A DNA stretch of 64,000 nucleotides, taken from contig CAVOXA010000001.1 in assembly GCA_963700285.1 (NCBI GenBank), positions 1,056,001 through 1,120,000 on the forward strand, written 5' to 3'. Within the stretch, counting starts at the first letter, position 1. Each line of letters starts with the position of its first letter. Of this stretch, positions 1 through 64,000 are shown piece by piece. This stretch comes from an uncultured Chloroflexia bacterium. Its GTDB lineage: Bacteria > Chloroflexota > Anaerolineae > JAAYZQ01. The translations under genes and the position numbers were made by a program. The notes under the pieces were generated by a model. The model had not been told where the DNA came from. It saw only the letters and a program-made list of their open reading frames with translations, and did not search any database.

Positions 1-2
1 GC

Positions 3-3000
3 GGCGCGCTGGAACACGCCCTGCGCGACGGCATCGCCCACGAGGTGCTGAACGCCAAGGAGCACACCCGCGAGGCGACCATCATCGCCCGCGCTGGCGA
101 GCCGGGGGCGGTGACCATCGCCACCAACATGGCCGGCCGTGGCGTGGACATCAAGCTGGGCGGCGAGCTGTCGGACGAGGTGATCCACCGGGCGCACCAG
201 GCGCTCCGGGCACGGGGGCTGGACCCCTTCAGCGCCACACCGGCCCAGATGGACAGCGCCATCGCCGAGGTGGCGCCCCAGTACGCCAAGCATCGCGAAC
301 AGGTGCTGGCGGCAGGCGGACTGCACGTCCTGGGCACCGAACGGCACGAGGCGCGGCGCATCGACAACCAGCTCCGGGGCCGCTCTGGGCGCCAGGGCGA
401 GCCCGGCTCCTCGCGCTTTTACCTTTCGCTGGAAGACGACCTGATGCGCCGCTTTGGCCGCAAGGAGATGCTGTCCAAGCTGATGGAGCAGATCGGCGAC
501 GACTTTCCCATCGAGCACAACCTGGTGAGCAAAACCATCGAGCGGGCGCAGACATCGGTCGAAGGCTACAACTTTGACATCCGCAAGCACCTGCTGGAGT
601 ACGACGACGTCCTGAACCGCCAGCGCGAGACGATCTATGAAGAGCGGCTGCGCATTCTCAAGAGCGACGATCTGCGGCCCGAGGTCTGGCGGATGCTCGA
701 ACGGCAGGTCGACGAGTACCTGGAAAAGTACGGCGAGGAGCCTGAGCAGCGCCGCCAGGTGTTTTCCGGCATGGACGATGTGGTGCCGCTGCTGCTGTCT
801 GTGCCCAACGGACCCTTTCAGGGTCCCCTCGCTTTCAGCAACCACCTCACTGCTTTCCCACCTTTTACCGTCAGCTTTCTTGCCGAGCAGTTTGCGGATG
901 GACCCTTGGAGGCAGTAGCCGAGACGCTCCGTGAGCTGGCCAACCGGGCCGCGGCCAGCTATGGCGAGCAGACGAGCCTCATGGTGGGCGAAATGGCTCA
1001 GGATGTCCTGGGCAAGTATGATGAGCAGCTTGAGTACTACCAGACGCTGCTTGACGAAAAAATCGCGGACTATGTGCAGGTGGCGGAGGAGCGGGGTGAG
1101 ATGCCAGATCTCCGCAGGCTGGCGCAGCACCTGGAGCGCACCTACCCCTTCAGACTCACCATGCCGCGAGGGCTCCAGCAAACGAGTCTGGACGACAACT
1201 CAGCGGAGCTTCGCGCTCACTGGCTGGCCGAGATCGAGGTAGAATTCCACCGCCAGATCTGCAACGGGTTCATGGACCGGACACAGATCCGGCTCCCCGC
1301 CGATGTCCAGCTAGACCGGCTGCGGCCTGCCCGGATTCCCGCTGCCAAATTGAGTGATGAGCTGCGACGCGTGCGCCAACTGGCCGCCAAGCAGCCCCGA
1401 GACGACGCTGGTCGCGAGCGGATGGATGCTTTGTCCCTTCCGGACAGCCCCGATGCCGCCCATGTATCGGACTTTGTGCGGGCGATCAAGGAGGCCAGCC
1501 GGCTCGACTATGGCCGGCTGGACCGCCTGGTGGGCCACGTACTGGGTGCCTACCTGGATGACTTGATGCGCCTCTACCTGGAGGCCGTGGGCGAAGGGGA
1601 GGGGCGCCTCCGGCGCGACTTGGAGGGCTTGCAGGCCTCTGTCGTTGAGGGCAAGAAAGGGAAGCGGGCCGCCGACCTGGTCGGTGTGCTGCGCCAGATG
1701 AACGATCTGGTTCACCTGGAGATCTCTGACCTGGAGCGCCTGCTGAGCCAGGCCCTGGCACACGAATACGACAAGTGGGCTCAGCGACAGTTGGCGGAGA
1801 TAGAGGCGGATGCCAGCCGGACGCCTCTCCAGGAAACCAGTTGGACGGGCATCGCCGAGCACATACTGGCTACTCATTACACCGAGCGGCAGGTCTACGA
1901 TCGCGCGCACCGGCGTCACTCTGCCTGGCTGCCGCGGTTGCCCCTTGGCTACATGGCCCAGAGCCAGGTGGAGGACATGGATGTTGACATGCTGCGCGGT
2001 GCGATCCTGGCCTCGCTACACTGGGTCCTGGAGCAACGAGAGCAGGTCTGGGGCCGCAAGGAGTTCCAGCGTTGGGAGCGCCTCTCAGCGGATGATCTGG
2101 ATGAAGGGATGCTTGAGGGTCTGACGCGCTATCTTGGCGAGCAACAACTGGGCGATCAGCGAGAGCTACCCGTGGAGGATCTGTCGTCTGATCTCTATGA
2201 TCGCTTGCGATTTGTGCTGGCCTTGCGCCGGTGGGAGGAACGCGACCTGCGCCTGGGCGGTCTTCCCCAGGCGGACAGACTTCTGGACCATCTGGGGCAG
2301 GCGCTGAAGGAAGAGATCCTCGCCACCCCCATCGGAGAGTTGGATGCCCAAGTGCAGGAGCGCATTGTCACCTATCTGCGCCAGGGCGGGTTCCTGGATG
2401 ACCAGACTCTGCGGACCAAGCTCGTGGGGCAGCACATTGGCAATTGGGATCCGCGAACCCAGGACGAAGTTGCTGGATTGCTGGGACAGGCGTTCATTGC
2501 TGAGCATGCTGAGAACTCCTTCATCGACCTTGATCCGGCTGCTCGTGACGTTGGTCTTGCCTATTTGCAGCGCCAGCGACGCTTTGTTGATGAGGCTTGC
2601 GTGCAACGTTTCCTGGTCTATGAGGGGCTGGGCGACCTGCCGCCTGAGACACAGGCGGCTGTGCTCTCCCAACTGTCCCGCTCCCGGCTGGATCGGGTTA
2701 GCCGGCGCAAGATTGCCAACTTGGATGTCAAGATCCGGCAGGAGGTGATCGGGTCGCTGCAGAGACAGGGTCTCTTTACCGACCAGCGCCGGCGCGAGGG
2801 GGTACTGTCAGAAGCAAGCTCCTTGCGTCATTTGGAGCCGGATGTGCGGTCAGGCTTTGGCGCCTTCCTGGCCCGCCAGGCACTAGGTGATGGGAGTCTG
2901 AATGACCTGGACGGAGATACCCGCGAGTACGTTCTGGCCCAGCTCAAACAAAGTGGGTTTCTTGTCGATCCTGCGCTGGAAAAGGGTCTGGAATCAAGAC

Positions 3001-4964
3001 GGCTTGGCGAGCTGGAGGCCGGAACCGACGGGAACCCCGATGGCTCTGCCGCAGCGCGGATCCGGGCTGACCTCGTGGCCGAGGCCCTCAGCGATCTGGC
3101 TGTCAAGACCATGGAAGAACTACCTGCCGAGATCCGCCAGTTGGTGCACGATGCGCTCGATGAGCGCAACTATTTTGTGGACCAGGAAAAAGTTGGCTGG
3201 TACGAGCGAAAGACGCTGGCCCAGCTCCCCATCGAGTCTATGCATGGCCTGGAGCAAAGCCTGGGGCAGGTCCGGCTGGCCGAGATCGCCGATATACCTT
3301 TCCGGGATCTGCCATCGGAGATGAAGCAATCGCTGCTGGACTTTTTTGACGGCGCCGGGCTACTGAGCGAGCGTGCCGGGCGCCTGCGCCTAACCCAGGC
3401 CGGCACGTTGCAGGAGCTTTCGGACGCGGACCGCGACGAGGTCGCCCGGTATCTGGGTCGGCAGTGGCTGGTCCAGATTCGCGATCAGCGTCCGCCTGCC
3501 CTGCCAGAGAGGGACTACGAGATCGTGTGGAGCTACCTGCGTGCTCAGGGCCAGTTTTCTGACGAGTTTAAGGAAGAGCTGTTTGCATACCAACGATTGA
3601 GTGAGTTCGATGAGGAGACCCGCGGGGCCATAGAGCGCGCTGTAGTGGACCGTCTCACCTCAACCCTACTCTCCCAGCCGATTGGCGACCTGCCGCCCGA
3701 TCTGCAGAACAGCATCCGGGAGCGGCTGGTTGTGTCCGACTATTTCGTTGACGCGGAGCGCCTGCACCAGCTAGAGACTGTGGCGTTGCAGAGCCTGCCC
3801 CCTGACCAGCGGCAGGCAGTGGAAGGAGCCCTGGGCGGATACATCCTCTCCGAACTGGAAGCCATGTCTATCGACGAGCTGTCGCCTGATACCCAGGCCG
3901 CGCTGTGGCGCTATCTGGACGAGGTGGGCTACCTGGTAGACGAGCGGACGCGCAGCAAGTACCTGGACCGCCCTCTGGCTGACCTGGGAAGTGATGTCTA
4001 CGATGCGGTAGTCTCTGACCTGGCTGCGGGCTTTGAAGAGGAGATCGGTGACCAGCCTGTCTCAGCGCTGGATGACAACCTTCGCCAGGGCCTGCGGGAG
4101 GCACTGGAGGCGATGGGCTTCTTTGAGAGCGATGAGGTTCGCGAACAGGTTCTTGCCCAGCCCCTGGGAACCCTGAGGCGGGAGGACCTGGAAACGCTTG
4201 CCACCGAGTTTGGCCGGATGCGGCTGGATGCCTGGACAGGCCAGCGCCTGAGCGATCTGCCGACGGAGGAGCGGGATGCGGTGCTCGCGTACCTTCAGGC
4301 CCGGGGCTGGTTCCTGGACCAGAATCGGCTCCAAAGCCTGCAATCACTGCGCCTGGGCGACTTGGATGGTTCAGCAGGGGTATTCCCGAATGGCCAGCCT
4401 ACTCCCGCCGGCCTACAGAGAGATCTGGCTGATACGCTCTGCCGCCAGCAGGTCGAGCAGCTACGCCGGCAGCGCCTCGCGACCCTTGATGGGGACGAGC
4501 GACGCACGGTCCTTGAAGTTCTGAGAGAGCAGGGGGCCGTACTGCCAGAGGACCAGATGCGTCCCCTACGGCGCAGGCGAGTCAGAGAGCTGGATCAGGA
4601 TACCTACCATGATCTGCTCCAAAGTCTGGGGGAGGATGTGGTGGACCAGTGGGGCTCGGTCCAGTTCCAGGAGCTTGAGGACGATCAGCAGTCGCTCCTC
4701 AGCGCCTACCTGGGGCGGCAGATTATGGGCCGTATCGAGAGCCGAGTGCTGTTGTACACCATCAGCCGTTTGTGGATCGGCTATCTGACCGACATTGAGG
4801 ATCTGCGCCGGGGCATTGGGCTGGAGGCCTATGGCCAGCGAGACCCGTTGGTGGAGTACAAACGCCGCGCCTTTGAGCTATTCGGGGAACTGGGGGACAA
4901 TATCCGGAGAACTGCGGTCCGCTCCCTGTTCCAACAGCCTCCACAACCGCTGCGCGGCCAGTGA
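3..4964 (+). CDS. secA: Preprotein translocase SecA-family ATPase (5'-truncated by the window) with a ~1,340-aa repeat-rich region in place of the helical wing domain
   Basis: Motifs [64 protein letters not shown], and C-terminal [27 protein letters not shown]. No SEC-C zinc tail. Confidence 0.95.
2331..4730 (+). repeat. Tandem ~63-aa protein repeat array within SecA (12 full units plus 1 partial)
   Basis: Unit starts at nt 2331, 2520, 2712, 2898, 3111, 3300, 3492, 3681, 3870, 4059, 4248, 4476 and 4665, mostly 189 nt apart. Consensus approximately hxxL(P/D)x6hxxxLxxxG(Y/F)(F/L)xD. Confidence 0.9.
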
Positions 4965-5013
4965 TCGTGTACGTCGAGTTGATTCGGTAGCCGATGGTCA
5001 ATTGGAGGGCAAC

Positions 5014-5916
5014 ATGGCGATAGCGACGTTCGCGGAGCTGCTGGACGTAGCCAGGTCCAAGGGACCCAAAACGGTGGCTGTCGCGGCCGGCCACCAATCA
5101 GAGATCATGCTGGCCGGTCTTGATGCCGAAATGGCTGGCCTGGCCGAAGTCATTCTGGTGGGCGACAGCGACATGATCCGCCAGATTGCGGTCCAGCAAG
5201 GCTTTGACATCTCGCGCATGGAGGTGATCCACCAATCCCAACCGAGCGAGGCCGCCTGGCAGGTGATGAAACTGGTCAGCGATGGACAGGCTGACATTGC
5301 CATGAAAGGCAGGGTCGAGACCAGTGACTTTTTGCGCGCCGCTCTGAGCAAGGAGTTGGGACTGCGAACCGGACGTCTGTTCACCCACGTTGCGGTCTTT
5401 GAGATCCCCGGCTTTGATCGGCTGATCTTTATCAGTGATGCCGGGGTTGTCGTTGCGCCGGACCTGGAGCAGAAGGTTCAGATCGTGCAGAACGCCATCG
5501 ACGTGGCCCACAGGCTGCGGATCGACCTGCCCCGGGTCGCTGTTCTTGCCGCCACTGAGGTGGTGAACCCCAAGATCCCAACGACCCTGGATGCGGCCAA
5601 CCTGTCAAAGATGGCGGATCGGGGCCAGATCAAAGGCGGGCTGGTAGACGGGCCCCTGGCGCTGGACAACGCCATCTCGCCCGAATCGGCGCGGATCAAA
5701 GGCATCAAGAGCGAGGTCGCGGGCTATGCCGACATCCTCATCGCACCGGATATCGAGGCCGGCAATGTGCTGGCCAAGGCCATCACCTACTTTGCCCAGG
5801 GCAAGATGGCAGGAGTTGTCGTGGGCGCTCGTTGTCCTCTGATTCTGCCCTCTCGGTCGGACACACGTGAGGCCAAGCTGGTCTCACTGGCGCTGGGGGT
5901 CATGCTGGCCCCGTGA
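5014..5916 (+). CDS. ptb: Phosphate butyryl/acetyltransferase (PTA/PTB family)
   Basis: MKGRVETSDFLRAAL, DGPLALDNAIS, ADILIAPDIEAGNVLAK, SRSD; RBS GGAGGG upstream. Confidence 0.9.
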   Translation: MAIATFAELLDVARSKGPKTVAVAAGHQSEIMLAGLDAEMAGLAEVILVGDSDMIRQIAVQQGFDISRMEVIHQSQPSEAAWQVMKLVSDGQADIAMKGRVETSDFLRAALSKELGLRTGRLFTHVAVFEIPGFDRLIFISDAGVVVAPDLEQKVQIVQNAIDVAHRLRIDLPRVAVLAATEVVNPKIPTTLDAANLSKMADRGQIKGGLVDGPLALDNAISPESARIKGIKSEVAGYADILIAPDIEAGNVLAKAITYFAQGKMAGVVVGARCPLILPSRSDTREAKLVSLALGVMLAP

Positions 5917-6786
5917 AGGAGTCGCCGTGCCCTGGCAGCTCGGTTCGGCCGAACTCAGGCGGTTCGGGCCTGCTCGACCCAGGTGGATCGCTGCCGCTCA
6001 ACTCGGGAGTTACGATCTTTACCGGGCGTTTTGGCAGCGGCAAGACCGAGACGGCCATCAACTATACCCTTATGCTGGTGGAGGGTTCAGTACTGGGTGC
6101 TCCGGGCCGGGTATCTCCGGTCAGCCAGCTATCAAACCAGCAGCCTCGGCGCTTGCCCGGCGCCTTGCTGATCGACTTGGACATTGTGACTCCCTATTTT
6201 CGCTCGCGAGAATTGGCTGAGGCGATGCTGGAAGCGGGGGTGTCCGTGATCACGCCATCTGTCGATCGGCCAGCACCTGGACATGCCCGCCATCACGCCC
6301 GAGATTCTGGGGGCCATCCAGCAGTTCGAGCTGCCGGTGGTTTTGGACGTGGGCGGCGACCGGCAGGGCGCCCGGGCGCTGGGACAGTTTAGCGCAGCCA
6401 TCGGCATGCATCGTCACGGGCGCGGTGTACGCATGCACTTTGTGGTGAACCCCTACCGGCCCTTCACCGACACGCTGGATGGACTGGCCGACTCCATCGC
6501 CGAGATTGAGGCCAGCTCCCGCCTGCAGATCACCAGCCTGGTCAGCAACCCCAACCTGATGCATGAGACGACGGCTGCAACCATCATCGAGGGTCACGCA
6601 GAGATCAAAGAATTCGCGAGGGCATTGGGATTACCCATCGCTTTTGTTTGTGTCGAGCGCCGCTGGACTACTCAGCCGGGAGCCCATAAGCAAACGAGTT
6701 CCGTCTTGTCCCACTTGACCCAGCCAGTGCTGGTTCTGGATCGCCATTTCGTCCATGCCCTGGGAGTAGGGAGAAGCCGCCGGTGA
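5913..6786 (+). CDS. P-loop NTPase (MinD/CobQ-like hypothetical often found beside ptb/vor genes); frameshift near 6265
   Basis: GRFGSGKTETAIN Walker A and DLDIVTPYFRSRE, continuing in another frame as DMPAITP, VVLDVGGD, VVNPYRPFT. Confidence 0.75.
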
Positions 6787-6811
6787 GGGCAGAAAGCTGA
6801 GAGAAGGGAAT

Positions 6812-7717
6812 ATGACCATTCGCAACTTTGCGCAGCTGATGGCAATGGCTATGACCGTGCTCCAAAGCGCGTGGCCATCGTCGGTGGTGGCCAGCGACAG
6901 ACCCTGCACGCCGTGCGCCTGGCGCGTGCCATGGGTTTGGCGGACTGCATCCTGATCGACGATCGCACTCGTCTCAACGACATCGCCGGGGAACAGGGCA
7001 TCGAGCTTGCGGGCATGGAGATCGTCGAGGAAGGCGATATGGTTGAGGCCGCCTACAAGGCTGTGGCGATGATCCACGCCGACGAGGCCGATCTGGTGAT
7101 GAATGGCCGGGCGCTGCCGGTGGAGTTGATGCAGGCAGCCCTCGATCGGCGAAAAGGGGTTGCGCATCGGCAAGGTGATCAGCGACGTGAGCGTCTTCGA
7201 GATCCCCGACTTTGACCGGCTGATCTTTGTCAGCGACGTGGCCATTATCGTCTCGCCCACTCTGGCGCAAAAGGTGGCCATCGTGCAGAATGCCATCGAC
7301 ACGGCCATCGAGCTGGGCATCGATCGAGCCCAAGGTGGCCATCCTGGCCGCCACCGAGATGGTCAACCCCGAGATGCCGGCCAACATGGATGCCGCCAAC
7401 CTGTCCAAGATGGCCGAGCGGGGCCAGATCCGGGGTGGCTTCGTGGATGGGCCACTGGCGTTGGACAATGCCATTTCGCTCAAAGGCCGCGGAGATGAAG
7501 GGCATCAACAGCCCGAGTCGCTGGCCACGCCGACATCCTGATCACTCCCGACGTGGAATCGGGCAACATCCTGGCCAAGGCCATCTCCTATTTTGCCCAG
7601 GGCCACATGGCCGGCGTCGTGGTGGGCGCCAAGTGCCCCATCGTCATGCCTTCGCGCTCCGATCCACCGGAGCAAAAGATGCTGTCCCTGGCTCTGGGTG
7701 TGTACCTGTCCAGGTAG
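6812..7717 (+). CDS. ptb: Second phosphate acyltransferase paralog (several frameshifts)
   Basis: Fragments across frames: VFEIPDFDRLIFVSD, KVAILAATEMVNP, DGPLALDNAIS, DVESGNILAK, MPSRSD. Confidence 0.8.
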
Positions 7718-7794
7718 GTCAAATTGGCAATCGCGCAGAGTGGCAGAACCGCAGGAGCGCATCGGCAGCGTACTGCCCAAGGAGCTTGCAGACC

Positions 7795-8030
7795 ATGAGC
7801 CATATCGTCATCGATCGAGGATCGATGCAAGGGCTGCGAACTGTGCACGACGGTCTGCCCACAGGGCGATCTGGTGCAGATGGCCAACCACTTTAACGTC
7901 AAGGGGTACCGGCCCTTCGGTCTTTGTCGATCCGGACGCACGCTGCACCGGCTGCACGCTGTGCGCCATGATGTGTCCGGATATGGTCATCACTGTGTAC
8001 CGGACACCCAAGAAAGAAGCGGCAGATGTG
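7795..8030 (+). CDS. 2x[4Fe-4S] ferredoxin, delta subunit of 2-oxoacid:ferredoxin oxidoreductase (frameshifted; end approximate)
   Basis: CKGCELCTTVCP (across a frameshift) and CTGCTLCAMMCPD motifs. Confidence 0.8.
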
Positions 8031-8110
8031 ACGCGCTGTAACTGGTACAGCCTCGTGGTACGCGCTGAGCAGGGTTCGTTGCGTAGGTATCTGTGGAAAG
8101 GATGGAAGCC

Positions 8111-9281
8111 ATGAAAGTACTGATGAAAGGCAACGAAGCCATCGCCGAGGCCGCCATCCGCGCCGGCTGCGAGGCCTATTTTGGCTATCCCATCACCCCC
8201 CAGACCGAGGTACTGGAGTATATGTCGCGCCGGATGCCAGAGCTGGGCCGGGCCTTTGTCCAGGCCGAGAGCGAGCTGGGCGCCATCAACATGGTCTACG
8301 GCGCGGCCTGCACCGGCGCCCGGGTGATGACCACCACCTCCAGCCCTGGCTACAGCCTGATGCAGGAGGGCATCTCCTACATCGCCATGTCCTTTGTGCC
8401 CGTGCGTCATCGTCAACATCATGCGCGGTGGCCCGGGCCTGGGCAATATCCAGCCCGCCCAGGGCGACTATTTCCAGATGACCAAGGGCGGCGGTCACGG
8501 CGACTATAACCTCATCGTCCTGGCGCCCTCGACGGTGCAGGAGACGGTGGACCTGGTCATCGAGGCCTTTGATCTGGCCGACAAGTACCTCCAGCCGGTG
8601 ACCGTCATTGCCGACGGCATGATCGGCCAGATCATGGAGCCGGTCGAGTTCCCAGAGACTGGCAAGAGCCAGAGCGGCCAGAGCATCCCTGGGCACTGAC
8701 CGGCGCCAAGGGCCGCGAGCAAGAACGTCATCACCTCTCTGTTTCTGGGCGCCCAGAATCTGGAGCGGGAGAACCTCAAGCTCCAGCAGATCATCGCAGA
8801 GATCAGGGCCAACGAGGTTCGCTACGCCGAGTACATGATGGACGGCGCCGAGATCGTGGTCGTGGCCTACGGCACGGCCGGGCGCATCGTCCAGACAGCG
8901 GTCAAGCAGGCGCGGGCCGAGGGCATTCCGGTCGGCCTCTTCCGGCCCATCTCCATGTTCCCCTTCCCCTACGACCGCCTGGACGAGATTGCCCAGGCAG
9001 TCACGACAATATCCTGGTGGTGGAGCTGAGCGCCGGCCAGATGATCGAGGATGTGCGGCTGGCTACCCAATGGCCGCGTACCCATCTCCTTCTATGGCAA
9101 GATGGGCGGCATCGTGCCCCTGCCCGAGGATGTCCTGGAGGAGATCAGCAAGCTGGCTGAAGACCCGACGAGCGTTGCTGGAAGGCCACAACTGTCCAGC
9201 CCAGCGCTTGCACTTTCTGGCAGTGAGCTGGAGCCGCTCAGGCTGGTACCATGGAGGAGTAGCCATGACACAAGAAGCTGA
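8111..9281 (+). CDS. 2-oxoacid:ferredoxin oxidoreductase alpha subunit (Vor/Kor type; frameshifted)
   Basis: [64 protein letters not shown]. Confidence 0.9.
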
Positions 9282-10079
9282 ACTGGTCTTTGACCGACCC
9301 GAGTCCCTGTCGGACGTGGTGACCCACTACTGCCCTGGCTGCATCCACGGCATCGTCCACCGGCTGATCGCCGAGGTGATGGACGAACTGGGCATCCGCG
9401 AGCGGACGGTGGGCATCGCGCCGGTGGGCTGCTCGGTGCTGGCCTACAACTACTTTGAGTGCGACTTTGCCGAGGCAGCCCACGGCCGGGCGCCGGCCAT
9501 GGCCACCGGCATCAAGCGCGCCAATCCCGATCTGATCGTCTTTACCTACCAGGGCGACGGCGACCTGGCCTCCATCGGCACCAACGAACTGATCCACGCG
9601 GCCGCCCGGGGCGAGAACATCACCACCGTCTTTATCAACAACGCCGTGTATGGCATGACCGGCGGGCAGATGGCGCCGACGACCCTGCCCGGCATGGTCA
9701 CCACCTCGTCGCCCTACGGCCGCGACGTCAAGACCCAGGGCTATCCGGTCCGCGTCTGCGAGTTGGTCTCCCAGCTGGATGGAGCTGCCTATATCGTGCG
9801 GCGCACGGCCCACAAACCGGCCGAGGTGCGCAAGCTGCGCAAGGCGCTCAAGACCGCCTTCCAGGTGCAGATGGCCGGGCTGGGCTTCTCGCTGGTCGAG
9901 GTGTTGTCCAACTGCCCCACCAACTGGGGCATGACGCCCAAGGAATCGCTCAAGTTCGTCGAGGAGCGGATGGTTCCCTACTATCCCCTGGGCGACTACA
10001 AGGTCGTTGAGGGCAGTCAAGAACCTTTCGAAATCGCTAGCTGCGAGCCCAGTCGCCGCTTGCGATTGAGGAGCAGACC

Positions 10080-10095
<16 letters not shown>
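9265..10095 (+). CDS. 2-oxoacid:ferredoxin oxidoreductase beta (TPP-binding) subunit
   Basis: [43 protein letters not shown]. Confidence 0.92.
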
Positions 10096-10660
<565 letters not shown>

Positions 10661-10719
10661 CGGGGGGCGCTGGGAGTCCGAGATCCCTCAGGCTTTTGAG
10701 CAAGCTAGGGAGAAGAGTT

Positions 10720-11584
10720 GTGCAATTTGGTAATGTGAGATCTACCCGTGGTTTCCGATGGTACCTACTGGGAGGATGGGGGCGGCTTGTTTGGGCTGGT
10801 TCCCAAAGGCACTGTGGGAACTGGTCGAGGCGCCTGACGAACGGAACCACCTGCTCTTTCAGACGTGGTGCCTGCTGATCGAGACCGAGATCTCAGCGCA
10901 TTCTGGTAGACACCGGCTACGGGGACAAGCTGTCCGAGAAGGAACGGAGATACATGAGCCTCGACGGCGAGCGCCGTCTGCTGGGAAACCTGGACGCCCT
11001 GGGCATTGGGGAAATGGAGATCGACCTGGTGATCAACACCCACCTCCACGGCGATCACTGCGGCGGCAACACCGTCTGCGCTGGGGATGGTGGGCTTGTC
11101 CCAGCCTTCTCAAGCGCCACCTACTGCGTTCAGCGGCTGGAGCTGGCCGATGCCATGTTCCCAAACGAGCGGACCCGGGCGACCTATCACCGGGAGAACT
11201 TTGAGCCGCTGGAACGGGCTGGGCAACTGCGCGTTCTCTGGGGCGACACTCGGCTTACCGACGAGGTTCGCGTGGTGGTCACGCCGGGCCACACGCGGGC
11301 TCACCAGTGTGTCATCGTCGAAAGCGGGGGCCAGACAGCGATGTTTTTGGGGGACGTGGCCTCCTGGCCCATCCACATGGAGCGGCTGGCCTGGGTAGCC
11401 AGCCTATGACGTAGAACCGATGGTCAGCATCGAGACCAAGCGAAGCCTGGCGCGTTGGGCTGTCGATGACCAAGTGCTGCTCATCTTTGAGCACCATCCC
11501 GAGATCGTGGCAGGCTACCTGCACGCCACGGAGCGACCGGATCGTTTCCGGTTGGACCCGGTGGACATCTTGGGCCCTTCCTAG
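10720..11584 (+). CDS. MBL-fold metallo-hydrolase (YtnP-like; frameshifted)
   Basis: [29 protein letters not shown]. Confidence 0.85.
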
Positions 11585-11703
11585 ATGCCGGTTCCCGGTA
11601 TCACACCAAGCTTGATGTCCCACGGGGACGGGGCGGGGGAGGCACGAGTGGCAGGGCCAGGGTGCGGCGGACCACCAACCTCCCGCGCTGATTTCAAGCT
11701 GCG

Positions 11704-12519
11704 CTATTGCTGGCAGCGAGGACAGTAGTGCGTGGATCTCCCCCCGAGGACGATCCGCTCGATGGCCGAGCCACATACAAGGCAGGGCTTTCCCGTCCGG
11801 CCATAGACGGTGACCTGATCCTGGTAGGTGCCGGCCTCGCCCCTGGCATCGAGGAACCCGCCGTCGTCCAGGGTCGTGCCCCGGCCCTCAACGGCGCGTC
11901 CCAGCACTGCGCGTATCGCCTGGTACAGCCGGGCTTGCTCCTCTGGGGTTAGCGAATCGGCCTTCCTCAGCGGATGGAGACCGGCGGCAAAGAGTGTTTC
12001 ATCGGCATAGATGTTGCCCAGCCCGGCGAGAAACTCCTGGTTCAACAGCAGCGGCTTGAGCCGGCCTTTGCGCCGTGCCAGCAGCCGGCGGAAATCGTCC
12101 ACTGCGAAATCACCGGCCAGGGGCTCAGGGCCCAGCCCTCCCGTAATCTGCGTTGGATCGCTCACCAGATAAACGCGTCCGAACTTGCGCACATCGTGAA
12201 AGCAGAGCTGTTGCCCATTGTCCAGGTCAAATACTGTGTGCGCGTGCTTGTCAAGCGGCTTGCCGGAGGGCTCAACTTGCAGGCGGCCGCTCATCTTGAG
12301 GTGGATTAGCAGGGCCCCTTGGTCCAGGTTGACGACCACGAACTTGCCGCGCCGGCTGACAGATGCAATCCGTCGCCCAACGATCTGCTTCTCGAACTGG
12401 GCCACGCTGGGGAAAGCGATGGTCCTCGGCCAGCGCACAGTTGCGCCGGTGAAGGTTTGACCCACCAGCGGCCCGACCAATCCCCGGGCCACGGTTTCGA
12501 CCTCAGGGAGTTCGGGCAT
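11704..12519 (-). CDS. mutM: Formamidopyrimidine-DNA glycosylase/AP lyase
   Basis: N-terminal MPELPEVE, HLKMSG, GLGNIYADE, C-terminal zinc finger. Confidence 0.97.
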   Translation of the reverse strand: MPELPEVETVARGLVGPLVGQTFTGATVRWPRTIAFPSVAQFEKQIVGRRIASVSRRGKFVVVNLDQGALLIHLKMSGRLQVEPSGKPLDKHAHTVFDLDNGQQLCFHDVRKFGRVYLVSDPTQITGGLGPEPLAGDFAVDDFRRLLARRKGRLKPLLLNQEFLAGLGNIYADETLFAAGLHPLRKADSLTPEEQARLYQAIRAVLGRAVEGRGTTLDDGGFLDARGEAGTYQDQVTVYGRTGKPCLVCGSAIERIVLGGRSTHYCPRCQQ

Positions 12520-12593
12520 TCTTCTGCCGCCTTTGCTCTCCGAATGTTCTCAGAATGTTCATCAATTCACTTCAAGGGGACTGGCGCAAAGTC

Positions 12594-13268
12594 CTAGATT
12601 TTGGCGCCCAGGATTTCCGAGGATATGGCGCATTCGTGCTGGCCAAAAGCCTGGCAGGCGCCAGGCACGTTGGCCGGTACGTCAATGCCGAATTCCGCCA
12701 GGGCCCGGCCGAGGTGACAGAGGGGCAGGCCCACCACGCTCAGCCAGCAGCCATCCACCCAGGACACGGGATCGAACTCTGGGTGCTGGATGGCATAGGC
12801 GCCGGCCTTGTCCATGGGATCGCCGCTCTCCACATACCTGGCGATCTCGGCGTCGGTATAGTCGCGCATCCAGACCAGGCTCTCGGCCAGTTGGCAGACC
12901 ATGCGCCGCCTGGCAGGGTGCCACAAACTGACGCCGCTATACACCACGTGCGACCGTCCGCGCAGGAGCTGGAGCATCCGGGTCGCATCATCAGGGTCCA
13001 CTGGTTTTCCCATCACTTGGCCGTTCAGAACCACGACGGTATCGGCGGCCACAACGAGGGTGTCAGGCCGAACATCTCTGACGGCCAGTGCCTTGGCCTG
13101 GCTCAGGCGCAGTACCATCTCAGTCGGCGGCTCTCCGTCCAGGGCTTGTTCCTCGACATCAACTGCCTTGACGATAAAAGGAAGGCCCAATAGTGGCAGG
13201 AGTTGCCTTCTCCGGGGTGAACCCGAGGCCAGGATCAGCCGCCGGATGCCAAAATCATCAGTTGTCAT
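12594..13268 (-). CDS. maf: Maf-family nucleoside triphosphate pyrophosphatase
   Basis: LILASGSPRRRQLL, ADTVV, GKP, DKAGAYAIQ, VVGLPL. Confidence 0.93.
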   Translation of the reverse strand: MTTDDFGIRRLILASGSPRRRQLLPLLGLPFIVKAVDVEEQALDGEPPTEMVLRLSQAKALAVRDVRPDTLVVAADTVVVLNGQVMGKPVDPDDATRMLQLLRGRSHVVYSGVSLWHPARRRMVCQLAESLVWMRDYTDAEIARYVESGDPMDKAGAYAIQHPEFDPVSWVDGCWLSVVGLPLCHLGRALAEFGIDVPANVPGACQAFGQHECAISSEILGAKI

Positions 13269-13274
13269 CTATCC

Positions 13275-13709
13275 TCAATTCTCCAGTGCCTTGCGAATGG
13301 CAGTGGCTGTCTGATCCAGGGTTTCTCGCACGGGCACGAGATCATATTCCGGACCAAACCGGAAGCCAAAGCCATCACCCCGAAAGCGGGGGATGATGTG
13401 TAGGTGAACGTGGCAAACGTCCTGACCGGCTGCCTCTCCGTCAGCCAGGAAGAGGTTGACACCCTCGCAGCGGACCCCGGATGCTCGAAGCGCACCAGCC
13501 AATTCTCTGCCTATGCGGAACATGTGGCCGCCGGTGTCTGGGTCCAGATCAGCCAGGTGGCGGGCATGCATCCTGGGCACGACGAGAAGGTGCCCGGGGT
13601 TGACGGGCCGAATATCCATGAAGGCAACGACCCAGTCGTCGGAATACAGGAGGCTGGCTGGCGCCTTACCCCGGACGATCTCGCAGAAAATACAAACCCC
13701 CCGAGTCAT
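13275..13709 (-). CDS. HIT family nucleotide hydrolase
   Basis: CIFC, PVNPGHLLVVP, HVHLHIIPR. Confidence 0.93.
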   Translation of the reverse strand: MTRGVCIFCEIVRGKAPASLLYSDDWVVAFMDIRPVNPGHLLVVPRMHARHLADLDPDTGGHMFRIGRELAGALRASGVRCEGVNLFLADGEAAGQDVCHVHLHIIPRFRGDGFGFRFGPEYDLVPVRETLDQTATAIRKALEN

Positions 13710-13715
13710 CGCGGT

Positions 13716-14246
13716 CTACAATCTCACCAGGGTATCCAGTTCCTGGCCCTTGCGTACATAGGCCAGGGAGAGGTCGCGCCCCTTGGGCATTTCGCGTACC
13801 AGCCGGTGCAGATCATCTGCGCGGCTCACTAATTGGCCTCCCAGAGCGGTGATCACGTCCCCTGTCCGCAGGCCGGCCTGCTCGGCTGGCGATCCTGCCC
13901 GTACCCGACCTACGTACGCACCTGAGGCCGGAATGCCCGGCTGCTTGCGCGCCTGAGAGGCTGCGTCGGCAACGGATGCTCCCAGACGCGGACCTGACTC
14001 GGTCTTGGCACCGCGAGCCTGGTTTAGGAGCTGCATCAATAGGGGCTGGTTAAAGCCAACTACCGCCTGTCCGTCCACAGTGATGACCGGTACCCCCTGC
14101 TGTCCCGAGGCCCGGACCATCTCCATCGCCGCCTGCCGGTCCGCGGCGACGTTCTTTTCGACATAGCGCACCCCCTGCCGCGAAAGAAACTCTTTCGCCT
14201 GATAGCAGTATGGTCAGGTGGGGGTCGTATAGACGACTACGTTCAT
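13716..14246 (-). CDS. Probable selenoprotein: glutaredoxin (UPYC) fused to a PDZ domain
   Basis: MNVVVYTTPT-TGA(14214-16)-PYCYQAKEFLSRQGV is in frame with the called ORF; GVPVI; PDZ RLGASV..VRAGSPAEQAGLRTGDVI; hairpin downstream of the TGA. Confidence 0.88.
14180..14198 (-). promoter_or_regulatory. Candidate bacterial SECIS (GCGAAAGA-GTT-TCTTTCGC)
   Basis: Perfect 8-bp stem with a G-starting triloop, 15 nt after the in-frame TGA. Confidence 0.7.
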
Positions 14247-14476
14247 GGTTTCGCACTCCTGTTCGGAAGGTCGATAGCACGATGGGGACATGCTGCCACG
14301 CACGAGTAGCAGCCAAAGCAAAAGTCCGGATCGGCAACCGGGATGCTGTCCTGGTCATCCCTGCGGAGGCCCTGGGCCAGGCAGGCAGCGATAGATGGGC
14401 AATCGGCACAACGCTGGCACCGCGAAGGGTCGACGCGGGGCACGATGTCGTCCCAGAAGTTGCTAGTCTGGGGCAC
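14243..14476 (-). CDS. Small 4Fe-4S ferredoxin-like protein
   Basis: CQRCADC..C and CFGCYSCVAACP. Confidence 0.85.
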   Translation of the reverse strand: MPQTSNFWDDIVPRVDPSRCQRCADCPSIAACLAQGLRRDDQDSIPVADPDFCFGCYSCVAACPHRAIDLPNRSAKP

Positions 14477-14930
14477 CGGTTAGCTCTCCAAGCCGGGCCA
14501 GCACCTTCTTGGCGTGACCATCAACCTTCACCGTGGGCCACACTGCGCGCACGACGCCCGTGGGGTCGATGAGATAGGTGACCCGGTTCGCCGATTTGCC
14601 GTGGTCCTTCAGCGTTCCATAGCCGGTCGCCATCTCTTTTTCCGAGTCGGAGAGGAGCTCGAATCGAAAGTCGTGCTTGTCCCGGAATTTTGCCAGGGTT
14701 CCTGGCTTGTCGGTGCTAACCCCTACTACGATCGCATTCGACGCCTGAAATTCGTCCAGGAGGGCATTGAAGGCTTGACCCTCCCGGGTGCAGCCCGACG
14801 TATGGGCCTTGGGATAGAAGTATAGCACCAGCCAGCGTCCCTGGAAATCGCTCAATGCCAGAGGGGACTCTCCAGCAGTGAGTGCTTGGAACTGGGGCGC
14901 CGGAGCGCCAACGGGCAATAGGCTGCTCAC
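14463..14930 (-). CDS. bcp: Peroxiredoxin, BCP/PrxQ type (single Cys)
   Basis: LYFYPKAHTSGCTRE, GVSTD, LLSD, RVTYLID. Confidence 0.9.
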   Translation of the reverse strand: MSSLLPVGAPAPQFQALTAGESPLALSDFQGRWLVLYFYPKAHTSGCTREGQAFNALLDEFQASNAIVVGVSTDKPGTLAKFRDKHDFRFELLSDSEKEMATGYGTLKDHGKSANRVTYLIDPTGVVRAVWPTVKVDGHAKKVLARLGELTGAPD

Positions 14931-15284
14931 AATTCCTACCTCCTGAGCTACTCTATTCTGGTCACAAACCTTGCGCCAGATTTCGAGACGGGTCGGATTA
15001 TACCAAGGTTGCTATCCTACGTCAAACGCTCCGTCGCTGTGGGGATGGTAGGGAGGTTCACACGACTCAGATACTGGGCATGGCTTGAGCTGGTGCCAGC
15101 CTCACCGAGCACGGGGGATAGAACCGACCACCTTGGCGTTGCCCAGCAACAGGGCGAGCCTATACGAGGCGCTGCGAACAGCCAGAATCGGGTGTGCAAG
15201 ATGGGGCGCCGGGCTTTACTGCAAACATGGTCGTGCTCGCTACCGATGATCCGCTTTCAGTAGCGAGCACGGCGTCGCATCTAC

Positions 15285-15764
15285 TCAGTCTACATCGCCA
15301 GCGGAAAGGTAGCGGAGGAAGATCATCAGCTCTGGATTTGCCGCAAGGTCGGCATATTTGTCGCTGTCCGAATACGCCGCCTTGGAGGCTCCTTGATGCC
15401 GAACGGCTATCAGCTCGGGGTTGGCGGCCAAGAACGAGTCTTCTCCCTTCATGCCGGCTGACTCGGCATGACGCCGTGCGGCCATCAACTCTGGGTTGGC
15501 GTACAGGAACGCGGCCTCTGACCTCTTGGCCGTTTCCTTGGCGTAGCGGCCAGCGGCCATCAACTCCGGGTTGGTAGCCGCCAGAGAAGCGACATCCGTC
15601 GTCTCTACGATAGAGTTGCTTCCCGGCACTACAACGGCCACTGCCGCAAAGAGAAGCACCAGCGCCGCAAGCACTACGGCCAAGGTAGCAACCTTTCTGC
15701 TGAACACGTCTTGGGTCTCATCCTGTGGGATGGGCAGATGGATACCATGAATCCTCTGGCTCAC
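15285..15764 (-). CDS. Membrane-anchored/secreted hypothetical protein with four (L)AANPEL repeats
   Basis: RBS AGGAGG, one hydrophobic helix, four NPEL repeats. Confidence 0.7.
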   Translation of the reverse strand: MSQRIHGIHLPIPQDETQDVFSRKVATLAVVLAALVLLFAAVAVVVPGSNSIVETTDVASLAATNPELMAAGRYAKETAKRSEAAFLYANPELMAARRHAESAGMKGEDSFLAANPELIAVRHQGASKAAYSDSDKYADLAANPELMIFLRYLSAGDVD

Positions 15765-16032
15765 GTCATGACCTCCTTTTCGGTTTTTTGGGAGCTGGTT
15801 TCCCCCGGCTGGATGGGCTGCTCAGCTCGACTGCTGAGCACTTTTTTGATTCTTGCCTCAATGAACGGAGAATCTCCAAGTTTTCCGGCGATGGCACCCC
15901 GAGATAAGGTATTCTTAATGCCCGCATGATCTGTTCTTAAAGTCAGGCGTCAGCTGATCTGCTAGAATGGATGTGAGCCTAGCGGTTGTATTCTGACTTG
16001 GCAAAAGCGATTGGAGAATTGGGAGGGATCAC

Positions 16033-16518
16033 TTGAAGAGATTAGTAGCCGGTGCATTGAACGTCATCGTTATTCTTTCGGTATTGGCCATTGGCGCTAC
16101 GGCGGCTCCGGGGACGGCTGCAGCCGCAGAAAAGGTTGGGCCGTACGAAGGTACTTTCCAGGGCTACGCGTATGGTGACCAGGGCACCCGAGCGCCGCTT
16201 ATGCTTGACCTGACCCACCGTGATGGGCAAGTGGAAGGAAAGGTATCCATGGGGCAAGGTCTGTACGTTGATGCAGGCGTTTGTGGTGCGGCCAATATTC
16301 CCGCCACGTCACAGTACGTGGAGGGTCAGACGACGCGCTGGAACCCAAATCGTCTGGAAGTCAACCCGGCATTTGATCTGGGTGGTTTCAAATTGGTCGT
16401 TGATCTCGAAAGCAGCCTGTCGGCCAATGGCGATGTCATCACGGCAAATGCCAAGGTCGACCTGCCCTGGTTCTGTGGCCGCGATCCGGTATTGAAGGCT
16501 ACTCTTTATAGAAAATAG
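16033..16518 (+). CDS. Secreted beta-rich hypothetical protein
   Basis: Signal peptide MKRLVAG...AAAA-EK, RBS GGGAGGG, two Cys. Confidence 0.75.
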   Translation: MKRLVAGALNVIVILSVLAIGATAAPGTAAAAEKVGPYEGTFQGYAYGDQGTRAPLMLDLTHRDGQVEGKVSMGQGLYVDAGVCGAANIPATSQYVEGQTTRWNPNRLEVNPAFDLGGFKLVVDLESSLSANGDVITANAKVDLPWFCGRDPVLKATLYRK

Positions 16519-16596
16519 GCCCAGGCTTTGGCCACGGGCCTATCAGGTGGCCGATTGCAGGCCACCTGTCCTATGCCACGTGGATGCATCTGCCCG

Positions 16597-16640
16597 AAAA
16601 AAGACGCGACCCTGGCAAGCTGCCAGGGTCGTCTGCTGTT
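16597..16640. terminator. Intrinsic terminator between convergent genes
   Basis: GACCCTGGCA/TGCCAGGGTC stem preceded by an A6 tract. Confidence 0.6.
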
Positions 16641-16953
16641 CCGTTTGTCAGGGCTACAAGCAGGCGGCCATCGTCAGACCATCTGGACTCTGAACTCGAG
16701 CGCCCGCGCCCCAGCCCATGGCGTCAGCAGTCTTCCCAGCCCCGTCTGTCCGGCACGCAACGGGTACACGCTAACACCCCCGATCGGCTGCGACAGGGCG
16801 CAGAGCACCCCAGGGCCTGCACTGTTGCCGAGATCCCCGCCCAAGCGGAGTACTCCAAGGGCACGCCCCCTCTGCATCGCGTGGGCGAGATCACCTGCAT
16901 GGGCTGCAAGTAGACCCTACTTCCTGCGCCGTAGGCTGACGGGCCAGCCACGG

Positions 16954-17700
16954 CTATTTCACGATGATCGTCGCTGCACCGAGAGGAAACTCTTCCCAGT
17001 CCGCATCACCCTGACTGCACCGGGCAAAGCAAATAGCCAGAAAGACCTTGTACGTTCCGGGGCTGCTAAAAGCCAGACCGTCGTCGTGCTTGAATGGCGT
17101 ACCCGGCTGAATAATGTCAGGATTGATCCAGCTCGTGTTGAAAAGTCCGTTGCTGGCCTTGATGCCCAGCTTCTCAAAACCCACTGGATTCTGGGTATGG
17201 TTCAGCGCCTCGTAAGTGAAATACGCCGTCTCACCTACAGCGAACGTTGTCTTGTCACGGGCAACTACCAACCCCGAGACACCGTGTGAGCCAACAACGT
17301 GCTTCGCTTCGGGTTTGGGAACCGGCGTAGGCGGTACTTTGGTAGGCTGTGCCGGGGCCCTGGTCGCCGTGGGCGGCGCCGGTGTCGGGGTTGGCGGCTC
17401 TGGGGTGTCAGTTGGCGGCGCCTGCGTCGGTGGAATGGGGGTAGGAGTTGGCGGCTCAGCCGTGTCGGTAAGTGGCAAGGGCGTAGCTGAGGGCAAAGGG
17501 GTGTCGGTTGGAGCAGGCGTCGGTGTTGGTGTTGGGGGCAATGTCTCGGTTGCCGCCGGCATGGCTGTGAAGGTCGGCCTGAGCGTCTTGACCGGGGCGG
17601 GCGTGGCCTGAGGGACCTGAGCCACAAAACTCGGGAAGCCGCAGCCCAGGCCAACGATCCCCCATATCACCAGTGCAAAGAACAAGTGTCTATGTTTCAT
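16954..17700 (-). CDS. Pro/Thr-rich lipoprotein with a C-terminal Ig-like domain
   Basis: Lipobox-like GLGC, long PT linker, beta-rich C-terminus. Confidence 0.75.
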   Translation of the reverse strand: MKHRHLFFALVIWGIVGLGCGFPSFVAQVPQATPAPVKTLRPTFTAMPAATETLPPTPTPTPAPTDTPLPSATPLPLTDTAEPPTPTPIPPTQAPPTDTPEPPTPTPAPPTATRAPAQPTKVPPTPVPKPEAKHVVGSHGVSGLVVARDKTTFAVGETAYFTYEALNHTQNPVGFEKLGIKASNGLFNTSWINPDIIQPGTPFKHDDGLAFSSPGTYKVFLAICFARCSQGDADWEEFPLGAATIIVK

Positions 17701-17906
17701 TTCGCGTCACCCTCGTCTTCCACGGAACATTCCTCTCCACCTCGCCGCAGCCGGAGATTCGATTGAATCGGCTGCGCCTGGCATGTCTGGAGATGGCCAC
17801 GTGGGCCAGCCTGGATTCTACTCGAAAACCCAGGGGCAAGCAAGTGGCGCAAAGCAAAAGAACCGCGGATCATTGGGAGGGTGGGCGAGGACAGTAGGAA
17901 TAGGGG

Positions 17907-18284
17907 TCATGCACACTCAGCTTGCTCGAGGGCTCTCTCTAGTAGGTCAGTCACGTGGAGGTCGGTTGCCATACCGCGCAAGTAGCTACGGTCTATCCGG
18001 TCGTGCTGCACTTTGAGGACGCCCAGAATATCATGCCACTGGCGCTCCGAGGTCTCACCGCCAAGGCGATACCATTCGAGTTTGGCCAGGACAATGTCTT
18101 CAGCACTGGCGACGAAGGCGCTGCACTCGGGATCCATGCCCAGGACGTGGTGCTGGCGGCGGGCCAACTGGGAGCGATCGAACGGGCGCGCGCTGGCCAG
18201 CGAGCCTCCAATGAGATATGGGGCTTTCAGCGTGTCCAGGGTATTGATGACGACCATTGTCACGGCGAGAGGCTCAGAAAGCAT
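17907..18284 (-). pseudogene. Nucleotidyltransferase-type toxin (MenT/Rv0078A-like), apparently with an internal deletion
   Basis: PYLIGGSLAS joins directly to ARPFDRSQL..ASAEDIVLAKLEW; the expected RxTxDxD segment is absent. Confidence 0.6.
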
Positions 18285-18538
18285 CAGCCTCGCTCCAACA
18301 ATGGTCCGTAGATGCGCGTTGCTAGTTCCTGTCCCAGCACCAGGTTGGCCAAACGCCGCCTGCGCTGCTCTGGAGAGTCGTCGGGATAGCGCTGGCGCAG
18401 CCCAGCCAGGGCAAGGGTCCGCACAGTTTGGTTCATTTCGCCCACAAGGGCTAGTTTCCGCCAGGGTGGCATCTTCCGCAACTGCTCGATCTGCAGTTGT
18501 TCGACGTGGGACATGGTGTCAGAAAAGTGTGCTGTCAT
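18284..18538 (-). CDS. Rv0078B/MenA-like small antitoxin
   Basis: SDT..EQLQIEQLRKMPPWRKL..LALAGLRQRYP; its stop overlaps the NTase start. Confidence 0.65.
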   Translation of the reverse strand: MTAHFSDTMSHVEQLQIEQLRKMPPWRKLALVGEMNQTVRTLALAGLRQRYPDDSPEQRRRRLANLVLGQELATRIYGPLLERG

Positions 18539-18700
18539 CCTCCGGCCCGCCAAACAGCGTGTCACCCGATAGTCCTTCATCAATGTAGTCAATTATAGCA
18601 TTGTTCTCAGACCTTAACAAGCAGGAGCGAACCAGTTGGGGCCGGGAGCTGGAGAGACGCTTCATCGGAATCTGCTGCGGTACACGGAGACTCTTTGCTA

Positions 18701-19270
18701 TTACTCGGCGGTTTCTGGTGGTTGAGCGTTGTGTGGCCCAGCGTTCAGCAGTAGCTCGCACCACAACAACGCCAGCGCGCTGGGCCCATCCGAGATCTCA
18801 CCCTCGCGCGCCATACGCAGGGCCTCCTTGACCGGCTTGAGGCGTATCTCCATCAGCTCCGTCGGCTCGTAGTGGGTTTCACCCAGCTCGACGCCCATTG
18901 CCAAATAGACATAAGCGATTTCATTGGAGGTGCCGTTGGAGGTATAGAACTGGCCGACGTAGTGCAGCTCGGACGCTACACCGCCAACCTCTTCCAGCAA
19001 CTCGCGCCGGGCCACTTCCTCTGGTGCCAGATCCGGAGCCAGGCCCCCAGCCGGTACTTCTATACAGTACGCATTAACCGGATAACGGTAGTTCCAGATC
19101 AGAACGATCTGCCCATCGGGGGTGACTGGTACGACCCACACCGCGCCGGGGTGATCGACGATGGTATAGGTATACTCGTAGCCTTCGGGCGTACGCAGCC
19201 GGTCCTGGCGCAGGCTGTACCACTTGCTCTGCCACAGATACCGGCTCTCGAGTGTTTCCAAGATCGACAT
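18701..19270 (-). CDS. NUDIX hydrolase (ADP-ribose pyrophosphatase-like)
   Basis: HPGAV and Nudix box EVPAGG..PEEVARRELLEEVG. Confidence 0.9.
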   Translation of the reverse strand: MSILETLESRYLWQSKWYSLRQDRLRTPEGYEYTYTIVDHPGAVWVVPVTPDGQIVLIWNYRYPVNAYCIEVPAGGLAPDLAPEEVARRELLEEVGGVASELHYVGQFYTSNGTSNEIAYVYLAMGVELGETHYEPTELMEIRLKPVKEALRMAREGEISDGPSALALLWCELLLNAGPHNAQPPETAE

Positions 19271-19297
19271 CTTTTTGATGCTTGCTTGGAGGTGGCG

Positions 19298-20131
19298 CTA
19301 GTATTTTCGTACGATGGCCCGGTAGGCCGACGGTACGCGGCACTGGATGATCTGCTGTGCCTCACGGGTTTTGCGCACCTTGTCCAGATCGATCGTGGCC
19401 ACGGCATAACCCTCGATCTCTTCGTCGATGGAAGCGTATACCTCGCCTCGGGGGCCGACCACCATGCTGTCTCCGAGGAACTGGTAGCTGTACTCTTCAC
19501 CGATGCGGTTGCTGGCCACGATATACGTCGCATTCTCCGAGGCGCGCGCCTGGTTGTAGGTCCGCCACTCCTCCACAAACATGGCCCGGTCCTGGGCCGG
19601 GGAATGGCCCCAATTGGCGCACACGCACAGCAGCTCGGCGCCATCGAGGGACAGGCTGCGGGCAACTTCGGGGAAGGCCAGGTCCCAACCGAGCAGGATG
19701 CCGACCTGTCCGAAGGTGGTCTCGAATACAGGCAAGCGGTAGCCAGCGCGGAAAGCCAGCCGCTCCTCGCCAGGCAGGTGGAGCTTGCGGTACTCGCCCA
19801 GCATCTCGCCATCAGGGCCGATCAGGATGGCGGCGTTATAGATCGTGCTCTCTACCTTCTCCTTGGTCACCATGCCAAAGACGATGTGGGTGTTGTAATC
19901 GGCCGCACGCTGGGCCATCAGGTTGACAGCGTGTCCCGATGGGCGCTGGGCCACGTCGGTAAAGCGTACGCCCATCTCATAACCCGTCGTTGCCAGTTCG
20001 GGGAAAACGATCAGGTCTACGCTGTGCTCGGTGCAGATTTGGTCGGTAAACTTGCCCATGGAGACGAGATTGTCGTCGACTTTGCCCAGTTGAGGGTACA
20101 TCTGCACCACGGCTACGCTGATTTCTGGCAT
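19298..20131 (-). CDS. Carbon-nitrogen hydrolase (nitrilase superfamily)
   Basis: VFPEL, YRKLHL, RASEN; the nucleophile site reads LGWD instead of ICYD. Confidence 0.88.
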   Translation of the reverse strand: MPEISVAVVQMYPQLGKVDDNLVSMGKFTDQICTEHSVDLIVFPELATTGYEMGVRFTDVAQRPSGHAVNLMAQRAADYNTHIVFGMVTKEKVESTIYNAAILIGPDGEMLGEYRKLHLPGEERLAFRAGYRLPVFETTFGQVGILLGWDLAFPEVARSLSLDGAELLCVCANWGHSPAQDRAMFVEEWRTYNQARASENATYIVASNRIGEEYSYQFLGDSMVVGPRGEVYASIDEEIEGYAVATIDLDKVRKTREAQQIIQCRVPSAYRAIVRKY

Positions 20132-20244
20132 ATTCTATGCTCCTTATCAAGGCTGAACTGCTCCCAGTATACCGTGAAGCGTACCAACCGTCAACCAGTG
20201 ACCACGGTAGTGGCGGGGCTGCTGCAAGGTCCGTCGACCAGCGC

Positions 20245-20340
20245 AACCTCCCGCAGGTTCTGCCTTTCCAGGCGTCTGTTCACGGGGGCGTCCAGCAAAA
20301 ACGCACCAGAGCCTCGCCGCGGACAAACCTGCGGGAGGTT
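20245..20340. repeat. REP-like inverted repeat pair
   Basis: AACCTCCCGCAGGTT (20245-59) and its exact reverse complement AACCTGCGGGAGGTT (20326-40); each arm can also fold on itself. Confidence 0.6.
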
Positions 20341-20429
20341 AGGCTCCAACTTTGCTACTGCCGACACCGCCAACAACACTAGAATAGCACATATGTTCTT
20401 AGCTGTCAAATGGACGCATGTTGCTTGCG

Positions 20430-21086
20430 CTAGCGCTTGGTGGCCAGCACCAGCCTTACGGTACTCTCCTTCACCTCGATGGTTTCTCGCCAGGCTGGCA
20501 GACTTGACCTCTCCAGCAGGTTCAGGAGATCGGGTGCAGGAGCCCGCTGGCCGGTGACCCGGTACAGCCACTCCAGCCACCGAGATTGTGGAGATCTGCC
20601 GGGGAATGAGACCGCCTCGATGATGACCAATCGGCCGCCAGTTTGCAGCACGCGGTGGACCTGGTATATCCAATTCCAGTCATAGACATAAGCGGTGGGA
20701 AACGAACTGATGACAGCGGCAAAGGACTGGGGCGCGAAGGGCAGCGTTTGCGCGCGCCCGCGGCAAAGGGAGGCCGCTGCTTTTCTGTGCAGCAGTTCTT
20801 TTTGGGCACGGCGGAGCATTGCTGGCGAAAGATCGAGGCCAACTGGCTGCCAGCCGCCACCTGCCAGGTCAGCGAGGAGATGTCCAGGTCCGCAGCCGGC
20901 ATCGAGGACCCTGCCTCCGGGGGGCAGGTACGACCAGGCAGTGCTCTGCCACCTCCGCCACATGCCCCGGGACACGATCCAACTGATAGGATCGTAGAGC
21001 CAGGCCAGATCATTGTACAGCAGCTTGAACCCGTATGCGATAAGCCTTTCCCGTACCCGGCCCAAGGTCAAACGCACAGAGGCCAT
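20430..21086 (-). CDS. Class I SAM-dependent methyltransferase
   Basis: VLDAGCGPG, GLDLSPAML, LPF. Confidence 0.88.
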   Translation of the reverse strand: MASVRLTLGRVRERLIAYGFKLLYNDLAWLYDPISWIVSRGMWRRWQSTAWSYLPPGGRVLDAGCGPGHLLADLAGGGWQPVGLDLSPAMLRRAQKELLHRKAAASLCRGRAQTLPFAPQSFAAVISSFPTAYVYDWNWIYQVHRVLQTGGRLVIIEAVSFPGRSPQSRWLEWLYRVTGQRAPAPDLLNLLERSSLPAWRETIEVKESTVRLVLATKR

Positions 21087-21215
21087 CCCAGCGCAGAAAA
21101 GGTGACCAGTTCAATGCCCCGGTCTACGGCGTTTACAATTAGTTGAATCCCCATTTTCTTACCCCTGACCTCTGCTTATACACCATCTCTTCCATCGGTG
21201 CAAGCCGTGGTGGGT

Positions 21216-21244
21216 TTGACATCTCTCCTGAGTTGGGCTACAAT
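21216..21244 (+). promoter_or_regulatory. Sigma70 promoter for alaS
   Basis: TTGACA-17 nt-TACAAT. Confidence 0.7.
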
Positions 21245-21318
21245 GGCCGCGGGCTGGCGGTGACTGACAGGAACTTGGCCGCCGGCCGGTGTATGTAATC
21301 GCCTGGGAGTGACAAGCC

Positions 21319-24081
21319 ATGAGACGGATGACAGGTGCCGAAGCTCGGCAGAGCTTTCTCGATTTTTTTGCCAGCAAAGACCATCTTGTTGTACCCAGTG
21401 CATCGCTGGTGCCGGTGGGCGATCCAACGCTGCTGCTGACCAACGCTGGTATGAACCAGTTCAAGAACATCTTTCTGGGTTTAGAGGAGCCACCGCACCC
21501 ACGGGTCACCGATGCACAGAAGTGCATGCGGGTCTCTGGCCACCTGAATGACCTTGAGACGGTGGGCCCGTCCCCATACCATCACACCTTTTTCGAGATG
21601 ATGGGCAATTGGTCTTTCGGTGACTATTACAAGAAGGAAGCCATTGCCTGGGCCTGGGAGCTGGCGACCCAGGTATGGGACATGGACACTGGGCGGCTGT
21701 GGGCAACCATCTTTGAGGATGATGCGGGTGATCTGCCGACCGATGAGGAGGCCCTGGGCTATTGGTTGAGCGAAACAGATATCGCACCAGATCACGTCCT
21801 CTCTTTTGGGCGCGAGGATAACTTTTGGTCCATGGGACCTATCGGACCCTGCGGTCCATGCAGCGAGCTTCACTATGATCGGGGGCCCGAATATTGTGAC
21901 AAGCAGGATGAGCAGGGCCACACGTGCGCAGTAAACGGTGACTGTGCCCGCTACCTGGAGTTCTGGAACTTGGTGTTCATCCAGTACAGTCGCGATGCCG
22001 AAGGAGTGCTGACCGAACTGCCGGCCAAGCACATTGACACGGGACTGGGCTTGGACCGTGTCGTGACCATGGCCCAGGGGGTTGTGGCCAACTATGACAC
22101 CGACCTCTTTCAGCCGGTGTTTCGACGGGTTCAGGAGATGCTGGGCCATACCGATGAAGAGGTGCAGGAGAACATGGTGGCCTACCGGGTCATTGCCGAC
22201 CACGGGCGCGCGGTGACCTTTCTGGTCGGCGACGGCGTGATCCCTGGCAACGAAGGCCGTAACTATGTGCTGCGCATGATCCTGCGACGGGCTGCTCGTT
22301 TTGGGCGAAAGATTGGGTTCACAGACCTGTTCTTGGGTGACGTGGCTGAGACAGTGATTGAGATCTTTGGCGACCACTATAGCGATCTTGGGCGCAGGCG
22401 CGACTTTATCCTGAACGTTATCCGCCAGGAGGAAGAGCGCTTCCTGCGAACTTTGGACGTGGGCCTGGTCATGCTGGATCAGATCATGGATGATCTGAAG
22501 AGTAAGGGGGAGACCACGATACCAGGCGTCGACGCGTTTCGCCTGTACGATACTTTCGGCTTTCCCCTTGATCTAACCCGGGACGTGGGCCTGGAGCATG
22601 GCTTCACCGTGGATGAGGAGGGCTTTGCCGCGGCCCTGGAGGAGCAGAGGGCCCGGGGACGAGCAGCGCAGCAGTTCGCAGCAGTTGACGGCGAGGATCT
22701 CGAGCGGTATGCCCGGTTGGCAGAAGATCTGAAAGCTCAGGGCCGGATTGGTCCGGATGGCGTCGAGTACCTCAGCCGGGAAACCATTGAGGTCGAGACG
22801 ACTGTGCTCGCGATCCTGCGCAATGGCGAGCTGGTGAGTCGTGTGAAGGCGGGCGACGAGGTTGAGGTTGTGTTGGCAGCCACTCCCTTCTACGTTGAAA
22901 GCGGTGGCCAGGTATCCGATACTGGGGTAATGGCCCGGTACGTGGATGATGAAGACGAGCCCCTGTGGGAGATCGAGATCTCTGGCATGTGGCAGCCGGT
23001 GCAGGGGCTGATGGTTCACCGGGGACACGTCGTGGAAGGGCGGCCCGCGGTGGAGGATCCTGTTTGGGCGGTGGTGAATGCGGAACGCAGGATGGACATT
23101 GCCCGCAATCATACTGCGACACACCTGCTCCACAGCGAACTTCGCTATATTTTGGGAAAGCATGTCCAACAGGCTGGTTCTCTGGTAGCCCCAGACCGGC
23201 TGCGCTTTGATTTCACCCACGGGGCAATGCTGACCCAGGATCAACTGGATGCGGTGGAGCAATCGGTGAATGATGCCATCCTGGCCAACTATCCTCTGGA
23301 GGTTGAGCACGCTACGTATCAGGATGCTGTTACTGCGGGGGCCATGGCCCTGTTTGGCGAAAAGTATGGGGAACACGTTCGGGTCGTCAAGATTGGTGTG
23401 CCTGAAGAGCCTTTCAGCCTGGAACTATGTGGCGGCACCCACATCCAGCAGACCAGCGACATTGGCCTTTTCCGCATCGTCTCTGAAGGGAGTGTCGGGG
23501 CGGGCGTGCGGCGTATCGAGGCGGTCACCGGGCGAGGGGCCCAGCAGTTGGTACAAGCCCGGCTCCGCGTACTCGATGACGCTGCCACCCACTTGGGCTC
23601 ACGGCCAGAAGAGGTGGATCGTGCCGTGCTCCGCCTGATGGGCGAGCTGCACGATCGGCAGAAAGAGATAGCCGACCTGCGCCGAGAACTTGCCCGGCTC
23701 GAGTACCATGGCTTGCTGCAGGAGATCCAGGAAGTAAAGGGTGTTCAGGTTCTGGCTGCGCGCGTGCAGGCGACTGACATGGACACGCTCCGGGAGATGA
23801 CCGACTGGTTCCGAAACCAGTTGGGGTCAGTCGTCATTGTGCTCGGCGCTGTCATTGACGACAAGCCCAACTTTGTGGCCGCAGTCACCCCAGACCTGGT
23901 GGAACGAGGCTTGAAGGCTGGTACTGTGATCAAGCAGGTAGCGCGCGTCGTTGGTGGGGGTGGTGGCGGTCGGCCAACGCTGGCCCAGGCCGGCGGCCGT
24001 GACCCGGACCGCCTGGATGATGCTCTGGCTTTGGTGTCTCAAGTGGTTGGAGATCTGTTGGATGAGGGCAAACAAGGCTAG
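21319..24081 (+). CDS. alaS: Alanine--tRNA ligase
   Basis: DPTLLLTNAGM, HHTFFEMMGNWSFGDY, HTATHLL, ELCGGTH, GGGGGRP. Confidence 0.98.
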   Translation: MRRMTGAEARQSFLDFFASKDHLVVPSASLVPVGDPTLLLTNAGMNQFKNIFLGLEEPPHPRVTDAQKCMRVSGHLNDLETVGPSPYHHTFFEMMGNWSFGDYYKKEAIAWAWELATQVWDMDTGRLWATIFEDDAGDLPTDEEALGYWLSETDIAPDHVLSFGREDNFWSMGPIGPCGPCSELHYDRGPEYCDKQDEQGHTCAVNGDCARYLEFWNLVFIQYSRDAEGVLTELPAKHIDTGLGLDRVVTMAQGVVANYDTDLFQPVFRRVQEMLGHTDEEVQENMVAYRVIADHGRAVTFLVGDGVIPGNEGRNYVLRMILRRAARFGRKIGFTDLFLGDVAETVIEIFGDHYSDLGRRRDFILNVIRQEEERFLRTLDVGLVMLDQIMDDLKSKGETTIPGVDAFRLYDTFGFPLDLTRDVGLEHGFTVDEEGFAAALEEQRARGRAAQQFAAVDGEDLERYARLAEDLKAQGRIGPDGVEYLSRETIEVETTVLAILRNGELVSRVKAGDEVEVVLAATPFYVESGGQVSDTGVMARYVDDEDEPLWEIEISGMWQPVQGLMVHRGHVVEGRPAVEDPVWAVVNAERRMDIARNHTATHLLHSELRYILGKHVQQAGSLVAPDRLRFDFTHGAMLTQDQLDAVEQSVNDAILANYPLEVEHATYQDAVTAGAMALFGEKYGEHVRVVKIGVPEEPFSLELCGGTHIQQTSDIGLFRIVSEGSVGAGVRRIEAVTGRGAQQLVQARLRVLDDAATHLGSRPEEVDRAVLRLMGELHDRQKEIADLRRELARLEYHGLLQEIQEVKGVQVLAARVQATDMDTLREMTDWFRNQLGSVVIVLGAVIDDKPNFVAAVTPDLVERGLKAGTVIKQVARVVGGGGGGRPTLAQAGGRDPDRLDDALALVSQVVGDLLDEGKQG

Positions 24082-24117
24082 GGTCGCCGACTAGGGCGGC
24101 GCCTGGGGGACGTTGCA

Positions 24118-25410
24118 GTGCGAGGTATTTGGCGGGGCTCGAGAAGCGGCGAGCGACGGGCAGCGTCTGTGGGCCGGTCAGCCAGTTATTGTGTCGTGGA
24201 TCCGGGAACCTCTCGGATCCGTCTCTTGCTGGTGGAGGTGGCCAATGGGCAGTCTACATTGTGGGGTTGGGATGAGGGTCCCAGCCTGATTGATAGTGGA
24301 CTGCAGCGCCTTCTCCCAGTTTGCGAGGGGATGTTGGTTCGGGCCGAGGAAATGGCACTGACCCGCATCCCGCGTTGGCCCCTGACAGACCAAATGCTCG
24401 TGGGATTGCCGGCATCGGAACTCCAAGCAGGTGCGTGGTCCGTGACTCAGCAGAGGGCCCTGCCGGAAAGTCCCATCGAGGAACAAGAGTTGTCGACCCT
24501 GTTGGGGCGGGCTCTGCGCCTGGCCCTTAACCAGCTACGAAGCGCTGCCCCGTCTGCTAGCAGCCCTGGGCAGGGCAAGCAGAGGTCTCGCGCTCGCAAA
24601 GGGCCAGATTGGTTGCTGGTTGACGCAACAGCAGTCGCCCTGGAGGTGGATGGCAAGGCCGTCACTGACCCGGTAGGATTCCGGGGGCGGGAAGCCGCTG
24701 CGACAGTTTTTGCTGCCCTGGCCCGGGTGGAGACCATCGATCTTTGGCGGCAGGTCGCAGAGGGCCTCGAGTTCTCGATGCTAACCATCACAGCCGCGCC
24801 ATTGGCCTTGGTGTCCAGCCTGTCCGAATCTCGAGGAATTCTCGTGGATGTTGGCGGGTCCACGACCAGTCTGACCGTGTGGCAGGCTGGAAAGCCGGTG
24901 GCGGTGGCCTCAATTCCTGTGGGAGCTGCCGCATTGACGCGTGCCCTGATGCGAACATGGGATCTCTCATCTGATGCTGCTGAACGCCTAATGAGGGCTT
25001 ATGCGTGTGGGCAACTGACCGACCGCGACAAGACTCAGGTGCTAGAGGCCATGTTTCCCGCACTGCGGACCTGGCTGGAAAAGACAGAGAGCGCCTTGGC
25101 CAGGCTGAACCGAGAGAAGCCCTTGCCCGAGCGGTTGTATTTGTTGGGAGGAGGGAGTGGTTTGCCAGAGGTAATGGAGGCTGCCTGTGCCTTGGCTTGG
25201 AGTGAAGGACTGCATTTTGAGCGCTATCCATTGGTCGAGCGCCTGCGACCAACCGATGTGGTTGGGGTAATGAACCGTACTGATTTGGGTCGGGGGGCAG
25301 GAGATGTATCAGCCTTGGGGCTGGCAGCCTGGGCGGCAAACCAAAGTCACCCCCAGGGCCGCCCGGCGCGCATTCTTCGAGAGTTGTGTGAAGGACAGTG
25401 CTCGGGGTAG
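24118..25410 (+). CDS. FtsA/PilM-like actin-fold ATPase
   Basis: VVDPGTS, ILVDVGGSTT and LYLLGGGSGL motifs; VDG..VTDPVGFRG. Confidence 0.75.
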   Translation: MRGIWRGSRSGERRAASVGRSASYCVVDPGTSRIRLLLVEVANGQSTLWGWDEGPSLIDSGLQRLLPVCEGMLVRAEEMALTRIPRWPLTDQMLVGLPASELQAGAWSVTQQRALPESPIEEQELSTLLGRALRLALNQLRSAAPSASSPGQGKQRSRARKGPDWLLVDATAVALEVDGKAVTDPVGFRGREAAATVFAALARVETIDLWRQVAEGLEFSMLTITAAPLALVSSLSESRGILVDVGGSTTSLTVWQAGKPVAVASIPVGAAALTRALMRTWDLSSDAAERLMRAYACGQLTDRDKTQVLEAMFPALRTWLEKTESALARLNREKPLPERLYLLGGGSGLPEVMEAACALAWSEGLHFERYPLVERLRPTDVVGVMNRTDLGRGAGDVSALGLAAWAANQSHPQGRPARILRELCEGQCSG

Positions 25411-25496
25411 GCGGTGGGCAGAGCGTGCCGGCCCGTCTGGGCCGCGTGGCGAACTGTCCGTCCGTCCTCTCGCGAGTGATGATCCTCGGTTAGACA

Positions 25497-27020
25497 ATGC
25501 AGCAAGTCATCTACCTTGATGTTGGCGACGATTTACCTGCGATCCGCCACCTGTTGGAGGGAGCGCAGGCAAAGCAGGTGCTGCTGGTGCTGCCCAAGGG
25601 CTACCAGCCGCTCCGTGATCCCCTCAACCTGCGGGTTCTCAGACGCTATGCGGAAGATCAGGCCCTGGACGTGGCGCTCGTTACCCGCGATGGCCGCACG
25701 CGTCAAATGGCGAAAGAAGAGGGGGTCGCCCTTGTCACCTCCGTTCGCCAGGGACAGCGTGGTCGGTGGAGGAGCAGGTCCCCGCAGCGTTCCTCGGCAG
25801 AACAGGCCGCCGTTGATCGCATGGCTGGTCTGCGCGCCGGTCGGGGAGACCCTGGTTACGGCGATAGGGCGATCGTTTGGGCTGGTCGCCTTCTGGGCTT
25901 TCTGCTCTTTGTCTTCCTTCTGCTCCTGATTGTGGGCCTCGGAGCCATCCTGGTGCCTGAGGCCAGGATCACCCTGGTGCCGTTCCGCCAGCCAGTCGAG
26001 ACGACACTGCAACTTCGAGCCGATCCCGAGGTGAGCAGGCCAGACACCGCGGCTCTGACGATTCCGGCCCGCATCGTGGAGGTGCAGGTGGAACGGACGG
26101 GCGACATTGCCACCGTCAGCAAAAAAGATGCGCCGGACTTGCCGGCCAGGGGCATGGTTACCTTTATCAATCAGACCGTGGCCCCTCAGGAGATCCTAAC
26201 GGATACCCTCGTTCGCACTTCCACAGGGTCTACCGTGCGCTTCAAGACCGTCACAACCGCCACCCTGGAGTCCGGCGTTGGGTCCAGGGCAGAGATCCAG
26301 GTCGAGGCCCTGGTGCCTGGTCCAGTGGGCAATGTAGCTTCGGCGACGATCACAGAGGTTGAAACCCCCGGGTTGCGGGGCAAGGTCAGCGTTATCAACC
26401 AGGCGCCTACTGAAGGCGGTGGCGTCAAGCAGGTGGGCGTCGTCACCCGGGTTGACATGGATCGCCTTAAGGGTCAGTTGTTCGAGGAGCTAGAGCAGCA
26501 GGCATTTCTCGAACTGCAGAGCCAGTTGAGCGAGCAAGAGTACCTGCCGCCTGAATCATTGACATTCGAGATCATGTCAGAAACCTACGATCAGTTTCTG
26601 GATACCCAGGCTGACGTGTTGCACTTGCAGATGCGTATTCTGGCTAGGGGTACCGCCGTGGACGAGGCCAACGCCAACCTGATGGCCTATGACTCGCTGA
26701 TGGAAGAGATCCCACCCACCTACGAGTTACAGTCGGAGGAAGTGTCTTTTGATCTCAGCGACGAGGTACGGATGGATGGCCGAGCTGTACTTATTGAGGT
26801 GACGGCCTTGGCCCAGTTGGTGGCCGAGGTGGACCGTGGCGCTGCGCGCTCGGCCGCAGCCGGCTTGCCCGCTGAAGAGGCCAGCCAGATACTGGCAGAC
26901 ACGTTTGCCCTGGACGCTCCGCCCCAGGTGGAGGTGATGCCGGAATGGATCAAGCGCTGGGAATGGCTGGATCGTGTACCCTTTCCACCCTTTCGCATTC
27001 AGGTGATCGTGCTGGAGTAG
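25497..27020 (+). CDS. Membrane-anchored baseplate-J/gp47-like domain protein
   Basis: Cytoplasmic N-domain, TM helix, then ARGMVTFIN, VRFKT, VEALVPGPVGNV, VINQAPTEGG. Confidence 0.7.
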   Translation: MQQVIYLDVGDDLPAIRHLLEGAQAKQVLLVLPKGYQPLRDPLNLRVLRRYAEDQALDVALVTRDGRTRQMAKEEGVALVTSVRQGQRGRWRSRSPQRSSAEQAAVDRMAGLRAGRGDPGYGDRAIVWAGRLLGFLLFVFLLLLIVGLGAILVPEARITLVPFRQPVETTLQLRADPEVSRPDTAALTIPARIVEVQVERTGDIATVSKKDAPDLPARGMVTFINQTVAPQEILTDTLVRTSTGSTVRFKTVTTATLESGVGSRAEIQVEALVPGPVGNVASATITEVETPGLRGKVSVINQAPTEGGGVKQVGVVTRVDMDRLKGQLFEELEQQAFLELQSQLSEQEYLPPESLTFEIMSETYDQFLDTQADVLHLQMRILARGTAVDEANANLMAYDSLMEEIPPTYELQSEEVSFDLSDEVRMDGRAVLIEVTALAQLVAEVDRGAARSAAAGLPAEEASQILADTFALDAPPQVEVMPEWIKRWEWLDRVPFPPFRIQVIVLE

Positions 27021-27096
27021 CGAATGGCCCCCGCCTGGTGCTGAGACTTGGGTTGCGACCAAGTGTCCACGACGGGGGCACATGGAAGGCTGTGAT

Positions 27097-27561
27097 GTGG
27101 TGAGGTACCTGGCGCTAGATGTAGGGGATCGACGTGTGGGCATTGCTGTCTCTGATGAGACGGGGCTGATTGCGACGCCACTGACTGTGATCCTTCGAAA
27201 ATCCAAGGCCGAAGATTTCGCCACGATAGCACGCCTGGTGCAGGAGCAGAACGCCGGTGGCCTGGTGATTGGACAGCCACTGAATGCCAATGGCAGCGCT
27301 GGACCGCAGGCTGTACGTGTCGAGCGCTATGCCCTCGCTTTGGTTCAGGCCCTGCGCGATGAGGGATTGGAAGTGACGATAACCTTTTGGGATGAATATC
27401 TCTCCACCCAGCGGGCGCAGAAGGCAATGATTGCCGCCGGACGCCGGTCCAGGGAGCGCCGGATGCACATTGACGCCGCAGCCGCAGCTGTGATCCTTCA
27501 GGATTACCTGGACGAACAATGGCCTGATCGGTCAGTTCCGGTTAGGGAGGAGACCAATTGA
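27097..27561 (+). CDS. ruvX: RuvX/YqgF pre-16S rRNA nuclease
   Basis: YLALDVGDRRVGIAVSD, WDEYLST, IDAAAAAVILQDYL. Confidence 0.93.
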   Translation: MVRYLALDVGDRRVGIAVSDETGLIATPLTVILRKSKAEDFATIARLVQEQNAGGLVIGQPLNANGSAGPQAVRVERYALALVQALRDEGLEVTITFWDEYLSTQRAQKAMIAAGRRSRERRMHIDAAAAAVILQDYLDEQWPDRSVPVREETN

Positions 27562-28859
27562 CTGCTCTGCTACAATGGCTCAAGATCGCATCATTGGCCT
27601 GGGTAGGTGCTATGCTGGTGGTGATTTTGACCGAGATCCGCCCCCTGCGGCCATTGGTCCCGGATTGGCTGCGCAACCTGTCGCGCGTTGTGGTCCTGGC
27701 CGGCACGGTGGGAGCCTTGACCCTGGCCGTGCTCCTGGGCGCCCAGTTGATGATCAGCGCGATCGAGTCCAACACGCGCATCGAGAGCGGCCAGCCTATG
27801 GACCTGTCCTTCGAGTCGACTGATTCCTTCTTTCTGAGCCTCTACTTGAGTTCTCACCAGGAAGAGTTGAATCTCCCGGCTAGCGATGATCCCACGCCGG
27901 TGACCTTTGTCGTAGAACCGGGTGAGACTGCCGCCGGTGTGGCGGCACGGCTGGAGGAGGAAGGGCTGGTCGTGGATGGCGAGGTCTTTCGGCGGTTCAT
28001 GACCTATCATGGTCTTGATGTGAGCCTGGAGGCTGGTACTTATTCTCTGCAGGCGAATATGACCATGCACGAGATCGCCGAAGCATTGCAGCACGCCAGC
28101 GCCGACACGGTCATGATCACGATTCCCGAAGGCTGGCGGGCAGAGCAGGTCGCCTGGCTACTGGAGCAACAAGGCCTGATGCGCGGAGACGCTTTCTTGG
28201 ACTATGTGCATACGGGCCAATACAATTATCCCTGGTTGGCCGACCGGCCTGCGGACGCCTCGCTGGAGGGCTATCTCTTGCCCGATACCTACGAGTTCCC
28301 GGCACAGACAACACCAGAGGCGGTAGTAGATCTCATGCTGGCCATCTTTGATGCGCGGGTCGCGCCCGAGATAGAGGGCCGGCTGGCCGGCCGGACCCTC
28401 TTTGATCTGGCTCTGGGCGCCGAGCGGCCCATGAGCGTCCGTGACGTCATGATCCTGGCTTCCATTGTTGAACGCGAGGCGGTGGTGCCAGAGGAACGGC
28501 CCGTCATCGCCAGCGTCTACTTCAATCGCCTGGATCCGGCCTTTGTCGAGGAGACGGCCCTGCGCTTGAGTGCTGACCCAACGGTGCAATACGCCAAAGG
28601 TTACGACCCCGAGACCGGCAACTGGTGGAATCCCATGTTGCCTGGCGAGGGGCAGACAATAGAATCTCCTTATAATACCTTCATGGTACAGGGACTCCCT
28701 CCAGGACCCATCGCGAGCCCGGGTCTGGCATCTATCCTGGCTGTTCTGAACCCAGCTCAGACAGATTATCTCTATTTCCACGCCATCGGGGACGGATCCC
28801 ACATCTTTGCCTCGACGCTGGAGGAGCATCTGAGGAATCAGGAGCTGTACGCGCCATAG
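27558..28859 (+). CDS. mltG: Endolytic transglycosylase MltG
   Basis: TIPEGWRAEQ, LEGYLLPDTY, LASIVERE, SPYNT..GLPPGPIASPG. Confidence 0.93.
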   Translation: MTALLQWLKIASLAWVGAMLVVILTEIRPLRPLVPDWLRNLSRVVVLAGTVGALTLAVLLGAQLMISAIESNTRIESGQPMDLSFESTDSFFLSLYLSSHQEELNLPASDDPTPVTFVVEPGETAAGVAARLEEEGLVVDGEVFRRFMTYHGLDVSLEAGTYSLQANMTMHEIAEALQHASADTVMITIPEGWRAEQVAWLLEQQGLMRGDAFLDYVHTGQYNYPWLADRPADASLEGYLLPDTYEFPAQTTPEAVVDLMLAIFDARVAPEIEGRLAGRTLFDLALGAERPMSVRDVMILASIVEREAVVPEERPVIASVYFNRLDPAFVEETALRLSADPTVQYAKGYDPETGNWWNPMLPGEGQTIESPYNTFMVQGLPPGPIASPGLASILAVLNPAQTDYLYFHAIGDGSHIFASTLEEHLRNQELYAP

Positions 28860-28868
28860 GAGCGCACC

Positions 28869-29540
28869 GTGCTGCGCATTACACGTGATGTACTGTGGTT
28901 CAGAATTGTTGGTTCATATCTCCAGCACGACGTGTCGGTTGTTGCGCGTACTGTGTTGCTGCCTGCTACTTGCTGTCTACTGCTCGCTGGCTGTTCGTTT
29001 CCAGGCAGCGTCAAACCAACGGTCAAGATCGGCCTGTCGGCACCATTTGAAGGCTTGTACCGAGATCTAGGCTACGAGGCGTTGCATGCTGTCCGTCTGG
29101 CGGTGCAGCAGAGAAATGAGGCCGGCGGGGTAGGCGCGAGCTACTGGATCGAGTTGGTGGCCCTCAACGACCTTGCTGAGCCAGAGCAGGCCGTCATCCA
29201 GGCGCAAAAGATGGCGGTCGATTCTGATATTCTGGGTGTGTTGGGTGGGTGGTCCGATAAGACCGTCCACGCGGCGGCGCCCGAGTACGAAAGGTTGGGT
29301 CTGGCCTTCCTGACTCCGGCAGCCGACTCGGAAGGCTACCAACTTTCGCAGGCAGAGGATCAGGCATTCATGGATGCGTATCTGACGCTCTCTGGTGGCG
29401 CACCTCCAGGCGTCGTTGCGGGCTGGGCCTATGGGGCGACAAACCGCTTGTTGGATGCCTTGGATACAGCGACTCGATCCGAGGGGCGACCCTCCCGAGC
29501 CGGTGTCCAGAGGACACTGAATGCAGATCAAGGGCAATAG
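28869..29540 (+). CDS. Short branched-chain amino acid (LIV-type) substrate-binding lipoprotein
   Basis: Lipobox LAGC, KIGLSAPFEG, N-lobe motifs; much shorter than typical. Confidence 0.7.
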   Translation: MLRITRDVLWFRIVGSYLQHDVSVVARTVLLPATCCLLLAGCSFPGSVKPTVKIGLSAPFEGLYRDLGYEALHAVRLAVQQRNEAGGVGASYWIELVALNDLAEPEQAVIQAQKMAVDSDILGVLGGWSDKTVHAAAPEYERLGLAFLTPAADSEGYQLSQAEDQAFMDAYLTLSGGAPPGVVAGWAYGATNRLLDALDTATRSEGRPSRAGVQRTLNADQGQ

Positions 29541-29559
29541 CTACTAGCGAGGGTTGAGC

Positions 29560-30756
29560 ATGCGCATCTTGATGTTTTCTTGGGAGTATCCACCATACGT
29601 AGTTGGTGGGTTGGGCAAGCATGTTGAGGAACTTCTCCCATCCCTGGGCGACCTCCCCGGGGTGGAACTGCACCTCGTTACGCCTGCTTTGGGAGGCGGC
29701 GAGCCACTGGAACGGGTGGGCCGGGCCACGATTCACCGTGTTCCAGCTTCCGTCATTGGAGACGATTTCTACACCGGTACAAAAGACACCAACCTCCTTC
29801 TGGAGGCCTATGCCCAGCAGCTTTGGGAGGACGCGGGCCCTTTTGATCTGGTCCACGTTCATGATTGGCTGGTGGCATTTGTGGGCGTTGCGGTGAAGCG
29901 CCAGTACGAGGTTCCTCTGCTGAGTACGATCCATGCCACCGAGCGTGGGCGCGGACGCGGCTATCTGGCTAACGCCCAATCCCGGTCCATCGACCAGGCA
30001 GAGTGGTGGCTGGCCCACGAGTCCTGGCGCGTGATCGCTTGCAGCGAGTATATGGCCAGCGAGATCTCTGACTACTTTCAGTGCCCAATGGACAAGATCG
30101 ACGTTATCCCCAACGGCGTGGAGACGACGCGCTTTGACCTGCTGGAGGGCCAAGATTTCAGGCATTTCCGCACCAAGTACGCTCTGCCCTTCGAGGAGAT
30201 CATTTTCTATGTAGGGCGTGTGGTCTATGAGAAGGGCTTGCAGGTTCTCGTGCGCGCCCTGCCCATCGTTCTTGCCGAGCAGCCCTCAGCCAAGGTCGTC
30301 GTTGCTGGCAAGGGCCCGGAGCTGGAATCCCTCCAGGCGCTGGCCCTGCGCATGGGGGTGGGAGAGAAAGCGCTGTTCACTGGTTTCATCTCGGACGAGG
30401 ACCGGGATCGCCTTTTCAAGGTCGCTGACTGTGCCGTATTTCCCAGTTTGTACGAGCCCTTTGGCATTGTCGCCCTGGAGGCCATGGCAGCCAAGTGTCC
30501 TGTTGTTGTGACTGAGGTAGGTGGCCTGCAAGAGGTGGTTCGGCATGCAGATACCGGTATCACCGTCTATCCTGACGACCCCGGCTCGCTGGCCTGGGGC
30601 ATCCTGCATACGCTGCAGCATCCCCGGTGGTCGGCCGCCCGGGTGGAAAACGCCTATCGAGTTGTGCGCGAGGAGTTCAACTGGGAGCGCATCGCGAGCT
30701 TGACTCGCAATGTTTACCGGGAGGTCATTGCCGAGCGGACGATTTCGAACTGGTAA
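29560..30756 (+). CDS. Glycosyltransferase family 4 (glycogen synthase-like)
   Basis: SWEYPP..GGLG, HVHDW, GRVVYEKG, SLYEPFGIVALE. Confidence 0.93.
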   Translation: MRILMFSWEYPPYVVGGLGKHVEELLPSLGDLPGVELHLVTPALGGGEPLERVGRATIHRVPASVIGDDFYTGTKDTNLLLEAYAQQLWEDAGPFDLVHVHDWLVAFVGVAVKRQYEVPLLSTIHATERGRGRGYLANAQSRSIDQAEWWLAHESWRVIACSEYMASEISDYFQCPMDKIDVIPNGVETTRFDLLEGQDFRHFRTKYALPFEEIIFYVGRVVYEKGLQVLVRALPIVLAEQPSAKVVVAGKGPELESLQALALRMGVGEKALFTGFISDEDRDRLFKVADCAVFPSLYEPFGIVALEAMAAKCPVVVTEVGGLQEVVRHADTGITVYPDDPGSLAWGILHTLQHPRWSAARVENAYRVVREEFNWERIASLTRNVYREVIAERTISNW

Positions 30757-30764
30757 AGCAGGGT

Positions 30765-32069
30765 TCAACCGACAATGCGGTGGATCAATGGTGGCGGCTC
30801 GACAGGTTCGTCGCTCCATCGGTAGGCTGCCAGCAGCCGCTGCCGCGCCCCTGCTACCTTTGCACAGTCGTTGGCATGGATGGTCAAGAGGGGATGGCCT
30901 TCTTTTACGCGACTGCCTATCTTTTTGTGGAGCACGACGCCGACAGCGTGGTCGACTTTGTCACTCTTCCTGGCGCGACCACCGCCCAGGAGCATGGAGG
31001 CCAGGCCTACTTCCAGGGCATCCAGTGCAGCCAAGTATCCGGAGCGGGGAGCTGCTACCTCCTGGATGCAGTTCGCAGCGGGCAACCTATCTGGCTCATC
31101 GAGGAAGGCCACCTCTCCCCCCTGGGCCGAGATCCAAGCTCGAAATTTGGCCATGGCTTGACCTCCGTCCAGTAATTGCTCCATGCGCTCGGTCGCTTCC
31201 GCTTCGTCACGGACCCGTCCCGTCATCATTAGCATTTGGCTGGCCATGACCAGGCAGTGTTGCCGAAAGTCAGCCGGCCCGCGAGCCTGAAGGGTGTCCA
31301 GCGCTTCTTTGACTTCAAGGGTGTTGCCCACAGTACACCCCAGGGGTTGGTTCATATCAGAGATGACGGCTCGCACCTTGCGTCCAACGCCGCGGCCAAT
31401 GTCGACCATAAGGTCGGCTAGATCGATGGCCTCCTGTTCGGTCTTCATAAATGCTCCGCGGCCTACCTTTACGTCGAGCACCACGCCGTTGGCCCCGGCC
31501 GCGATCTTTTTGCTCATGATTGAGCTGGAGATCAGGGATGGGCTTTGCACTGTAGCTGTCACATCACGGAGAGCATAGAGCTTGCCATCCGCGGGCGCCA
31601 GCTTTGCTGACTGGCCCGTGACTACGATACCTATGGAACCAAGCTGGCGACGAAACTCGACGGGGCTCAGGTCTGCCCGAAACCCGGGGATCGACTCGAG
31701 TTTGTCGAGAGTACCTCCAGTGAAGCCGAGGCCTCGGCCCGAGATCTTGCCAACATGCACGCCCGCCGCGGCCACCAGAGGGGCGACCACCAGTGTTGTC
31801 TTGTCGCCCACACCTCCCGTGGAATGCTTGTCGACGATAAAGCTGGCGATATCCCGCAGGTTCAGTTGCTCGCCAGAGCGAACAATGGCCATGGTCAGGT
31901 CGATCGTCTCCTGGCGATCCATGCCACGGAGGAGGACAGCCATCAGCCAGGCCGCCGCCTGGTAGTCCGGGATGGCGCCCTGGCAGAATCCCTGGACAAA
32001 GAAGTCAATCTCTTCCGCACTGAGCGTCATACCGTCCCGCTTGTGTGCAATGATGTCAACCGCTCGCAT
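30765..32069 (-). CDS. pdp: Pyrimidine-nucleoside/thymidine phosphorylase
   Basis: DKHSTGGVGDK, SGRGLGFTGGTLDKLESI, SIMSKK. Confidence 0.95.
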   Translation of the reverse strand: MRAVDIIAHKRDGMTLSAEEIDFFVQGFCQGAIPDYQAAAWLMAVLLRGMDRQETIDLTMAIVRSGEQLNLRDIASFIVDKHSTGGVGDKTTLVVAPLVAAAGVHVGKISGRGLGFTGGTLDKLESIPGFRADLSPVEFRRQLGSIGIVVTGQSAKLAPADGKLYALRDVTATVQSPSLISSSIMSKKIAAGANGVVLDVKVGRGAFMKTEQEAIDLADLMVDIGRGVGRKVRAVISDMNQPLGCTVGNTLEVKEALDTLQARGPADFRQHCLVMASQMLMMTGRVRDEAEATERMEQLLDGGQAMAKFRAWISAQGGEVAFLDEPDRLPAANCIQEVAAPRSGYLAALDALEVGLASMLLGGGRARKSDKVDHAVGVVLHKKIGSRVKEGHPLLTIHANDCAKVAGARQRLLAAYRWSDEPVEPPPLIHRIVG

Positions 32070-32173
32070 TTGATCCTCCTGGCGCTAGTATAGCATACAA
32101 TAACAGATTGTAAAAGTCTCAATGGTTGTGGTATAATGGTGTGGTTATTCACCGGACTGGAAAGGGATCGCTC

Positions 32174-33514
32174 TTGACCGATCAGGAAAGCGTATCATCA
32201 AACTCGTGCATCGTCGTTGGAGGAGGGCTAGCGGGTAGCGAGGCAGCCTGGCAGGCGGGGGAACGTGGCCTGGACGTGACGCTGTACGAAATGCGCCCGC
32301 AGACCATGACCCCAGCCCACCTTTCAGACCAGCTTGCCGAGTTGGTTTGCTCCAATTCCTTGGGATCCAACCTCGTCGACCGGGCGCCAGGTCTGTTGAA
32401 GGAGGAGTTGAGGCGTCTGGGTTCGGTGGTCATAGCCTGCGCGGACGCCACAGCTGTGCCGGCCGGGGGCGCCCTGGCTGTCGACCGAGATGCCTTTGCC
32501 CGGATGGTTACCCATCGCATCAGTGCCCATCCTCGCATTACGCTGCGGCGCGAAGAGATTCGGAGGATCCCACAGGGCCAGCCGGTCGTCCTGGCCACGG
32601 GCCCGCTCACTTCTCCAGAGCTGGGCTCCGCACTCGCCTCACTGACGGGCTCCGACCATCTCTACTTCTACGATGCGATGGCGCCCATTGTCACCGCCGA
32701 GTCGGTAAACATGTCTGTGGCATTTCGAGCCAGCCGATATGGACAGGATGAGGGTGACTATCTGAACTGCCCCATGAACCAGGCCGAGTATGAGCTTTTT
32801 GTTGAAGCGCTGCAAAACGCAGAAGTCCTCCCTCTGCGCGACTTTGAGCGCGAGGATCCCAAGTTCTTTGAGGCATGCCTGCCCGTAGAAGTGCTGGCCG
32901 GGCGGGGAATCAAGGCGCTGGCTTTCGGCCCGCTCAAACCGGTGGGGCTGGCCGATCCCCGCACCGGTCGCCGACCCTACGCCGTGGTCCAATTGCGCCA
33001 GGACAACCAGGCTGCGACTCTGTACAACCTTGTGGGATTCCAGACGAATCTCAAGTGGGGCGAGCAAGAGCGTGTGTTTCGGCTTATCCCTGGCCTGGAA
33101 CGGGCCGACTTTGTCCGCTTGGGCCAGATGCATCGGAATACCTATATCAACTCGCCGACCCTGCTCCATCCTTCGATGCAGTTCCGCCAGCGGGATGATC
33201 TCTTTTTTGCTGGCCAGGTGACCGGCACCGAGGGCTACATCGGCTCGGTTGCTAGTGGCTTGGTGGCCGGGCTCAACGTGGCCCTCCATGTGGCGGGGCA
33301 ACCAACTTTCGCCTTTCCCAGGACAACGATGATTGGGGCTCTGTGCCACTATGTTTGCAGCGCTACGGCTGGCAGTTTCCAGCCTATGAAAGCCAACTTT
33401 GGATTGTTTCCCCCGCTTGTTCCGCCGGTGCGCAACAAGCGGGATCGCTATGCTGCCTACGCGCGTCGCGCCTTGGCAGACCTGGATAATAGTGGGCAGG
33501 TTAAAATCGTCTAA
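32174..33514 (+). CDS. trmFO: tRNA m5U54 methyltransferase TrmFO
   Basis: [39 protein letters not shown]. Confidence 0.96.
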
Positions 33515-33568
33515 ATTCGTCAATTAACGTACATAATAGCTGAAATCTGCTTTAATCGAGATGGTAAC

Positions 33569-33596
33569 TTGACAAGACGCGAGAATATGGTATAAT
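33569..33596 (+). promoter_or_regulatory. Sigma70 promoter
   Basis: TTGACA-16 nt-TATAAT with extended TG. Confidence 0.7.
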
Positions 33597-33918
33597 TGCC
33601 GGTGCCGGATGATCGTGTCCGCCGCCGGCAGACTGCTCACAGGGGGTCTAGGACATGGGGGGAAAGATATTTCCTCCCAACGTCAACCTTTAAGAGGATT
33701 GCGGATCGAGATCATTATGCTATAATTGATGGTAAAGTAGGCTACGGAGACGTTTCTCCTGCCAGGTTCAGGCTCGATGCTTTGGCCCTCGTCTCATGCT
33801 AGCGGTATCGAGAGAGATGGCAGAAGGCGGTTCTTGGTATGGATCCCGGCCACTTGAGATGGTTAGGCTGATGTGGATGAGCGTTGCGTAACCCTTGTCC
33901 AAAAGGAGGTTAAGGAGC

Positions 33919-35502
33919 ATGAAGAAAAAAAGGACCCTGTTCCTCTCACTGATTTTGGCCTTGCTCACTGCGGTGGTTGCTGTGCCAGGGATCCAGCTCG
34001 CTGGCGGCTCGACGGAGCGCCTGGCCAACGGTAGCTTTGAAGATGGCTTCTATTCCACCCCGGCCGGTTTTGTTGGCAAGCATTGGAAGTGGTTCCACAA
34101 TGGTGGACGGGCCTCCTATGGTTTCTATGATGAAACCTGGGCGCCGGTCATCTACGATGGCAAGCATTCGACGCTGATCGAGATCAACACCTACGATCGG
34201 AGCGGGTCTGATGCTGATCGTTATGCTGGCATCTATCAGACGGTGGCCGTGGTGCCGGGTGAAACCTACGACCTGTCCATGCACGGCATGTTGCGAGCCC
34301 TGGAAGAGGATCCGGATCGGGCTGGCTACAACTACCGCGTCGAGTATGGTATTGACTATCACGGTGGCGACAACTGGCGAGAGGTGACCGAATGGTACGA
34401 GCTTCCCTGGAATGAAGTTCATCCCCGCCTGACGCCGGGGTCCATGGAGTCTTTTTCTACCTCGATCAAGGCTACCAGCGATCGGTTGACCCTCTACGTC
34501 CGTGCCTGGAAAAAGTGGGGTACGGCGATGCGGGAATTGGACGTTAACGTAGATGCCATCAGCCTGAAAGGTGCAATGCCGGTGGATGTGGATGAAGGCA
34601 AAGAGAAGCCAGCCACTTCCGCAGACGCAGCTCATCCAGATGCCGATCCTGGACTGACCGTCTTTTTTGAGGCACCTGCCTTCCCTGTCAAGGGCTGGGA
34701 GTATACCATCACAGTGGACGCCAGCAACGATGTGGGAGTCACCAAGCTGCAGTTCTTCAATGGCAAGGGCAAGATCGGCGAGGTCACCTATGAGGTGGGA
34801 CCCCTGAGTGTGTCTCATGATTTTGTATGGCAGCCGGAAAAGACTGGGAACCAGAAGCTCAGCGCTGTGGCCTACGATGTGGGTGGTGCCGTGGCGAAGC
34901 ACAAAGTTCAGGTCGTTGTTGGCAAGAAGGGCGGATTCTTGGCCAATGGTGATTTTGAGGAAGGGTTCTACATGACCTCCTTTGGCGAGGTCGGCAACGA
35001 GTGGGGGTCGTTTAACAATGGCGGCCCTGCCAGCTATGGCTATTACGATGACACCTGGCCTCCCGTGGTTGAAAAGGGCGAACACTCGCAGCTAATCGAG
35101 ATCAACACGTACGGCCGGAGTGGGTCGGAGCCAGACCGATACTCGGGAATCTTTCAGACTGCGGAGGGATTGACGGTCGGGGCCATGTACGAACTATCGT
35201 TTGACGGCATACTGCGAGCCCTGGCGGACGACCCGGACCTTGAAGGCTACAACTACCGCGTGCAATGGGGTTACACCACCGATGGCAGTACCAATTGGAG
35301 GGACGTGGACAACTGGGTCGAGGTCCCCTGGAACAGAGTCTATCTCAGGACAGATCCAGGCAAGATGAAGGGTTACACCACCTACATTGAAGCACCGTCC
35401 GGCGAGATCACACTCTTTATCCGCGCCTGGAAAAAGTGGGGAACGGCCATGAAAGAGTTGGACTTGAACGTGGACAACGTCAAGCTGGTCGGCTATAAAT
35501 AG
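33919..35502 (+). CDS. Secreted protein with two duplicated CBM-like jelly-roll domains flanking an Ig-like domain
   Basis: Signal peptide; duplicated LANG(S/D)FE(D/E)GFY...RAWKKWGTAM(R/K)ELD domain. Confidence 0.8.
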   Translation: MKKKRTLFLSLILALLTAVVAVPGIQLAGGSTERLANGSFEDGFYSTPAGFVGKHWKWFHNGGRASYGFYDETWAPVIYDGKHSTLIEINTYDRSGSDADRYAGIYQTVAVVPGETYDLSMHGMLRALEEDPDRAGYNYRVEYGIDYHGGDNWREVTEWYELPWNEVHPRLTPGSMESFSTSIKATSDRLTLYVRAWKKWGTAMRELDVNVDAISLKGAMPVDVDEGKEKPATSADAAHPDADPGLTVFFEAPAFPVKGWEYTITVDASNDVGVTKLQFFNGKGKIGEVTYEVGPLSVSHDFVWQPEKTGNQKLSAVAYDVGGAVAKHKVQVVVGKKGGFLANGDFEEGFYMTSFGEVGNEWGSFNNGGPASYGYYDDTWPPVVEKGEHSQLIEINTYGRSGSEPDRYSGIFQTAEGLTVGAMYELSFDGILRALADDPDLEGYNYRVQWGYTTDGSTNWRDVDNWVEVPWNRVYLRTDPGKMKGYTTYIEAPSGEITLFIRAWKKWGTAMKELDLNVDNVKLVGYK

Positions 35503-35528
35503 CCTGTGTGGGAGTCGATCAATCTGTG

Positions 35529-35570
35529 CCGCGGAGGGCCACGCCTGGCCCTCCGCGGACTCTTTTTTTT
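35529..35570 (+). terminator. Rho-independent terminator
   Basis: 13-bp GC stem followed by a T8 tract. Confidence 0.85.
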
Positions 35571-35599
35571 GGAAGGACGATGCAGCCAAGGTTGCAGTC

Positions 35600-37327
35600 A
35601 TGACCGATCTCGAGCCTCCTCATAGAAGGTCGCCTGGGCCAGAGTTGGCGGATGCGGGGGGCTTGGCCCCGTCACTGGACAGGGCGCAGGCTATCCGTAT
35701 CCTCACTCGCCGGCTGGAGCTACTGGTTGGGGGGATCCGCCTCTCAAAAAGCGGCATTTCCCGCTTAGCGCGCTATCTCGGTAGCCAGCAATTTGCTGCT
35801 GGCGACGTGATCCTCCAGTACGGTGAGCGGGGCGATTTCATGGGCCTGGTTGGTACCGGACAGGTGGCCGTGTACGATCCCCCCGAGGAGGAATCCCTCG
35901 CACTCCCAGACGCTGGCGCGCTGGCGCTGCTTCTACAGCCAGGGAGTACCTTTGGCGAGGCGATGCTGCTCGATGGCCGTCCCTGTGGCAGCACCCTTTG
36001 TGCGATGTCAGATACCACTCTCTATGTGCTGAGTCGCGATGATTACCTGACCGTGGCCGCACAGAGATCATCGAGACCCCGGCGCGCTTCCAGCCCCTGG
36101 TGGCTGTGGCTTCTGCCCCTTGTGTTGTTGGCAGCCATCGCCCTGTCAGTCTCGGGGATCTATTTGACATCAACCCTATTAAATAGCCCCATGGCAAATG
36201 GGACTCAAGCAACTGTTCCCGCTGCCCCTGATCCCGGCAGCGAGGCCGTCCAGGTTGTCACGCCCAAGAATGGACAGGCATTACGAGTTTCTGAACCGAT
36301 TCTTGTCCAGGCCATGCTGCCAGAGCCGGGGGTTTCCCAGGCCGAACTGGAGGTGGATGGGTGGCCGCAAGGGCGGCAGATCAACGATGATCCTGAGAGG
36401 ATCCCCTGGCTCCCAGAGTGGGTCTGGGAAGATGCAAGCCATGGCTCTCATGTGCTTATGATCCAGGCCTATGCTATGGCAGGAGAGATGATCGTATCGG
36501 CACCGGTAACCGTCACTGTGGTGCCATCGGGGACATTGGCCTTTGCCAGCAACCGTGATGGGCCCTATGGTGTCTTTACGATGACCAGTGATGGTCGTCG
36601 CCTGGCCCGATTGACGCTGGGACCCGGGGATAGCCGCCAGCCTGCCTGGCGTACTGCCAGCACCCTGGCCTTCGTAGCCGAGCTAGAGATTGGCCGGACT
36701 CTGATCCGCCAGGTTGCGCTTGACGGAGCGGTGGTCGAGGATGTGGGTGCTGGCCGGGAGCCGGCCTGGTCACTGGACGGAACACTCTTGGCCTATGCCA
36801 CATCGGTGGAGGGAGTGAGCCAGGTTTTCGCGTACAGGATTGGAGAGGGGGCCCCGATACAAGTGACAAACGAGGACACGTATGCCGGCCAGCCGGCTTG
36901 GTCCCCAGACGGGACGTACCTGGCGTACGTGGCTGACCGGGATGGCAACTGGGATATCTGGGTCGTAGCGCCAGATGGTGGTGAGCCACGACGCCTGACA
37001 ACGGACCCTGCCATGGACTGGGCACCGGCTTGGTCGCCCGATGGTAGCCATCTGGCTTTTGTCTCTGATCGTGGGGGGAGCCATCAGATCCATATACTAC
37101 CGGTGGGTGGCGGTGACGCGAGACCCTTGACCGACCTGCTCCAAGGCGCCGAATCGCCAACCTGGTCGCCCGATGGTCTCTGGCTGGCTTTTGTGGCCTA
37201 TACGGGGGAGGGTCAGGGTATCAACGCCCGCGAGATCTACCTCATGCGGGCCGGCGGCCAGGATCAGGTCCGGCTTACGTACAATGCCTTTGACGATTCG
37301 CAGCCAGACTGGCGCCGGATACCCTGA
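35600..37327 (+). CDS. cNMP-binding domain + TM + Ig-like + TolB/PD40 beta-propeller protein
   Basis: GDVILQYGERG..FGEAMLL; TM helix; repeated PAWSPDG. Confidence 0.82.
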   Translation: MTDLEPPHRRSPGPELADAGGLAPSLDRAQAIRILTRRLELLVGGIRLSKSGISRLARYLGSQQFAAGDVILQYGERGDFMGLVGTGQVAVYDPPEEESLALPDAGALALLLQPGSTFGEAMLLDGRPCGSTLCAMSDTTLYVLSRDDYLTVAAQRSSRPRRASSPWWLWLLPLVLLAAIALSVSGIYLTSTLLNSPMANGTQATVPAAPDPGSEAVQVVTPKNGQALRVSEPILVQAMLPEPGVSQAELEVDGWPQGRQINDDPERIPWLPEWVWEDASHGSHVLMIQAYAMAGEMIVSAPVTVTVVPSGTLAFASNRDGPYGVFTMTSDGRRLARLTLGPGDSRQPAWRTASTLAFVAELEIGRTLIRQVALDGAVVEDVGAGREPAWSLDGTLLAYATSVEGVSQVFAYRIGEGAPIQVTNEDTYAGQPAWSPDGTYLAYVADRDGNWDIWVVAPDGGEPRRLTTDPAMDWAPAWSPDGSHLAFVSDRGGSHQIHILPVGGGDARPLTDLLQGAESPTWSPDGLWLAFVAYTGEGQGINAREIYLMRAGGQDQVRLTYNAFDDSQPDWRRIP

Positions 37328-37390
37328 CAGGAGCCTGCTTGTGGCCGCAGTGCATTTGCTTTTTGACCGTACTACGGCTAAAATGGGCAC

Positions 37391-38701
37391 ATGCAAATTG
37401 ATGGGCTTCCCCTATCGCGGCGCCGTTTTTTGCTGGGCGCCGGTGCAGCGGTGCTGGCTGCGTTCCTATCGGCCTGTGGTCTTCCCGTAGACGGTTCCCC
37501 GACCAAGACGCCTGGACCGACACCGTCCGGCTCTGGGACGTCCAGTGGCCTGGTCCGTCCCACCCTGCCCAGTACGACGCCTACCCGCACAGCGACCACA
37601 TCGCCTACGTCGATCTCTACTGCCCAGGCAACGGTCACGCGCGCTGACTTTCACCAGCAGGCTGCCTTGATGGACTCGCCCTTGGTACCAACGGCTACAG
37701 ACGCTCCTCCGTCTCCGACGCCTCCTCCTGCGCCGACGCCGACGCCAGCAGCGACGCCCTTCCCGGCGGGCCCGCCAAGCAAGCTGGGGTTGTTCGTAGG
37801 CTGGTATCACAACCAGGTTATGGAACTCATTGCTACTCGCAATGTGGCAGTGCTCAAGACCCTGGAACTAGATCCGAACTTTTTGGCTGAAGTCAAAGCC
37901 CGCTCGCCAGAAACGCTCATCGTTGGCAGGGTGACTCTGGGGCAGCTTGACCTGAACCACCCCAATCTCCAGAGCGAGGCTCGTCGCGCTGTCGATGCGG
38001 TTCTACCTATCGCGCTCGATGAGCGCCGGGTTGGCCTGGTCGATGCCTGGGAGGGATTCAATGAACCAGTTCCAGGCAATGAGGAGCAGATGCGAAGGCT
38101 GGCCAAGCTGGAGGTCGAGCGTGTGCGCTTACTGGCGGCGAATGGGCTGCACGCCGTGGTGGGCAACTTTGGCACAGGCCAACCGCCTCTTGAGTGGTGG
38201 CCGGCTTTCCGCCCTGCCTTGGAGGCGGCTCAAGCCCACGCGGGCTACCTGGGCTTGCACGAGTATTCGGCCCCGACAATCTGGTTCAATACCAACCGCG
38301 ATCCCCTGGATTTTGGCGTGGCTGCAACAGACGAGGGCTGGCTGACCCTTCGCTACCGCAAAGTCTATGGTCAGTATCTGATCCCCTGGGGCTTGCGCCT
38401 GCCCTTGATCATCACCGAGTGTGGCGTCGATGGCTTGGTGAACGACCGGCCCGGTCCGCTGGGCAAGGGTTGGATGGACTTTGCTGGTTTTTGGGCGGAG
38501 ATGGGCATGGGCCAGGATGCGGCCGGCAACTATGTTGAGCAGTTAGCCTGGTATGATGGCCAATTGCAGTTGGACGATTATGTGCTCGGGGCCACAGTGT
38601 TCGCCATGACCGCCTTTGAGGAATGGCGCAGCTACGAACTCAAGGGCGAGGCTGCAGCGATACTGCAGCAGTACCTCTCGGTCCATCCCCCGCGCCAGTA
38701 G
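37391..38701 (+). CDS. Tat-exported lipoprotein, PT linker plus glycoside-hydrolase-like TIM barrel
   Basis: SRRRFL, LSAC, FNEP, LHEY, ITECG. Confidence 0.72.
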   Translation: MQIDGLPLSRRRFLLGAGAAVLAAFLSACGLPVDGSPTKTPGPTPSGSGTSSGLVRPTLPSTTPTRTATTSPTSISTAQATVTRADFHQQAALMDSPLVPTATDAPPSPTPPPAPTPTPAATPFPAGPPSKLGLFVGWYHNQVMELIATRNVAVLKTLELDPNFLAEVKARSPETLIVGRVTLGQLDLNHPNLQSEARRAVDAVLPIALDERRVGLVDAWEGFNEPVPGNEEQMRRLAKLEVERVRLLAANGLHAVVGNFGTGQPPLEWWPAFRPALEAAQAHAGYLGLHEYSAPTIWFNTNRDPLDFGVAATDEGWLTLRYRKVYGQYLIPWGLRLPLIITECGVDGLVNDRPGPLGKGWMDFAGFWAEMGMGQDAAGNYVEQLAWYDGQLQLDDYVLGATVFAMTAFEEWRSYELKGEAAAILQQYLSVHPPRQ

Positions 38702-38718
38702 TCTATCCAGATACCTGC

Positions 38719-39297
38719 TCAGGGGCGATTTCTGCCGTCCGGCAGGGTAACACCCTCCAGTGATGCCGCTTGGGAAAGCTGATCATCAGTGACCCTGGCC
38801 CCTTCCAGAGACGCTCCGCGAAGGCACGCGCCCTGCAGGTCCGCCCCATCCAGATCTGCCCCCGGAAGGGCTGCGAGCTCCAAGTTGGTACCACGCAGAT
38901 TCGTCTTGCCCAGCTTGGCTTCCTCCAGGTTGGCTCCCCACAAGCTGGCTTTCTCCAGATTAGCCCGGTTCAGGTTGGCGGCTTCCAGGATGGCGCCTTC
39001 CAATGTGGCCGCCTCCAGGCTGGCCCGGCTCAGATTGGCGTCGCGGAGGTTGGCGCCTGCCAGCCTGGCCCCTTGTAGCACCGCCTTCCTCAGTGATGCC
39101 TGGCCAAGGTTTGCCCATCGAAGATCAGCGTTGGAGAGGTCGGCCGAGTCCAGGTTCGCTTCACTGAGATCGGCGCCGCTGAGGTCTACTCCGTGCAGGA
39201 CAGCCCCTTTCAGCTCGGCGTTCTGGAGATCAGCGCGGGCAAAAGAGCGCTCCCCGGCCTGGTAGCGTTCCAGCAACTCACGTGCGTCCATGGCCAT
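38719..39297 (-). CDS. Pentapeptide repeat protein
   Basis: Continuous A(D/N)LxxA repeats. Confidence 0.95.
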   Translation of the reverse strand: MAMDARELLERYQAGERSFARADLQNAELKGAVLHGVDLSGADLSEANLDSADLSNADLRWANLGQASLRKAVLQGARLAGANLRDANLSRASLEAATLEGAILEAANLNRANLEKASLWGANLEEAKLGKTNLRGTNLELAALPGADLDGADLQGACLRGASLEGARVTDDQLSQAASLEGVTLPDGRNRP

Positions 39298-39323
39298 GGC
39301 TCCTCGAGCCGGTACGCATCCGG

Positions 39324-41813
39324 CTATTCAAACTCGCCGCTTCTGCGCTGGGAAACCTGCTCGGCCGGGCCGTCGCTTGTCTCAGCCCGACCTTCCTGCT
39401 CAGGCTCCTCTGCCGATTCCTCCTCTTTGGCCTTCAGGCTCTCAGCAATCTGCTCCAGACGCGCCATCACACGTCCGTGGACCGAGTCTGCGGGGTAGTC
39501 GCCATCCTTCTGAATGTCGCCGGCCGGTGCTCCCGTTAGGATCTCCAGGCCTTCGTCTACCGTGCGCACGGCATAGATGTGAAATCTGCCGTCCTCCACG
39601 GCTTGAATCACGTCCGCGTGGAGCATCAGGTTCACTACGTTCTGCGCAGGGATTATCACGCCCTGTTCTCCGGTCAGCCCCCGCTGAAGGCAGGTCACGT
39701 AAAAGCCCTCTATCTTCTCGTTGACCCCGCCGATTGGCTGGACGTTGCCCTGCTGGTCTACAGAGCCAGTGACAGCAAGCCCTTGTTTCAAGGGCAAACC
39801 GCTTAGGCTGCTGAGCAGGGCGTACAGCTCAGTCGAGCTTGCGCTGTCGCCCTCAATGCCTTCATACAGTTGTTCGAAGGAAATGGTTGCCGACAGGCTG
39901 AGCGGCTTCTTGAGGGCATATTTGCCGCCCAGGTACCCCGTCAGGGTGAGCAATCCCTTGTCATAGATGCTTCCACTTAGCTTGGCTTCGCGGTCCAGTG
40001 AGACAACGCCTGACTGGCCAGTATAGGTGCGGACCGTGATACGCGATGGCTTGCCAAAGCTATAGTTGCCCAAGGATAGGACGGCCAGACCGTTGACCTG
40101 GCCCACAACTTCTCCCTCGATATCCACGCGAATGGCCCCTTCATCGATCAGTTCCTGCATGCGCTCTTCAGCTCGATTGGCCCGCTGGATCTGGGCATCG
40201 AGGGCCTGCTGTATGTCGACAGCGGTCGTCCGATCGCGACCTGCATGCCTCGCCCAGTAGCTGGCTTCGCGGATCAGATCGGCGATGTCGCCAAAGCGCG
40301 TGGTCAACTTGGCCTGGTGCCCCGCCAGTCGCGAGCCATACTCCACGATCCGTCCCACTGCCTGTGGCTCAAAGTGTAAGAGTTTCTCCTGGTGGCAGCG
40401 TGCGGCGACAAACTGCGCATAATACTGGCAGGTCTCCGGCGTGCGTTCAAAGTCAGTGCCAAAGTCAGCCTGGACCTTGAACAGCTTGCGGAAATCTTCG
40501 TCGTGCTCGTGGAGAAGGTAGTAGGCCAGCGGATCGCCGACAAGTATCACTTTGAGGTCCAGGCGGATGGGTTCGGGATCCAGCGTCACAGTCGAAACCA
40601 GCCGAAACTGAGAGCCTGGTTCCTCCAGTTGGATGGAGCGGTTCTTGAGTGCCCGCTTCAATGCGTCCCAGGCCAAAGGGTTTGTCGATAGCCCCTGCGT
40701 TTCGACCACCAGGTAGCCGCCATTGGCCCGATGCAGACAGCCGGGCTTGATCATGGTAAAGTCTGTGACCAGGGCGCCGAACTCGGCCCGGTACTCGATG
40801 CGGCCCAGCAGGTTCGGGTAGGTGGGGTTGGGTTGGAAGATGACGGGCGCGCCTTTCTGCTCGCTGTTGTCGACGATCACGTTGACCGTGTACCGCTTCA
40901 AGAGTGCTTCGCGCTGGCCAATCTTCATGCCGGCCTCAGGCCCCTCGGGACGCTCTTCTTCACCTCTGAAACCTCGCACATTTTCCACAATGTCGGCTTG
41001 GACAGCCTGCAGATACTCGGGGATTTCGTCCACGTATCCGTGCTTTTCCGTGAGATCGTTGATGAAGGGGCTTACAACAGAACGCGCGATCTCCTGGTCA
41101 AATCCCTGAAGGCGCCTCCGAGTGCTCTTTTCCAGGTCACGGATGGCGCGCATTGTTTCGGCCATCTCGATTTGCAGGGCTCGCTGGTTCTCTTCCAGGC
41201 TGTTGCGTGTTGGCTCGTCAAGTTGTTGATACTCCTCGGGCGTAATCACCTGCCCGTTGAGTACCGGCGCCAGTCCGATCCCCCTCGGAGTCTGCAGTAG
41301 GGTGAACCCCCGCTCGTTGGCCGTGTTCTCCAGTTGGGAAAACGCCTCGCTGCGCTGTTCCTGCATTTCGCGGACGATGCCCTCTTTTTGCTGCTCATAT
41401 TCTTTGCTCTCAAAAATCCTGGGGATCTCGCGCAGCAGGTCGTCTACCAACTCTTCCATGTCACGGCGCAGCTCAACAGCAGTGCCTGGCGGCAAAGAGA
41501 TGGCGTTGGGCCTGTTGGCGTCACCGAAATTATTGACATAGACCCAGTCTTCGGGGACCGGCTGGCTGGCAGCGACACGGTCAAGTAGCGTGTGGATGGT
41601 GGTGGCTCGGCCGGTGCCAGGGTCACCAAGGGCATAAATGTTGAAACCAGAGCTGGCAATGCCCACACCGAAATCAATGGCTTGGACCGCCCGGTCTTGG
41701 CCAATAATCGATACCTCGCCGGGCAGAGACGCCGTGGTCTCAAAGCCAAATCCGGTCACGTCACAGGGCTTCCACAGTTCGCTGCTTGCCAGTTCTTGGG
41801 GTTGCTCACGCAT
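39324..41813 (-). CDS. Lon-like protease (LonC/AAA_32 type)
   Basis: IGQDRA, degenerate Walker A GDPGTGR, LHRANGGYL, catalytic GDSAS and GVNEKIEGF. Confidence 0.9.
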   Translation of the reverse strand: MREQPQELASSELWKPCDVTGFGFETTASLPGEVSIIGQDRAVQAIDFGVGIASSGFNIYALGDPGTGRATTIHTLLDRVAASQPVPEDWVYVNNFGDANRPNAISLPPGTAVELRRDMEELVDDLLREIPRIFESKEYEQQKEGIVREMQEQRSEAFSQLENTANERGFTLLQTPRGIGLAPVLNGQVITPEEYQQLDEPTRNSLEENQRALQIEMAETMRAIRDLEKSTRRRLQGFDQEIARSVVSPFINDLTEKHGYVDEIPEYLQAVQADIVENVRGFRGEEERPEGPEAGMKIGQREALLKRYTVNVIVDNSEQKGAPVIFQPNPTYPNLLGRIEYRAEFGALVTDFTMIKPGCLHRANGGYLVVETQGLSTNPLAWDALKRALKNRSIQLEEPGSQFRLVSTVTLDPEPIRLDLKVILVGDPLAYYLLHEHDEDFRKLFKVQADFGTDFERTPETCQYYAQFVAARCHQEKLLHFEPQAVGRIVEYGSRLAGHQAKLTTRFGDIADLIREASYWARHAGRDRTTAVDIQQALDAQIQRANRAEERMQELIDEGAIRVDIEGEVVGQVNGLAVLSLGNYSFGKPSRITVRTYTGQSGVVSLDREAKLSGSIYDKGLLTLTGYLGGKYALKKPLSLSATISFEQLYEGIEGDSASSTELYALLSSLSGLPLKQGLAVTGSVDQQGNVQPIGGVNEKIEGFYVTCLQRGLTGEQGVIIPAQNVVNLMLHADVIQAVEDGRFHIYAVRTVDEGLEILTGAPAGDIQKDGDYPADSVHGRVMARLEQIAESLKAKEEESAEEPEQEGRAETSDGPAEQVSQRRSGEFE

Positions 41814-41845
41814 AATCTTTTGTTGCCTCCATGGTTGCTGCAAGG

Positions 41846-41874
41846 ATTATAGCTCTGGGGACACAGGCTGTCAA
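41846..41874 (-). promoter_or_regulatory. Sigma70 promoter for the Lon-like gene
   Basis: TTGACA-17 nt-TATAAT on the minus strand. Confidence 0.75.
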
Positions 41875-42314
41875 GGCATGGACCCTGTGCATTGACTATC
41901 GCCCGGACCGCTGGCCCTGGCCCAGCCAGTGCTATCAGAGGTGCCGCCAGAGGCGGTTCCTAGGTCGCGCATGGTCCAACTATCGCTATCGTTCCATGCT
42001 TCTGGCCGGTAGTATGCGCGGACGAATGCCCGATGGGATGCTCGATCTCAGCAGGTACCTCTGTGCTTGCCCTTGGGCCCCGCGGCCAGGGGAGGGCATG
42101 GCCCCGGTGTCGAATCGTTTCGCTCAGCTTCGTGCTGTGTTCGCTAGCAGTAGCCTTGTCGCAGTGGCCTTCCGAGACGCCAGTGACTTTTACTTTCAGG
42201 TCCCTGGCCCTCCGGCGTACCGCGTCGGGGAGGGCCAGGCTGCGCTCTGGAGGCTGGATAGTTGCGCCGTGGCAGCCGAAAGAATGTGTAGCTATGTTTT
42301 CCAGCCGATGGGAA

Positions 42315-42343
42315 TTGACAGCATTTTTGCCTCAAGGTATAAT
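42315..42343 (+). promoter_or_regulatory. Sigma70 promoter for the S1 gene
   Basis: TTGACA-17 nt-TATAAT. Confidence 0.78.
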
Positions 42344-42379
42344 GAGCCGCTAGTTTTGAACCAAAGGGAGCGTAGAAGC

Positions 42380-43333
42380 GTGAGCGTTGACACAGCGATC
42401 TCACTTGCCGAGATCACAGCAGGACAAGAGTTGGAAGGCGCGGTCAAGCGGGTAACCCTTTCCGGTGCCATAGTGGACGTAGGTGCGCAGGTGGATGGTC
42501 TGTTGCACATCTCTGATTTGGGAGACAAGTCGGTCACCCGAACCTCCGACAAGCTGGCCGTGGGCCAGACGGTGGCGGTATGGGTCAAGCGGGTGGATCT
42601 GACCGGCGGACGCCTCAGTCTCACCATGGTGCAACCGCCCAAGTTCACCTGGAGTGATCTGAAGCCTGGCCTCAAGACCCAGGGTAAGGTCGTCCGTCTT
42701 GAAAAATTTGGCGCCTTTGTGGACATTGGCGCCGAGACGGATGGGCTGGTACACATCTCCGAGATGGGGACCGGCCGGGTCAGCAAGCCGTCCGATGTCG
42801 TGTCTGAGGGTGACATGATCACGGTTTGGATCAAGGATGCCGATCGCAAATCACGGCGCATCAGCCTGTCCATGCTAGAGCCGCCGGCAGTTGACATCCG
42901 GAGCCTACAGCCAGAGGCGGTGCTCACCGGAAAAGTCGTGCGTCTCGAGAGCTTTGGCGCCTTTGTAGACATTGGCGCCGGGCGCGATGGCATGATCCAT
43001 GTGTCCGAGATGGGACGTGGCTATGTTGGCAACCCCTCCGAGATCATGTCGGTGGGTGACGAGATCCAGGTCCGGGTGATGGAGGTGGATGCTCGACGGG
43101 GCCGCATTTCTCTGAGTATGAAGGATTTGCCGACCGAGGCATACGTCATGGAAGAGGAGCAGGAAGAACTGCCCAGTTCTATGGAGTTGGCTTTGCGCGA
43201 TGCTATGGAGAGGGATGGAATGCCGCTTCCTTCCAAGAAGCAGCAGCAACGGCATCAAAAGAAATCGAAACGACGGCGTACTTGGGATGAGGATGATCTC
43301 TATGCCCGGACGCTGAGCATGCACCAGGACTAG
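42380..43333 (+). CDS. Protein with three S1 RNA-binding domains (RpsA-like)
   Basis: Three repeats of G(K/A)V..(F/S)GA(F/I)VD(I/V)G..DG(L/M)xHxS; the promoter places the start at GTG 42380. Confidence 0.88.
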   Translation: MSVDTAISLAEITAGQELEGAVKRVTLSGAIVDVGAQVDGLLHISDLGDKSVTRTSDKLAVGQTVAVWVKRVDLTGGRLSLTMVQPPKFTWSDLKPGLKTQGKVVRLEKFGAFVDIGAETDGLVHISEMGTGRVSKPSDVVSEGDMITVWIKDADRKSRRISLSMLEPPAVDIRSLQPEAVLTGKVVRLESFGAFVDIGAGRDGMIHVSEMGRGYVGNPSEIMSVGDEIQVRVMEVDARRGRISLSMKDLPTEAYVMEEEQEELPSSMELALRDAMERDGMPLPSKKQQQRHQKKSKRRRTWDEDDLYARTLSMHQD

Positions 43334-43371
43334 ATACTGCGCCGGCCTTCTCGTACTTCTGGATGACTCTC

Positions 43372-43403
43372 AGCCCTTTCCTTTTGCATGGAAGGGGCTT
43401 TTT
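43372..43403 (+). terminator. Intrinsic terminator
   Basis: AGCCCTTTCC/GGAAGGGGCT stem followed by a T tract. Confidence 0.6.
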
Positions 43404-43433
43404 GTATGCACGAGAGATTCTTTGCAGCAAAGG

Positions 43434-44069
43434 CTAGAACTCGGCAGCGCTCCCCTTGTTGGCAGTGGCCACGATGAGACGCAAGAACCCACCGAGCTTG
43501 CTATCTACCCGCTCAACCAGGAATCCAGCCTGGACCAGGTTCTCTTCTGTCTCCCGGTTCAGGTGGCACCGTCCGTTGAATGCGTACCAGGGGATGTTCG
43601 CCAGATCCGATATCTGGGCCAGACCGGCGCGGTGGGGTCGCATGTGCTCCAGGAGGAGTAATTGCCCTCCGGGCGTCGTGAGCACGCGCATCAGCTCGTT
43701 CAAGGTACGCCGCTGATCGACGACGCTGCACAGCACCAGACTGGCCACGACGTAATCAAAGCAGCCTGCCGGAAAGGTCAGGTTTTCCACATCAGATTGG
43801 CTAAAGCGCACAGGGAGTTTGAGTGCCTGCGCTCGCTGCGCAGCAAAGCCCAACATATCGGCGCTTTCGTCGATAGCGGTCAGGCAAACTGAGGGGTGGT
43901 AGAAAGGTAGATTGGCCCCGGTACCCACACCGATCTCCAGTACCTTGCCCCGGGCCCGTGGGAGAAGCTGGCTCCGCAGCTCCCGCAGCCACAGTTTTTC
44001 CAGGGGTGCCATGCCCCGGTCATAGGGCGCGGCGATACGATCGAACGTATTACTCTCAGTCTGTGCCAT
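43434..44069 (-). CDS. Class I SAM-dependent methyltransferase
   Basis: VLEIGVGTG, LVLCSV, LLLEH, CHLNR. Confidence 0.9.
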   Translation of the reverse strand: MAQTESNTFDRIAAPYDRGMAPLEKLWLRELRSQLLPRARGKVLEIGVGTGANLPFYHPSVCLTAIDESADMLGFAAQRAQALKLPVRFSQSDVENLTFPAGCFDYVVASLVLCSVVDQRRTLNELMRVLTTPGGQLLLLEHMRPHRAGLAQISDLANIPWYAFNGRCHLNRETEENLVQAGFLVERVDSKLGGFLRLIVATANKGSAAEF

Positions 44070-44217
44070 TCGAGCCCTGCGCCGTCAGCATCGCCAGCTC
44101 TTCCTCAAGATCCTCAAGTTCAATGATCATGGCTGCTGGCACTGAATGTTTGGGGAGTCGGGCCTCCAGTTCGGCGATCTGTTTCTTCAGTTGGGCGATC
44201 CGTTCATCCTTGCTCAT
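44056..44217 (-). CDS. 53-aa coiled-coil hypothetical protein (PxHS motif)
   Basis: RBS AGGAG; MSKDERIAQLKKQIAELEARLPKHSVP. Confidence 0.65.
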   Translation of the reverse strand: MSKDERIAQLKKQIAELEARLPKHSVPAAMIIELEDLEEELAMLTAQGSNGTD

Positions 44218-44301
44218 GGCCACTTCTCCTACCGTTGGCGTGTGGCTATCGGGTGCCAAGACCCCAGGCGGGAACCAACACTTGACTTTACGTGTTGTGA
44301 A

Positions 44302-44330
44302 CTTGACAGGCCCGCAACCCTCTGCTATAC
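44302..44330 (+). promoter_or_regulatory. Sigma70 promoter of the trxA operon
   Basis: TTGACA-17 nt-TATACT. Confidence 0.75.
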
Positions 44331-44338
44331 TGTAGCCG

Positions 44339-44355
44339 ATACCCCTATGGGGTAT
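44339..44355. promoter_or_regulatory. CsoR/CstR/RcnR-type operator
   Basis: Palindrome ATACCCC-TAT-GGGGTAT just downstream of the -10; a CsoR-family gene lies in the operon. Confidence 0.82.
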
Positions 44356-44438
44356 GTCGGTTTGATGCATATCTTATCACGATACAGGCTTTTTGTCAAC
44401 GTTGCGGATGGTTGATGGGCCGAGAACTGGAGGGGCTG

Positions 44439-44909
44439 GTGTCTGGTCTGCTACAAAGGTTGTTTGGCAAGAAAGAGGATGGGAAATCAGAGGCTGTTGC
44501 GACCGCTAGCAGTGAGTCGGTTGGTAATGGGAACAGCGACTCTGATGCCACGGGTGATCTGGATGCCGGCGCGACCGTGTCTGATGCCGAGCCGATCCAT
44601 GTTACGGATGAGAATTTTGACGAGATGGTAGGGAATTCGCGCTTGCCCGTGTTGGTTGATTTCTGGGCGCCCTGGTGTGGTCCGTGTCGCATGGTAGCCC
44701 CGGTGGTAGAAGACCTGGCCAGGGCTTACGATGGACGGGCGTTGATGGCCAAAGTGAACACCGATGAGAATGTGCAGGTGGCCAGCAACCTGGACATCAT
44801 GGGCATCCCAACGTTGATCCTGTTCAAGGATGGACAGGAGATTGATCGGGTGGTCGGTTACGTTCCCCAGCGCGTGCTTGAAGAAAAGCTGAACGCGGCG
44901 TTAAACTAG
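44439..44909 (+). CDS. trxA: Thioredoxin with an N-terminal extension
   Basis: VDFWAPWCGPCR, MGIPTL. Confidence 0.93.
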   Translation: MSGLLQRLFGKKEDGKSEAVATASSESVGNGNSDSDATGDLDAGATVSDAEPIHVTDENFDEMVGNSRLPVLVDFWAPWCGPCRMVAPVVEDLARAYDGRALMAKVNTDENVQVASNLDIMGIPTLILFKDGQEIDRVVGYVPQRVLEEKLNAALN

Positions 44910-44918
44910 GAGGTCTGG

Positions 44919-45350
44919 GTGCACGCTTTTCGGGACAAGACGGGTCGTTTTTTCAGGGAGAATTGGCTCTTTCTGCTCGTCGTTGGTGGAGTCATTGCGG
45001 CATTCCTGGCGCTCCGTACTCCTGCCAGCGCTGTGGGCTCTGTCGCTGAAGTTGATGCTCTGTTGCAGAATGGGCAGCCAACCTTCGTCGAGTTTTATTC
45101 CAACACTTGAGGCTCCTGCCTTTTGGCAAAGCCTGTCGTGGACAGGCTGGAGCGAGATCTGGAGGGAGAAGCACGGGTGCTGCGCCTAAGTGCCTGGGAT
45201 TCAGTGGGCCGCCAGCTCGCCTCGCGCTATGGCGTGCGCGGCGTCCCCACGTTCTTGCTGTTTGATGGTTCGGGACACATGGTCCACTACCAGGTGGGGC
45301 GCCTGGACGCGGACCAAGTCAAGGCTCAGATCAACTTATTGGGGAGGTGA
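44919..45350 (+). CDS. Probable selenoprotein: membrane-anchored thioredoxin (UGSC)
   Basis: ORFs 44919-45110 and 45123-45350 are in one frame joined by a TGA: VEFYSNT-U-GSCLLAKPVV..YGVRGVPTF; N-terminal TM helix. Confidence 0.88.
45130..45148 (+). promoter_or_regulatory. Candidate SECIS (AGCCTGTC-GTG-GACAGGCT)
   Basis: Perfect 8-bp stem with a GTG loop, 19 nt after the TGA. Confidence 0.7.
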
Positions 45351-45354
45351 ACCT

Positions 45355-45579
45355 GTGCCCATCTACGAGTATACCTGCGGAGATTGTCACGAGCAGTTTG
45401 AAAAGTTTGTGCGTTCCATGACGTCGACCGTTGAGGTCAAATGCCCCGTATGCGGGGGAACGCACGTCAAGAAGGGGTGGTCCACATTTGGCACGGGAAA
45501 TGCCGGCTCGGGCTTTAATCTAGCGACATCCGCAGCCAGCAACTGCAGCCCAGGTGGCACCTGAGGCATTCCTCGCTGA
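45355..45579 (+). CDS. FmdB-family zinc-ribbon protein, probably with Sec near the C-terminus (CSPGGT-U-GIPR)
   Basis: PIYEYTCGDC..CPVCG; TGA at 45562 followed by a hairpin. The ORF ends at 45564 if the TGA is a plain stop. Confidence 0.8.
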
Positions 45580-45595
45580 GAGCCGTGGGCTCTCA
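45577..45595 (+). promoter_or_regulatory. Candidate SECIS (TGAGAGCC-GTG-GGCTCTCA)
   Basis: Perfect 8-bp stem with a GTG loop, 12 nt after the TGA; no U-tract. Confidence 0.62.
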
Positions 45596-45653
45596 TATTC
45601 CACAAGTTTCTGCTTTGTTCGATGAAGTTGGGGTTGAGAAGGTGAAGTGGGCT

Positions 45654-45947
45654 ATGGTGCTATCGTCTGAGACTCGGGAAGACATGTTGGCCAGGATGCG
45701 ACGCATCGAAGGGCAGGCCCGCGGCGTGGAGAGGATGATCGCCGAGGACAGAGATTGCCTGGACATACTGACACAGCTGGCCTCGCTGCGTTCGGCGGCC
45801 TACAGCGTCAGCGTCGCATTGACGCAGCACTTTGCCCTCCAATTTGTCCGCGATAGCCGCCAACAAGGCCTGCCTCCCGACCAACAACAGCTTCCTGACG
45901 ATGCCATGCGAAACCTGGTGGACGTGCTGCTGCGGACACCACACTGA
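45654..45947 (+). CDS. CsoR/RcnR-family transcriptional repressor
   Basis: RMRRIEGQARGVERMI..DCLDILTQLAS. Confidence 0.9.
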   Translation: MVLSSETREDMLARMRRIEGQARGVERMIAEDRDCLDILTQLASLRSAAYSVSVALTQHFALQFVRDSRQQGLPPDQQQLPDDAMRNLVDVLLRTPH

Positions 45948-45959
45948 CCACTGAAAGGG

Positions 45960-46136
45960 ATGGGTATTGTGGAGATTTTTGGCTTGAGTGCGGATGTGAT
46001 TCTGGTAATAGGGCTTCTGATAGGTTGGGTGGTGCTGATGCGCTTTGTCCTGCCCCGATTTGGGGTTTCGACCTGAATGAGCGAGTCCTGCGACGCGGCG
46101 TCGCCGCGTGAGGAAAAAGACCAAGTCGCAGATTGA
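45960..46136 (+). CDS. Probable 58-aa membrane selenoprotein (LPRFGVST-U-MSESC), absent from the ORF track
   Basis: RBS-like AAAGGG; hydrophobic helix; in-frame TGA at 46074-76, then 19 further codons including a Cys; hairpin at 46093-46109. Confidence 0.65.
46093..46109 (+). promoter_or_regulatory. Candidate SECIS (ACGCGGC-GTC-GCCGCGT)
   Basis: 7-bp stem with a GTC loop, 16 nt after the TGA. Confidence 0.58.
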
Positions 46137-46160
46137 ATGGAACTCTTTGCATTTTGTCTG

Positions 46161-46196
46161 AAAAGGGCGGTATCTGATACTGATACCGCCCTTTTT
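46161..46196 (+). terminator. Terminator closing the trxA-selenoprotein operon
   Basis: AAAAGGGCGGTATC/GATACCGCCCTTTT stem. Confidence 0.85.
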
Positions 46197-46231
46197 GTTC
46201 ACACCAGTTGCGCAAAAGAATTTCACCTTGA

Positions 46232-46260
46232 TTGACAAAGGCCGGCAACCATGGTACAAT
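46232..46260 (+). promoter_or_regulatory. Sigma70 promoter
   Basis: TTGACA-17 nt-TACAAT. Confidence 0.7.
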
Positions 46261-46316
46261 AGAGGCTGGTGAAAGAGGCCATAAGCGGTTTCACGAGTGG
46301 AGGAGGAGGGAGGGTT

Positions 46317-46757
46317 ATGCTGAATGAGAATCGACCGGTCTACACGATAGGCACAGCGGCCGAACTCTTGAGTGTTCATCCACGCACACTGCGCCTGTAC
46401 GAGGATGCGGGGCTGATTCGCCCGGCGCGCAAGAACAATCGCCGTTTCTATTCGGCCACCGACCTGGAATGGATCAATTGTGTGCGCTACATGATCCACG
46501 AACAGGGACTGAATCAGGAGGGGCTCCGGCGCTTGCTGGCGCTAATTCCTTGCTGGGAGATCAATGCCTGCCCACCGGAGAGCAAGGCCAACTGTTCTGC
46601 TTGGTCAGATCGCACGACGCCCTGTTGGGACCTGGCCCGTACAAGCAGGGCCGAGTCGAAAAAGTGCCACGAGTGCCAAGTCTATCTATCTGCCAGAGAC
46701 CACTTGATGGGTGAGGCAGAGATGGAGGCTGCGCTGAACTATGCAGCGGCCAGTTGA
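46317..46757 (+). CDS. MerR/HspR-like regulator with a Cys-rich C-terminal (two-CW-like) domain
   Basis: YTIGTAAELLSVHPRTLRLYE; CW..C..C..CW..CxxC. Confidence 0.85.
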   Translation: MLNENRPVYTIGTAAELLSVHPRTLRLYEDAGLIRPARKNNRRFYSATDLEWINCVRYMIHEQGLNQEGLRRLLALIPCWEINACPPESKANCSAWSDRTTPCWDLARTSRAESKKCHECQVYLSARDHLMGEAEMEAALNYAAAS

Positions 46758-46822
46758 ATGCTGCCACGGCAGACCAGTGCAGAGGACCGGCTAGAATCTT
46801 CTACCCGGTCCTTTTCTATTTC

Positions 46823-47218
46823 TTATCCCTCGAAACTTGCTGCCGTGTCAGGCGGGGCATAGGCTTCGTCTGGCAGCGTGGGAGGTGCATAGGCTGGTGC
46901 TGGCGGCGTGTACTGTTGTTGGACAAAGTAAGCCGTTCGCCGTGTATTCTCCTCGATGCACAAAAAGAGATAGACCGCCTCGCCCATGGCGTAAAAGAGT
47001 AGGAAAATGACAATGGCAACGATTACGGCCACGACAAAGCCAGAGATGCCCGCCAGTGGGCCGCCAAGGTCGATACCTGGAATCCCCAAACGTTGGTTCA
47101 GTGCGAAACCAAATACCAATGCACCGATGGCGGCCAGTACACCTACGATCAGGAACAGCCAGGCCATGATTTTCAGGATGGTACCAACAACGCGCAGAGC
47201 TGTGAATTGCCTTGCCAT
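46823..47218 (-). CDS. Two-TM membrane protein
   Basis: Two hydrophobic helices, IEENTR motif, RBS GGAG. Confidence 0.75.
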   Translation of the reverse strand: MARQFTALRVVGTILKIMAWLFLIVGVLAAIGALVFGFALNQRLGIPGIDLGGPLAGISGFVVAVIVAIVIFLLFYAMGEAVYLFLCIEENTRRTAYFVQQQYTPPAPAYAPPTLPDEAYAPPDTAASFEG

Positions 47219-47466
47219 GAAGCGTGTCTCCTTTCAACAATTCTCTGTGCCGAGTTGTATCATTATAGCACAGAAGTGTTGGAAAGACAAATGGCCTGAT
47301 AGGTGATTTGCAGAATCGCTAGCCTGGCGTCTCAAAACACCAGTGAGAACCATTAATCACCAGAAACGAATTGAAATGTTTTGTGCGGGCGCTGATTCAG
47401 CACGCACTACAACTGAGAGCAGCTCTGGGTACCTGAGCATCCTCCCGTCTCCAGCCCTGGTCTTGC

Positions 47467-47820
47467 TTATGTACCCTCCGCCTCGGGTTCAGCCGGCACT
47501 GTCGGGCGGTAGCGATGCCGATCTCGGCGCCAAACCTTGGCCAGGACTCCCTCCAGGCTCTCCCCCAGATCGACGTTTTCAGAATTGGCCAGGCAGAGGA
47601 CGGCAAATAGAATGTCGGCCAGTTCCTCGCCCAGCTCCTGGGCCGCTTCCATCGGTTTCTTGGGCTTGGGACCATAGATATGGTTGATCAAACGCGCCAA
47701 TTCCCCCACTTCCTCGCTGATACGCGCCAGGTTGGCATGGGGTGACCAGTAGCCGCCGCCTACAGCCTGCACCCACTGGTCCACGTCTTCCTGTAGCTCC
47801 TTGATCGTCCTGCCAGGCAT
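47467..47820 (-). CDS. MazG-like nucleotide pyrophosphohydrolase (YpjD type)
   Basis: EEVGELAR, EELADILF. Confidence 0.88.
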   Translation of the reverse strand: MPGRTIKELQEDVDQWVQAVGGGYWSPHANLARISEEVGELARLINHIYGPKPKKPMEAAQELGEELADILFAVLCLANSENVDLGESLEGVLAKVWRRDRHRYRPTVPAEPEAEGT

Positions 47821-48089
47821 ATCGTTATCCCTCTCGAAGGTTCTAATCTGGGCCTTCCTTGGGCGTGTGTTTCCACGCCCGCTTATTGTAACACAATCTG
47901 GGATAGGGCCCAAGTCGCCCGTCCCACACCAATGACCCACATGGTTGGGTGGAACCTCGCAGGAAAAGGCGTCACCGTTTCGTTGACCTTCTTCGAAAGT
48001 AGCCAATTTGGCTACTTTTGTGCTACAATGTGGCTGTGCCTTGTGGTTGACAGTCAGCCGCCAGTTGCGGCGGGGGAGTGGACAGGTAC

Positions 48090-48800
48090 ATGGACGGAAG
48101 CAAGATTCTCGTGATTGAAGACGATCCCGATCTAGCGAGTTTGTTGGCCCAGGCTCTTTCCAGGATGGGGGCCCAAGTCTATACGGCTCCTGACGGACTG
48201 GACGGCCTGCGCGCATTCTATGCTCAACAGCCTGATCTGGTGATCCTCGATGTGATCATGCCCGTCATGGATGGCTGGCAGACCCTGTCCCGCATCCGCG
48301 AGCTTTCTGATGTGCCCATTATCATGCTGACAGTTCAGGCTTCGGAAGCGGAGATTGTCCGGGGGTTGGACCGCGGCGCAATGGACTATGTCACCAAACC
48401 ATTCAGCATGCGGGTTCTGATCGCGCGCATCCAGGCTGCTCTGCGGGTGGCTGAACTGCGCCCCGGGGCCACCAAATCTGCCCGTTATGATGATGGCTAT
48501 CTGCGCATCGATTTGGTGGATCGCAGGGTCATAGCGGGCGGGGAGCTGGCGCCCCTGACCGAGACCGAGTACCGGCTGCTGGCTTACCTGGTCGAGAATG
48601 CGGGCCAGGTGCTGAGCCAGCAGCAGATCGTCAAGCAGGTCTGGGGGCCAGAGTATTCTGAGGACGTCCACTATGTCCGGACCTACATCAGACGCCTGCG
48701 GCAAAAGGTAGAGCCAGAACCCACAAACCCCTCCTATGTGATGACTGCTCGGGGCGCAGGCTATTACTTTGAAGGGCAAAGCCCCAACCGGGCGCCCTGA
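48090..48800 (+). CDS. OmpR-family response regulator
   Basis: ILVIEDD, DLVILDVIMP, DYVTKPF, wHTH. Confidence 0.93.
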   Translation: MDGSKILVIEDDPDLASLLAQALSRMGAQVYTAPDGLDGLRAFYAQQPDLVILDVIMPVMDGWQTLSRIRELSDVPIIMLTVQASEAEIVRGLDRGAMDYVTKPFSMRVLIARIQAALRVAELRPGATKSARYDDGYLRIDLVDRRVIAGGELAPLTETEYRLLAYLVENAGQVLSQQQIVKQVWGPEYSEDVHYVRTYIRRLRQKVEPEPTNPSYVMTARGAGYYFEGQSPNRAP

Positions 48801-48966
48801 ATAGAGGGCCGCTCCACACTTTGTAACCAGAAATATACCCCCTGCTAACCCAAAATAAACCTTCCTGTGGTACCATTTGCCCATAGAACGCTGGATTCCC
48901 TCCCCTTTTCGGACTGCATGGGTGAGGTGGACTGCCTGGCCAGTCAGACTGAGGGGCAGAGGTGCG

Positions 48967-49671
48967 ATGCGCGGACACAAGGTTCTCCTTGTCGACGATG
49001 ATCCTGACCTGCTTCGGCTGCTGGAGCAGTCGTTCTCCAAGGCCGGCGCAGAGGTCCATACGGCCCCTGATGGCCAGGAGGGACTGCGCCGGTTCCACGC
49101 CTGCCGGCCTGATCTGGTTGTCCTGGACATCATGATGCCCGAACTGAACGGCTGGCAGGCCTGCTCCCGCATCCGCGATACCTCCGACGTGCCGATCATC
49201 ATGCTCTCTGTCCAGGGGGCGGAAGACGACGTAGTCCGGGGCCTGCAGTGTGGCGCTGTCGACTATGTGGCCAAGCCTTTCAGCGTCCCTGTTCTGCTGG
49301 CCAGGGCCCGCGCGGCGCTCCGGGAGGCTGCACCGGCCTCTGGAACGGGGACCAATGGTTTCTATGATGATGGTCGCCTGAGCATCGATGTGGGCCGGCG
49401 GCGGGTCATGGTCCATGGAGCACTGGTGGACCTGACAGCCACCGAATACCGGCTGTTGGTCGAGCTATTCGGGAACGCGGGCCGGGTACTGACCTACGAC
49501 CAGATCCTGGAGGCGGTCTGGGGGCGCGAATACCGGGACAGCCCCCACTATGTCCACATCTATGTCTATCGCCTGCGGCAGAGACTGGAGGAGGACCCCG
49601 GGCAGCCCAAATACCTGCAGACCGAGCACGGCATGGGCTACCGCTTCGAGAAGCAGGCCAGGCGCCCCTAG
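48967..49671 (+). CDS. OmpR-family response regulator (tandem paralog)
   Basis: VLLVDDD, DLVVLDIMMP, DYVAKPF, wHTH. Confidence 0.93.
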   Translation: MRGHKVLLVDDDPDLLRLLEQSFSKAGAEVHTAPDGQEGLRRFHACRPDLVVLDIMMPELNGWQACSRIRDTSDVPIIMLSVQGAEDDVVRGLQCGAVDYVAKPFSVPVLLARARAALREAAPASGTGTNGFYDDGRLSIDVGRRRVMVHGALVDLTATEYRLLVELFGNAGRVLTYDQILEAVWGREYRDSPHYVHIYVYRLRQRLEEDPGQPKYLQTEHGMGYRFEKQARRP

Positions 49672-50284
49672 TCTCCCTCACTCCGAATGTTGGCCCACCC
49701 CCCCAACCGCGGGACCGGCCGCATCTGCCAGCAGGACTCTGCACGCCCGAACCTGTGGGCACACGGCGAGGGCCAGCGATCCAATGACCTCTATTTTCCG
49801 ATGATCGCGGTCACCCAGTACTACAAGGCGTGACGCGAGCAACCGTCCCATGTTTAGCCCCGTTGCACGCTGCCGGCGCCGAGACCAGATGGAAACTCCA
49901 GAAACCATTTGATCCAGGTGCGTACGAATCCCTTCGTGTAAAGAGCTGCTTGACGAGACGCCGTACTGGCGTCCAGTCTATCGCCAAGCTCGGGCGTTTG
50001 ACAAACCCCCTTCCTGATGATACCATGACCCAACACCTAATCCATCCTGCACAGTCGCCCGCAGGCTACTATACACCCGCAGGCAACTGCACACCCACAG
50101 GTCAAGGTAACGTGCATTGACAACGGTTCCAGCGACGTTCGCGCGCTGCTATCTGTGGAATGGCGGCCCCGGCTTGAGGTTCTTTGTGCTGCCAGGGTCT
50201 GGAAGACAGCATCACCGTGGGATGGAGTCCAATTCGCTCGAGGCACGACTGATAACTCAATCACATGATTAGCAAAGGAGGGAA

Positions 50285-53200
50285 GTGAGTATGGGGCAGA
50301 GACGGCAGTGTGTTCGCATTTTGGCAGGTCTACTGGTGTTAAGCCTGGTAGTCACATCTGTCCCGTGGACTGGTATACAGGTCCAGGCGCAGGCAACCGA
50401 GTTGTTCTTTTCCGAGTACATAGAGGGCTCGAGCAACAACAAGGCCCTGGAGATCTACAATGGCACCGGGGCCGCGATCGATCTGGCAGCCGGCGGCTAC
50501 AACGTCCAGATGTATTTCAACGGAAGTGCGAGCGCCGGCCTCACGATCAACCTGACCGGCACGGTGGCGGATGGGGATGTGTTCGTGCTGGCCCACTCCT
50601 CGCGCTGACGCGACCATCCTCGCCCAGGCTGACCAGACCAACGGCGCGGGGTGGTTCAATGGCAACGATGCGGTTGTGCTGCGCAATGGTACGACCATCC
50701 TTGATGTCATTGGCCAGATCGGCTTTAACCCCGGCACCGAATGGGGCAGCGGCCTGACCAGCACCGCCGACAACACCCTGCGCCGCAAGGCGACCATCTG
50801 TGCCGGCGATCCGGACGGCAGCAATGCCTTTGACCCATCCGTTGAGTGGGATGGTTTCGCCACGAATACCTTTGACGGACTGGGAGCGCACACGGCCAAC
50901 TGCGGTCCGACGCCGCAAGAGCCCAAGATCAACGAGTTCTCGGCCAGCACCACTGGCACCGATGTAGAGTACGTCGAGATCTTTGGCTCTGCGGATACCG
51001 ATTACTCTGCCTACACGGTTCTGGAAATCGAAGGGGATACGCACCGGCGCTGGCGTGGTTGACGAGGTCATCCCCGTCGGCACGACCGATTCCGCCGGAT
51101 TCTGGCTTGCAGAACCTGGCCGCAAATGCGCTGGAGAACGGCACGCATCACCCTGCTGCTGGTCAAGGACTTTAGCCGGTGCATTCAGCGACGATCTCGA
51201 CACGGACAATGATGGCGCCTTCGATGTCACGCCCTGGAGCGCGATCGTCGATGCCGTCGCTGTGAACGACGGTGGGGCAGGCGATCTGACCTACGGCGTG
51301 CCGGCCCTCGGCCCGAACTACGATGGCGTCAGCAGCTTTGCCCCCGGCGGCGCTTCGCGCTATCCCCGACGGCTTCGACACGGACAGCCGCCACCGACTG
51401 GGTGCGCAACGACTTCGACCTGGCCGGCATCCCCGGCTTCCCGGCACCATCGTGCCTGGGCGAGGCGTACAACACGCCCGGCGCACCGAACGAGATCTAT
51501 GTTCCGCCGCCCGAAGCCTGCGGCGACCCCTTCACGCCCATCTACGACGTGCAGGGCAACGGCCTGACCAGCCCGCTGGTGGGCACGGAAGTGGCCGTCG
51601 AAGGCGTCGTCGTCGGCGACTTTCAGAACAATGACCAGCCCGACAACGGCAACCTGAACGGCTTCCACGTTCAGGATCCGGTCGGCGATGGCGATCCAGC
51701 CACCTCGGATGGCGTCTTTATCTACGCCCCAGGCGGCATGGATGTCAGCGTGGGCGATGCCGTGCGCGTGCGCGGCACGGTGTCCGAGTACAACGGCATG
51801 ACCGAGATCACCGCGAGCCAGATCTGGCTGTGCTCGAGCGGCAACAGCGTGGCTCCAACCGCACGTCTCACTGCCCGTGGCAAGTCTGGACGATTTCGAG
51901 CCCTTCGAGGGCATGCTGGTCACCTTCCCGCAGTCGCTCTACATCTCCGAGTACTTCAACTTTGACCGCTTCGGCGAGATCGTGCTGACCGCGGATCGCC
52001 AGTCCCAGCCGACGGCCGTCTACGAGCCTGGGTCGCCGGAGGCAGCAGCCGCTGGCGCAGGCTAACCTGCTCGACCGCATCACGCTCGACGATGGGCGCA
52101 CCACGCAGAACCCCGATCCGGCCATCCACCCCAACGGCGGCATCTTTGACCTGACCAACCTGTTCCGCGGCGGCGACACGGTCCAGAACGTGACCGGCGT
52201 GATGGACTACAGCTTTGGCCTGTACCGCATCCAGCCGACTCAGGGCGCGGACTATACCATCGGCCAATCCCCGCACCGGCCCAGCCCGACGACGTGGGCG
52301 GCAGCCTGAAGGTGGCCTCCTTCAACGTGCTCAACTACTTTACGACTCTTGACGACGGTGTCTGGATCTGTGGCCCGGCGGGAGACCAGGAATGCCGCGG
52401 CGCTGACACCCCTGAGGAGTTCACGCGCCAGCGGGACAAGATCATCGCCGCCCTGGCTGCCATCAATGCCGACGTGGTCGGGCTGATCGAGATCGAGAAC
52501 CATCCGGGCGATGTGCCCACGGCCGACCTGGTAGCTGGGCTCAACGATGTGATGGGCGCGGGAACCTACGACTACATCGCCACCGGCGCCATCGGCACCG
52601 ACGCCATCCGGCAGGCCTTCATCTACAAGCCGGCGACGGTGACGCCGCTGGGCGCCTACGCCATCCTCGATTCCTCGGTGGACCCCCGCTTCCTGGATGA
52701 CTACAACCGGCCGGTACTGGCCCAGACCTTTCAGGACAACGCCACCGGCGGCATCTTCACCGTGGCGGTCAACCACCTCAAGTCCAAGGGCTCGGACTGC
52801 AACGACGTCGGCGATCCCGATCTTGGCGATGGCGCCGGCAACTGCAACCTGACCCGCAAAGCCGCGGCCGAGGCCCTGGTGGACTGGCTGGCGACCGATC
52901 CCACCGGCAGCGGCGACGCCGACTTCCTGATCATCGGCGACCTGAACTCCTACGACAAGGAAGATCCGATCGACGTCTTGCTGGCTGGCGGCTACACCGA
53001 CCTGATCTACCAATTCCTGGGCGAATACGCCTACTCCTACGTCTTTGACGGCCAGATCGGCTACCTCGACCATGCCCTGGCCGGCGCGAACGTGAACCTG
53101 CTGGACGAGGTCACCGGCGTGACGGTCTGGCACATCAACGCCGACGAGCCCGACCTGATCGACTATGACATGAGCTTCAAGCAGGACGCCCAGGATGCGC

Positions 53201-53618
53201 TGTACGCGCCGGATGCCTACCGCTCCTCGGACCACGATCCGGTCATCGTCGGCCTGGATGTCTGCGACGAGATCGCGCCAACCTGGAGGTATCGGTGACT
53301 CCCGACACGCTCTGGCCGGCGAACCACAAGTACGTGGAAGTGCAGGTGAGCGTCGATCTGGTCGAGGACAACTTTGACCCGAACCCGCTGGTGACGCTGG
53401 TCTCGGTGACGTCCAACGAGCCAGACGACGGCCTGGGCGACGGCGACACCCCTGTCGATATCGTGATCGTCGATGACTTCAGCTTCAAGCTGCGGGCGGA
53501 GCGCTCCGGCACGGGCGAAGGCCGGATCTACACCATCACCTACCAGGTGACGGATGCCTGCGGCAACAGCACCGAGGCGACAGCCACGGTGACGGTGCCG
53601 CACGACAAGGGAGAATAG
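50285..53618 (+). CDS. ExeM/NucH-family extracellular endonuclease with a lamin-tail domain (several frameshifts)
   Basis: Signal peptide; [17 protein letters not shown]; IYDVQG; [31 protein letters not shown]. Confidence 0.88.
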
Positions 53619-53639
53619 GGACAAAAAGATAGCTGTGAA

Positions 53640-54050
53640 GGAACACTATAACGAATTGAGAAAGCAGCGGATTCCCGTCTGAGCGGCCATTCGTTGTAGT
53701 GTCCTACCGAATCTCCGAGCCCCGTTGGCGAGGTCGGGCCTGTATGGCAGACCTCGTCCTGGTGGGCCCCTGGACGGGGGCTCGGAGTGGGACAGGAACA
53801 GTGCAACGAATGGAGAAAACAACGAACGCTCCTCATGCGGGCAATTCGTTGCACTCCGAATTCGTTGTGGAGTCTGGCAGGAGTTCCGAGCCGTCGCGCT
53901 TCAGGGCGGGGGCTCAGAGCGGGCAGGAACACTACGACGAATGGAGAAAGGAACGAATGCTCCATGGGGGACAATCGGTTTGATTCCGAATTCGTTGTCG
54001 TGTTTGACAGGAGTTCCGAGCCGTCGCGCTCATGGGCGGGGGCCCGGAGC
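53640..54050. repeat. Three tandem 131-155 bp structured intergenic repeats
   Basis: Units start at 53640, 53795 and 53926 with GGAACA..ACGAAT; each has an ATTCGTTG counter-arm and a CCGAGCC/GGGGGCTC second hairpin. Confidence 0.78.
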
Positions 54051-54212
54051 CCTGGTGCTGACTGAATGATCGATGGAACCGGCTGCGGTCGCGGTCGCCG
54101 GTCTGGGCAGCCGATCACGAAAGGGGGTGACCGAGGAGGACGGATCAGCAAAGCATTGCAGTTCGCTACATGGTCGTAACACGATTCCAAAACAAAGAAG
54201 GAGAGACAAAAG

Positions 54213-56327
54213 ATGAAGCGCAAAATTGTGGCTGTACTGGGTGTCGTTGTGTTGTTTAGCAGCCTGCTGGTGGCTGCTATGCCGGTCAGTGCCGGGAAGG
54301 CGGATGTCGCAGATCTCCCCATCCCGGTTGATATCGACAGCATTCTAAAGGAGATGCCGGCACCTAAGCAGCCAGAGCCACAGGAAGCAGCTGTTCTGGC
54401 CGCGGATGGAGAGACAACCGCATCCCAGTGCTTTGGCAATAACGAGAGCCTTCCCATCACCATCACCAGCTTTGACCCGGCCAATCCTCTCAGCCAGGAT
54501 GTCGTGTTCTGGAGAGAAACCGCTGACGATTCCCCGGGTAAGGCCACGCTCTGGGTGGCATGGGACTTTGTGACAACGGCCTATGGCCGAGAGGATGTGA
54601 TCACCTGCGACCAGTTGGCCTACATGCAGAGCCAGATGGACAGCATTGTCGCCACGGACGTCGAGTACTTTGGCGAGTATGTACAGCGTCCGGCAGGCAA
54701 TGAAAACATCGACGTGATGATCTACAACATTGTCGACGAGAGCTATTTCGATCCGGACTACCCCTTTTACGTCGCCGGCTTTTTCTGGTCGAACATTAAC
54801 AACGAGCTGGATCGAAACATGATCTTTATTGATACGTTGGACTGGGTCAACCGCATCGGACCCGATGCTACACGTCCATATCTCTACGAGGGTACGGTTG
54901 CTCACGAGCTCCAGCACCTGATCCACAACGACCACGATTCTCAGGAGCTTTCCTGGGTGGAGGAGGGGCTGTCCGACCTGGCAGAATACCTGAATGGATT
55001 CGGCCACCCCGACGGTCATGTGGTCTACTACCTGGCCTACCATCGCACCTCACTGACGGTCTGGGGCGGTGGGCTGGAGGACTATGGCGCCAGCTATCTT
55101 TTCCAGCTATACCTGCTGGAGAATTTTGGCTCCAAGACGGCCGGCAAATGGGATCCTGGATGGACACACGCCTTGTGTGGCGATCCACGCACGGGCATCG
55201 ATGGTATCCAAGGCCTGACCGGGATGAGTATGAGCGATCTCTATGACGCCTGGGTCCTGGCCAACTACCTGGACGATCCATCACTGGAAGGCCCAGGCGA
55301 TTTGCCCCTGGGTTACGACGAGATTGACCTTGTCCCCTTCACCAGCCGGGCCTACAGTCCATGGTCGATTGCGCGGTCCATCAACGACATCTATGGCAGT
55401 GACCACAAGGGCAATCTGCCCATCGCTCGCTACTGGGGCGGCTACAAGTCGGGCACTGTCGAATATCCGCTGGGCGCCTTGCCCCCGTATGCGCCGCTGT
55501 ACGGCACCTACAAGGGCATGCAACCTACGATGGATGTCCTACTGCGTGGGGACGCCGAGTCTGGTGTGGCTCCCAACTCCGGCGGCTATGAGGTGGCGAG
55601 TGGCGGCGGCAACCTGCTTACTGATCGCATGCTGGCGCTCAAAGAGGAGGTCGGGGGCACCCTGACTTTCTGGACCTGGTTCCACATCGAGGAGGACTGG
55701 GACTTTGGTTTTGTTGAAGCCTCCGCCGATGGCGGATCGACTTGGGAACCACTTGCGGGCAGTATCACCCGCCAAAGCGACAATCCCTTTGGTTCCACTG
55801 CTTGGGAAAACTCGCTTGTCGCTGGACAGGCCAGTACAGACACGGCGATCACCGGCATGAGCTGCGCCCAAGCCAGTTGTGAGCATCCAGAGTGGGTGGA
55901 GGCCACCTTTGAGTTGCCCGCAGCTAGCGGCGTGTTGGTTCGGCTCTCCTACTACACCGACGATGCGTACAACGACCCTGGTTGGTTCATCGACGACGTC
56001 CAGGTAAATGGCTTCAGCGATGGCTTTGAGAGTGGTACCGGCAACTGGGATCTGGGTGGCTGGACGCCGACTAGCGGCCTGTTTGCCAATGACTGGGTGG
56101 CGGGGTACGTTAATCCTGTCTATGCCAAGGGCAAGTTCTCCCATCTGGACTATGGATACTTTGATGACGACGTGATGGATGGCGCTTATGAGTACGAGAT
56201 GGGTGCCGTCGATACCAGCCGGCTGCAGAAGGATCAGGCAACCGTAGTCATTTCCAACCGTCCGGGTTGGAGCGACTTTGCCGCCAACTACTTGCTGCTG
56301 GTTGAGAAAGGCGATGCCTCGCAGTAG
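54213..56327 (+). CDS. Secreted zinc metallopeptidase (immune inhibitor A/M6-M30-like)
   Basis: Signal peptide; AHELQHLIH, WVEEGLS; IEEDWDFGFVE, GWFIDDV. Confidence 0.85.
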   Translation: MKRKIVAVLGVVVLFSSLLVAAMPVSAGKADVADLPIPVDIDSILKEMPAPKQPEPQEAAVLAADGETTASQCFGNNESLPITITSFDPANPLSQDVVFWRETADDSPGKATLWVAWDFVTTAYGREDVITCDQLAYMQSQMDSIVATDVEYFGEYVQRPAGNENIDVMIYNIVDESYFDPDYPFYVAGFFWSNINNELDRNMIFIDTLDWVNRIGPDATRPYLYEGTVAHELQHLIHNDHDSQELSWVEEGLSDLAEYLNGFGHPDGHVVYYLAYHRTSLTVWGGGLEDYGASYLFQLYLLENFGSKTAGKWDPGWTHALCGDPRTGIDGIQGLTGMSMSDLYDAWVLANYLDDPSLEGPGDLPLGYDEIDLVPFTSRAYSPWSIARSINDIYGSDHKGNLPIARYWGGYKSGTVEYPLGALPPYAPLYGTYKGMQPTMDVLLRGDAESGVAPNSGGYEVASGGGNLLTDRMLALKEEVGGTLTFWTWFHIEEDWDFGFVEASADGGSTWEPLAGSITRQSDNPFGSTAWENSLVAGQASTDTAITGMSCAQASCEHPEWVEATFELPAASGVLVRLSYYTDDAYNDPGWFIDDVQVNGFSDGFESGTGNWDLGGWTPTSGLFANDWVAGYVNPVYAKGKFSHLDYGYFDDDVMDGAYEYEMGAVDTSRLQKDQATVVISNRPGWSDFAANYLLLVEKGDASQ

Positions 56328-56356
56328 GCGCCTCGGGCGTGAGATCGTATGAAACG

Positions 56357-56391
56357 AAAGGGGCTGGCAGGATCCTGCCAGCCTCTTCTTT
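56357..56391. terminator. Bidirectional terminator
   Basis: GGCTGGCAG/CTGCCAGCC stem flanked by A and T tracts. Confidence 0.65.
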
Positions 56392-56412
56392 GCGCGTGGA
56401 GGGCTCAGATGG

Positions 56413-57048
56413 TCACTTCTCCGGGATTAGGAGAAGGTGGTCAGGCTCTATCGGCTCGACGGGCTGCCAGGGATGATCATCTTTGATGCCTTTGGATGAT
56501 GGCGGGTGGTCACTCCCAGCAGTCGAGCAGAACACTACCCGGCTAGTGCGTTCTGCATGATAGTCATATGCTTGCCCTTGTGCCTCTAGCTTAACTCGGT
56601 AGCCAGGTATGATCACCTGGGCGTACGCCAAGTCCGGCTGGGGGCAGCCCAAGCTGGCATCGGGCCAGATTACCTCCTTCACTGAACGGACGATGATGTC
56701 TTCCTCCGATACTCCAAGCCGCTGGGCGAGGTCAGCCACAGCCTGAGAAACTACCTTCTCGGCTCCCATTGTAGCCGAGCCGCCCAGTTCACGAGTTGCT
56801 GTCGTCGCCACGACCGGACTTGTTTGGGCTTTCGAAACTGCAGTAGGAACCTGGACATGGCTCTCCATGTGCGCGGCCGGCGTTGGCCTCGTTCTTGTTG
56901 GTGCACGGAGTCTGGTATTCGGGCCCTTTGTAGGTGGGACGGCGAAATCTGTAGCCAGTGTTGATCCCCTGCAGGCTGACAGGCCCAAGATCAAATGGAA
57001 AAGCATGATTGCTGCCAGTAGCCCTGGTGTGACGGTCCTTTTTCCCAT
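56413..57048 (-). CDS. Lipoprotein of unknown function
   Basis: LSAC lipobox; WPDASLGCP..YAQVIIPGY. Confidence 0.75.
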   Translation of the reverse strand: MGKRTVTPGLLAAIMLFHLILGLSACRGSTLATDFAVPPTKGPNTRLRAPTRTRPTPAAHMESHVQVPTAVSKAQTSPVVATTATRELGGSATMGAEKVVSQAVADLAQRLGVSEEDIIVRSVKEVIWPDASLGCPQPDLAYAQVIIPGYRVKLEAQGQAYDYHAERTSRVVFCSTAGSDHPPSSKGIKDDHPWQPVEPIEPDHLLLIPEK

Positions 57049-57344
57049 CAGTGAGTCCTCTTTCCTCGCCCCGCTTGGAGCGATGTTCCTCCCATGCTCT
57101 ATAAGGACGGTTCAGACAGAGCCGGTGTTCCATCTCGGAACGATTCCAAAAGGACGGCAGTCACGGCATTCGGGGCGTTCGGCCAGGCACGGGTTCGCGC
57201 GACCAGATCGCGGCCTTGACCAGGTTCGGGATTCATGATAGGCTATAGCTGGAGCGGTACCGTCGTGGCCGGCCCCTTAGGTGACTGCAGGAGAGAGCTT
57301 GCATCTCTTGTATTTTCAAGATAATTTCGCGATTATTCCAAGAA

Positions 57345-57373
57345 TTGACAGGCTGGCCACTATCGGTTATAAT
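57345..57373 (+). promoter_or_regulatory. Sigma70 promoter
   Basis: TTGACA-17 nt-TATAAT. Confidence 0.75.
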
Positions 57374-57455
57374 CGGGACCGCTTGGGCGGCAGGGATCTG
57401 GGCCACAGACCTCGCTACGAAGCGACCTGGCCAGCATAGGAGGATACTGCAATCT

Positions 57456-58951
57456 ATGCGCATTGCGCTGATCAATCCCAGATTCAGACTGCCCATCGAC
57501 ACCCGCACCAGCCCCCACCTGGGGCTGGCCTACCTGGGCGCCGTGTCCCAGGAGCGGGGCGACGAGGTGCGCATCTATGACGCCGACGTCGAGGAGCCAG
57601 CCGCTGGGCGAGTTTGTCGCCGAGTTCCAGCCCGACCTGGTGGGCATCACGGCCAATACGCCCCAGGTCAAGGGCGCCTGGCGCACCGCCGCCGCCATCA
57701 AGCAGGTCGCCGACGTTCCGGTGGTCCTGGGCGGCCCTCATGTCAGCGTCGTCTCGGAGCAGCTTGACTACGAGTCGCTTCGCCAGCCTGGGGTCGATCT
57801 GATCGTTCGTGGTGAGGGCGAGGCGACCTGGCTCGACATAAGCCAGCGCCTGGAGGATTGGAAGCGCGACCAGGAGTCCCACTCGACGGCCAGACTATTT
57901 GATCCGGCGCTGGGCCTGTGGGACGACATGGAGGGCATCAGCTACCGGACATCGGACGGTGAGCTGCACCGCAACCCGGACCGGCTTCCCATCGCCGATC
58001 TGGACAGCCTGCCCTGGCCGGCCTACGACCTGTTCAAGATGGACCATTATACCAGCCTGCAGCCGGCCACCGATGCCGTGGACGGGGCGCGCTCCTTCTC
58101 GATGATGACCAGCCGGGGTTGCCCGTACCGCTGTACCTTCTGCTCGCAGTCGATCATGCCCGTCAAGTGGCGCGCGCGGTCGGCCGAGAACGTGCTGGCG
58201 GAATGGCGGCACCTGGTGCGCGATCGCGACGCCCAGGAGATCGGCGTACTGGACGATTCGGCCAACATCCGCATGGGCCGCCTGGAGGAACTGTCGGATC
58301 TGCTGGTCGCCCAACAGACTCAACCACGTGCCCTGGATCTTTGTCAACGGCATCCGGGCCAACCTGGCTTCACTGGAACTCCTGACCAAGATGAAGGCCG
58401 CCGGTCTGCAGCGAACGGCCTTTGGTGTCGAGACCGGCGATCCGGACATGCTGGTCAGCATCGACAAGCGTACCGACCACGACGCCATCCGCCAGGCTTT
58501 CGTGAATGCCAAGAAGGCCGGCATCGAGACCATCGGCTTTTTCATCATCGGTTTGCCGGGCGATACCCGGGAGTCGATGCAGCGCACCATCGACTTTGCC
58601 ATCGAGGTGGACCCGCTCATCGCCAACTTTAGCATGATGACGCCCTATCCTGGCACCAAGGTCTACGAGATCGTCAAGGAGCAGGGGCGTTTTCTCATCG
58701 AGGACTGGGAGGACTATGTCTTCTTTGAGCAAAAGGCCCGCTACGAGATGGGCGACATGACGGCCGAGCTGGTGGAAGAGATGTACCGCCGGGCCTACCG
58801 CCAGTTCTACCTGCGGCCCAAGCCGGTTCTGCGCCGCTTGAAAACCAAGGGCTTCTGGCTGAACCTGCCGCGCAACGCGCGCATCGCCCTGCGGACCTTT
58901 GTGCCCAAGGCGGAAAAGACAGAGCTGCGCGAGCAGGTCGAGGAACGTTAG
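57456..58951 (+). CDS. B12-binding radical SAM protein (frameshifted)
   Basis: PHLGLAYL, GGPH, GEGE, SRGCPYRCTFC, FIIGLPG, PYPGT. Confidence 0.88.
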
Positions 58952-59007
58952 AACGTGTGCCAGACGTGCTGGAACGCTCTCAACGCTGTTGTGAGAGGTT
59001 TCTCTGA

Positions 59008-60475
59008 ATGAAGACGACGCTGATCTACCCCGGCATCGCCGGGCGGGGATTCAACAGCCTGAGCCAGGGCATGGATGCCGGCTGGGTATCGCACGGCCTG
59101 GCTTCCATCAGCGCTGCGGCCAAGGCCCAGGGCTTTGAGGTCGACCTGATCGACCTGCGCGCGCTGCGGGACTGGGATCACTTTCGCCAGGAGTTTGAGG
59201 CGCGCGACCCGGACGTGGTGGGCATCGGCATGATGTCGGTGGACTATAACCCTACCCGGCAGGCCCTGGAGATCGTCAAGGAAATCAAGCCGGAGACGGT
59301 GACCATCGTCGGCGGGCCGCACGTCACCCTCGCCCTGGACGACTCGCTCAGGATGCCCAACGTGGACTACTTGGTGACCCACGAGGCCGAGGTCACCTTC
59401 CCCAAGCTGCTGCGGGCCATCGAGCAGGGCGAGCTGCCCGCAGGCAAAGGTGCTCCGCGGCGAGACGCCCGACCTGGATGCCATCCCCTTTGCCGACCGC
59501 GACCTGTTCCTGGACGAGTGGCGCAAGTGGGGCTATGACCTCGACAGCCCCGAGGTGCCCTTTGTCAAGGAGCTGCCGGCGCCCTTTCTGACCATCATCG
59601 CCGGGCGGGGCTGCGTCTACAACTGCTCTTTCTGCAAGCCGGGCGAGGACCTCATCTTTGGCAAGGGGGTGCGCCGCCGCTCCGTGGACAACGTCATCGC
59701 ACGAGCTGGAGGAGCTGCGCGAGCGCTATCACTTTGCCAGCTTTATGTTCCACGACGACTGCCTGACCGAGGACCGGCGCTGGGTGGCCGAGTTCACCCG
59801 GCGCTACCAGGAGGAGGGCTTTACCCAGCCCTTTTTCTGCCAGAGCCGGGCCGACATCATCGCCCGCCACCCGGACATGGTGGAGATGATGGCCGATGCC
59901 GGTCTTGCGGGCTACTTTCGTCGGCTTTGAGAGCGGCAACGACGCGGGTGCTCAACTTTCTGCGCAAGGGCACCACGCCGGAGCGGAACCTGGAAGCGGC
60001 CCAGGTCTGCCGCCAGTATGGCCTCACCATCTGGGCCAACTATATGCTGGGCATTCCCACCGAGACCAAGGACGAGGTCATGGACACGGTCAACATGATC
60101 CGCGAGATCGATCCCGACTACTACAGCCCAGCTTTCTTCACACCCCATCCGGGCACCGATCTGTACGACTATTGCGTCGAGCACGACCTGAGCCTGATCA
60201 CCGACTATGACAGCTACCGCCGCAATCCCACCGAACCCAAGATCAAGGGCCAGGACTACGAGTTCCTCAAATGGGCCCGAGACCACAGCCAGGAACGGTT
60301 GTTCAAGAACCGTGTGCGCCGCGGAGGGCGGGCCTTTGCCGAAAAGTACGCCGATCCGGCCCGCTATGCCCGCAAGGCGCGCAAGATCCTGGGCGTTCAG
60401 ACGCCGGGTTCGGACAATGGCTCGTTTCGGGCGGTGAGGGCGCGGGATAGACAGTTCGAGACGGTATCAGGCTGA
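59008..60475 (+). CDS. Second B12-binding radical SAM protein (frameshifted)
   Basis: GGPH, GRGCVYNCSFC, GFESG, MLGIPTE, PHPGT. Confidence 0.88.
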
Positions 60476-61883
60476 CCCGAGTCCCAGCCAGGCCGCAAAG
60501 CGAGTCCAGAAGGAGGCCGCTGGTTCCGGATCCGGGTCCTTTCCCTCCAGACCGGGATCGGCAGGTGGCTCATAGGCCATCAGGCGCCCGCTCGGTTCAC
60601 CGGCATCGTCATAGTTGATGCGCACGTAGCTGAGCAGTCGTTCGTCCGTAAAGCGCTCCGGATGCTGAAAGAGTTCCTGCCAGGTATGTTCGCCGGCTGC
60701 GGAGAGGTCGGCGCGCCAGGTCCATGTCCCACTGTTGATATAGGTACCGCCATCCGGTAGGAGCTCCTTGGCCGCGTCGTGGGTATGGCCAAAAGTCACC
60801 AGTTTGACACCTTCTTCTTGTGCCCGCACCTTGGCAATCTCGTATAACGAGGAATTGACCCTGGCCCGTATCTGGTCGCCCATGGCCACCGGGTCCGGCT
60901 GGCGGGGCATGGGGGCCAGATCCCCTTTGTCAAGTTCGGTGGATGCGGCCAGGATGTCCGCTACCTCGGCGTTAAATTCGGCGCGGTAGGCCTCGTCGGA
61001 CTCGTAGCGCTGCGCCATTTCCTGCCACCTGGACGGGATCTTCCAATTGGCGAAGAAGCGTTGCGCTTGGTTCCTCCGCGCCGGGTTCCTCGACGTCGCG
61101 GACGACTTCGGAAAAGATGCCCGGCAGGGCACGGATCAGTGTGGCGATGGACCGTGCGGCAAAGGGAAAATCGTAGGCCAGCGCGTACCAGACCAGGGCG
61201 GTGATGGGCTTGACGCCGTCGATCCAGTACTTGTCCCTTTCTACCTCGTTAAAGACGTCCATGACAAACCAGGAACCGGCCGGGATGGCCAACTGGCCCG
61301 GTTTGTCGTGGTCATGGGGCTCCTCCATGTCATCCACCCGGTCCACGACCTCTGCATACTGATTGCCGTGCTCAACGTAAATGCCCTCACGGCTGATGCG
61401 CCGTTCCTCAAAGATCAGCAGTGCAGCCCGGTCCCCGGTGGCAGCGACGGCTTGGCGGATGGCCTGCTGTACGGCTGGCCAGTGCAGGTTGACGTCGTGG
61501 TTGCCCTTCACAAAGGTCAGGTAGCGGGGCGGCGGCCCTGTCTGGATGAACCGCTGTAGGGCATCGAAAAAGATTGGGTGCCCGGCGATGATGAGGCGCA
61601 TCTTGCGCTTCGAATCTGGCTCCGACGAGGAATGATACCGCTTGGGCCGGTACTCCCGGGCCGGATCAAATTCGTCGACGTGGGGTACCTGGAGCATCTC
61701 AAATGCGTCGCCATTGATGATCAACTCTACCTCTGTGCCATCACGGTCGCTCTCGGCGGCGATGTCGTCCAGAAAGGCGGAAAATTCTTTGTCGCTGCCA
61801 AAATCCTCCAGAGGGTTTCCCTCATCCACGCGACCCGCACTAAGATGCAGGTCACTGATGACAATCTTGAACTTGCCGGGCAT
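60467..61883 (-). CDS. Calcineurin-like metallophosphoesterase (frameshift near 61080)
   Basis: ISDLH, NGD, GNHD, EHG, FGHTH, NSGTW. Confidence 0.85.
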
Positions 61884-62392
61884 CATACACCTCCTGTTCA
61901 CTCTCAGTAGTCAGCTTTTCCTCGTCATGGATGCGCCACAGCTTTTCCAACCAGGCAGGCGTGGTCGCTTCTGGGATCAGGTCGCCACGGCGGAGGTAGG
62001 GTTTCAGGTCGAGGATCGGGGTGCCCTCAAAAGCGTCCAGGCCCTGTACATAGAGTCGCACACCCTGCCGCTCCAGTAGGCGGACGGGGGTGATAGCGAT
62101 AGGGTTGGGCCGGTGGGGCGAGCGCGTAGCAAAAATGCCTCGCAGCGGCATTTCCTCACGTCCTTCGGGCCGGACCTGTAGCGAATCCAGGTCCAAACCG
62201 GAGGGAGCTTGATCCAGCCACCACAGTCACCCAGATGTGAGAGAACTCTTCGATCCCATCGAGTGCCTCTTTCCAGGCTGCGTCTATCTCGATCACTGCC
62301 TGCTCTGCATCCAAGTTACGGGCTTTGGGCCGTGTGGGGCCCTGCACGACCCGCCCAATGGCCTTGAGTTGGAGATTAGGATCCTTCTTCAT
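61852..62392 (-). CDS. tsaA: tRNA N6-methyltransferase TrmO/TsaA (frameshift near 62220)
   Basis: IGRV, LDGIEEFSH, GIFATRSPHRPNPI, DAFEGTPILDLKPY. Confidence 0.85.
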
Positions 62393-62831
62393 TTCCTGCT
62401 CCCAGGTACACATACTGCTGGGCGTCAAATTCCCAGTCAAGGATGGCTTCCAACTCTACCTCGATGTGCGGCCGCAGAGGGTCAATGCGCTTGACCAGGT
62501 GCACGTCCACGATCCGGTTGTCGTTGACGCCCAGGGCATCGCAGATGGCATCCTGGGCGATCTTGAGCCCGCCGTCCAGATCCCGGCGGCGGGGAGTCTC
62601 GAAATAGAAATCGATGAACAGTCCGACAAAGCCCTGGCGCAGGGCAGCTACCAGCGCATCGGAGATGGTTCCATCCGCCCAACGCTGGCGGATGGCTGTT
62701 CCCACGTCTTTCTTGTACTTGCGGCTGGCTCTGCTCAGCACGCGCCTGCCATTGACCGTGGCGTATTGCTGGTTGATGCTGGGCGGCAGCGGCAACTCGA
62801 ACCTTGCTCGCAGCGCATGATCGGTCGTCAT
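62376..62831 (-). CDS. RusA-family Holliday junction resolvase
   Basis: PLPPSINQQY, RRRDLDGGLK..DAI..NDNRI. Confidence 0.85.
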   Translation of the reverse strand: MTTDHALRARFELPLPPSINQQYATVNGRRVLSRASRKYKKDVGTAIRQRWADGTISDALVAALRQGFVGLFIDFYFETPRRRDLDGGLKIAQDAICDALGVNDNRIVDVHLVKRIDPLRPHIEVELEAILDWEFDAQQYVYLGAGNEEGS

Positions 62832-63248
62832 GCCCTCAGTGTAGCACGTTTGTTCGGATCTGGCAAGGGCTGGCTGCGGTGCGTTGCACGCCTATTATAC
62901 CACATTCTGTCAATGTGGGCCAGCGGGTTGGTCACCCTCCTGCTCACAGAGCATGTCATCACGCTGGATCCGGAGTTCATCGAATTGCACAGTCACCAAC
63001 CTTTGTGATCTTTTGCGGGAGCACGAATTACACTTCATGATGCTCGCTGCGTAGAATTGCTGGTGCCAGCAGCCAACTACTTGACAATGCACACAGGTTG
63101 TGATAAGGTATTCTCCGATCAGATAGGTCTGGCTCAGATATTTGGGCACTCTCCTTGACCGCTTGAGCGGGCCGCTTGGGCTGCTCGAACGGGACGACAT
63201 GGACATACACGGTTGGCCGCGGTACAATCCGGGGCCGGAGGGTGAGTG

Positions 63249-64000
63249 ATGACCGCGTTGCAGACTGCCCCTTACTCCTCCAGGGTCCTCCCCGAAGGCA
63301 CGGTGACCTTCCTTTTCTCCGATATCGAAGGCTCCACGCAACTGCTCTACCGCCTGGGCGACCAGGTCACGGCGGTGCTGGCCGAGCATCACCGCATCCT
63401 GCGGGAGGCGGTGGCCCACGGCGGCGGTCAGGTGGTGCGCACAGAGGGAGATGCCTTCTTTGTGGCCTTCCCCCGCGCTACCGATGCTGTGGCCGCGGCC
63501 GTGGAGGCGCAACGCAGCTTGGCACAACACGCCTGGCCTGAGGGCGCGGCGATCCGGGTGCGCATGGGGCTGCACACGGGCGAGCCCGAGGTGGCGCTGG
63601 ACGACTATGTCGGGCATCGACGTGCACCGCGCGGCGCGCATCGCCCACGTGGGCTACGGCGGCCAGGTGCTGCTCTCGGAGACGACAGCGGCGCTGGCTG
63701 GGGACGAGCTGCCACCCGGTGTGAGCCTGCTGGACCTGGGCCGGCATCTGCTGAAGGACATCCGCCGGCCGGAACGCATCTGCCAGTTGCAGATCGAGGG
63801 CCTGCCCGCCGAGTTCCCGCCGCTGAAGATCGCTGGGCACGCTTGCCCCCGGAAGGGGCGCGGCTTGCCCGGCAGGTGGGCGCCTGCCCCTATCGCGGCC
63901 TGGCGGCCTTCCGCGAGGCCGATGCGCCGTTCTACTGCGGGCGCGAGGCGTTCGTCGGCCAGTTGGAGCAGGCGGTGCGGCGCCAGGCCGTTGACGGCGG
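63249..64000 (+). CDS. Class III adenylate/guanylate cyclase domain followed by the start of an nSTAND1 NTPase (3'-truncated, frameshifted)
   Basis: VTFLFSDIEGST, EGDAFF, VRMGLHTGE, VHRAARI; CPYRGLAAFREADA..GRE. Confidence 0.85.
   Translation, partial: MTALQTAPYSSRVLPEGTVTFLFSDIEGSTQLLYRLGDQVTAVLAEHHRILREAVAHGGGQVVRTEGDAFFVAFPRATDAVAAAVEAQRSLAQHAWPEGAAIRVRMGLHTGEPEVALDDYVGHRRAPRGAHRPRGLRRPGAALGDDSGAGWGRAATRCEPAGPGPASAEGHPPAGTHLPVADRGPARRVPAAEDRWARLPPEGARLARQVGACPYRGLAAFREADAPFYCGREAFVGQLEQAVRRQAVDG

Follow-up and report, generated by a model that had tools for sequence, protein, structure and literature searches.

A giant SecA allele in Anaerolineae with a predicted hairpin arm and a putative ribosome-binding tip

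No part of SecA is less well explained than its wing, and the way in which this motor and nascent chains come together is an open question. The window analysed here, 64,000 nucleotides from an uncultured Chloroflexia bacterium of the class Anaerolineae, holds a secA gene with a greatly enlarged wing. Is this the SecA on which the cell depends and, if so, what might the additional sequence be for? We suggest, with a probability of roughly 0.4, that the giant protein is the sole SecA found in this genome, and that it carries a predicted hairpin arm of fixed size (28 sub-repeats) whose basic tip would serve as a ribosome tether in place of the usual C-terminal tail.

An oversized wing in a single open frame

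The 3' part of the gene is an uninterrupted open frame (3..4964, plus strand, as are all features below; 1,653 aa). The gene starts about 1.66 kb upstream of the window, and its 5' part, outside the window, contains 10 frameshifts and no in-frame stops, the last frameshift lying near window position 11. These frameshifts, judged from sequence comparison, are probably assembly errors; they fall at different positions in a genome of the same genus, and the homologue P0003 is intact. Within the frame, the C-terminal part of NBD2 (12..497; motifs LNAK, TNMAGRG, TERHE and QLRGR.GRQG; Pfam PF21090, P-loop_SecA, aa 8-165, E 6.7e-60) is followed by the long helix of the helical scaffold (507..695; YDDVLNRQR at about 600; PF07516 from aa 169 and alignment to M. 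tuberculosis SecA, 1nkt). At the other end lie the two-helix finger (LEAYGQRDP at about 4821; 1nkt alignment; dN/dS 0.02) and a very short C-terminus without SEC-C motif or basic tail, together spanning 4728..4964. The M. tuberculosis protein aligns only to aa 10-241 and 1565-1644 of the frame, and Pfam SecA_SW matches in two separate stretches. The preliminary description put the separation at about 1,340 aa in one frame; the single frame holds, but the motif starts (YDDV to L.AYGQ) lie 1,407 aa apart, as against 139 in canonical Anaerolineae SecA, and 1,340 aa is the length of the insert proper.

The insertion lies at the turn that links the last helix of the wing to the first of the finger. 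Ahead of it lies a wing expansion of about 460 aa (696..2072; dN/dS 0.18), which ends in that last wing helix (REQVWG), gives profile matches to shorter forms of the protein and lacks the 63-aa periodicity of what follows. The earlier account of a 63-aa repeat array thus describes something real, except that this first part of the insert is non-repetitive and that each unit is itself composite, a 35-aa A followed by a 28-aa B sub-repeat. Three sub-repeats of 26-28 aa, helical in the AlphaFold2 model, form the arm base (2076..2321). Twelve A+B units (sub-repeats 4-27; 2322..4655), defined by a unit HMM and by spacing, come next, and sub-repeat 28 (4656..4739) runs on continuously into the first finger helix according to the 1nkt alignment, unit spacing and the model, bringing the total to about 28. 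Successive units are spaced by 63, 64, 62, 71, 63, 63/64, 64/63, 63, 63, 63, 76 and 63 aa, in agreement with the spacings first listed for 12 or more repeats, and share the consensus phi-x-x-L-x4-R-x6-L-x3-G-x-F-x-D...L-x-x-L...L-G. The unit HMM, trained on distant families only, finds 12 full units and one partial unit in the frame and none in 200 shuffles. The array is also acidic, as first described, with a net charge of -63 (median -47 in 124 homologues).

Neither a family nor a solved relative was found for this repeat. A Pfam scan of 147 units returned no family matching more than three units, and HEAT, ARM, TPR, ANK and LRR were not among the 25 families listed. The best PDB sequence match (E 0.0065 over 21 positions) is not usable; Foldseek against PDB and viral structures gave no array match at E 0.001; and VIA and Atlas searches for a known repeat fold yielded nothing usable (best VIA score for a three-unit model, Z 4.9), which does not in itself prove a new fold. 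Among 1.84 billion representatives, the repeat has 53 matches, 43 to pieces of SecA and 10 to other sequences with at most 34 of 63 positions matching; 400 other genomes of the phylum, with up to 15 candidates scored per genome, yielded one weak match (E 4.5e-4). The initial impression that no SecA of this architecture has been described still stands after Pfam, PDB and literature searches, the last of which did not cover supplements or subscription papers.

Predicted geometry of the arm

How might such an array fold? The preliminary description proposed an alpha-solenoid, but covariation and complex prediction favour pairing between distant sub-repeats, so that a stacked solenoid is probably not the right model. 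Instead, the array is likely to be an antiparallel out-and-back arm in which sub-repeat i pairs with sub-repeat 28-i. When sub-repeats 4-9 (outgoing strand, 2313..2900, with a conserved patch at aa 861-927) were modelled as a complex with sub-repeats 19-24 and the start of 25 (returning strand, 3768..4355), the prediction scored 0.63, compared with 0.01 for the best of three controls, none of which was an out-of-register repeat partner. The mark used for this score is reached by 116 of 157 solved pairs and by 2 of 215 mismatched pairs. Contacts agreed between runs to at least 96%, partner pLDDT was at least 85, and the best pairs fell in the i+j=28/29 register.

Covariation, which has sequences in common with the complex model, points in the same direction, albeit less uniformly. 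Symmetric A-A coupling at i+j=28 reached 3.51, and none of 500 random pairings exceeded 2.86; the statistic was picked post hoc after inspection of the data. The signal was recovered in the own-family set (3.35) and in one half of that set (3.46); the other half (2.02) and 26 distant sequences (2.22) did not reproduce it. B-B coupling at i+j=28 was not significant (2.3), and mutual information over the whole alignment was noise. A nested A-B pairing at i+j=31 looked high (3.74) but was rejected: 2 of 273 random sets did as well, and its own halves disagreed. As for the array models, AlphaFold2 gave a global pTM of 0.45, and residues 3..980 of a 987-aa model align to one continuous stretch of the SecA2 structure 4uaq (Z 6.1, rmsd 3.1, 89 aligned), which also speaks for a hairpin.

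If sub-repeat i zips against 28-i across the array, both ends of the arm would return to SecA. Antiparallel pairing would also demand that units be gained in pairs, which may explain why their number is frozen: contrary to the idea that relatives might differ in repeat count, all 26 loci compared, from eight families, have 12 units, and we regard the count as fixed. The array evolves two to three times faster than the motor, with dN/dS of 0.20-0.38 in four pairs; two patches are conserved, and no clear higher-order periodicity is seen among units. HEAT, ARM and TPR proteins are alpha-solenoids of repeated helical modules, and the coiled-coil arms of SMC proteins run out and back to a functional apex. 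We found no profile or fold match to either; repeated helical modules are common to our array and to solenoids, whereas the giant arm differs from SMC in that short helices and beta-bridges are predicted, with distant sub-repeats paired, rather than a coiled coil. A nested antiparallel zipper, if real, would be an unusual repeat-protein architecture.

A housekeeping gene with two exchangeable forms

The giant is almost certainly the housekeeping SecA. It has every motor domain and motif of canonical SecA (TIGR00963/PRK12904; E. coli 2fsf, B. subtilis 1m6n, 1nkt), as well as its scaffold helix and two-helix finger, and, as with canonical SecA, nearly all giant carriers have one copy per genome. 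The insert is common to 80 full-length relatives of 2,016-2,229 aa, and in the giants the scaffold-to-finger spacing is about 1,300-1,490 aa (canonical SecA, 139). Each of seven motor patterns (Walker A, DEVD, NBD2 and finger motifs) occurs in 79-80 of the 80; in the present genome, the 5' motor motifs lie inside the frameshifted part. Three full-length homologues (P0003, P0009 and P0100) score 919, 938 and 956 on TIGR00963 (cut-off 800) and 1,003-1,027 on PRK12904 (cut-off 814), and all three fall below cut-off on all four SecA2 models. The 3' fragment in the window scores 335 on the housekeeping test because it is truncated. ATP-driven translocation coupled to SecYEG would be the putative activity.

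Could there nevertheless be a second, normal secA, as was initially considered? One secA copy was found in this genome, which is 89% complete. The insert is matched in 33 of 401 sampled Anaerolineae-class genomes, one of them by contamination, and among these 33 carriers 30 have one SecA_DEAD match, two have none and one has two. One genome, G353, combines a short secA with a giant piece that is 99% identical to DNA of genome G055, so this piece is probably bin contamination; G243 has a second N-terminal SecA piece. Four runs, one of them RNA, contain short segments nearly identical to parts of the insert; no contig spans the stretch, and these segments bear on neither junctions nor expression.

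A single locus is occupied now by a giant allele, now by one of about 1,000 aa, and both kinds occur even among members of one genus. The giant sits at the ancestral secA locus, short alleles have identical neighbours, and at the loci compared the giant allele is not accompanied by a partner gene. The pattern is that of homeoalleles: diverged forms of a gene share a syntenic position, occur singly in each genome and are intermixed within taxa. Aminoacyl-tRNA synthetases likewise have diverged versions in syntenic positions, most genomes carrying a single one, and both versions occur within higher taxa (PMC3191353); unlike these, giant and short secA are set apart by about 1,200 aa of additional structure. 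That the two alleles function equally we infer only from single copy and position. Forms of intermediate length exist: six Anaerolineae SecAs of 1,290-1,500 aa (L043, L045, L047, L051, L052 and L060) have a wing expansion partly homologous to that of the giants (profile matches to E 2e-15) and group on the giants' side of the SecA tree (99 in quick trees). They have two sub-repeats at the giants' site (10-38 bits with the unit HMM) rather than 28 and, unlike the giants, keep the basic tail and lack the basic mid-arm loop.

What the arm might do

Besides its size, the giant form differs from canonical SecA in what it has lost, namely the C-terminal linker and the SEC-C domain, and in one feature of the array. 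Short Anaerolineae SecAs have a basic end and/or a SEC-C motif in 29 of 29 cases. No SEC-C motif follows the finger in any of 96 giants, where 38-86 aa (median 47) separate the finger motif from the C-terminus, and the last 20 aa are basic in 2 of 16; one giant, L030, retains a basic tail alongside the arm. At the same time, the middle unit (3291..3578), comprising sub-repeat 14 (3291-3395, the predicted tip) and a conserved HLGR...R..P.LP...W stretch, holds the only basic loop of the acidic array, at its exact midpoint. The charge of this loop is +4.4 in distant families and a mild +1.7 in the own family, compared with at most +0.4 in other units, although a few of the distant giants (L031, L033 and L037) have a weak tip charge. 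In E. coli, the metal-binding domain of the SecA tail binds ribosomes (PMC6620043). We propose that the tether has shifted from tail to tip. Loop charge and conservation make binding of a polyanion by the tip slightly the better bet, and ribosome docking, the functional guess we favour among those first offered, a putative and more tentative reading, not least because the tail is absent altogether in 13 of 156 surveyed SecAs (PMC6620043), so that its loss requires no replacement. Under the tether model, the acidic shaft would act as spacer and the tip would bind rRNA so that, with SecA seated on SecYEG, a translating ribosome stays in range of the substrate clamp. The complete picture, in which a SecA allele with a 14-rung antiparallel helical zipper captures ribosomes on a long tether, converts the post-translational motor into a co-translational long-reach machine and is exchanged with ordinary secA at one locus, is more speculative again.

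There are a number of other scenarios. The arm might be a built-in holdase that cradles unfolded preproteins beside the signal-sequence groove, standing in for SecB. The signal-sequence site does lie between PPXD and wing (PMC5963308), the acidic array has its two conserved patches, and SecB was not found in five of five genomes. Two of these five, however, carry short alleles, most conserved hydrophobic positions suit a zipper core, and fixed length and a distinct tip suit a reach arm better, all of which leaves the holdase unlikely. Trigger factor is present in 54 of 54 genomes with giant or short types and a SecD/SecF domain in 53 of 54; this argues against the holdase, and we rejected the giant as a replacement for trigger factor or SecDF, both being present with either allele.

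Alternatively, the partner of the tip might be anionic lipid, or some other machine of the envelope or cytoplasm, and binding would position SecA or prop it on the membrane. A basic tip suits any polyanion, and the wing lies at one corner of a SecA that is parallel to the membrane (PMC9926265), but the giant allele swaps between hosts without its neighbours, which are those of short alleles, and brings no partner gene; we consider this rather unlikely too. It is more improbable that the arm is a frozen, near-neutral expansion, grown by paired duplications, hard to shrink and preserved by selection for folding only. That sister genomes manage with short alleles at this locus would fit, as would the faster evolution of the array and the range of Anaerolineae wing lengths (139 to about 1,400 aa). 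If so, paired or whole-arm deletions should be tolerable, yet none is seen in the 26 loci; families with only 24-32% identity still share the residues peculiar to single units and the basic midpoint; and some 1,200 extra residues are maintained.

Still less probable is a shield or decoy, in which the two alleles would respond differently to some natural inhibitor of SecA and balancing selection would keep both: the homeoallele pattern fits, and inhibitors have been discussed as a cause of synthetase homeoalleles (PMC3191353), but the array is under purifying rather than diversifying selection, its length is fixed, and the inhibitor is hypothetical. An accessory SecA2 for special substrates, as once suggested, or an assembly chimera can largely be dismissed: the frameshifted 5' half and the extra pieces in G353 and G243 hint at either, but the three homologues scored fail all SecA2 cut-offs, the G353 piece is a probable contaminant, frameshift positions vary, and both junctions are spanned by all 80 full-length homologues.

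Other SecA-related oddities resemble the Anaerolineae giant only in part. Thermophile SecAs carry conserved signature inserts of 50 and 76 aa, the former in NBD1; these are lineage-restricted like the giant arm but contain no repeats, and Chloroflexi are absent from the main text of that report (PMC7023208). Giant proteins of Omnitrophota and PVC bacteria also have SecA_DEAD domains in very long chains but, as far as these sources describe them, differ in having transmembrane regions, no scaffold or wing, and a normal SecA alongside (10.1101/2023.11.21.568195; PMC4452313). The Anaerolineae offer natural allele pairs: at one and the same locus, sister genomes encode proteins of about 1,000 versus about 2,200 aa, the longer having a predicted long arm that ends in a basic tip where the shorter has a basic/zinc tail. 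Swaps between them can test the roles of tail, wing and ribosome recruitment. In practice, secA is a misleading phylogenetic marker in this class.

The gene, its repeat array and its relatives

A single open frame of 1,653 aa (window 3-4964, forward strand) encodes, from 5' to 3', the last part of SecA NBD2, the scaffold helix, an insert of ~1,340 aa (the scaffold-finger separation given in the preliminary description) and the two-helix finger. The giant gene starts ~1.66 kb upstream of the window. This upstream part carries 10 frameshifts but no stop relative to an intact 2,205-aa homologue (P0003); the genes adjoining secA are likewise broken in the assembly, and secA at a locus of the same genus (L004) has 2 frameshifts at other positions. 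We read the frameshifts in the 5' part and in neighbouring genes as assembly errors. The clusters of frameshifted genes, at L001:9050-14011 (upstream of the window) and window 5900-10700, sit beside long clean stretches, affect prs, a radical-SAM-like gene, the secA 5' half, a second ptb and vorA, and look like local assembly error.

In the distal part of the insert, and only there, the autocorrelation of the profile has its peak at lag 63 (z 5.2), and lags 28 and 35 show up as well. Each unit comprises a 35-aa A and a 28-aa B sub-repeat. An HMM built from distant families alone recovers 12 units and one partial in the frame, and no match in 200 shuffles; unit starts agree with those noted previously, as do their spacings. 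Variable repeat counts, raised earlier as a possibility among relatives, were not seen: the 26 aligned loci, of which two look like one and the same gene, each carry 12 units (52-90 aa per unit) without a single duplication or loss. The array has a net charge of -63, bearing out the acidic arm proposed before, and its dN/dS across four pairs is 0.20-0.38 versus 0.08-0.16 for the motor.

Querying with the insert matched at least 99 proteins among the best 8,000 candidates scored, 80 of them 2,016-2,229 aa long, with source labels in Anaerolineae. Array matches occur in 33 of 401 class genomes (tallies that take in G346, marked unpublished, on which none of our claims depends by itself): the source genome and 14/14 others of its family, plus members of nine other families at 24-32% array identity. 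Judged from sequence, the giant SecA is real and conserved, and the unit repeat essentially confined to SecA. A giant secA piece in G353 (L037, L119), one of the 33, is probably bin contamination because both it and its flanks share 99% identity with DNA of genome G055. An apparent 2,082-aa SecA in G089 (L038) proved a scaffold artefact, a normal SecA joined to a GAF kinase across a run of N. Four proteins of 700-830 aa (P0126, P0133, P0142, P0147) form a family that combines a common N-terminal domain with ~62-aa HTH-like repeats in tandem, and their similarity to the SecA unit is limited to one helix; P0116 (339 aa), in which arm repeats are fused to an unrelated N-terminus with a signal peptide, is probably a misassembly.

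The preliminary description knew of no SecA with this architecture, and our literature searches found no paper describing a repeat-armed giant. The accessible part of PMC7023208 lists SecA inserts of 50 and 76 aa only, which differ from the repeat arm, and the SecA domains covered in that of 10.1101/2023.11.21.568195 lack the wing, whereas the giant's is expanded. We class the protein as a SecA variant whose repeat arm is undescribed.

Predicted fold and tip of the arm

AlphaFold2 predicts regular helical units for the distal 987 aa (pLDDT 87.6, pTM 0.45), in keeping with the helical arm first proposed, and in this model both array ends meet in SecA geometry (match to 4uaq). A three-unit model (pLDDT 74) suggests an out-and-back fold, because its weak structure matches often link first and last parts. 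With A sub-repeats pooled, covariation shows a two-fold-symmetric signal only where sub-repeat i pairs with 28-i (3.51, by a statistic picked after the fact; 500 random pairings averaged 2.16 and reached 2.86 at most), and coupling stays at 2.73-3.74 after single pairs are removed. Own-family sequences reproduce the signal as a whole and in one of their two halves; the second half and the distant sequences do not. When sub-repeats 4-9 and 19-24 are predicted as a complex, the score is 0.63, against 0.01 for the best control (controls lacked an out-of-register partner); the mark for such scores is reached by 116 of 157 solved pairs and 2 of 215 mismatched ones. Contact agreement between runs is at least 96%, partner pLDDT at least 85, and ~410 contacts run along both chains, the best pairs (7-21, 5-23, 8-20, 8-21, 7-22) lying in the register predicted from covariation. 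The complex model supports the putative antiparallel zipper; fold searches with the arm models returned no similar solved structure.

This pairing would place the apex at sub-repeat 14, whose loop is the only basic one in the array: its charge is +4.4 across 22 distant giants, where K/R runs are frequent, and +1.7 across 116 own-family sequences, other loops carrying +0.4 or less. All 29 short SecAs checked have a basic end stretch and/or SEC-C; SEC-C is found in 0/96 giants and a basic end in 2/16. According to the accessible text of PMC6620043, the metal-binding domain of the E. coli SecA tail binds ribosomes and its linker is autoinhibitory. The wing adjoins the signal-sequence site (PMC5963308). 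We infer that the tether may have shifted from C-terminal tail to arm tip, the basic tip taking over from the missing tail, although PMC6620043 also counts 13 of 156 SecAs as tail-less, so that loss of a tail need not call for a substitute.

Housekeeping role, probable allele exchange and likely origin

The preliminary description entertained a specialised SecA2 and a second, normal secA. Only one secA is found in the source genome (89% complete), and three full-length homologues score above the TIGR00963 and PRK12904 cut-offs and below those of four SecA2 models, which argues against both. Among the 33 carriers, 30 have one SecA_DEAD match, two none and G243 two; the extra SecA N-terminal piece in G243, at a contig end (L118) and without a blastn match to its giant gene, is either a second copy or a contaminant. 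On sequence grounds the giant is the housekeeping SecA. Genomes with either allele type encode trigger factor (54/54) and a SecD/SecF domain (53/54), whereas a search of five genomes for SecB found it in 0/5. Nine of ten own-family genomes have one SecD/SecF match (E 1e-8; G000:C1:634118-634678) and most others two; SecD may have diverged there.

Giant and short genes share one context, prs-secA-hypothetical-kaiC-like-GAF kinase-ptb. On an RpoB tree of 30 genomes the 11 carriers require eight changes, no fewer than shuffles; the neighbouring KaiC-like gene tracks family. Quick motor trees put giants on a single branch (20/44 sequences, support 99; 10/33, support 99), and AU tests reject three within-family SecA groupings (p 3e-69, 9e-6, 0.001). 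Within one genus, the flanking proteins of G008, which has a short allele, and G055, which has a giant one, are 89-94% identical and their motor cores 65.5% identical, while two short alleles of that genus have motor cores 92.7% identical; the G055 gene is split across two contigs, both flanks matching G008 at ~82% DNA. This pattern fits an exchange of homeoalleles through flanking recombination (PMC3191353); hidden tandem paralogy with reciprocal loss may instead lie behind it. In many class genomes a hypothetical/KaiC-like ATPase/hypothetical/multi-GAF histidine kinase cluster lies 3' of secA (L006:13082-19817). In the source genome phosphate butyryltransferase follows directly (window 4964-5014). 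Window 4998-10700 contains genes resembling phosphate butyryltransferase and an operon for a 2-oxoacid:ferredoxin oxidoreductase; next come, on the minus strand, fpg, maf, HIT and glutaredoxin-PDZ genes.

Across 40 class loci, scaffold-to-finger spacing rises in steps (139, ~205, ~295, 375-397, 426-460) to 1,295-1,336 in distant giants. The ~430 type shares a non-repetitive wing part with giants and has two sub-repeats at the array site, scoring 10-38 bits on the HMM, compared with 2-17 for the ~205 type and no more than 6 for canonical SecA. A seed of two sub-repeats, located where the last wing helix turns into the first finger helix, is therefore the likely origin of the array. Own-family giants also carry ~88 additional residues in NBD2 between LVGT.S and LNAK (L001:13700-14050; L006), so that the two motifs are spaced 115-116 apart, compared with 27 for the majority of distant giants. 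Inserts at the same site also occur in G195 and in some short forms.

Follow-up and report, generated by a model that had tools for sequence, protein, structure and literature searches.

A CsoR-family-associated thioredoxin operon of Anaerolineae with three predicted selenoproteins

A compact operon on the + strand of the analyzed DNA (a 64-kb stretch, C1:1056001-1120000, here called the window) carries three genes interrupted by in-frame UGA codons, which raises the questions of whether these codons encode selenocysteine (Sec), how the operon is controlled, and to which stress its products might respond. The operon spans positions 44303-46196 and comprises five genes between a promoter and a terminator-like hairpin (Table 1), with intergenic gaps of 9, 4, 74, and 21 nt; the genes are presumably co-transcribed. 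Matches to the operon in sequencing runs consisted of short contig pieces only, with no piece bridging genes in RNA. All elements that the first-pass annotation had placed here, namely the promoter, palindrome, trxA, membrane-anchored thioredoxin (TM-thioredoxin), FmdB, CsoR gene, membrane protein, and terminator, are present at this locus. The consensus terminator scan did not list the terminal hairpin; beyond it lie a further promoter and a gene of the MerR family. Promoter boxes similar to those of the operon are also found 5' of the operator in relatives. GTG codons at 44439 and 45969 are probably the starts of trxA (alternative, 44415) and of the small membrane protein, the latter giving a 55-aa product that matches its homologs. 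Standard ORF calling had been said to fragment, truncate, or miss the UGA-containing genes, and calling with translation table 11 did exactly this: the TM-thioredoxin was split into 63- and 75-aa frames, FmdB ended at its UGA, and the small membrane protein was missed at a 50-aa threshold.

Table 1. Predicted features of the operon (positions refer to the window)
Feature	Position	Strand	Details
Sigma-70-type promoter	44303..44331	+	11/12 consensus matches; -35, 17 nt, extended -10
CsoR-family operator, TAC-x9-GTA palindrome, directly 3' of -10 box	44339..44355	.	17 bp
trxA, WCGPC thioredoxin	44439..44909	+	TIGR01068 over cut-off
Membrane-anchored thioredoxin, predicted U64-x2-C67 (U-G-S-C), TGA 45108-45110	44919..45350	+	Pfam Thioredoxin
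Putative SECIS hairpin of TM-thioredoxin	45131..45147	+	covariation, 3/7 pairs with compensatory change
FmdB-family zinc ribbon, predicted tail C64-x5-U70-GIPR, TGA 45562-45564	45355..45579	+	TIGR02605 and PF09723 over cut-off
Putative SECIS hairpin of fmdB, mostly 3' of true stop	45577..45595	+	covariation, 5/6 pairs with compensatory change
CsoR/CstR-family repressor	45654..45947	+	PF02583; aligned with solved CsoR and CstR
Small single-helix membrane protein, predicted U-x4-C (U-MSES-C), TGA 46074-46076	45969..46136	+	alternative start 45960
Putative SECIS hairpin of small membrane protein	46093..46109	+	covariation, 4/6 pairs with compensatory change
Terminator-like hairpin, then T-rich tail	46160..46196	+	15 pairs, -25.2 kcal/mol

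The machinery on which a selenoprotein reading depends is encoded in the same genome, where selA, selB, selD, and the tRNA-Sec gene selC all score over their cut-offs. In the assembly, selB and selD are frameshifted; since the essential gene lysS is frameshifted too, and since three of five relatives tested have an intact selD containing a single TGA (it was not found in the other two), these breaks are likely assembly errors.

Hairpins with a G-first loop lie 27, 20, and 23 nt after the UGA of the TM-thioredoxin, FmdB, and membrane protein genes, respectively. We scored such elements by a simplified version of the rule described in PMC13188914, i.e., a hairpin with a G-first loop 16-37 nt after the UGA. 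The rule held at 44 of 49 TM-thioredoxin, 40 of 43 FmdB, and 32 of 38 membrane-protein TGA codons, compared with 38 of 300 background sites in the genome and none of five Cys forms of the TM-thioredoxin. Among true stops it held in 0/13 cases for csoR, 2/19 for trxA, 4/54 for the TM-thioredoxin, and 9/38 for the membrane protein. Compensatory changes occur in all three hairpins, and in none of 500 shuffles were the observed cell counts matched (17 cells for fmdB, 24 for the membrane protein, and 96.9% of cells paired for the TM-thioredoxin), the hairpin structures having been drawn from the same sequences and thus being favored over slid controls. The SECIS-like hairpins initially noticed at the UGAs are therefore borne out as covarying structures 3' of each of them, which ordinary stops lack. 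Conservation of the in-frame UGA, with coding conservation beyond it, was found in all three genes. We conclude that the three UGAs very likely encode selenocysteine.

The FmdB-family protein reaches 48.7 bits against a TIGR02605 cut-off of 31.3 and contains two CxxC motifs. All four ribbon cysteines are invariant, and the predicted Sec falls in a flexible C-terminal tail of Gly/Ser/Ala type that ends in C-SPGGT-U-GIPR-stop. The first stop of fmdB is TGA in all 43 distinct sequences, and a second stop of mixed type follows 2-7 residues on. That the UGAs, or at least the one in fmdB, are ordinary stops is extremely unlikely: the shortness of the coding extension after the fmdB UGA, the lack of a Cys form of this site among the best 120 homologs, and the broken selB and selD genes would fit such a reading, but it is contradicted by the invariance of TGA next to mixed true stops, by a hairpin frequency far from the genome background, by compensatory changes that fall in non-coding DNA, and by the evidence from lysS and selD for assembly errors. 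In the UXX-star motif, Sec is located two residues before the stop, a spacing that is seen in 17 of the 43 FmdB sequences. UXX-star selenoprotein families are named in the review PMC13188914, and the position of the FmdB tail Sec resembles theirs. The FmdB selenoprotein described from an ocean survey (TIGR02605; PMC2398784) belongs to the same zinc-ribbon family; however, its Sec occupies a CxxU motif, listed as UxxU in PMC13188914, whereas the operon-encoded protein keeps its ribbon cysteines and has the Sec in the tail. The FmdB treated in PMC11227280 is a different protein.

The TM-thioredoxin was found in 99 of 401 genomes of the class, and among the 85 class matches at E<1e-30 the Sec site is TGA in 80 and Cys in 5. 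Two genomes with the Cys form (G681 and G596, 92-94% complete) have no detected selA; a third, G484, combines the Cys form with selA, and its other two genes keep TGA. The AlphaFold model (pLDDT 88) shows a thioredoxin fold and a transmembrane helix at residues 16-32. The protein resembles known UxxC selenoproteins (PF00085 and PF13098; Table 1 of PMC13188914) in its fold, in the cis-Pro motif, in the UxxC that opens the active-site helix, and in Cys/Sec exchange, and differs from them in its N-terminal membrane anchor and the motif SNT-U-xx-C; no dedicated model matched it in the NCBIfam scan. The expected Cys/Sec interchange was observed for the TM-thioredoxin and for the small membrane protein, and no such case was seen at the FmdB site. 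Because the TM-thioredoxin and the membrane protein exist in nature with either Cys or Sec, they offer a direct test of the benefit of selenium in sulfur or disulfide stress. The other thioredoxin, TrxA, has a conserved short N-terminal segment, predicted to be amphipathic and present in 12 of 15 loci shown, followed by an acidic linker; this segment may bind the membrane.

The small membrane protein (~55 aa, U/C-x4-C) represents a wide family, with 735 clusters in the protein library, that is matched by no Pfam or NCBIfam model in profile scans. In the best 150 of these clusters, the Sec site is occupied by Cys in 103, by the protein end in 21, and by Trp in 18, the remaining eight being other or unparsed; both cysteines are invariant in 84 aligned Cys forms. 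Four database matches of 35-42 aa span only the part before the UGA. Homologs with one TGA each were identified in 22 of 41 relatives, and 51 of the 401 class genomes encode the protein (48 with TGA and three weak matches without an internal stop). In a phylum sample it was detected in at least 6 of 401 genomes including its own, one of the other five (L081) being false, with 16 candidates scored per genome. A pattern scan of metagenomes gave at least 120 matches, among which 110 of those listed have TGA and 10 have Cys, at locus G+C contents of 0.38-0.71. The SECIS rule held for 90 of 109 scorable TGA forms and three of ten Cys forms among the matches listed (Fisher p=0.0009, a value that ignores kinship among the matches and the fixing of motif residues by the pattern itself). 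A scan of species genomes with a Cys-requiring pattern returned one stretch and no loci.

The AlphaFold model of a Cys form of this protein (pLDDT 71, tail unsure) shows a single helix that leads through a kink into a short second helix bearing both cysteines, and a fold search with it gave no match. A YgaP-like TM domain (PF11127), a frequent neighbor of the membrane protein, shows a weak likeness to its C-terminal part over 17 columns, for which hhalign gave 73% with 5 sequences and 14% with 12. The YgaP domain has two helices compared with one here; homology between them is weakly indicated at best. The U-x4-C motif lies C-terminal to the single helix. In 18 of 23 TM-thioredoxins the positive charges are located N-terminal to the helix, and in 18 of 22 small membrane proteins they are C-terminal to it; from this opposite bias in charge counts, the U-x4-C motif and the thioredoxin domain are predicted to lie on opposite sides of the membrane.

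The repressor motifs in 120 family members are x-C-Y-C (79), x-C-F-C (36), x-C-F-F (2), and three others found once each, including x-C-H-C. The operon-type repressor thus has Tyr or Phe at the position of the copper-sensor His, and 115 of 120 members combine x-C-x-C with the lack of this His. According to PMC8643695, x-C-x-C is the signature of persulfide sensors and His that of Cu sensing. The copy in the window is itself x-C-F-F, with Phe replacing the second Cys (codon 45843-45845) that is present in 116 of 120 homologs; one 98%-identical database protein shares this Phe. The closest described systems are the CstR-controlled cst operons of Staphylococcus, Enterococcus, and Streptococcus (PMC8643695) and the Thermus regulator TTHA1953 (PMC10318464), which likewise have a His-less, two-Cys repressor from PF02583, a palindromic operator at the promoter, and sulfur and thiol genes as targets. 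The operon-type family differs from streptococcal CstR by Tyr/Phe instead of Asn at the His position (PMC8643695); unlike in the cst operons, the genes presumably targeted here encode thioredoxins and three predicted selenoproteins, with neither rhodanese nor dioxygenase in the operon; and unlike CstR and TTHA1953, the operon repressor of this strain has one Cys.

The palindrome 3' of the -10 box was recognized early on as a CsoR-type operator; of 27 TM-thioredoxin loci, 20 have it next to the -10 box, and two of the seven misses are at contig ends. It fits the Streptomyces Cu-CsoR consensus of TAC-x9-GTA type (PMC3902906). Because this is the general type of CsoR operator, the palindrome is to be taken, at the sequence level, as a mark of the regulator family and not of the inducer. 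Genome-wide, matches to the loose operator motif do not exceed chance (11, compared with 10-14 in three shuffles), hence only those adjoining a promoter were taken as leads. One such lead in this genome is at C10:1632498, where operator and promoter precede the small ferredoxin gene known from class neighborhoods.

Control of the operon by its own CsoR, as first suggested, is weakened: the operator is also kept in seven relatives without csoR in the operon, one of which has a clade member elsewhere and one of which is 71% complete; the operon-type repressor occurs in 11 of 23 genomes of the order. A second CsoR (x-C-F/Y-C, own clade) is encoded 5' of trxA in 16 of 16 loci, and the same operator is present in 14 of these 16. 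This second dithiol CsoR (C10:762017) likely supplies sensing in genomes whose operon lacks csoR or carries a one-Cys copy, and would do so in this strain because its operon repressor has one Cys only. The inducer of this Tyr/Phe-type dithiol CsoR clade is testable with the 17-bp operator.

Conservation of the cluster in Chloroflexota, raised as a check at the outset, was confirmed: 12 genomes of the class keep all five genes in this order at a single locus (8 of the 23 in its own taxonomic order plus G039, G484, G551, and G522), and homologs are named Anaerolineae by their sources. Other loci lose csoR, trxA, or the membrane protein. The unit is modular, because only 30 genomes contain both the TM-thioredoxin (99 genomes) and the membrane protein (51 genomes). 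In the class, genes near the TM-thioredoxin encode TrxB-like reductases, a small ferredoxin, and fusions of the PDO-Trx and Grx-reductase types. None of the 42 neighbor frames scanned (hand-picked from 220) was recognized as a rhodanese, a sulfide:quinone reductase, or a persulfide dioxygenase, thus in this class the regulon has the look of a general thioredoxin system. For the membrane protein, 80 metagenome loci with flanks were examined to a distance of 3 kb, many of them short or without any of the eight families counted; there we found FmdB (17), YgaP-like TM (11), thioredoxin (11), ArsR (9), rhodanese (8), and TauE (5), and CsoR in none. In distant members of the phylum the membrane protein is encoded 3' of rhodanese, DUF302, and ArsR or CsoR genes.

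Taken as a whole, the three-selenoprotein thioredoxin operon under control of a CsoR-family regulator appears real and is well supported by comparative sequence evidence. Three or more unrelated selenoprotein genes are likewise combined in the tso and sao operons, which the review PMC13188914 names; the operon described here differs in including a repressor. No Tso or Sao model scored over its cut-off in the profile scan, TsoB being matched only via the thioredoxin fold, and TsoY was not found in the genome; identity with the tso operon was rejected on the lack of a model match. The portion of PMC13188914 compared, which lists UxxC thioredoxins and 119 selenoprotein families, has no entry fitting the membrane protein or the tail-Sec FmdB by motif and NCBIfam scans; BSepDB Table S2 and the primary tso/UXX-star paper, outside this comparison, may list them. 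The literature searched, which covered few subscription papers, contains no description of this operon or of any CsoR-controlled selenoprotein cluster, in agreement with the first-pass view that the combination is not a described system. The operon would thereby extend the 119-family catalog of PMC13188914 by a new Sec site, the FmdB tail, and by at least one selenoprotein family that lacks a library model, both invisible to gene callers, and it provides a compact, regulated three-selenoprotein unit in an abundant sediment class.

Elsewhere, these genes have rhodanese, YgaP, TauE, and TrxB as neighbors, an association indicative of stress from reactive sulfur or disulfides. From these neighbors and the repressor type, we tentatively propose that the operon is a reactive-sulfur (persulfide/polysulfide) stress module, a reading whose probability falls somewhat short of even. 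The two-Cys repressor would be cross-linked and leave the palindrome 3' of the promoter, turning the operon on, with the second dithiol CsoR presumably acting as the sensor in this strain. Acting as selenol-thiol pairs, the three predicted selenoproteins would rapidly take up sulfane sulfur or disulfides, and the thioredoxin system would return these pairs to the reduced state. In the predicted layout, TrxA and FmdB are cytoplasmic, the U-x4-C of the membrane protein is at the inner membrane face, and the UxxC thioredoxin domain is outside, possibly supplied by CcdA and TrxB, whose genes lie elsewhere; a CcdA-like gene is present in the genome. This agrees with the early suggestion of three selenoproteins and of redox activity close to the membrane. 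Thioredoxin systems are described to remove sulfane sulfur in Streptomyces (PMC9952706). On the other side, the two-Cys Thermus CsoR also answers H2O2 and Cu(II) in vitro (PMC10318464) and the operator fits a copper consensus. A further, rather doubtful reading places the membrane selenoprotein together with the Sec-tailed zinc ribbon at the center of a widespread, so far undescribed system for carrying sulfane sulfur. There, a membrane selenol-thiol acceptor and a swinging selenol arm would move sulfur back and forth between thioredoxin and membrane proteins of the rhodanese, YgaP, and TauE types. Sensing would fall to CsoR-family regulators in Anaerolineae and to ArsR-family ones in other lineages, and the added outward-facing seleno-thioredoxin would attack polysulfide outside the cell.

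Several other explanations compete with the reactive-sulfur module. The operon could belong to a general disulfide/oxygen-stress regulon, in which peroxide or disulfides oxidize the dithiol CsoR and thereby induce thioredoxins without any special link to sulfane sulfur; this is possible, though on the unlikely side. The thioredoxin, reductase, glutaredoxin-fusion, and ferredoxin genes of the class neighborhoods, the constant place of the second CsoR before trxA, and the cross-linking of two-Cys Thermus CsoR (TTHA1953) by H2O2 (PMC10318464) all speak for it, but beyond the class, rhodanese, YgaP-like, and TauE genes accompany the membrane protein and FmdB, and no peroxidase or catalase is seen in the operon. 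A response to copper or other soft metals, with selenol-thiol pairs binding Cu(I) or Hg(II) and a metal-sensing repressor, is improbable. It draws on the fit to the Streptomyces consensus (PMC3902906), on the distant locus L078, where an x-C-H-C CsoR accompanies the membrane protein, and on a Cys-rich MerR-family gene 3' of the operon in many relatives; however, His is absent in 119 of 120 repressors, copper in this genome has its own x-C-H-C CsoR, encoded with copZ and copA and preceded by another palindrome, and CopA/CopZ gave no match in 130 loci (80 metagenome and 50 genome). A copper operon was rejected on these three facts, and the first two weaken the metal sensing considered in the first-pass annotation.

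It is quite improbable that the operon is a selenium-handling module, which would reduce selenite or carry selenide while its Sec parts report selenium supply. Three predicted Sec sites within 1.2 kb, and the ability of rhodanese-type and thioredoxin proteins to handle selenium (PMC13188914), are in line with this function; yet two of the three proteins commonly occur with Cys, including in the two genomes where selA was not found, and no sel gene was noted among the neighbor clusters. Very improbable is the self-contained transmembrane selenol relay of the first-pass annotation, which would start at TrxA, pass through the FmdB tail and then the small membrane protein, and end at the outer thioredoxin. 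This idea lost ground since the parts occur alone (the membrane protein is present in 30 of the 99 TM-thioredoxin genomes), the operon encodes no reductase, and the one-helix membrane protein has its U-x4-C after the helix, by charge on the side opposite the thioredoxin domain. It retains the single gene order of the 12 genomes in its favor, together with the database protein P0142, in which the membrane protein is fused to a thioredoxin.

The source genome (G000) encodes a second dithiol CsoR and carries two further operator-like sites. Comparison of the relatives' second-CsoR loci revealed only two His-bearing CsoR copies (L299 and L308), both of which are encoded at loci lacking the operator. 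The ferredoxin and CoA-binding protein genes are candidate regulon members. The DsbA-like frame beside the copper genes contains two in-frame UGA codons, both within UxxC motifs, and a CcdA-like gene is located approximately 8 kb beyond it. Since selD, selB, and lysS are all frameshifted, frame breaks in this assembly are likely often errors.

Coordinates of features in the window and elsewhere in the source genome (G000; C, contig)
Feature	Location	Strand	Context
DsbA-like frame, 619 codons	G000:C10:238027-239900		directly after csoR-copZ-copA
Operator-like site adjoining promoter	G000:C10:1632498		upstream of small 2x[4Fe-4S] ferredoxin gene
Operator-like site adjoining promoter	G000:C15:122158		upstream of CoA-binding protein gene
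selD, frameshifted	G000:C9:56688-57628
selB, frameshifted	G000:C10:2126954-2128870
lysS, frameshifted	G000:C3:55000-56520
Second dithiol CsoR, x-C-F-C	G000:C10:762017-762694 (L103)		upstream of trxA; same operator as operon
MerR/HspR-like regulator, own strong promoter	window 46232-46757	+	Cys-rich C-terminal domain
53-aa ORF, coiled-coil-like	window 44059-44217	-	upstream of operon, divergent
SAM methyltransferase (Pfam search)	window 43434-44069	-	upstream of operon, divergent

Among the compared loci of relatives, the MerR/HspR-like gene is present downstream of the operon in most members of the source organism's taxonomic family and also in some other families. The 53-aa ORF was assigned to no family by Pfam search.

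Locus L077 (1483-2185) encodes a TGA-bearing distant homolog of the small membrane protein, followed by a frame with C-x2-TGA, which we take to be AhpD-like and which had no matches in the Pfam search. In the database protein P0142, a Cys-containing version of the small membrane protein is continuous with a thioredoxin, representing either a fusion or read-through.

Follow-up and report, generated by a model that had tools for sequence, protein, structure and literature searches.

A predicted membrane-anchored micro-selenoprotein with a U-x4-C tail, encoded last in a likely thioredoxin, FmdB and CsoR operon

Introduction

Short selenoproteins of the kind considered here were in print by 2008, when Zhang and Gladyshev (GOS) listed among the previously described families one called 'Unknown', comprising 15 sequences and lacking Cys homologues (PMC2398784). 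Data S1 of deep-Sep (2025) holds six entries of the same predicted kind, with the U-x4-C arrangement. A possible origin of the 'Unknown' family is the set of earlier bSECISearch candidates without Cys homologues given in the Olavius paper (PMC1976440). The family is not in Table 1 of a 2026 review (PMC13188914), was not found in the sections of a 2022 review that were compared (PMC9312934), and has no match in the main text of PMC5029168.

Bacterial selenocysteine insertion signals are described by the bSECIS model, which calls for a loop of 3-9 nt with a G in its first two positions, a stem of 4-16 bp, a spacing of 16-37 nt and a free energy of -7.5 kcal/mol or better (PMC13188914). Among FmdB-family proteins (TIGR02605), the same review lists selenoproteins with UxxU (PMC13188914). 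In Bacillus licheniformis, the genes for a repressor, a rhodanese, TauE and a thioredoxin make up a sulfane-sulfur cluster (PMC9918477).

Here we analyse a predicted micro-selenoprotein gene in a window of 64,000 nt from the genome of an uncultured Chloroflexia bacterium (GCA_963700285.1, contig CAVOXA010000001.1, positions 1,056,001 to 1,120,000; below, positions are those of the window). A preliminary description, made from the letters of the window, had proposed a selenoprotein with a single membrane helix and a Sec/Cys tail. Added here are the Cys homologues, the covariation of the SECIS, the size of the family, its partners and the overlap with sigma factor genes.

Results

Translation of the ORF 45960-46136(+) gives a hydrophobic segment, LPRFGVST, an in-frame TGA, MSESC and a polar tail; counted from ATG 45960, the TGA is codon 39, and the frame closes at a TGA stop at 46134-46136. 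The preliminary description took this as a 58-aa ORF with U-x4-C. The frame, the TGA and the Cys are as it translated them; the start, however, is probably GTG 45969, which would give a product of 55 aa, the 58-aa reading from ATG 45960 being disfavoured. This choice is based on the Shine-Dalgarno pairing energies (-7.7 kcal/mol at GTG 45969 vs +0.4 at ATG 45960), on G001, a genome of the same genus, which has ACG at the site of ATG 45960 and ATG at the site of GTG 45969, and on the nearest database fragments of the protein, which are 35 aa long. As had been described, the gene lies between csoR, assigned to the CsoR family by a PF02583 match, and a terminator-like hairpin with a T-run (Table 1). 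In the one RNA run searched, 5% of the words were present, as short pieces from other organisms.

Table 1. Features of the locus, in window coordinates.
Feature	Position	Strand	Basis and remarks
Promoter consensus of the sigma-70 type, ahead of the operon	44303..44331	+	11/12 matches; consensus only
Thioredoxin (WCGPC)	44412..44909	+	TIGR01068 above cut-off
Thioredoxin-like protein, predicted Sec (U-x-x-C), hydrophobic N-terminus	44919..45350	+	TGA 45108-45110; GTG-loop hairpin 45130-45148
FmdB-family zinc ribbon, predicted C-terminal Sec	45355..45579	+	TIGR02605 above cut-off; TGA 45562-45564; hairpin 45577-45595
CsoR/RcnR-family repressor	45654..45947	+	PF02583 above cut-off
Shine-Dalgarno-like GAAAGGG	45953..45959	+	9 nt before GTG 45969; sequence and pairing energy
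Micro-selenoprotein gene	45969..46136	+	Probable start GTG 45969; 55 aa; U36-x4-C41
Predicted single membrane helix	45990..46061	+	Residues 11-34 of the 58-aa reading; ends in conserved basic LP[RK]xG
In-frame TGA, predicted selenocysteine	46074..46076	+	Conserved in relatives; Cys at the site in database proteins
Conserved Cys (U-x4-C)	46089..46091	+	Five codons after the TGA; absent from three distant members
Predicted bacterial SECIS	46093..46109	+	7-bp stem; GTC loop 46100-46102, 23 nt after the TGA; -11.2 kcal/mol
Intrinsic-terminator-like hairpin and T-run closing the operon	46159..46197	+	z -7.2; absent from the consensus terminator scan list
MerR/HspR-like regulator, Cys-rich C-terminal part	46317..46757	+	Own promoter consensus 46232-46260

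The TGA is conserved among relatives. Among 61 relatives searched, 25 genomes match, and all 25 keep one in-frame TGA each and read U-x4-C. A class-level search of 401 genomes gave 56 matches, 49 of them with the TGA; the seven TGA-less matches are weak (E above 1e-5) and short, and all 30 loci fetched from this search read U-x4-C. The phylum search (401 genomes, 15 matches) returned as real members, with six loci read, only the genome of the window (G000) and four others, the remainder being weak. Reading four distant members from other classes (L151, L152, L153 and L150) showed that all keep the TGA and the hairpin; one has its second Cys at +8 (U-x7-C), and the three without a second Cys are what one would expect were Sec the essential atom. 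A pattern scan of metagenomes gave at least 119 matches, of which 119/119 anchor to the motif; the pattern itself fixed the TGA and the Cys at +5, so the counts for those two hold by construction. The hydrophobic segment is visible in the 115 metagenome matches printed, wherever the contig extends far enough.

Coding continues past the TGA. No stop falls within ten codons of it in any of 142 distinct loci (0/142), as against 82 and 36 loci in the other two frames. The residue that follows is Met in 85 loci, Leu in 35, Val in 13, Ile in 6 and another in 3, such that the next codon is ATG in 85/142 and a non-start codon in many others, and the tail behind Sec comprises 13-41 residues. The preliminary description would have been abandoned had there been no homologues or no conservation beyond the TGA; neither occurred. 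The MSxxC that it looked for downstream reads MSESC in the window.

Homologues with Cys at the site also exist, and they run through it. A search with the family profile yields 1131 clusters at 90% identity and 726 at 50%. Of 121 proteins examined from the former, 108 end exactly at the LPxxGxxT motif, which is how database homologues had been expected to look, and in the other 13 the next residue is Cys (12) or Trp (1). Of 150 examined from the latter, 20 are truncated, 125 read through and 5 were missed by the motif. The site residue in the 125 read-through proteins is Cys (100; consensus C-M-S-G-x-C), Trp (19), Ser (3), Gly (2) or Leu (1), and 123 of them have the second Cys; the Trp likely represents a TGA read under another code. 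These roughly 110 Cys homologues are known as predicted proteins alone, and a scan of the genome collection with Cys replacing the TGA in the pattern gave 1 match and 0 loci. Within the first 30 residues of the tail, 41/112 Cys forms have an extra Cys vs 0/143 Sec forms. Longer fused forms were absent among 7992 candidates, which is weak evidence. One protein, P0271, joins a Cys homologue and a thioredoxin domain in a single 208-aa ORF; its C-terminal part looks frameshifted, and the fusion may therefore be an artefact. We found no relatives in the plasmids or phages searched, nor in viral contigs, where four pattern matches were chance matches in other frames.

The GTC-loop hairpin that had been noticed after the UGA fits the SECIS model on all four counts (3-nt loop with a leading G, 7 bp, 23 nt, -11.2 kcal/mol). 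Taken alone, however, it is barely past chance (z -1.3 and -1.8), and its support comes from the homologues. In 23 distinct relatives, 88.6% of the cells of an eight-pair stem are paired and two-sided changes occur in 6/8 pairs; none of 500 shuffles does as well, and slid controls stay at or below 52.7%, figures that apply to a set of kindred sequences from which the structure itself was derived. Across the family, a hairpin of -5 kcal/mol or better follows the TGA in 119/142 loci vs 108/600 ordinary TGA stops of G000, and one of -7.5 kcal/mol or better in 89/142 vs 55/600. The hairpins fall into two main classes, with a spacing of 16 (AGGT loop) or 23 (GTC/GGA loop).

G000 carries tRNA-Sec, SelA, SelB and SelD. 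Of the 25 carriers of the gene, 23 have SelA, and both of those that remain have SelB together with tRNA-Sec; SelA is, however, present in 55/61 of the genomes as a background, and this test does not discriminate carriers. One genome that lacks a SelA match has two SelB matches above cut-off (G003:C201 and G003:C19), and selD was not found in G001, which is 90% complete. In the G000 assembly, selD, selB and fdhA are frameshifted, each split over several frames (G000:C9:56688-57628, C10:2126954-2128870 and C1:67790-69915, respectively). Assembly error is the likelier cause, because 5/27 non-Sec regions of G000 are frameshifted too. A long extracellular-looking gene of the window (about 50285-53618) also lies over several frames, and the assembly looks indel-prone.

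The hydrophobic segment is predicted to be a membrane helix, with hydropathy above 2 in 19-residue windows. AlphaFold models a single helix at residues 11-34 in the 58-aa numbering, with a pLDDT of about 85 for residues 11-30, and leaves the rest as coil, with no fold predicted for the tail; the mean pLDDT is 66. Net charge over the 14 residues before U is +1 to +3 in 142/142 loci, and the N-terminal side is neutral or negative in 124/133. By the positive-inside rule, the basic flank of a membrane helix faces the cytoplasm, and these charges therefore suggest that Sec does so as well. The strongest conservation in the family is at the end of the helix and in the LP[RK]xG[VI]xT stretch. No meaningful NCBIfam (20.0) or Pfam model was found for the protein, 24 relatives or 86 family members, and PDB sequence and Foldseek searches gave no match.

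The micro-selenoprotein is likely the last gene of an operon in the order thioredoxin, U-x-x-C thioredoxin-like protein, FmdB, CsoR and micro-selenoprotein; the MerR/HspR-like regulator beyond the terminator is probably on a separate transcript. Two of the partners are themselves predicted selenoproteins. The thioredoxin-like gene is split into two ORFs by the TGA at 45108; U-x-x-C is read in 21/22 rows, and an 8-bp hairpin is conserved in 21 loci. The FmdB protein of the window ends with Cys, five residues, TGA, four residues and the stop, its SECIS-type hairpin extending past the stop. FmdB proteins neighbouring the family have a TGA end in 46/46 distinct cases; in 42/46, a SECIS-type hairpin is present and the stop follows 1-7 codons on. 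In the CsoR of the window, Phe stands in place of the second Cys found in G001 and most relatives, a difference of one base and possibly an assembly error.

In 144 loci of the family, the recurring neighbours are FmdB (47), the thioredoxin family (28), HspR/MerR (19; downstream in 18, upstream in one more), ECF sigma/zinc anti-sigma (19), CsoR (15) and rhodanese or YgaP-TM (6); many of these loci are kin rather than independent, and 39/144 show only about 320 nt a side. Rarer neighbours, seen once or twice each in sets of 90 and 78 representatives, are TauE (2), ArsR, OsmC, a protein disulfide oxidoreductase, PerR and CopA. Many loci show none of the recurring neighbours, and no membrane partner recurs across lineages in the neighbourhoods scanned.

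An ECF sigma gene follows the micro-selenoprotein in 18/144 loci. In 16 of these 18, all 16 being metagenome loci (L035, L043, L047, L048, L052, L055, L064, L075, L080, L083, L085, L091, L099, L133, L135 and L142) the sigma ATG lies inside the tail, 34 or 40 nt after the TGA, and the two genes overlap by 29-65 nt. The best Shine-Dalgarno-like pairing for sigma falls in the loop and 3' arm of the SECIS in 13/16 of them. The overlapping sigmas are 47-95% identical. The sigma gene is missing from 35 loci of this SECIS class. A zf-HC2 anti-sigma gene usually stands behind the overlapping sigma gene, and in several of these loci an alternative hairpin could pair the TGA itself with the SECIS. Upstream in L043, L048, L075, L085, L091, L099 and L133, a gene for a multi-helix membrane protein is found, often after that of a 4Fe-4S protein; the membrane protein has no Pfam or NCBIfam match at the thresholds used.

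Discussion

The above results indicate that the gene almost certainly reads its internal TGA as selenocysteine, SelB reading the hairpin and inserting Sec. The proposal of a selenoprotein with one membrane helix and a Sec/Cys tail is thus borne out by TGA conservation, covariation of the SECIS, Cys homologues and the presence of the Sec machinery. The opposite reading, that the TGA is an ordinary stop which ends a 35-residue peptide, the downstream frame being chance or an ATG-started mini-ORF, draws on TGA being the commonest stop of G000 (2174/4410 long frames), on the frequent ATG after the site and on the frameshifted Sec genes of the assembly. It is, however, largely refuted and extremely improbable, since the codon at the site is always TGA, the frame behind it is open in 142/142 loci with many non-start codons next, Cys homologues run through the site and the hairpin covaries.

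As to function, we put the chances about equal for and against a reading in which the micro-selenoprotein is a cytoplasm-facing Sec/Cys redox relay of a thiol/sulfur-stress operon, recycled by the neighbouring thioredoxins. This role is suggested by the Sec/Cys pair, the members with Sec alone, the neighbours, the P0271 ORF with its thioredoxin and the usual chemistry of Sec. In an N-out/C-in topology, the Sec put in at the UGA would lie a few residues past the helix on the cytoplasmic side. There, as the reactive centre, it would react at the membrane surface with an oxidant or with sulfane sulfur. The Cys would resolve the Sec adduct to a selenenyl-sulfide, and TrxA or the U-x-x-C thioredoxin-like protein, together with the C-terminal Cys/Sec pair of FmdB, would re-reduce the relay. 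A regulator of the CsoR/CstR, ArsR or ECF-sigma type would place the system under stress control.

The same tail might instead make a Sec-containing, membrane-tethered binder of metal or metalloid (Cu, Hg, Zn, As) that buffers ions or passes them on. The extra Cys residues in 41/112 Cys-form tails (0/143 Sec forms), the unstructured tail and neighbours that include CsoR-family proteins, ArsR, CopA, NikR, PerR and zinc-binding proteins are in keeping with such a binder, which we nevertheless consider rather unlikely: thioredoxin neighbours (28 loci) outnumber metal pumps (about 2), some members keep Sec alone, and the CsoR neighbours have no copper-binding His where that residue usually stands. 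A conserved helix end with LP[RK]xG[VI]xT could also be a binding surface. The protein, using Sec/Cys as its switch, would then serve a membrane enzyme or transporter whose gene lies elsewhere, either as a small accessory subunit or as a regulator; no membrane partner recurs, however, and the absence of longer fusions in 7992 candidates also points, if weakly, away from this improbable arrangement.

The sigma overlap is a possible selenium-coupled switch, and for part of the family the gene may act chiefly in cis, as a selenium sensor, UGA read-through or the SelB-SECIS complex setting translation of the overlapping ECF sigma, while the protein may co-regulate the zinc anti-sigma. The sigma ATG inside the tail in 16 loci, with Shine-Dalgarno-like pairing within the SECIS in 13 of them, is what recommends this decidedly unlikely reading. 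Against it, 35 loci share the SECIS class without a sigma gene, the spacing of the +40 class is long for a Shine-Dalgarno sequence, two loci are without a standard sigma start, and the loci may be one lineage in which overlap is mere tight packing. It is inapplicable in the window, because there the gene is the last before the terminator. Doubtful too, but directly testable as selenium-coupled gene regulation where the sigma overlap is concerned, is a broader picture in which the micro-selenoprotein would team up with the C-terminal-Sec FmdB in a two-selenium stress module of wide occurrence. The gene would also be a selenium-sensing switch in one lineage, where the ribosome-binding site of the overlapping ECF sigma gene, lying in the SECIS, would let Sec decoding (SelB binding, read-through or UGA termination) set the level of sigma.

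The redox relay, or whatever part the protein plays, would belong to a family that has been predicted since 2008 and is common in Sec-using bacteria. It is invisible in annotation and missing from the catalogue table because gene callers cut at the TGA; most top hits at 90% identity are 35-residue stubs. Naming the family together with its Cys homologues, SECIS classes and partners would mend this gap in annotation. The micro-selenoprotein itself is a minimal membrane-anchored Sec peptide, and easy to test.

Eukaryotic SELENOK and SELENOS are small proteins with a single membrane helix, a disordered cytoplasmic tail and Sec near the C-terminus. The micro-selenoprotein differs in that its Sec stands right after the helix, with 13-41 residues behind it, and we claim no homology. 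The DUF2892/YgaP-like membrane proteins (PF11127), which are neighbours in a few loci, have a similar ending, LG[IV]ST, after a membrane helix; they have, however, two helices, RxxR and a C-P motif, and the micro-selenoprotein is without these. Homology to DUF2892 is rejected: of 86 members, none has a PF11127 match with an E-value of 1 or lower, and hhalign gives a probability of 6% over 9 columns.

The neighbourhood shares genes with sulfane-sulfur detoxification clusters of the CstR type (PMC9918477), at least as far as the part compared here goes: recurrent neighbours of the micro-selenoprotein include a CsoR-like repressor, thioredoxin, rhodanese and TauE. A link to CstR itself is possible through the CsoR family match in the window and the pattern of two Cys seen in relatives; none of the neighbours scanned was identified as sqr or as a persulfide dioxygenase, and the full CstR set is in no single locus. 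The FmdB partner departs from published FmdB selenoproteins (GOS 2008 and others, in the passages compared), which carry Sec in the N-terminal ribbon, whereas in the window it is C-terminal; in the FmdB neighbours Sec mostly follows a Cys by 4-9 residues and precedes the stop by 1-7.

Compared by eye, the predicted micro-selenoprotein and the GOS 'Unknown' and deep-Sep entries appear to be the same family. Both have a short hydrophobic N-terminus, then LP[RK][LM]G[VI]xT-U with a hydrophobic residue next to it, and a Cys that follows Sec at four or five residues; the tail is polar and the length 50-60 aa. Most of the GOS reads compared have U-x5-C, as against U-x4-C in the window and the deep-Sep entries. 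It had been called new or poorly described; in view of these entries it is not new, but it is poorly described, being unnamed, without an NCBIfam or Pfam model and uncharacterised in function. Neither a motif nor SECIS covariation, and neither neighbourhood nor function, is given in the GOS and deep-Sep passages compared. The window copy belongs to the GTC-loop SECIS class at 23 nt. Finally, where GOS counted 0 Cys homologues in its data, the present analysis has about 110.
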